A stretch of DNA of 20,622 nt from Vermamoeba vermiformis. Taxonomy: Eukaryota. The position numbers and the translations under genes are program-made. Below the pieces are notes generated by a model. The model ran no database searches and was not told where the DNA came from. It saw only the letters and a program-made list of their open reading frames with translations. The DNA is taken from the NCBI GenBank assembly GCA_045837725.1, contig JBEWZL010000126.1, forward strand, positions 434,001 to 454,622, read 5' to 3'. This document shows positions 1 through 20,622 of this stretch, piece after piece; within the stretch, counting starts at the first letter, position 1; every line of letters begins with the position of its first letter.

Positions 1-504
1 TGCAATATGAGCCACTTTCACCTAATGTAAGTAGATTAAGGTAAGAAAGACGAAACGGATCCGGCTTTTAAATCCAAGTACGTTGTTTATCAAGATGTTC
101 AAAGCTAAAATATAGTAATAATATTACCTGTTCGTTAGTCCAAGGATTTGTCCACAGATCTACACGCTGTCCAGTTTGAGGATCTAAGTAGATCAAAATC
201 TCTCGTCCAAGCACGGTAAATTTGTTTTCTTCAGCCTTGTGTAAGATACGCGAAACGTTGACCATCTCCCATTTAAATAAGACTTTCTGTCTTTCACCAG
301 GTACCAAGCTAACAAAAAAAAAATTAATATTTAAAAATCTGCTTGATTATAAAGCTCAATTTGATAATTTATGACTTACATAAAATATAGAAACAATATA
401 AAAAACAGTTCTTACCTTAAAACTACACCAGATGCGTGTTGATAAGTTTCTTCCTTCGGATCTGACGAGGTGCGCAGTTTAGCAAGAGTCAAAGCGTCCA
501 TCAT
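1..504 (-). CDS. DUF1838-family protein, 5' part; the gene runs off the left edge. Exons 504-416, 308-128, 21-<1
   Basis: Spliced reading MMDALTLAKLRTSSDPKEETYQHASGVVLS|LVPGERQKVLFKWEMVNVSR...LGREILIYLDPQTGQRVDLWTNPWTNEQ|VKVAHIA. The REILIYLDP.TG...W.NPWT...V.V.H.A pattern is one I recognise from DUF1838. The GT-AG introns are phase-compatible. Confidence 0.8.
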
Positions 505-635
505 TGTTAAATGTGTTGTATACTTGTATTGGATTTTAATATTAAGGTACGCGTTGCAATTTTCAGCTTTAGATTGACAACTCTGCCACGTGATATTTCC
601 AAATATGGACAATAGTATCTTTATTCATCACCGCG

Positions 636-1983
636 TTACTTGCGAAAGAATTGAATATTGTGCCCAATCTCGTCGTTTTTGTACCAACTAGCTTCAAATT
701 CTTGTCGCACATCGTCTTGCAAAAGCGCCATTTTCCAACCAATTCTTTTGAACTCATTGAGCCATCTCTCGTCATTGCCATCGTCTGATAGCTCCAGTAA
801 TGTATTAAATGCCCTATTGATATCTTTCGAAGAATTTCCAAATGATTTTACGGCATACGCTTCAAAACTGCCGCAGATCTCGATCAGGTTCGTGTGGCTG
901 TTATACTACACGATTGGATTAGCTTATTGCACCTATAGATATCATATAATTGTTGCTTACCTTCACAAATATTAACGAGTCGTTGATTTCAAGTGCACTC
1001 AACAAGCGCGAGTACATGAATGTCACGGACTTGTGCGCGTCAATAAAGGCCTTCCACACACTGCATCTGATGTTATCGCCCAGGTCCGTTGACGTATTGT
1101 CTGTGCTCAGCACGAGCATTGGACGTATGAGTTTTGAGGGCGCGTAAAAGCCAGGGTAAGATACCAGATCCATGCAGATCCAGCTATTGCTGAGCAGTGA
1201 TTTAACATTCCTTTGCACCACTTCATGATGAACACTATCTAAATACAAACAGTATTATATGCTGCGTCCTTCTTAAATACCTCGTACATCTTTTTTCTAG
1301 TTCGGTTTGTGAGCACGTGATGCAGTCAATAATTTCACTCAGTCGCAGCGATATAGCTTGTGATTTTTGAACCATTTTCAACAACAATGTGCACGCCTCG
1401 TCGGTTAGTGTAGTATTAGTGTAAAACTCCTCGCAGTAGTAGTCAGGATCCGGCTGCGAGTCTCCGATATCGAGCTCAAGATACCCGCTATATTTGAAGT
1501 GTTACAACCCAATATACAGCTATTAATAATGTCATAGACTTACTAGTCATAATTAGTCAGGGTACTAATCTCAGCAGTGTATTTTTCCATTTTTGAACGA
1601 AGTCGTTTGATCCGCAGCTTGTGCAGTATAAATAGCAAATCTGGCGTGGGAATACAATCATCCTTACATATAGTAGGTGACATTCCTAATCTAACCCACA
1701 TCGCGCGTGAATGAACTATTTCGCGGTGTCTGAAATTCAAATTAGCATTAGAAGAATTTTTATAAATCAGTAAATGCAGTGTGTACCTTCTGGATAGTAT
1801 AGACAATGTGTAGATGGTCTTACTGTAATTAAATAAATAAGAGATAATTATTTCGACCAGTTCAGGCAGATCAAAAATGCACAAAGAGGCATTTGTCGAT
1901 GCTGGATCGAGTTTTCTTCGCTTATTGATTTCGTATTCTTCATTTTTCTCCTCGTTAATCGTATCATGCCTTCGTTTGTGCAT
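636..1983 (-). CDS. Hypothetical protein with an N-terminal F-box-like motif (~376 aa). Exons 1983-1787, 1729-1544, 1487-1288, 1238-961, 905-636
   Basis: Five exons join in frame via GT-AG introns to a TAA at 638-636. IFDLPELVEIIISYL...LSILSRRHREIV...W resembles an F-box, and there is a basic NLS-like KRRK before it. The C-terminus is not recognised. Confidence 0.6.
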
Positions 1984-2070
1984 GTTTGCGTCAAGTTACA
2001 TTTATGTCCAAATTTCCCGAATGATAAAAAATGAGACAGTTTTATATAAAATTTTAATACAGCACTGCGT

Positions 2071-3092
2071 TCACATGAATGCGAGCACGCACAAAGATAA
2101 GAATACAAAGCCACTGATTAAGTGAGTCGCATCACTGCTCAAAGATGAACCAGGAGTGTTGCCGGTGGTTTTTGAAGGTGAAGTACTGGTAGCGGGAGAG
2201 GTCGATGGATTAGTGGTCTGTGGAGCATTAGACGCGGGACAGTTTTCTTGAGGGAATGGTCGATCGCAGAACGGATTGCAATTCCAATTGCCGGGCAGAC
2301 TGTTTGACACGCGTTAGCTTAGTCACAACTCTATTGTTAGACTTACTAATAGTTGCAAACTACGGTATACATGCCATTGCAAAGCTTGATACCTAAGTAA
2401 CATGTTATCAGTACTATTATCGTAATCTTGATTGTCGCGTACCGCATCCGATCTGCGTGCTCGAAGACCAAACTATTTGAGTGTAATGGCCGCAATAATA
2501 CCAAGAACATTTGCCGTCCTGACAGCACTTGTTGGCGGCACAGTCCCAATATTGTTTCTCTGTTAGTAATCAGTGTTTAGATTCCATCAATGAGACGAAA
2601 GATTTGACACGCACCGCTGGCCCACATAGTGACAGAATCGGTCAGATCATCGGAATAGCCCCAAGCCATGTTCTCGCCCAAATCAGCTGCGCCACTGTGA
2701 CCAGAAGGACAGCCATCGACGTAATTTTGTGCAATCTCTAGGGATCGTGCGTGAGTATGCATTTTATCGGTTAAATTATTGCCAGAATTTAGCAATCGTG
2801 ATAGACTTACGCTCAATAGAGGTATTATATGTGACTGGTCCGAGACCAACCAACGCTCTTTCAGAGTTGTGAGCAGTAACGACTTGCTGAATTTGCGTCG
2901 ATCTGCATTATTATTAACATCAATCATGCCACGCAATAATATAATAACATTATTATAATATTATGCATAGGTATTAGAAAATATTCAACTTGCATTGAAG
3001 TTATTCTCGCGCAATTAATAATTGACTTACGTTAAAGCGTTTGCGACTGCAGCGAGTACAAGAACCAAAGCCACTTTAATAGTTGGATTCAT
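2071..3092 (-). CDS. CAP/SCP (PR-1-like) secreted protein with Ser/Thr stalk and probable GPI-anchor signal (~222 aa). Exons 3092-3031, 2902-2811, 2737-2615, 2559-2443, 2392-2347, 2299-2071
   Basis: Signal peptide MNPTIKVALVLVLAAVANA. CAP motifs AHNSERALVG, GENMAWG, CGHYTQIVW, IGCG and VVCNYYLPGN. An S/T/P-rich linker precedes the hydrophobic end LISGFVFLSLCVLAFM. Confidence 0.92.
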
Positions 3093-3613
3093 AGTTGTGG
3101 TTGTTCGAACGCGTGATTTAAAAAAGATACTGCGCGACATTGTGTTTGACATGCGTCACGCGTCGTTTTGCAGCGTATAAGTTATTCTCCGCAGAAATAA
3201 CGCGAAGGATAATAAAAATTAGTTGACGTGTTACTGGACAAGATTTACCGGTTCCAGTTCGCTTCATTGTACTGCGTTTGAATATTTAATAACGCTGCAT
3301 CTACGTTAAAAATTCTTATTTATCTTGTATTAAAGGACTTACGCACAAGAAGTTGCCTACACCAATGGGGTACTTTGTAATATTTTCTTATTTATCCAAA
3401 TCGGTTAATTTATATAAATTATCGGTATTAATTTCAAAGCCATAGTTTAAAGGAAATCGTAATGACGGCGGAACGAAAATGATTCCGTAATTAAATTGAT
3501 AGCATCCTAAAGTGTCGTTTTTACGGTCGGGGTACTCAGTGGTGTGGTAGTGTATTCATACAATTTTTCTTTTGAATTATTGTAACACGCAAACGTCCAC
3601 GTCTCTCGCAGCC

Positions 3614-4776
3614 ATGTCTTTGCCAAAAGTCTTGTTTATATGTATGTTTATCTCAATACAAGCTGTGCTGTCCGTGGAGGTATTCAAAATTAATCGATGT
3701 TCAACACCTCCTCAGCCTGACGCCTCGTGGAGCGGTAAGCAATCAATTGATCGTACATATGAGCGTAATAATACACAGTTAATAATATGGTCTGCTCGAC
3801 GAATTTAATTTTACACGAGGAAGACACTTAATAATAATTTTATTTGATTATTATCAATGTACGAGATTAATCTACGGATCTACAAATCATGATTGTATTA
3901 TTGTAATATCGATAGTATTTAATTATCTAGCTAATGTGAATAACAGAAATTGCTAATGTTACGAATTTCATGCTCGACGATGGATCTGCACCTGCAGTGC
4001 AACAAACCATGACATGGATGTGCTATAATGACGACAATGTATATATTAAATTTTTGTGCAAGGACAGTAAGTGGAACTAGAATGACAAGCAATAAGCGTG
4101 CAGATCTCAACACTGGTATTAATCTGGCTTATCAATCGTTATAGATAACATATTCTCGAAATATAAGAATTGTAACGACCCTCTCTACACGGAAGATGTC
4201 GTTGAAGTGTTTTTGACCGCACCAGGAACAGATCACGACAGCGTGGATCTGCATCATTATCTCGAAATTGAGTTATCGCCCAACTCCGTATTATTTGCAG
4301 CAAAGGTATGTACCCGAGACCTCTTATGCATCTACGGTATACCAATTGCCCTGCTCATCTTTGTAGATCACCAACACGAACTACTTATGCACGGGTATCA
4401 CCGACCAAAAAATTCCGTGCGATCAATCGGGCATTGAGTGGCAAGCTGAACGATTGGACGCGCAGAACCAGTGGTGGGGCTACTTGCAAATTCCTTGGAA
4501 ACTCATTGATGGTACGCTGAAATATATGACACGTGTCACAACACACAAGATACTCGCCTTGAACTGCCGTCTAATCCTTTATATTCAATAGACAAATCAG
4601 TCGATGAGCAAGGTAAATTGAATGTTGATTTGGCACATTTTACTTGGCGCGGTAACTTCTATCGCATTGACGTGCCGAAGAACAGCGACAAAGAGTACAG
4701 CTGCTGGTCCCCAACCATGGCGAGTCCTGCGTGCTTTCACAAACCTCTTTATTTTGGCGCTATTGTGCTCCAATAA
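3614..4776 (+). CDS. Secreted CBM9-like/DOMON-fold carbohydrate-binding protein (~243 aa). Exons 3614-3734, 3947-4066, 4145-4305, 4367-4511, 4592-4776
   Basis: Signal peptide MSLPKVLFICMFISIQAVLS. Motifs CYNDDNVYIKF, CNDPLYTEDVVEVF, YLEIELSPN, WWGYLQIPW, WRGNFYRID and WSPT...FHKPLYFG are typical of CBM9-like DOMON domains. All splice phases are compatible. Confidence 0.8.
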
Positions 4777-4920
4777 ACTTCTTAAGGCGTCACCATTGGG
4801 ACCATTTTTTGACAGATCTGTCACAGGCACGTGTCAAACTGGTTTTTGTTTGTAGGACAATCAGTGGCCAAAAGAACAGCACAACTTGTATCGACAGATA
4901 AATTTCCAAGCTTTTTCACA

Positions 4921-5905
4921 ATGGCCACGACAACTGCAAAATTTTTCGCCCTGCATCCTGGATTGGAGCTGGTAGATATTCCAAACAAAGGAAAAGGTAT
5001 CAATTAATTGTCATATATATTAAAAAATTATTCGATGCTCGAGCACGAATTCTGAGCAATAACCATCAGTTTCCTGAATAATAAATAATTTTTTAAAAAT
5101 AGGTTACACTGTCAATAAACCTATTGAAGTCGGAGAAGTACTAATCGAAGAGGACCCAATTATTAAGTCAAAATCAAACAAGATCATTGATATAGCCGAA
5201 GAACTTATTTTTGACAATCCCGAAGCATTCAAAGAGATCTACTGCCCCAAAGAATATCCAATTGTGCCTACTGGCTTCGAAGAGATTAGTGACCAAGACT
5301 ATTCGCGTGCATGCGCTCAAATTCAAGCAAATATCTTCTCAAACAACGAATACTTCTTGCTGAACTACAGAACAAGTTTTATTAATCATAGCTGCCGACC
5401 AAACGCTTGTTTTTATTTGGACCAAGCTATGCGCGTCAAGATCTATGCCATAGAGAAGATTGAGCCCGGTCAAGAGATCACTCTCTGCTACAAACAACAG
5501 ATCCTGGTACAACCGCTCGAGATGAGACAACAGTGGCTTAAAACGAATTGGTTCTTCGACTGTACTTGCGTCAAATGTACCGAAGAGCAGCAGAACCCTA
5601 AAAGCGCTAAAAAGATCGCTGAAGGATGGAAAGATTATGAATCGAGAAAAGAGGATCTGACCTCGTTACTTGCCGAAGACGAATTGTTTGAAGCAGCCAA
5701 GGTAGTGATGGACATTATGGACTACGAACATAACGTATGTCCTCTCTATCATAACTTCAAGCTGGTGAACTATCAGCTGTTGATGGGCCTGCTCAAACAA
5801 TTGAAAAAAGACGACAAACAAGCTGAAGCCAAGATCGTCGAGAATAAGATGAAAATGCTCGAATTGGATGTCTATGATAGAATAATAAAGATATTCAATA
5901 ATTAG
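4921..5905 (+). CDS. SMYD-like SET-domain lysine methyltransferase (~292 aa). Exons 4921-4996, 5103-5905
   Basis: nSET NKGKGYTVNKPIEVGEVLIEE, catalytic FINHSCRPN, GQEITLCY, post-SET WFFDCTCVKC and a helical C-terminal domain. Confidence 0.9.
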
Positions 5906-6014
5906 TTCTTCCTACAATCGTCTTCAGATCGCGATCTACTTTCTGATAAAATTCGCAAAATGCTCGTCAGGTAGAAAAGCCAACCTGCACACAGCTTTTT
6001 TTCATCATTTAACG

Positions 6015-6871
6015 ATGAGTAATACCACACTAGAACAATCTGCCACGGTAAGTGTCACCTAGTTAGCACTAACTACTGTACTTCCGACTTGACTTACGAA
6101 TTCTTGACTTTCAGATGGCAGAACCGCAAGACCAAGAAATGATAGAAAATATCCAAGGCGATATTGAATTTGACCCCACTAAGAAAAAACGATCTCGCAA
6201 ACGAAGAGAACAAAAGCTGGCTGAGGATTTGAATGAAGATCTCCAAATTGAAGAAAAACTCGAAACTAAACAAGAACCTGCAGAATATTCCTATGAAAAT
6301 GTAAGTATTTGTTATTTTATATCAACGAGTCTTACCCGTTATTTTCAGCTTGTCGATCGATTTTACTCCCGATTAGATCAGATGCGTTCAGGCCAAGAAG
6401 TCGCCAACAAAATTACTATGGAACCGCCTAAAGTTGGCCGTCAATCGATTAGATGTGCTTGGCTCAACTTTGCCAATAACTGCAAGAGCTTGAAGCGCGA
6501 TCAAAAGCACGTCATGAAGTTCGTATTGAGCGAGCTGGGTGCTAATGGAAATCTCGGTGGTGACAACAAGCTCGTGATCAATGGGCGATATCAAGCCAAA
6601 CACATCGAGGCTGTGCTCACTAAATATGCACGTAAGTAGCATGGCTTAAAAAAGCTGAGTTTTACCGTTAATTGCATCGCGTCGTGGATTTGCCTTCGTT
6701 TTTGTTCTGTTGATGAATCTAATATTAACGTTCGTCTCTATTATAGTGATGTATGTCCTATGCAAGCACTGCAAGAGTCCCAACACCGAGCTAGTCAAAG
6801 AAGAGCGATTACAAATGCTCAAATGCAACAACTGCACGTGCAAATACACCGTGCCCACTTTAAAGAAATAA
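6015..6871 (+). CDS. EIF2S2: Translation initiation factor eIF2 subunit beta-like (~208 aa). Exons 6015-6047, 6115-6300, 6349-6631, 6747-6871
   Basis: K-box FDPTKKKRSRKRR, YSYENLVDRF, core PPKVGR...NFANNCKSLKRDQKHVMKFVLSELGANGNLGGDNKLVINGRY, and zinc ribbon YVLCKHCKSPNT...LKCNNC. Confidence 0.88.
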
Positions 6872-7134
6872 CGCTTATTTTGATATTATGCTAATTGTAA
6901 ATATAATCTCATTTTCATATTTAAGGCAATAAACATCAGTAGATTAGAAATAACGTTAGAAGTGGATTTGCGCGCCAGAACAACCAAAAATAAATTTGAA
7001 TATTTCAATACGAATATGATGCTTAAAATGGTTATTACTATTAATATCGCGTATATTTATTACAAAACTATCACGAATAAGAATTGAAGTAACGATAAAA
7101 AATTTCAAATCTCATCCGAAAATTGAGGCTTAGC

Positions 7135-8183
7135 TTAGTTACGCTTCTTGGTCTTGGTGCCTTCGTCAACAGGCCACGAGCCAGGAGGCAAAGGAAGCAA
7201 TCTTGAGACAGCCTTCTGGTAGTTCTTGTATTGCGGGTACTTGGAGATGGAAATCTGCTCGGTGAAGGGAGTAGAGCCCTGGAAGAGCGCAGTCAACAAC
7301 AAAGCACCATAGCCGGTCCAGTTCCAGTACGAGGGTTGAGAAACAGCCAAAGAGAAGACAAAGAAGCACCACCACATTGCTTGTTCAGCGAAGAAGTTGG
7401 GATGGCGCGAGTAGCGGAAGAGACCGCTGTGAATGAATCCGTGAGCGAATTCGCCAGTCAAAGGCTTCTTGGCATCGATCAATTTCTTCTTGGCTTGTTG
7501 GAAGTTCCATTGTTGTTGATCCGCAACGGTCTCCATCAACAAAAAGAAAGCGAATGCGCCAGTAGCGGCGTAATCAATGTAGTTCAAGGGAGTTCCGCGC
7601 TTGAGCCATGCAAAGTACATTGGGAGCACGAACCAAGTGATGATAACGTTCTGAATGACGGCGATAAACGTGACATTCAACAGTTGGAAGCCGATGAAGC
7701 CCAACTTCTCGCGGAGGATCTGCCAGCGGTAGTCTTCACCGTGCCAAGTGTATCCTCCCTTGCGGCCAAAGTTATAAGAAAGACGTGCACCCCAAAGGGT
7801 AGCCAATACTGCCATAATAGCCAAGCGTTGATCGAGTTGGGTCGATTCGCCCGACAAGACGGGTTGAGCAACAAAATACCAAGCATAAATTACGGGCATA
7901 ATAGACCATAATTTATCGACTTGGGAATAGTTATTAAAGATAATTGAGCCAAAATAGCAATAGAAAATGAAGATGAGAGTCAAAACCACAACTCCAACGA
8001 GAGCGTCAGCGTGAATGAACCAGTTCCATGCTGAGCTAGGAGTAACAGTGCTCCAGTTGAGGGTGAGCGCTTGTTTGTATGTCTGCAATAACAACGCTAT
8101 TGCGTGCGCACCTGAAAATTCTAAATTCAAATACAAAAATTAGAATATTTAACTCTTTTTTAATTAAACACGGACATACCCAT
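7135..8183 (-). CDS. DUF1295 / steroid 5-alpha-reductase-superfamily integral membrane protein (~326 aa). Exons 8183-8180 (ATGG) and 8111-7135
   Basis: Motifs NYSQVDKLWS, WGARLSYNF.RKGG, GEDYRW, ETVADQQQW.FQ, GLFRYSRHPNFFAEQ and STPFTEQIS..KYP.Y..YQ..V, plus several hydrophobic helices. Confidence 0.92.
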
Positions 8184-8420
8184 GATGAGGTGGTGGTTAA
8201 CAGCGTCCGTAAATGCAACAAAGATTTATTGCAACCGTCACGAGATATTGATTTTTTGCCCGGGCCATTTTCCATAAAAGGAAAAACTGTTGTTACGCTT
8301 CGAGCGACCGCGTGACCCTAGATCCCGTAATCCGACTCCAGGAACAGCCCTCTCGGCTGGTGCTGTGAATAGGGACGATAACCTAGCTTTATTTGAGCAT
8401 CAACAAATCGCAACGTGAGG

Positions 8421-11400
8421 CTAGATCTGCGGATCCTCGCTCATGCTAGAGTCGTCCTCTTTATCGTCGCTATTGTACTCCTCGCGCGTTGGTTTCAGAC
8501 CTTTGAATCGAGTGGAGACCTTCACTAAGGCTTCTTCAGCAATTCCCCACTTGAAGAGCGGTTGATCGAGCTGTTCTTCCGTGATCTGACAAACACGTGC
8601 ATAACGACCTGATCCTAGTCGCAATTCGATATCCCACGACTGCGTTAATGCTATGCCAAGCTCTTTCATCAAATCAGCAATTGTTCCGTCAATGCGCATC
8701 CACACTTGTCGAACAATGTGGTGCTCGTTGAGTTTAATGTGAATGACTCTGAAGTGCATCATGCCCTTGCTCGACGAGGCCATGATCGAGTGCGGCTTCA
8801 GACGACCTTCAGAGATGTCGGCCAAGACATTGTTGGGGTTGTGTTCATTCTTCAATGCGATGTAAATATCCAGATCAATGCCCGTCACACCGCTGTCATC
8901 TGGCAGACCCTACGCCACAAATTAATACAAGTGTGTAGGTGGGTAATATATTGCCTGGCTAGCTTACCTGAAATATCACTCCCAAGAAGTAGCCAATGGC
9001 ACTGAGTGTCGCGCACAGTGACAACTTTGAGGTCGTGTGACCACCTCCACTAGCCAGTAATGGCAAGCTGAATTTAAGCCGTTTGTTGCCGTGCTTATCG
9101 ACTATACTGCCTTGTTCGTAGCACTTGATGCCGTGCTTTAAGAACGATTTGACGGCTTTGAAAATACGACCGGGAGAACCACCTCCTGTTGCTTCAGTGC
9201 CGCACAACAACCACAGTTGGAATCGATTGCTTATAGTGCCCATGCCTAATTGGTCAGGGTGAGTACTCGAGTCATAATATTGAAATAACACTTACGTTTG
9301 ACGCCACCATACTTCGGCACGTCAACGCCAAGAGCACCGTTCAAGAGATGAAGTTCTTCTAATTTCTTGCGATCATTTCGCAGCAGTGAGGCCAATACTT
9401 GACTGCCAAATACATTTGCAAGCACGTATCTATCTTGTCGCTTGATCACACCCACTGATGCAGCCACTAATTGACGGTAAGTACTCGAGTACAAAAACAA
9501 AATGCGAGCTCCTTACCGTGTCCCGTGATAGTCTTCGTGTCCATTACTTGATTCAATATTCGAACTTGTGCAAAGTCGCCAACAGGAATGCTATCATCGT
9601 GTTAGAGTTGATGAGGCTAAGTGGCTGGCAACTTACACAATCTTTTTGAACGGCGAGAAATTGACACCATCGTACACTTTCTTTTCTTCTTTGCTCACAT
9701 TCAGTTTATTTTGGAGGAAGTACGGCATTTGAGGTGTAGGCGCTACCCAGCCGAGAGCAGCGATTTCCCTGCTCGTGCGTTAGACCTATTAACACATCGA
9801 GATGAGTACTTACTTGAGTGCTTTGTTCGTAAGTTTCACTCGCTGCATGAATGGCAAGCTAGGGTCGAAGTGAATAGTCTGAATGTTGAAGTTCATCTGC
9901 AGATGTTGCACACGTGTCGGTGATACTTCATCGGGCGTGAGCCAAAAGTGAGGTCCAATGCCACCACCGAGACCTTCAGACACTTCATCGAGAATGCCTA
10001 ACAAATCACGATCTCTGAGCGATGTGCCAATAAAAAGGAAGCTGTACTCGGATGAAAGTTGTCTCAACAGCTCGTTCAGTGAAATGTCGCGCACCATCAC
10101 AGCTCTGTAGTCAGCATGTGACAGCACGAGTTCCTTACGACCACGTTCAGAGAAATCTCCGTGAAGCTTTAGTAACATTGGAGGCCGTCTTTGTGACTTC
10201 AACTCGGCGTAGAACAAGTGCACGTCTTCTCTGAATCTGACGGGCAAGTGCGTGCCTTCACGCAATGCGAACTTTGAAATCTTAACTTCATTGGCAGAAC
10301 TCTTGCTTATCCATGGGGCTTGATAGGACTACAGACGTTGTTAATTATAGCAAATATTAATCATAGAATGAACAGCATACCTGCTCTAACATCGCGTCCC
10401 AGTTTGTAGTCAAAAGTGCAGGCCAGGGTCCGCACACTAGCGGCTGTAGGTCTTGCAATGTCATGTCAAACATTGAGTATTTCGAGGGTGCATTTTGGAC
10501 ACTATTGCGTTTCTTTTTTCTTCCACTACCATTATTGTTGTTGTTGCTATTGTTGGTATTGTTGTTAGAATTGCTCGTTGTCGAAGCACTCGTGGTTGAG
10601 GAACTCGTAGTACTGTCACCACTTTCGGACGCATTATCAACGGCATTGGGATTGGCTGAGATGTGTTTCTCTCTGTTTTCAGGGATCTCTGCTGCTTTCC
10701 GTTCGAACTCTTTGAACTTCTGTTCGATGCTGCTCCACATGTCTTTGCCTTGCATTTTCAGATTTGAACAGCCGAATTGCGCCAAGACAGTCAAGTCTTC
10801 AGTCTGTCGAGCGCGCTCATAGTCATCTAACTGACCTGCTTCTTCCCACAGCAACTTCACAACACCTTCCCAGCCACCATAGCTGCACGAGACAGGTTAG
10901 TTTGGTCCCTCTCAATATATGCTCAATAGACGGTACGTACATATTGTAAGTGACACCTGCGCCAATCCAAGGCACAACACGACGTCTCGAAAGTCTGTGA
11001 ATCAATGCTTCAATGATGCTCGGTGACGCCATTGACTGTTCCAATGCACCTTCTTTTTTAGAGCGACGTCTAAATACAGGAGTGGGTGTTGGATTAGGTG
11101 ATGGCGGTAGCGGCGTTGTTGAGGCTGAATCAGTGAGGCTTTCAGTGGATGGGGCTCTGGAGATCTGATCGCTGCTGTCAAGCTCCGGAGCAATCGTGTC
11201 GCTGCTCGTTGTTAATAAAACATTCTTCTTAAACGCTCTTTTAGCCGTCGAGTCTTTGATTGGCTTTCCTTTCTGTAGCTCGATATATTGCTTCAATGGA
11301 GCGATTTTGTTGCTTCCTGTACATGTCGCGATTTAAATTTATATTTATATTTTAAAATTATTAATGGGTTGATTTGTAAATAGAAGTGGTATTATTGATA

Positions 11401-11623
11401 ATTGGCTATTTTATAAATTAATAATTAATTTTATTCATAGCATTCAGATCTAGCTGATTACTTACGACTTCGTGGAGTGTATTGAGGCTAAATTTAAATG
11501 TTATTATGGCTATCATTGTTGAACTGCACGTACCTTTGATTTTGAAGGAGCAGATCCAACCGCTCCTATCACAGTTATGCCAAATAAGAATAAGAACACA
11601 TATAAACAAAAGTATATAAACAT
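8421..11623 (-). CDS. Multidomain protein with a SIR2-like (SIR2_2, NADase-type) domain, a putative divergent macrodomain and a putative ubiquitin-like domain (~750-880 aa; 5' end uncertain). Exons [11623-11534, 11487-11466], 11316-10941, 10882-10381, 10328-9814, 9768-9637, 9590-9517, 9466-9296, 9245-8968, 8909-8421
   Basis: Exons join in frame through GT-AG introns. SIR2 motifs VVPWIGAGVT, GGWEGVV, LLTTNWD, LLKLHGD, LVLSHADY, FLFIGTSLRDRDL and PHFWL are present, with no sirtuin CxxC zinc motifs. Downstream FSLPLLASGGG is macro-like, and TIADLMKEL...LDQPLFKWGIAEEALVKV is Ubl-like. An alternative internal ATG lies at 11032. Confidence 0.85.
10528..10625 (-). repeat. Low-complexity Ser/Thr and poly-Asn (AAC/AAT) tract inside the SIR2 domain
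   Basis: Encodes GDSTTSSSTTSASTTSNSNNNTNNSNNNNNG; the plus strand shows (ttg/tta)n runs. Confidence 0.85.
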
Positions 11624-11768
11624 ATTTACAATTTACATTTGAGGTTATCTACGCAAAATAATACGAATGAATGAATCACCGAAAAACGTCAGAACAGGCC
11701 AATTTCCGTTTCAGTAATTTTCTCAACTTTCAATTCGTTATTTGCACTATGACGACCGATTATACTCC

Positions 11769-12920
11769 TCAACTTTGCGTATTTTCTTTCGTGCCAATAA
11801 ACTGATAGTAATCCACAACGATTGGTTTGCGCACCAAGTCATCGCCCTCATTCACAGGCCAGCGTTCACTCGCTGCATTGACGAGCGTCACATTGTCGAT
11901 CACTTGAAAGCCATAGCCTTCGTGCACATGGCCTATGTGATAAAGACACGAGTCAGTAGTGATCGTGACAGGACTGAATGGACACAGCTAGTGCCAGTAA
12001 GTTAGGTTCGTACCAAACACGTGCAAGTGTGGCTTGATCTCTTCCAACACACGCTTCTTCAAGGCTCTGCAGCCCCAATGCCGACCATTGGCCGCGAGGT
12101 CCATGATTGAGTGCGGCGGCATGTGGCTATCGAAGGGACCGTGATCAGTTTACATTTAATAGCTACTTAGTGCCAATGTCTCTTACGTAATTAAAATATC
12201 CACTTCATTAGGAATCAGCGCCCACTTCTCTTTTAAATTGTCTTTGGAACAACTGAATGCCATGTTTCTACGAGGTGGTAAAATGCGTCAGCAATGAGGG
12301 TGCTTATTCACGGTGTTTTAATACGTACCGACTGCCTTGCCACGGTGTACCATATATTTTCAAGCCTTCGATCTCAATAAATGTGTCTTGCAGGTAAACG
12401 CCTGAAAATTCTAATGAGATCCGGGTATCTCTTCGTGCGCTGACTTACAGTTGTATAATAATCGATCGATTTTTTCTTTTGAATATCTGTTGAACAAGTA
12501 TTCATGGTTTCTATGCACAGGTGCGTAAGCGAAATTGGATCGAATAAAAAAATAATTCATCTTCATACCCAGCAATTACAACTCTGTGTTTGAAATTCTG
12601 CTTGCCCAACCACTTATTGAAATCTTTGTACACTGCTTTCTCCTTGCTGCGCTTCACAAAGTCGCCTAATAAATTTAAAATTAAAGACCTAACGTATTAA
12701 TTAACCTACCTGCATGAATCAATACATCGCCTTCTGGAATTTTGAGCTAATGGATTTGGGGTGTAAATAAAATTATTAAGCATATTGGATGTGGACGTAC
12801 ATGTGGATGCAAGTTGTGCGTGTCGCTTATTAAAACTAACCGCCATTTCTTATAATTTTTGCTATTTTTTTGTGCGTCAGTTAAGCCGTATGGTACCTCT
12901 AATATAGGCACGTTGTCCAT
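11769..12920 (-). CDS. Calcineurin-like metallophosphoesterase, MPPED1/2 (239FB)-like, about 8 exons
   Basis: Spliced motifs RLVLISDTHN, IPEGDVLIHAGDF, VVIAGNHE, YLQD...GLKIYGTPWQ, VDILITHMPP, GCRALKKRV and PHLHVFGHVHEGYG. ATG at 12920, TGA at 11771-11769. Confidence 0.92.
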
Positions 12921-13007
12921 TGTGTTCGCGAGTGAGTCAAAAGAAAAAACACGAAATTTTCAAAATTATAACATTTTGCAACGACACCAAGCCACGCATG
13001 ACAAATT
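12921..13007. promoter_or_regulatory. Putative bidirectional promoter: 87 bp between divergent start codons of the metallophosphoesterase and ARM genes
   Basis: The head-to-head ATGs are at 12920 (-) and 13008 (+). A regulatory function is inferred from geometry only. Confidence 0.55.
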
Positions 13008-16000
13008 ATGAGCACGAAAAAGGTGTCTAATAGCAATGAAGAGCAAACAGACTTGCCCAAACAACAAAAGATATTCAACAAATTAAGTGCCTCTTTGCAA
13101 TTCTTCAGGAAAAAGCTTTTCCCAACACAAAATGAGGTAAATTAGCCAATAATATATCGGATGTAATTTTAGTAATATTTATTTTTTGATTGGCTCAGTT
13201 AGAATATTTTGATTAATTTTTTTGTGATTTTAACCAATTTTCCACTAGATCTTGGACCAGCAATTACGCACTATACTCAAGGCATACAACGCAAACGACA
13301 AGCAAGAATTTTTTCGCTTAATATCTCAATTTGAAAAACGCCGAAACGTGCCGTTTGAATTGACGTACTACGTTCTTGACACTCGCAAATTTTTCAGTAC
13401 TTTGTTGCGCGATATAACAAAACATCCTGCTGACAAAGAGATCGTCATTAGAATAGTCGATGCGTTGATTAGCAGCTTTGAAAATGTTAGCCGAGAACGT
13501 GCACTCAAATTATTGCGATTTTATCAACTGCTCAGCTGCTTTGACGGTAAGTGTCTCATATTGTTATTAATCAAGCTAAATTCAAGCAATATTATACTCG
13601 TATTAACAATACTATTGCTTGACAAGTTGTTTTTTGTTTGACATTCTGACACGTGACTTTGCAGTGAATTTCGTGCAAGTATTTACAGCAAAAGGAGGCT
13701 ACGAAGTACTCAATAAGCTGATCTTGAAGTGGAATGACGAAGAGTTCTTGACTTCCATCGTGGTAGTGCTCGGATCCACGATCATGTGTACGTGAAACAC
13801 CAGCGTAAAATTACAAATATTAATTATTTACCGTAGTTATATCAAAGCCGAAAGTCGAGCAATATCACAGCTTAAAAGAGAATATTATCGATCACGCAGC
13901 TCGGAGTTTGGAGTCCAAATCATCGGTCGAATTCATCGTTCAAACATTAATTTTGTTGTTCTTCACGCCAGGTACGAAACAATGTTGGCGTATTATAGCG
14001 TGATGTTTAATATGCTAAATAATCTAATAACAGATAGTATATTGAACTACGAGCGAGCAGTTCATTTGGGCATTCAAGCCATGAACACGTATCCCAACAA
14101 CCGAATTGTATTGCACGCAGCTTATTTCCTGCTCGCAATTAGAATCAAAGGTACTTTATTCACGCTATTATATAAGATGTAGAATATGTATTATTATTAA
14201 CACGTGCGTAGAATTGTTCACAAAGTTCGCACCTAAGTTGAAAGATGTGCTGCGACCGTTGTTCACGAACGACCTCATCCACGTGACGAAAAATCCACCA
14301 GTTCCGAAGACGAGTTACATATTAGATGAAAGCGCACAATTGTTATTGTCGCCTGAATACACCAATCGGAGTCAAGTACCTGAGCTGCAGACGACGGAGT
14401 TGTTCTTCTTAGAAATGGCCTTTAATTATTTGCAACAGCACGGTAATTACTTGTACCTCGCTGAATATCTCGTCTAATAACAAACAGATTCGCCGGAGGA
14501 GTTGAAGTACTTTTTGGACAACAGAATCTTTGCGCTTATTATCAACGAAGTCAAGAATAGTTATTCTTTCGCTGCATTCCCGTTTAGGGCGTTGAGAGCA
14601 GCGACCAAATTTAGTAGGTTACTAGACTAATTGGATAAAATAGACTAATCTTATTTAGTGCCGACGGTTTACTACACGGACATTGTGAATTTAACAAAAA
14701 AAATTATGTTGTCCGAATCAGCAATACCCGCGCGACATACATGCACGGTCCTATTCTCCACACTTCAGTTCATGGACGAAGATGTCATCAGATCCACCGC
14801 TGAAGAAACTGTTTCAACAGTATTCGACAAGATTGACAAGAACATCAAAGACAAGCGCACAATGTTGGCTGGAGTCACTCTTTTGCGCTTATATTTCTCA
14901 ATTTCTAGCTCGGCAATAGGTAAGGAGCGTTTTTTCCTTTTAAGGCAATTTCTAATGTCGCTCGATTAGTGGAGCAAATCATCCAGGAGACAGGCACGTC
15001 TGTGTTCCTGAATATGATCAAACACGTGATTGCAGACAACGACAGAGATCGGATGGTGGAAGTGTTAATTATGCTCAAAGAATCTGCTACATTCAGTCCA
15101 CGTAAGTATCACTCATAGTGCGATGTATAGACCGCCAATTCACACTGTGCTCTTAGGTTGTCGCGAGTTCTTTGTCAGCGAGAAGTTCATTATGAGTGCT
15201 ATTGATATCATTAATGCGTTCCTTGGGCACGCGGAAGTGTTGAACAAACTGATCCGGTTGTTCGTCAATTCCGTGTCGCAATATGGTACGTCTTAATCAT
15301 CTAACTACTACAAATACACATCTTAACTGGATTATAGAGACACTATTCAACCAGCTATTTGAGTCTCCAATCTTCGCGTACGTGACATCAATAATGGCGC
15401 GTTATCAAAAAGAAGAAAATATCTTGGACGCTGGCTGTAAATTTTTAGCGACTTACGGCCTATATGGTAACTAACATAATCGTAATATTATATTGATGCT
15501 AACCGATCTATCGCACAGAATTGGGTCGCAAATCAGCGCACTCGTTAAACATCATTCGCCAGCTGTACGATATCATCAAAGACATGGACTCGCCTGTAGT
15601 TATTGAAAGTGCGCTATTCACTCTTGTACATTTCTTAAGCGGCACTCCAGGTGAGAGCACAAGAGATTTATTTTTATTATTTTGTTCTAACCTTCACGTT
15701 GACAACAGCGAAGTCCGAACATACGTTAGAAGATAGTCAATACGAGTTACTCAGTAGACGATTGGCCACTGCCTTGTGCATTCATCAGGATAGACCAGAG
15801 ATGTTCAAAAATGCATCGAAGGTGTTGTATTTCATGTGCCTGCAAGGCAAGGGCCACAACATCAAAGAAGAGCACGTGAAAGATATTCTCGAAGGACTAG
15901 ACGCATATAGAACGCAGCCTATTGACGGCAGTGAGATGTCGCTGTCCCATATCATTGCCATGTTGCTGACAGTGACGTCGTTGCGTAAGTTATTTGACAC

Positions 16001-18123
16001 GGTCACATCAAGTCTAATCACACGACGCAGCCTCGATGAAAGAGAATCCGCTGAATGACAAGGCTTATGATTTCATTATGGACGTCGTCAAGAACAACTT
16101 GGACGAGGCTTTCAGGCTGCGATTCTTCATGGCGTTGTCCGACACTCAAATCACCACCAACAGTAAGCGCGACTGAGTACTGATAGTGCAGATATTGAAC
16201 TGACTCTGATTTCAGCCGAGAATGTGACGAGGTTGATGGACCGAGGTGTGCTGCCTATTCTCCTCGAGTACATCGAACAGCACCTGAAACACGAGCAGTT
16301 AGGATTTGCACACAATGTCATGGCAAAGCTGTGCGCTATTCGTAAGTGCAATGTGCAGTCTAAGCGGTCGATCTAACAACTCTTATTTAGCTGAAAACAT
16401 TCCCACGGTTGCTGATCACGGCATGCCGCTAATATTCCGCAGTTTCCAAGAACAGAAAAACAACGACATGCTTCATCATTATGGTCTGAAGGCACTGGCA
16501 ATGATGAGTCAATCAGGTACGACAAACCCTCTATTCTGCTCGCTAGTTAATAACATTTTGACAGATGCCATCAAACGTCGCTTTGGGCGAGTTAGCATTG
16601 CATTGACACTCGAGACTATGAGCACGTTCATTGACATCCCTGAGATAGTCATCAACGGCACAGTAGCGCTATTTAATCTTGCCGTCGGATCTTGTAAGTA
16701 TTGTTTGTCTTATCCTTATATGGCTAACGCGATCACTATTAAGCTCCGAGTGTACGCATTGACATGCATACTTTGCACGGCATTCATACGTTGATGAAAA
16801 TATTGAGGCACAGACTGCCTATGGTCGTCAAAAACAACGTCATTTTGTTGTTGCGAGTCCTTTGTTCATATGGTAAATAGCTCTACTTGCCTTCCTATGC
16901 ACTACTAATCAGTACCTTTAGATGAGAATTGCATTGATTTCTTGGAAGAGAATGGATTGGAAGAGCTGCTGAATGTAGCCAAGCAATTCCCAGAAGAGAA
17001 ATCAATGATCGGCGAGATATTAGTGACCATTGGTGTCGTTGTCGAGGCCGAATACAAGAACAGTCAGTTGTGTAAGTTGATAGAGCCAGCTTTCAAAGTG
17101 AAATCTGTCGGATCTAACAATGTTCGCAGTGGATTACCTCAAGAAGAGCGGCGAGTACATCATTCAATTCGCTAGAAACGCACTAAAAATGTCGTTGGAA
17201 ATCAAAACACGTGCAGCGAACTTGCTTTCAGATTTGTCATTCCACAGTGAGTGTTTGACACGTGTCATTTGAGCTGCTGTCTAATCTTCGAGTAGATTTC
17301 CTCGTTAGTTCTATACTTGGCAATGGTGGTCTGGGCGCGGTGCTCGATTGCTACACAATGCACGCGGACGATGTTGCTTTGGTGGCAAATGTACTGCGCT
17401 TGTTGCTCAACTGCTCGCGCACTGACGCATTTTGTAAGTACCTCCGCTTTAGCTGTCTTAGGCTAGTATTAATAACTTCATTAGACAACACGGTGTCATT
17501 GGCTACAGTCAACACGATTATCATTCCAATGATGATGACGCACTTGGACGATCACCTCAACGACGAAGAAACTTCGTTCAATCAAATGTACCCCGCTGGC
17601 TTCTTTGCCAATCTTATTCAATTTGGCGGCGATTACAACAAGTGGCACCTCGACATCCCACAGCTGGCCAGTCGTATTCTCGTGGTCATTGAAAAACACT
17701 CGTCACACGCACAGCTGTTATATCACTGCTTCAGATTAATACGAGACTTGGCTAAAGGTGCGTTGTGACTCGTCATGACTATGCAAAAGTGCTTATGAAT
17801 AACTTTTTAACAGAGCCGAGAGTGGTGCCTATCATCGCAGAGAAGTTGGATGTGTTAATGTCGAAGCTGAAAGATAAGAACTTCAATATAGAAGCATTGC
17901 AAGCCGCTGGCATGGAGCTCATGGCACAAGTGTGCAGTTTAGGTATGTTGCGTGTATATCAGCGCCGAACGACTTTACTGATGATTGGTTGGCAGATGTC
18001 GGTTTGAATCAATTCGTCATTCTGAACGGCAGTGAGTGGATGGAGCAAATTAAAACAGAATACAGTTCTAATCAACGAATTGGCACGGCGTACGACAAAA
18101 TTACGAAGGCTTTGCACAAATAA
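13008..18123 (+). CDS. Large armadillo-like (ARM) helical-repeat protein, 24 exons, ~1264 aa
   Basis: Exons 13008-13136, 13249-13546, 13665-13787, 13837-13971, 14034-14150, 14212-14442, 14488-14613, 14659-14919, 14970-15101, 15157-15285, 15338-15466, 15519-15650, 15709-15984, 16031-16162, 16216-16341, 16391-16516, 16565-16693, 16744-16872, 16922-17071, 17130-17246, 17296-17433, 17485-17757, 17814-17942, 17996-18123. The ~43-aa amphipathic units include AMNTYPNNRIVLHAAYFLLAI, TMSTFIDIPEIVINGTVALFNLA and ENGLEELLNVAKQFPEEKSM. Confidence 0.82.
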
Positions 18124-18253
18124 AATCTGATTCAGATTTTGTAATTGACAGCCTGTCACATTTTGCGGTATCGAATCAGCAATTATTCATTCTCGATTGA
18201 TTCGTTTTGTTAGAGCACGCGCTAATTTTTTTCTCTAATTACTAGTATAAACA

Positions 18254-19667
18254 ATGGAGATCGGTGAATTGGCCCAATTGTTTGAGCTTGGATCGCAGCT
18301 GTTTTCGTTGGGAAAAGACGACGAAGCATTAAAAGCGTTCGAAAAGGCCTTGAATTTATCACAACAGCATGGAGATAAGGTAACAATTGAGGTGTCACAT
18401 ATTTAATTAAAATGATTATTTGTCAATTTTAAAAAATCAATATTCTTCGAACGACTTACCATTCGTAGACAAATGTTATTATATATGAACAAAAATCCCG
18501 TATTTTTTTGCTGTATTATTATAACTGAGATCTACTGTAGGAAAGCGAGGCTAACGTACTCGTCAGCTTAGGCATGCTTCATTATTCGCAAGGAGATTTT
18601 GAAAAGAGTCTTCAGCACCATCAAAATTCAGCGAAAGTATTCAAAGAGGTAAGAGTTCTTCGTTACGATTGAAATGTTACTGATCTGTTCAATGTCAGTT
18701 AAGTAACGAGCAACAGCTGGGGCAAGCACTTAAAACAATAGGCGTGATTCAATTAGGACTGGGATTTATAGACAAAGCAGTGCATGTATTAAACATCGCG
18801 CAGACTCTGGCGACAAAAACAAACGACCAAGAGACACTAGTCGAAATTGACGACGCACTCAAAAGAGCCAATCGATTCACAAACATAATAACGCAAAAGG
18901 TACGTTATTATTTTATTTATGCTTTGCAGCTGATGGTTGCGACAGAAATTAGAACAGCCAGTTAATGGTGGCATAAAACGAAGTCTCGGTTCACCAAGTC
19001 AATTGAAGAACAAACGAGCCGTGTCTATTGTCACGTCACCAATTAACAATGACGAGAACAGTGAGCGTAAGTACAACGACCGTGGATCGAGTGGCTGGTG
19101 GCATTGTTTGACACGTGTCATCAACTAACGACATTTTCAACGCAGAACGAGCAGCAATCGAAGAACTGTTTTTAGAAGGAGTTGAGCACTTCGATGAACA
19201 GCAGTATGAACAAGCAATCATCTTATTTGAACGCGCCCTAGCATTGGCCCAGAAGATTAACGATTCCGTCAAACAAGCAGATCTACTCACTAACATTGCC
19301 GGGGCTTATTATTGCATGGAACCGTTTGGAACAGTGTAAGTATTGATTACGAATCGGGGTTTGAAGACAAAGGATCGAATAGAAGAACAAGTATTGAAAT
19401 AATTTGTAACGTGTAATAATTAGGGAGCCCAAAGTCATGCAATTATATCAACAAGCAATGCACATTTATCACACCGCAAAGAATTCGAAGGGCGAGGCAC
19501 GCGTGCTGCGGAACTTGGGCAATGTGTTTTTGAACCTCGCAAACAACAAACTCGCTGCTGAAGTGCTGTCTACTGCCGTGCAATTAGCTCACGAAGCAGG
19601 CGATAGTAATGCTGAGCAATCGGCACTCGAATTGTATAATAGAGCCAATCAGAGAATGAATTTTTAG
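18254..19667 (+). CDS. Tetratricopeptide-repeat (TPR) protein with two TPR clusters. Exons 18254-18379, 18541-18648, 18699-18899, 18946-19066, 19146-19335, 19424-19667
   Basis: TPR_12-like units ALKAFEKALNLSQQHGDKESEANVLVSLGMLHYSQGDFEKSLQHH, AIILFERALALAQKIND...ADLLTNIAGAYY and KGEARVLRNLGNVFLNL. Confidence 0.88.
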
Positions 19668-19922
19668 CTAGATCCGAAAAAATTTATGGAAACACACTCT
19701 GTCCTGCTCTGTTCTTGGTTCCTGCACGCGTGAATTTGACATTTAAAAGGCTGATAAAATCTAAGAGAACGTCGCGTGAAATTTAGAAGTCACTTTGCCT
19801 AATTTGGTAATTAATAACCAAGGCTCGCGACGGCTCCTCAGTGCTGGTACTTAAAATGATCGAATCGATTGGTCATTCTACCAATTACTACAAATTCAAC
19901 AACACAACTAATACAGCAAGCT

Positions 19923-20561
19923 ATGGGCAATTATTTTTCAAACAAACCGATTAAATCTGACTTGAGCGTTGTCGATAATGTCGATTTGACGCGTTATATT
20001 GGCAAGTGGTACGAAGTTGCACGAGTGCCTATTCCGTTAGCAGAGCCTGAGCACTCAAAGAACGTGATCGAGACGTACACTTGGAACAAAGACGATCCGA
20101 CTGTTATTGATGTCCGCACTGACATGGACGTCCACGGAAAGCACAAAATCATCACTCAGAAGTTATGGTCTGTTTCCAGCTCGAATTCTAAGCTCAAGGT
20201 AAGCATAATTATAATGCAACTAATTAGAGTTAATTTTTGTGCGCTCGAACTTTGTTTCTGAGGCTCATAAATTAGTCAATATATTTACGAAAGTGTATAA
20301 TAATTAATATAATTACAGGTACAATTTTTCTGGCCCACGAAATTGGATTACTGGATTTTGGAATTAGATGCCAATTATCAATGGGCTGTAGTGGGTCATC
20401 CAAACCGCAAATATGCTTGGATCTTGAATAGACAGCCTAAGATGGAGCGCGGTACTTACGAGACATTGACTGGCCTGTTAGAACGAAAACACGGATTTAA
20501 TGTAAAGGATCTTCAAATGACTCCGCAAGACGAGCGCCTTGATAATCCTCAAGAGGCATAA
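19923..20561 (+). CDS. Lipocalin, Blc/ApoD/TIL-like (~172 aa). Exons 19923-20198, 20319-20561
   Basis: SCR1 VDLTRYIGKWYEVARVP, KLKVQFFWP, and SCR2/3 DYWILELDANYQWAVVGHPNRKYAWILNRQP. Confidence 0.93.
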
Positions 20562-20622
20562 ATATGGTACATTTGTGTTCTTGAGGATCGATGTATATAA
20601 TTTATGTAAATAAACTGTCGAT

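Follow-up and report, generated by a model that had tools for sequence, protein, structure and literature searches.

The closest described systems to the protein considered here are the ThsA proteins of Thoeris, which fall into two characterised types. In type I ThsA (B. cereus, structure 6lhx), an N-terminal SIR2 effector is followed by a C-terminal SLOG ligand sensor, a TIR protein (ThsB) serves as partner, and NADase activity is abolished in the BcThsA mutants N112A and H152A, as reported in PMC7272460. Type II ThsA (TM-Macro; EcThsA, 8v6r) has a transmembrane effector and a macro domain, and PMC11204291 describes ThsA macro domains as binding ADPR and IAD, lacking hydrolase activity and oligomerising on binding. 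The linkage of SirTM sirtuins to macrodomains and the fungal macrodomain-SirTM fusion Mfs1 are established (PMC4518038); in the SirTM system, a hydrolytic macrodomain reverses SirTM ADP-ribosylation. Eukaryotic "SIRim-Macro" fusions (clade C) were reported in a 2024 preprint, which proposes an immune role for them from architecture alone (10.1101/2024.09.18.613514).

We analysed a stretch of 20,622 nucleotides from Vermamoeba vermiformis (contig JBEWZL010000126.1), hereafter the window, in which a gene on the minus strand encodes a SIR2 domain followed by a predicted divergent macro fold and a ubiquitin-like domain. Among SIR2 domains, that of type I ThsA is the closest by sequence, with the catalytic Asn and His kept, and the predicted layout, an N-terminal effector and then a C-terminal ligand sensor, is also alike; however, the type I sensor is SLOG instead of a macro fold with a ubiquitin-like domain, and no TIR partner was seen among the ORFs scanned next to three bacterial homologues. 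With type II ThsA the window product shares a macro-fold putative sensor, found as a structural match, whereas its N-terminus is SIR2_2 and not a transmembrane effector. SirTM/Mfs1 resembles it in that eukaryotic microbes join a sirtuin to a macrodomain within a single polypeptide (PMC4518038), but Mfs1 is a class M sirtuin with an N-terminal macrodomain, while the window product is SIR2_2 with a C-terminal macro domain in which loop 1 is degenerate. The likeness to SIRim clade C, judged by architecture, lies in an antiphage-type SIR2 fused to Macro in a eukaryote; the preprint, in its accessible text, mentions no ubiquitin-like domain (10.1101/2024.09.18.613514), which the window product has. 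Vertebrate FAM118A/B (SIRanc) are likewise eukaryotic homologues of antiphage SIR2 domains, although the preprint places them in a separate clade (clade A; 10.1101/2024.09.18.613514) and no Macro or ubiquitin-like domain is described for them in the texts consulted.

The earlier note on this DNA knew of no characterised eukaryotic protein with this architecture. That it is uncharacterised stands, but it had already been noted in print, in the preprint (10.1101/2024.09.18.613514), so that SIR2-Macro in eukaryotes is uncharacterised rather than unknown. A literature search under SIR2/sirtuin-macro fusion names returned no paper, the preprint (10.1101/2024.09.18.613514) wording the architecture otherwise. 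We regard the present case as a well-supported annotation, drawn from sequence comparison and predicted structures, of an architecture noted bioinformatically before.

Gene model and domain layout

The modelled gene contains seven introns of 45–58 nt, each read from the sequence as GT..AG, and its spliced coding sequence of 2253 nt encodes 750 aa without an internal stop. The features referred to below are as follows.

8421..11032, minus strand: modelled gene body, 8 exons, product of 750 aa
11032-10941, 10882-10381, 10328-9814, 9768-9637, 9590-9517, 9466-9296, 9245-8968 and 8909-8421, minus strand: exons 1 to 8
8423-8421, minus strand: stop codon of the modelled gene
11033..11315, minus strand: probable coding extension upstream of the modelled ATG; open frame without ATG, Ser/Thr/Pro-rich
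9814..11032, minus strand: NADase-type SIR2_2 domain, ThsA-like, aa 1-370 (exons 1-3)
9637..9768, minus strand: exon 4, linker from SIR2 to macro, its last residues beginning the first strand; no Pfam family
8850..9656, minus strand: predicted divergent domain of macro fold, roughly aa 408-608, from the end of exon 4 through exons 5-7 to the start of exon 8, introns counted in the span
9040..9069, minus strand: Gly-rich loop SLPLLASGGG, aa 555-564, aligning with macro diphosphate-binding loop 2
8793..8819, minus strand: linker motif DISEGRLKP, aa 619-627, between the macro and ubiquitin-like domains
8502..8768, minus strand: predicted beta-grasp domain of ubiquitin-like type, roughly aa 636-724; an acidic tail then runs to the stop codon

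The peptides quoted in the earlier note were all recovered on the minus strand, where it had placed them, once the seven introns were removed, and the span that it gave for the macro region, 9768-8850, runs from the first base of exon 4 to the last base of IDLDIYIAL. Landmarks in the spliced product are HVAASVG (438-444), FGSQVLASLL (458-467), LWLLCG (506-511), SLPLLASGGG (555-564), LSAIGYF (576-582) and IDLDIYIAL (599-607). The splice model is supported because residues 195-723 are colinear with P0002, a database gene product of a relative (59.8% identity, 537 columns), because five of the seven introns (1, 4, 5, 6 and 7) are matched by RNA or contig joints in runs X1, X3, X21 and X23, and because dN/dS for the modelled gene against the syntenic locus L004 is as low as 0.038 over 728 codons. 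Intron 6 (9246-9295) is skipped by raw RNA-seq reads, 8 in X21 and 23 in X23, and X1 and X3 contigs skip it too; for introns 2 and 3, the comparison with these four runs lists no joint. These data show a genuine gene that is spliced, is expressed in a relative and evolves under strong constraint. It is probably longer at the 5' end than modelled, with its true start in an upstream exon. The 5' extension (11033..11315) shows 77% amino acid identity to L004 over 96 columns and a dN/dS of 0.159 over 93 codons against the same locus, the Met codon of the window at 11032 is Gln in L004, and an X3 contig runs unbroken across 10967-11255.

The sole sirtuin family found with Pfam was PF13289 (SIR2_2), matched by exon 3 at E 1.3e-18; the same exon matched the PADLOC models LmuA (1.7e-9) and ThsA1 (1.7e-6), and exon 2 contributes a low-complexity Ser/Thr/Asn-rich insert inside the domain. 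For full-length homologues the best PADLOC match was ThsA1, in the SIR2 half only, at 1.6e-17 for P0004 (profile positions 15-228 of 478) and 5.6e-15 for the L003 gene (positions 15-295 of 478). The catalytic-position Asn191 (TTNWD, aa 189-193) lies at 10402-10404 and His254 (KLHGD, aa 252-256) at 10161-10163, both on the minus strand, and when P0004 was aligned to BcThsA (6lhx), its Asn and His fell on N112 and H152. Judged by alignment, the catalytic Asn and His of ThsA are retained in the SIR2 part of the window product.

A third domain after the macro region, missed in the first reading, is predicted to be a ubiquitin-like beta-grasp fold. Modelled with AF2, exon 8 of the window itself (pLDDT 81.9) has the order strand-strand-helix-strand-strand-helix-strand, and the Foldseek matches, nine of them at E <= 0.001, include OTU1 UBX-like (TM 0.70-0.71), a ubiquitin variant (0.70), TBCE Ubl, USP15 UBL and SUMO. 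The linker motif preceding it has the family consensus D-x-x-x-G-R-x-x-P. A conjugation-type C-terminal Gly-Gly is absent from the window product, which ends in an acidic tail, and the bacterial homologues stop directly behind the last strand and likewise lack GG.

The predicted macro-fold domain

The region C-terminal to SIR2 had been called a divergent macrodomain from weak similarity seen by eye, and at the level of fold this call holds, a divergent macro-fold domain being supported both by a predicted structure and by profile comparison. The structural evidence comes from an AF2 model (pLDDT 80.3, pTM 0.81) of a fragment of P0002, the closest full-length homologue at 53% identity (104/195 residues, or 53.3%, in the macro part), and not of the window's own product. 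The multiple alignment behind the model was shallow (31 rows), and the linker is mostly predicted to be disordered, residues 1-44 of the fragment having pLDDT < 50. Foldseek with this model returned 71 PDB matches at E <= 0.001, macrodomains leading; 33 of the 41 matches listed were macrodomain proteins, with a best E of 3.7e-5 and target-normalised TM-scores of 0.47-0.69. The fragment model, a three-layer alpha/beta/alpha fold, superposes, as the earlier note had expected of a predicted structure, on solved macrodomains, including macroH2A, Af1521, viral nsP3, MacroD1/2, PARP9 and the ThsA macro domain. The type II ThsA macro matches were 8v6r (EcThsA, with ADPR; E 1.7e-4) and 8v6s (E 5.0e-4), with a TM to target of only 0.47.

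At the level of profiles, hhalign aligned 113 columns of the C-terminal family with 18 canonical macrodomains, taken from Myxococcota genomes, at a probability of 86.7% (E 4.4e-6); the controls gave E-values of 0.46 for the reversed alignment, at least 0.14 for all 20 column shuffles, and 0.41 for the ubiquitin-like part as query. Together with the Foldseek matches, this shows a likeness to macrodomains beyond what chance would give. No PADLOC ThsA macro model was matched at the sequence level. Pfam Macro (PF01661) gave weak matches (E <= 10), in the loop-2 region, in 4 of the 31 family members, the best of which scored 16.9 bits, so that none reached the cut-off of 22 bits. The window's own single exons had no Pfam Macro match, and exons 4, 5, 7 and 8 matched no Pfam family at all. 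When PDB sequences were searched with the C-terminal profile, the one match was a lysophospholipase at E = 1, taken as noise, and a Protein Atlas search with the P0002 C-terminal part gave a best score of 0.76 (SIR2_2 cluster), which is a lead only. Against L004, the macro part has a dN/dS of 0.044 over 192 codons. SLOG was considered for the C-terminal domain and rejected, as ThsA1 matches break off ahead of the SLOG half or shortly into it and the fold search gave macrodomains.

SLPLLASGGG, first matched by eye to the Gly-rich loop of macrodomains, was placed there again by both Pfam and hhalign, the loop being aligned to positions 71-116 of 118 in the Pfam Macro profile and set by hhalign against the 'P-l-g-t-G-x-g-G' of canonical macrodomains. 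The pattern PLLAxGGGxL is conserved family-wide, from Myxococcota to the window, and no other element of the domain is conserved so well. Macro loop 1, an Asn with a GGG, forms the distal-ribose site, is catalytic in MacroD-type enzymes and is associated with hydrolysis. It has no conserved counterpart in this family, 'AxSV...' replacing 'NAAN...GGG' in a forced global hhalign of low alignment confidence there, and the Asp that contacts adenine in the first strands likewise varies among members (GDF in the window, different in others); the nucleotide pocket may therefore be altered or lost. Because the Gly-rich loop is kept and the Asn/GGG loop is not, the sequences suggest that the domain may be a binder rather than a hydrolase.

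Proposed function and rival explanations

We give a probability of about one half to the reading that a ThsA-type SIR2 NAD+ hydrolase domain, a divergent macro fold and a ubiquitin-like domain form a three-domain protein that acts as a ThsA-like ligand-switched NADase. The macro domain would bind an ADP-ribose-containing ligand through the conserved Gly-rich loop, binding would change the oligomeric state, perhaps aided by the ubiquitin-like domain, and this change would switch on NAD+ cleavage by the SIR2 domain, giving a self-contained stress or immune NADase. NADase activity, ligand binding, ligand identity, the activation step and a eukaryotic immune role are points that we infer. More speculatively, and with the odds against it, the protein could be a eukaryotic stand-alone Thoeris-like immune switch, in which the macro domain senses either a second messenger derived from ADP-ribose or an ADP-ribosylated product made by a virus, with no dedicated TIR gene next to it, and, with the ubiquitin-like domain, assembles an NAD+-depleting SIR2 oligomer. 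Such a design would be common to Myxococcota and would combine a type I effector and a type II-like sensor. Should the SIR2 NADase prove to be gated by the macro domain, a eukaryote would have sensor and effector for ADP-ribose-type signals in a single polypeptide, which would permit a direct test of Thoeris-like NAD+-depletion immunity outside bacteria. In that case the added ubiquitin-like domain and the changed loop 1 would also hint that the ligand, or the way the protein assembles, differs from those of both characterised ThsA types.

Of the competing explanations, a degenerate macro fold deserves the most weight, although we consider it unlikely. The domain would then be a scaffold without nucleotide binding, forming with the ubiquitin-like domain, itself a typical protein-interaction fold, the oligomerisation or protein-interaction module of a SIR2 effector regulated in some other way. 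Loop 1 and the adenine-binding Asp, neither conserved, and a similarity to Macro below the Pfam cut-off fit such a loss, but the element most conserved from Myxococcota to the window is the Gly-rich loop at the diphosphate-binding position, and the low dN/dS given above shows strong constraint on the whole domain. Much less plausible is a modelling artefact, with the domain adopting another Rossmann-like alpha/beta fold such as SLOG/LOG, as in type I ThsA; we consider this very improbable. The shallow alignment, the modest Foldseek E-values (1e-4 to 1e-5) and the range of target-normalised TM-scores leave it some room, yet the 41 Foldseek matches listed include no SLOG/LOG entry, the PADLOC ThsA1 matches end short of the SLOG half or near its start, and the Pfam Macro matches and the controlled hhalign comparison point to Macro independently of the model.

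It is also conceivable, if rather improbable, that the protein writes a mark and also erases or reads it: its SIR2 domain would ADP-ribosylate (or deacylate) a protein target, and its macro domain would remove or recognise that modification or O-acetyl-ADPR, as in the SirTM/macro pairs and Mfs1. The established sirtuin-macrodomain linkage and fungal fusion (PMC4518038) lend this some support. A NUDIX gene directly upstream of the L003 homologue is compatible with it as well, and the NUDIX family includes ADP-ribose-degrading enzymes. However, the sirtuin is SIR2_2/ThsA-like and not of a classical class, the domain order is the reverse of that in Mfs1, the loop 1 residues associated with hydrolysis are not conserved, and the characterised ThsA-type SIR2, BcThsA, cleaves NAD+ according to PMC7272460.

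Homologues and gene neighbourhoods

The C-terminal module is rare, with 31 representatives at E <= 0.001 among 1.84 billion, and all 14 members found with the C-terminal profile that have a recognisable N-terminal domain carry SIR2_2. When genome contigs were searched for related loci, the family alignment found two, and P0005 alone found none. The earlier suggestion that bacterial homologues of the same architecture might lie in defence islands was borne out in part. Such homologues are present in Myxococcota, and the one at L003 is flanked by the NUDIX gene, by an MrcB_N gene and by BREX-type genes (BrxD at 5.9e-135, PglZ and an Lhr-like helicase), but at L001 and L002 glycosyltransferases and an AAA ATPase are seen instead, leaving a defence-island context at a single locus. 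Neither a TIR gene nor any other gene for making a signal turned up among 20 ORFs in L001-L003 or 10 ORFs in the window, a scan that took in the larger ORFs and that, at L001 and L002, ended with the gene.

In a tree of 19 C-terminal modules, from which nine fragments were left out (P0001, P0010, P0012, P0019, P0027, P0028, P0031, P0033 and P0034), the window clade had support of 100/100, and it grouped with other eukaryote-like rows against GC-rich intronless rows with support of 82/91. The tree is unrooted, and therefore no donor can be named. A DUF1295 gene neighbours the SIR2-Macro-Ubl gene.

Gene model, expression and constraint

The stretch at 8850-9768, in which the earlier note had proposed a divergent macrodomain C-terminal to SIR2, sits within an intron-bearing eukaryotic gene on the minus strand. 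The exons derived from the sequence are:

Exon 1, 11032-10941, minus strand
Exon 2, 10882-10381, minus strand
Exon 3, 10328-9814, minus strand
Exon 4, 9768-9637, minus strand
Exon 5, 9590-9517, minus strand
Exon 6, 9466-9296, minus strand
Exon 7, 9245-8968, minus strand
Exon 8, 8909-8421, minus strand

The seven introns are all GT..AG and 45-58 nt long, and the joined exons form a 2253-nt coding sequence with no internal stops. The 750-aa product is colinear with P0002, a relative's gene product in the database (59.8% identical across 537 columns), and contains, in their expected places, all the peptides that had been read from the DNA by eye; exon 4 opens at 9768, and 8850 is the last base encoding IDLDIYIAL.

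No stop codon interrupts the 100 codons upstream of the modelled ATG (11033-11332, minus strand). The stretch is conserved with L004, a metagenome locus (77% amino acid identity over 96 columns, with indels that keep the frame, and dN/dS 0.159), where Gln replaces the window's Met at 11032. The true start codon therefore probably lies in an upstream exon, beyond the modelled ATG; an acceptor-like ACAG/G occurs upstream of that ATG, at about 11316. Between this gene and a phosphoesterase-like gene upstream of it (11781-12134, minus strand) lies a further block conserved with L004 (11543-11685; 62-72% in all three tblastx frames, with stops in each). It is probably non-coding sequence under conservation, from a promoter or a 5' UTR.

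Four public sequencing runs (X1, X3, X21 and X23) were compared with 8300-11500. Introns 7, 6 and 5 each had an exactly matching joint. The joints at introns 4 and 1 differed by four substituted letters at the junction, a divergence to be expected of a relative; for introns 2 and 3 these runs listed none over this range. Intron 6 was supported by raw RNA-seq reads (8 in X21, 23 in X23) and by contigs of X1 and X3. Raw RNA reads were 90-95% alike to the window in 300 of 304 cases (X21) and 411 of 431 (X23), and show that a related organism expresses the gene, which need not hold for the window's own strain. L004 and a second metagenome locus, L005, are syntenic and orthologous, 68-85% identical at the nucleotide level across some 10 kb. 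Against L004, dN/dS was 0.038 for the window gene (728 codons), 0.044 for the macro part (192 codons; dS 1.27, near saturation) and 0.025 for the last domain (130 codons), and intron similarity at orthologous places was not recognisable.

Domain architecture

Exon 3 matched Pfam SIR2_2 (E 1.3e-18) and, in PADLOC, LmuA (1.7e-9) and ThsA1 (1.7e-6). ThsA1 was the best PADLOC match of the full-length intronless homologues, limited to its SIR2 half (P0004, 1.6e-17, profile positions 15-228 of 478; the gene on the bacterial metagenome contig L003, 5.6e-15, positions 15-295). When P0004 was aligned with BcThsA (6lhx, PDB sequence search, 2.7e-7), the Asn of T-x-N-W fell on N112 and the His of K-L-H-G-D on H152; the window counterparts are TTNWD (aa 189-193) and KLHGD (aa 252-256). 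In BcThsA, N112A and H152A each abolish NAD+ cleavage (PMC7272460). Between the GAG motif and TTNWD, exon 2 (about 10500-10650, minus strand) places a low-complexity insert rich in Ser, Thr and Asn inside the SIR2 domain, with a basic RKKKR patch after it; the region could hold a nuclear-localisation-like element. The insert looks like a variable region; public contigs break or differ there, with a 3-nt deletion (X1, at 10491) and loose ends at 10527-10566.

Judged on sequence, the last 370 residues are close to orphan. Pfam recognised no family in exons 4, 5, 7 and 8, and a PDB sequence search gave no match. A profile built from five C-terminal stretches was searched against 1.84 billion representatives and recovered only 31 proteins at E <= 0.001; 21 of these reached <= 1e-10. 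Structure was modelled on the C-terminal stretch of P0002 (373 residues, 31-row alignment) rather than on the window's own product, to which its macro part is 53.3% identical (104/195 columns). Mean pLDDT was 80.3 and pTM 0.81; pLDDT dropped below 50 only in the 44 N-terminal residues, at residues 96-98 and in the final five. Foldseek returned 71 PDB matches at E <= 0.001, and 33 of the 41 listed were macrodomain proteins, including macroH2A (7ny6, E 3.7e-5; 3iid, TM to target 0.68), type II Thoeris ThsA macro domains (8v6r, 1.7e-4; 8v6s), Af1521, viral nsP3/X domains, MacroD1/2 and PARP9. The other eight listed were one hypothetical protein, four designed hydrolases and three SPX fusion constructs; no SLOG/LOG entry was among the 41.

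Membership by Pfam's own threshold was not supported: Macro matches were sub-threshold in 4 of the 31 proteins, the best being P0022 (16.9 bits, cut-off 22). These matches cover profile positions 71-116 of 118, the same strand, Gly-rich loop and helix that the earlier note had paired with the macrodomain pattern. With hhalign, the family's macro part aligned to 18 canonical macrodomains from genomes related to the Myxococcota homologue (probability 86.7%, E 4.4e-6, 113 columns), and the controls were negative (reversed alignment, E 0.46; best of 20 column shuffles, 0.14; the family's last domain as query, 0.41). Because Foldseek and independent sequence evidence agree, the macro call, made originally on weak resemblance, is supported at the level of fold and homology.

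The window's own exon 8 (162 aa; 30-row alignment, pLDDT 81.9) was modelled as strand-strand-helix-strand-strand-helix-strand. Foldseek matched it to ubiquitin-like beta-grasp domains, among them those of tubulin cofactor E (Ubl, 1.2e-4), OTU1 (UBX-like, TM to target 0.70) and USP15 (UBL), the NORE1A RA domain, ubiquitin variants and SUMO; nine matches had E <= 0.001. The predicted domain order is thus SIR2, then macro, then a ubiquitin-like domain, in which a Gly-Gly end was looked for and found absent. The linker between the latter two carries D-x-x-x-G-R-x-x-P after the last macro strand (window DISEGRLKP, 8793-8819, minus strand), the consensus continuing L-x-R-x-x-x-G, and is among the best-conserved stretches of the C-terminal module.

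Putative pocket and possible functions

The most conserved element, PLLAxGGGxL (window SLPLLASGGG, 9040-9069), aligns with the macro diphosphate-binding loop; W-L-x-x-G-Q with the Gly-rich turn after it, and L-x-A-x-G-x-F, are also conserved. Canonical macro loop 1 is an Asn plus GGG. It has no conserved counterpart in the family, a forced global alignment placing A-x-S-V there with low confidence, and family members vary at the acidic position that follows the first strands (window GDF). The pocket may be altered or lost; taken together, these residues speak more for a module that binds than for a MacroD-type hydrolase. ThsA macro domains bind ADPR and IAD without hydrolysis and oligomerise upon binding (PMC11204291).

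The finding is real and its fold call right. We give roughly even odds (about 0.5) to a ThsA-like NADase, in which the macro domain would bind an ADPR-type ligand, binding would control SIR2 NADase activity through oligomerisation, and the ubiquitin-like domain would serve as an extra interaction module. A degenerate macro scaffold that no longer binds nucleotide, consistent with the poorly conserved loop 1 and set against the retained diphosphate-loop element, is less probable. A sirtuin/macro writer-eraser pair is rather unlikely; the fungal fusion Mfs1 joins a macrodomain to SirTM, but it has another sirtuin class and the opposite domain order (PMC4518038), and the loop 1 residues associated with hydrolysis are not conserved here. 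That the macro call is a modelling artefact is very improbable beside the controlled hhalign result.

The characterised Thoeris effectors are SIR2-SLOG and TM-Macro. The SIR2-macro architecture is already in print and not new: a 2024 preprint sorts the antiphage-type SIR2 ("SIRim") proteins of eukaryotes into five clades and notes SIR2-Macro in eukaryotes computationally, from HHpred and AlphaFold (10.1101/2024.09.18.613514). Our literature search for "SIR2-macro" wordings found no paper under that name.

Relatives and genomic context

SIR2_2 was found in 14 of the 31 aligned members scanned, the rest being fragments or beginning inside the module, and no other N-terminal domain family was seen among the 31. 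Ten full-length proteins, 517-604 aa long and encoded by GC-rich genes without introns, have the same architecture. Two homologous loci in Myxococcota MAGs (L001, L002), both cut by contig ends, neighbour glycosyltransferases, an RNase T-WYL gene and an AAA ATPase. L003 carries a complete homologue, and its neighbours also include a trypsin-like peptidase gene:

2202-3074, plus strand, NUDIX gene, 64 nt upstream of the SIR2-macro-Ubl gene on the same strand
3138-4907, SIR2-macro-Ubl homologue
5079-12785, downstream, MrcB_N and a BREX-type set: Lhr-like helicase, BrxD (5.9e-135), PglZ

L003 is a defence-island setting at a single locus, the one instance located of the same-architecture bacterial homologues that the earlier note had suggested seeking in such islands. 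Of the partner genes that the note had also suggested seeking, no TIR gene appeared in 20 bacterial ORFs (L001-L003) or 10 window ORFs scanned; the window gene's neighbours among these were SET, eIF2-beta, lipocalin and, by Protein Atlas, DUF1295.

In a tree of 19 C-terminal modules, the window clade had support of 100/100 and clustered with further eukaryote-like rows, apart from the intronless ones (82/91). The tree is unrooted, and we therefore claim no direction of transfer.

A second, more distant eukaryotic homologue (loci L006 and L007), found in the same two metagenome sets as L004 and L005, appears to share the exon layout, with about 40% amino acid identity in the macro and ubiquitin-like parts and 69% in SIR2 exon 3; it is either a paralogue or from another species. 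Seven eukaryote-like, low-complexity-rich database homologues (P0024, P0025 and P0030-P0034), one of which (P0032) also has SIR2_2, contain the macro loop and ubiquitin-like module together with long inserts that are acidic or rich in Gly. The C-terminal module may be wider among protists than the window's clade.
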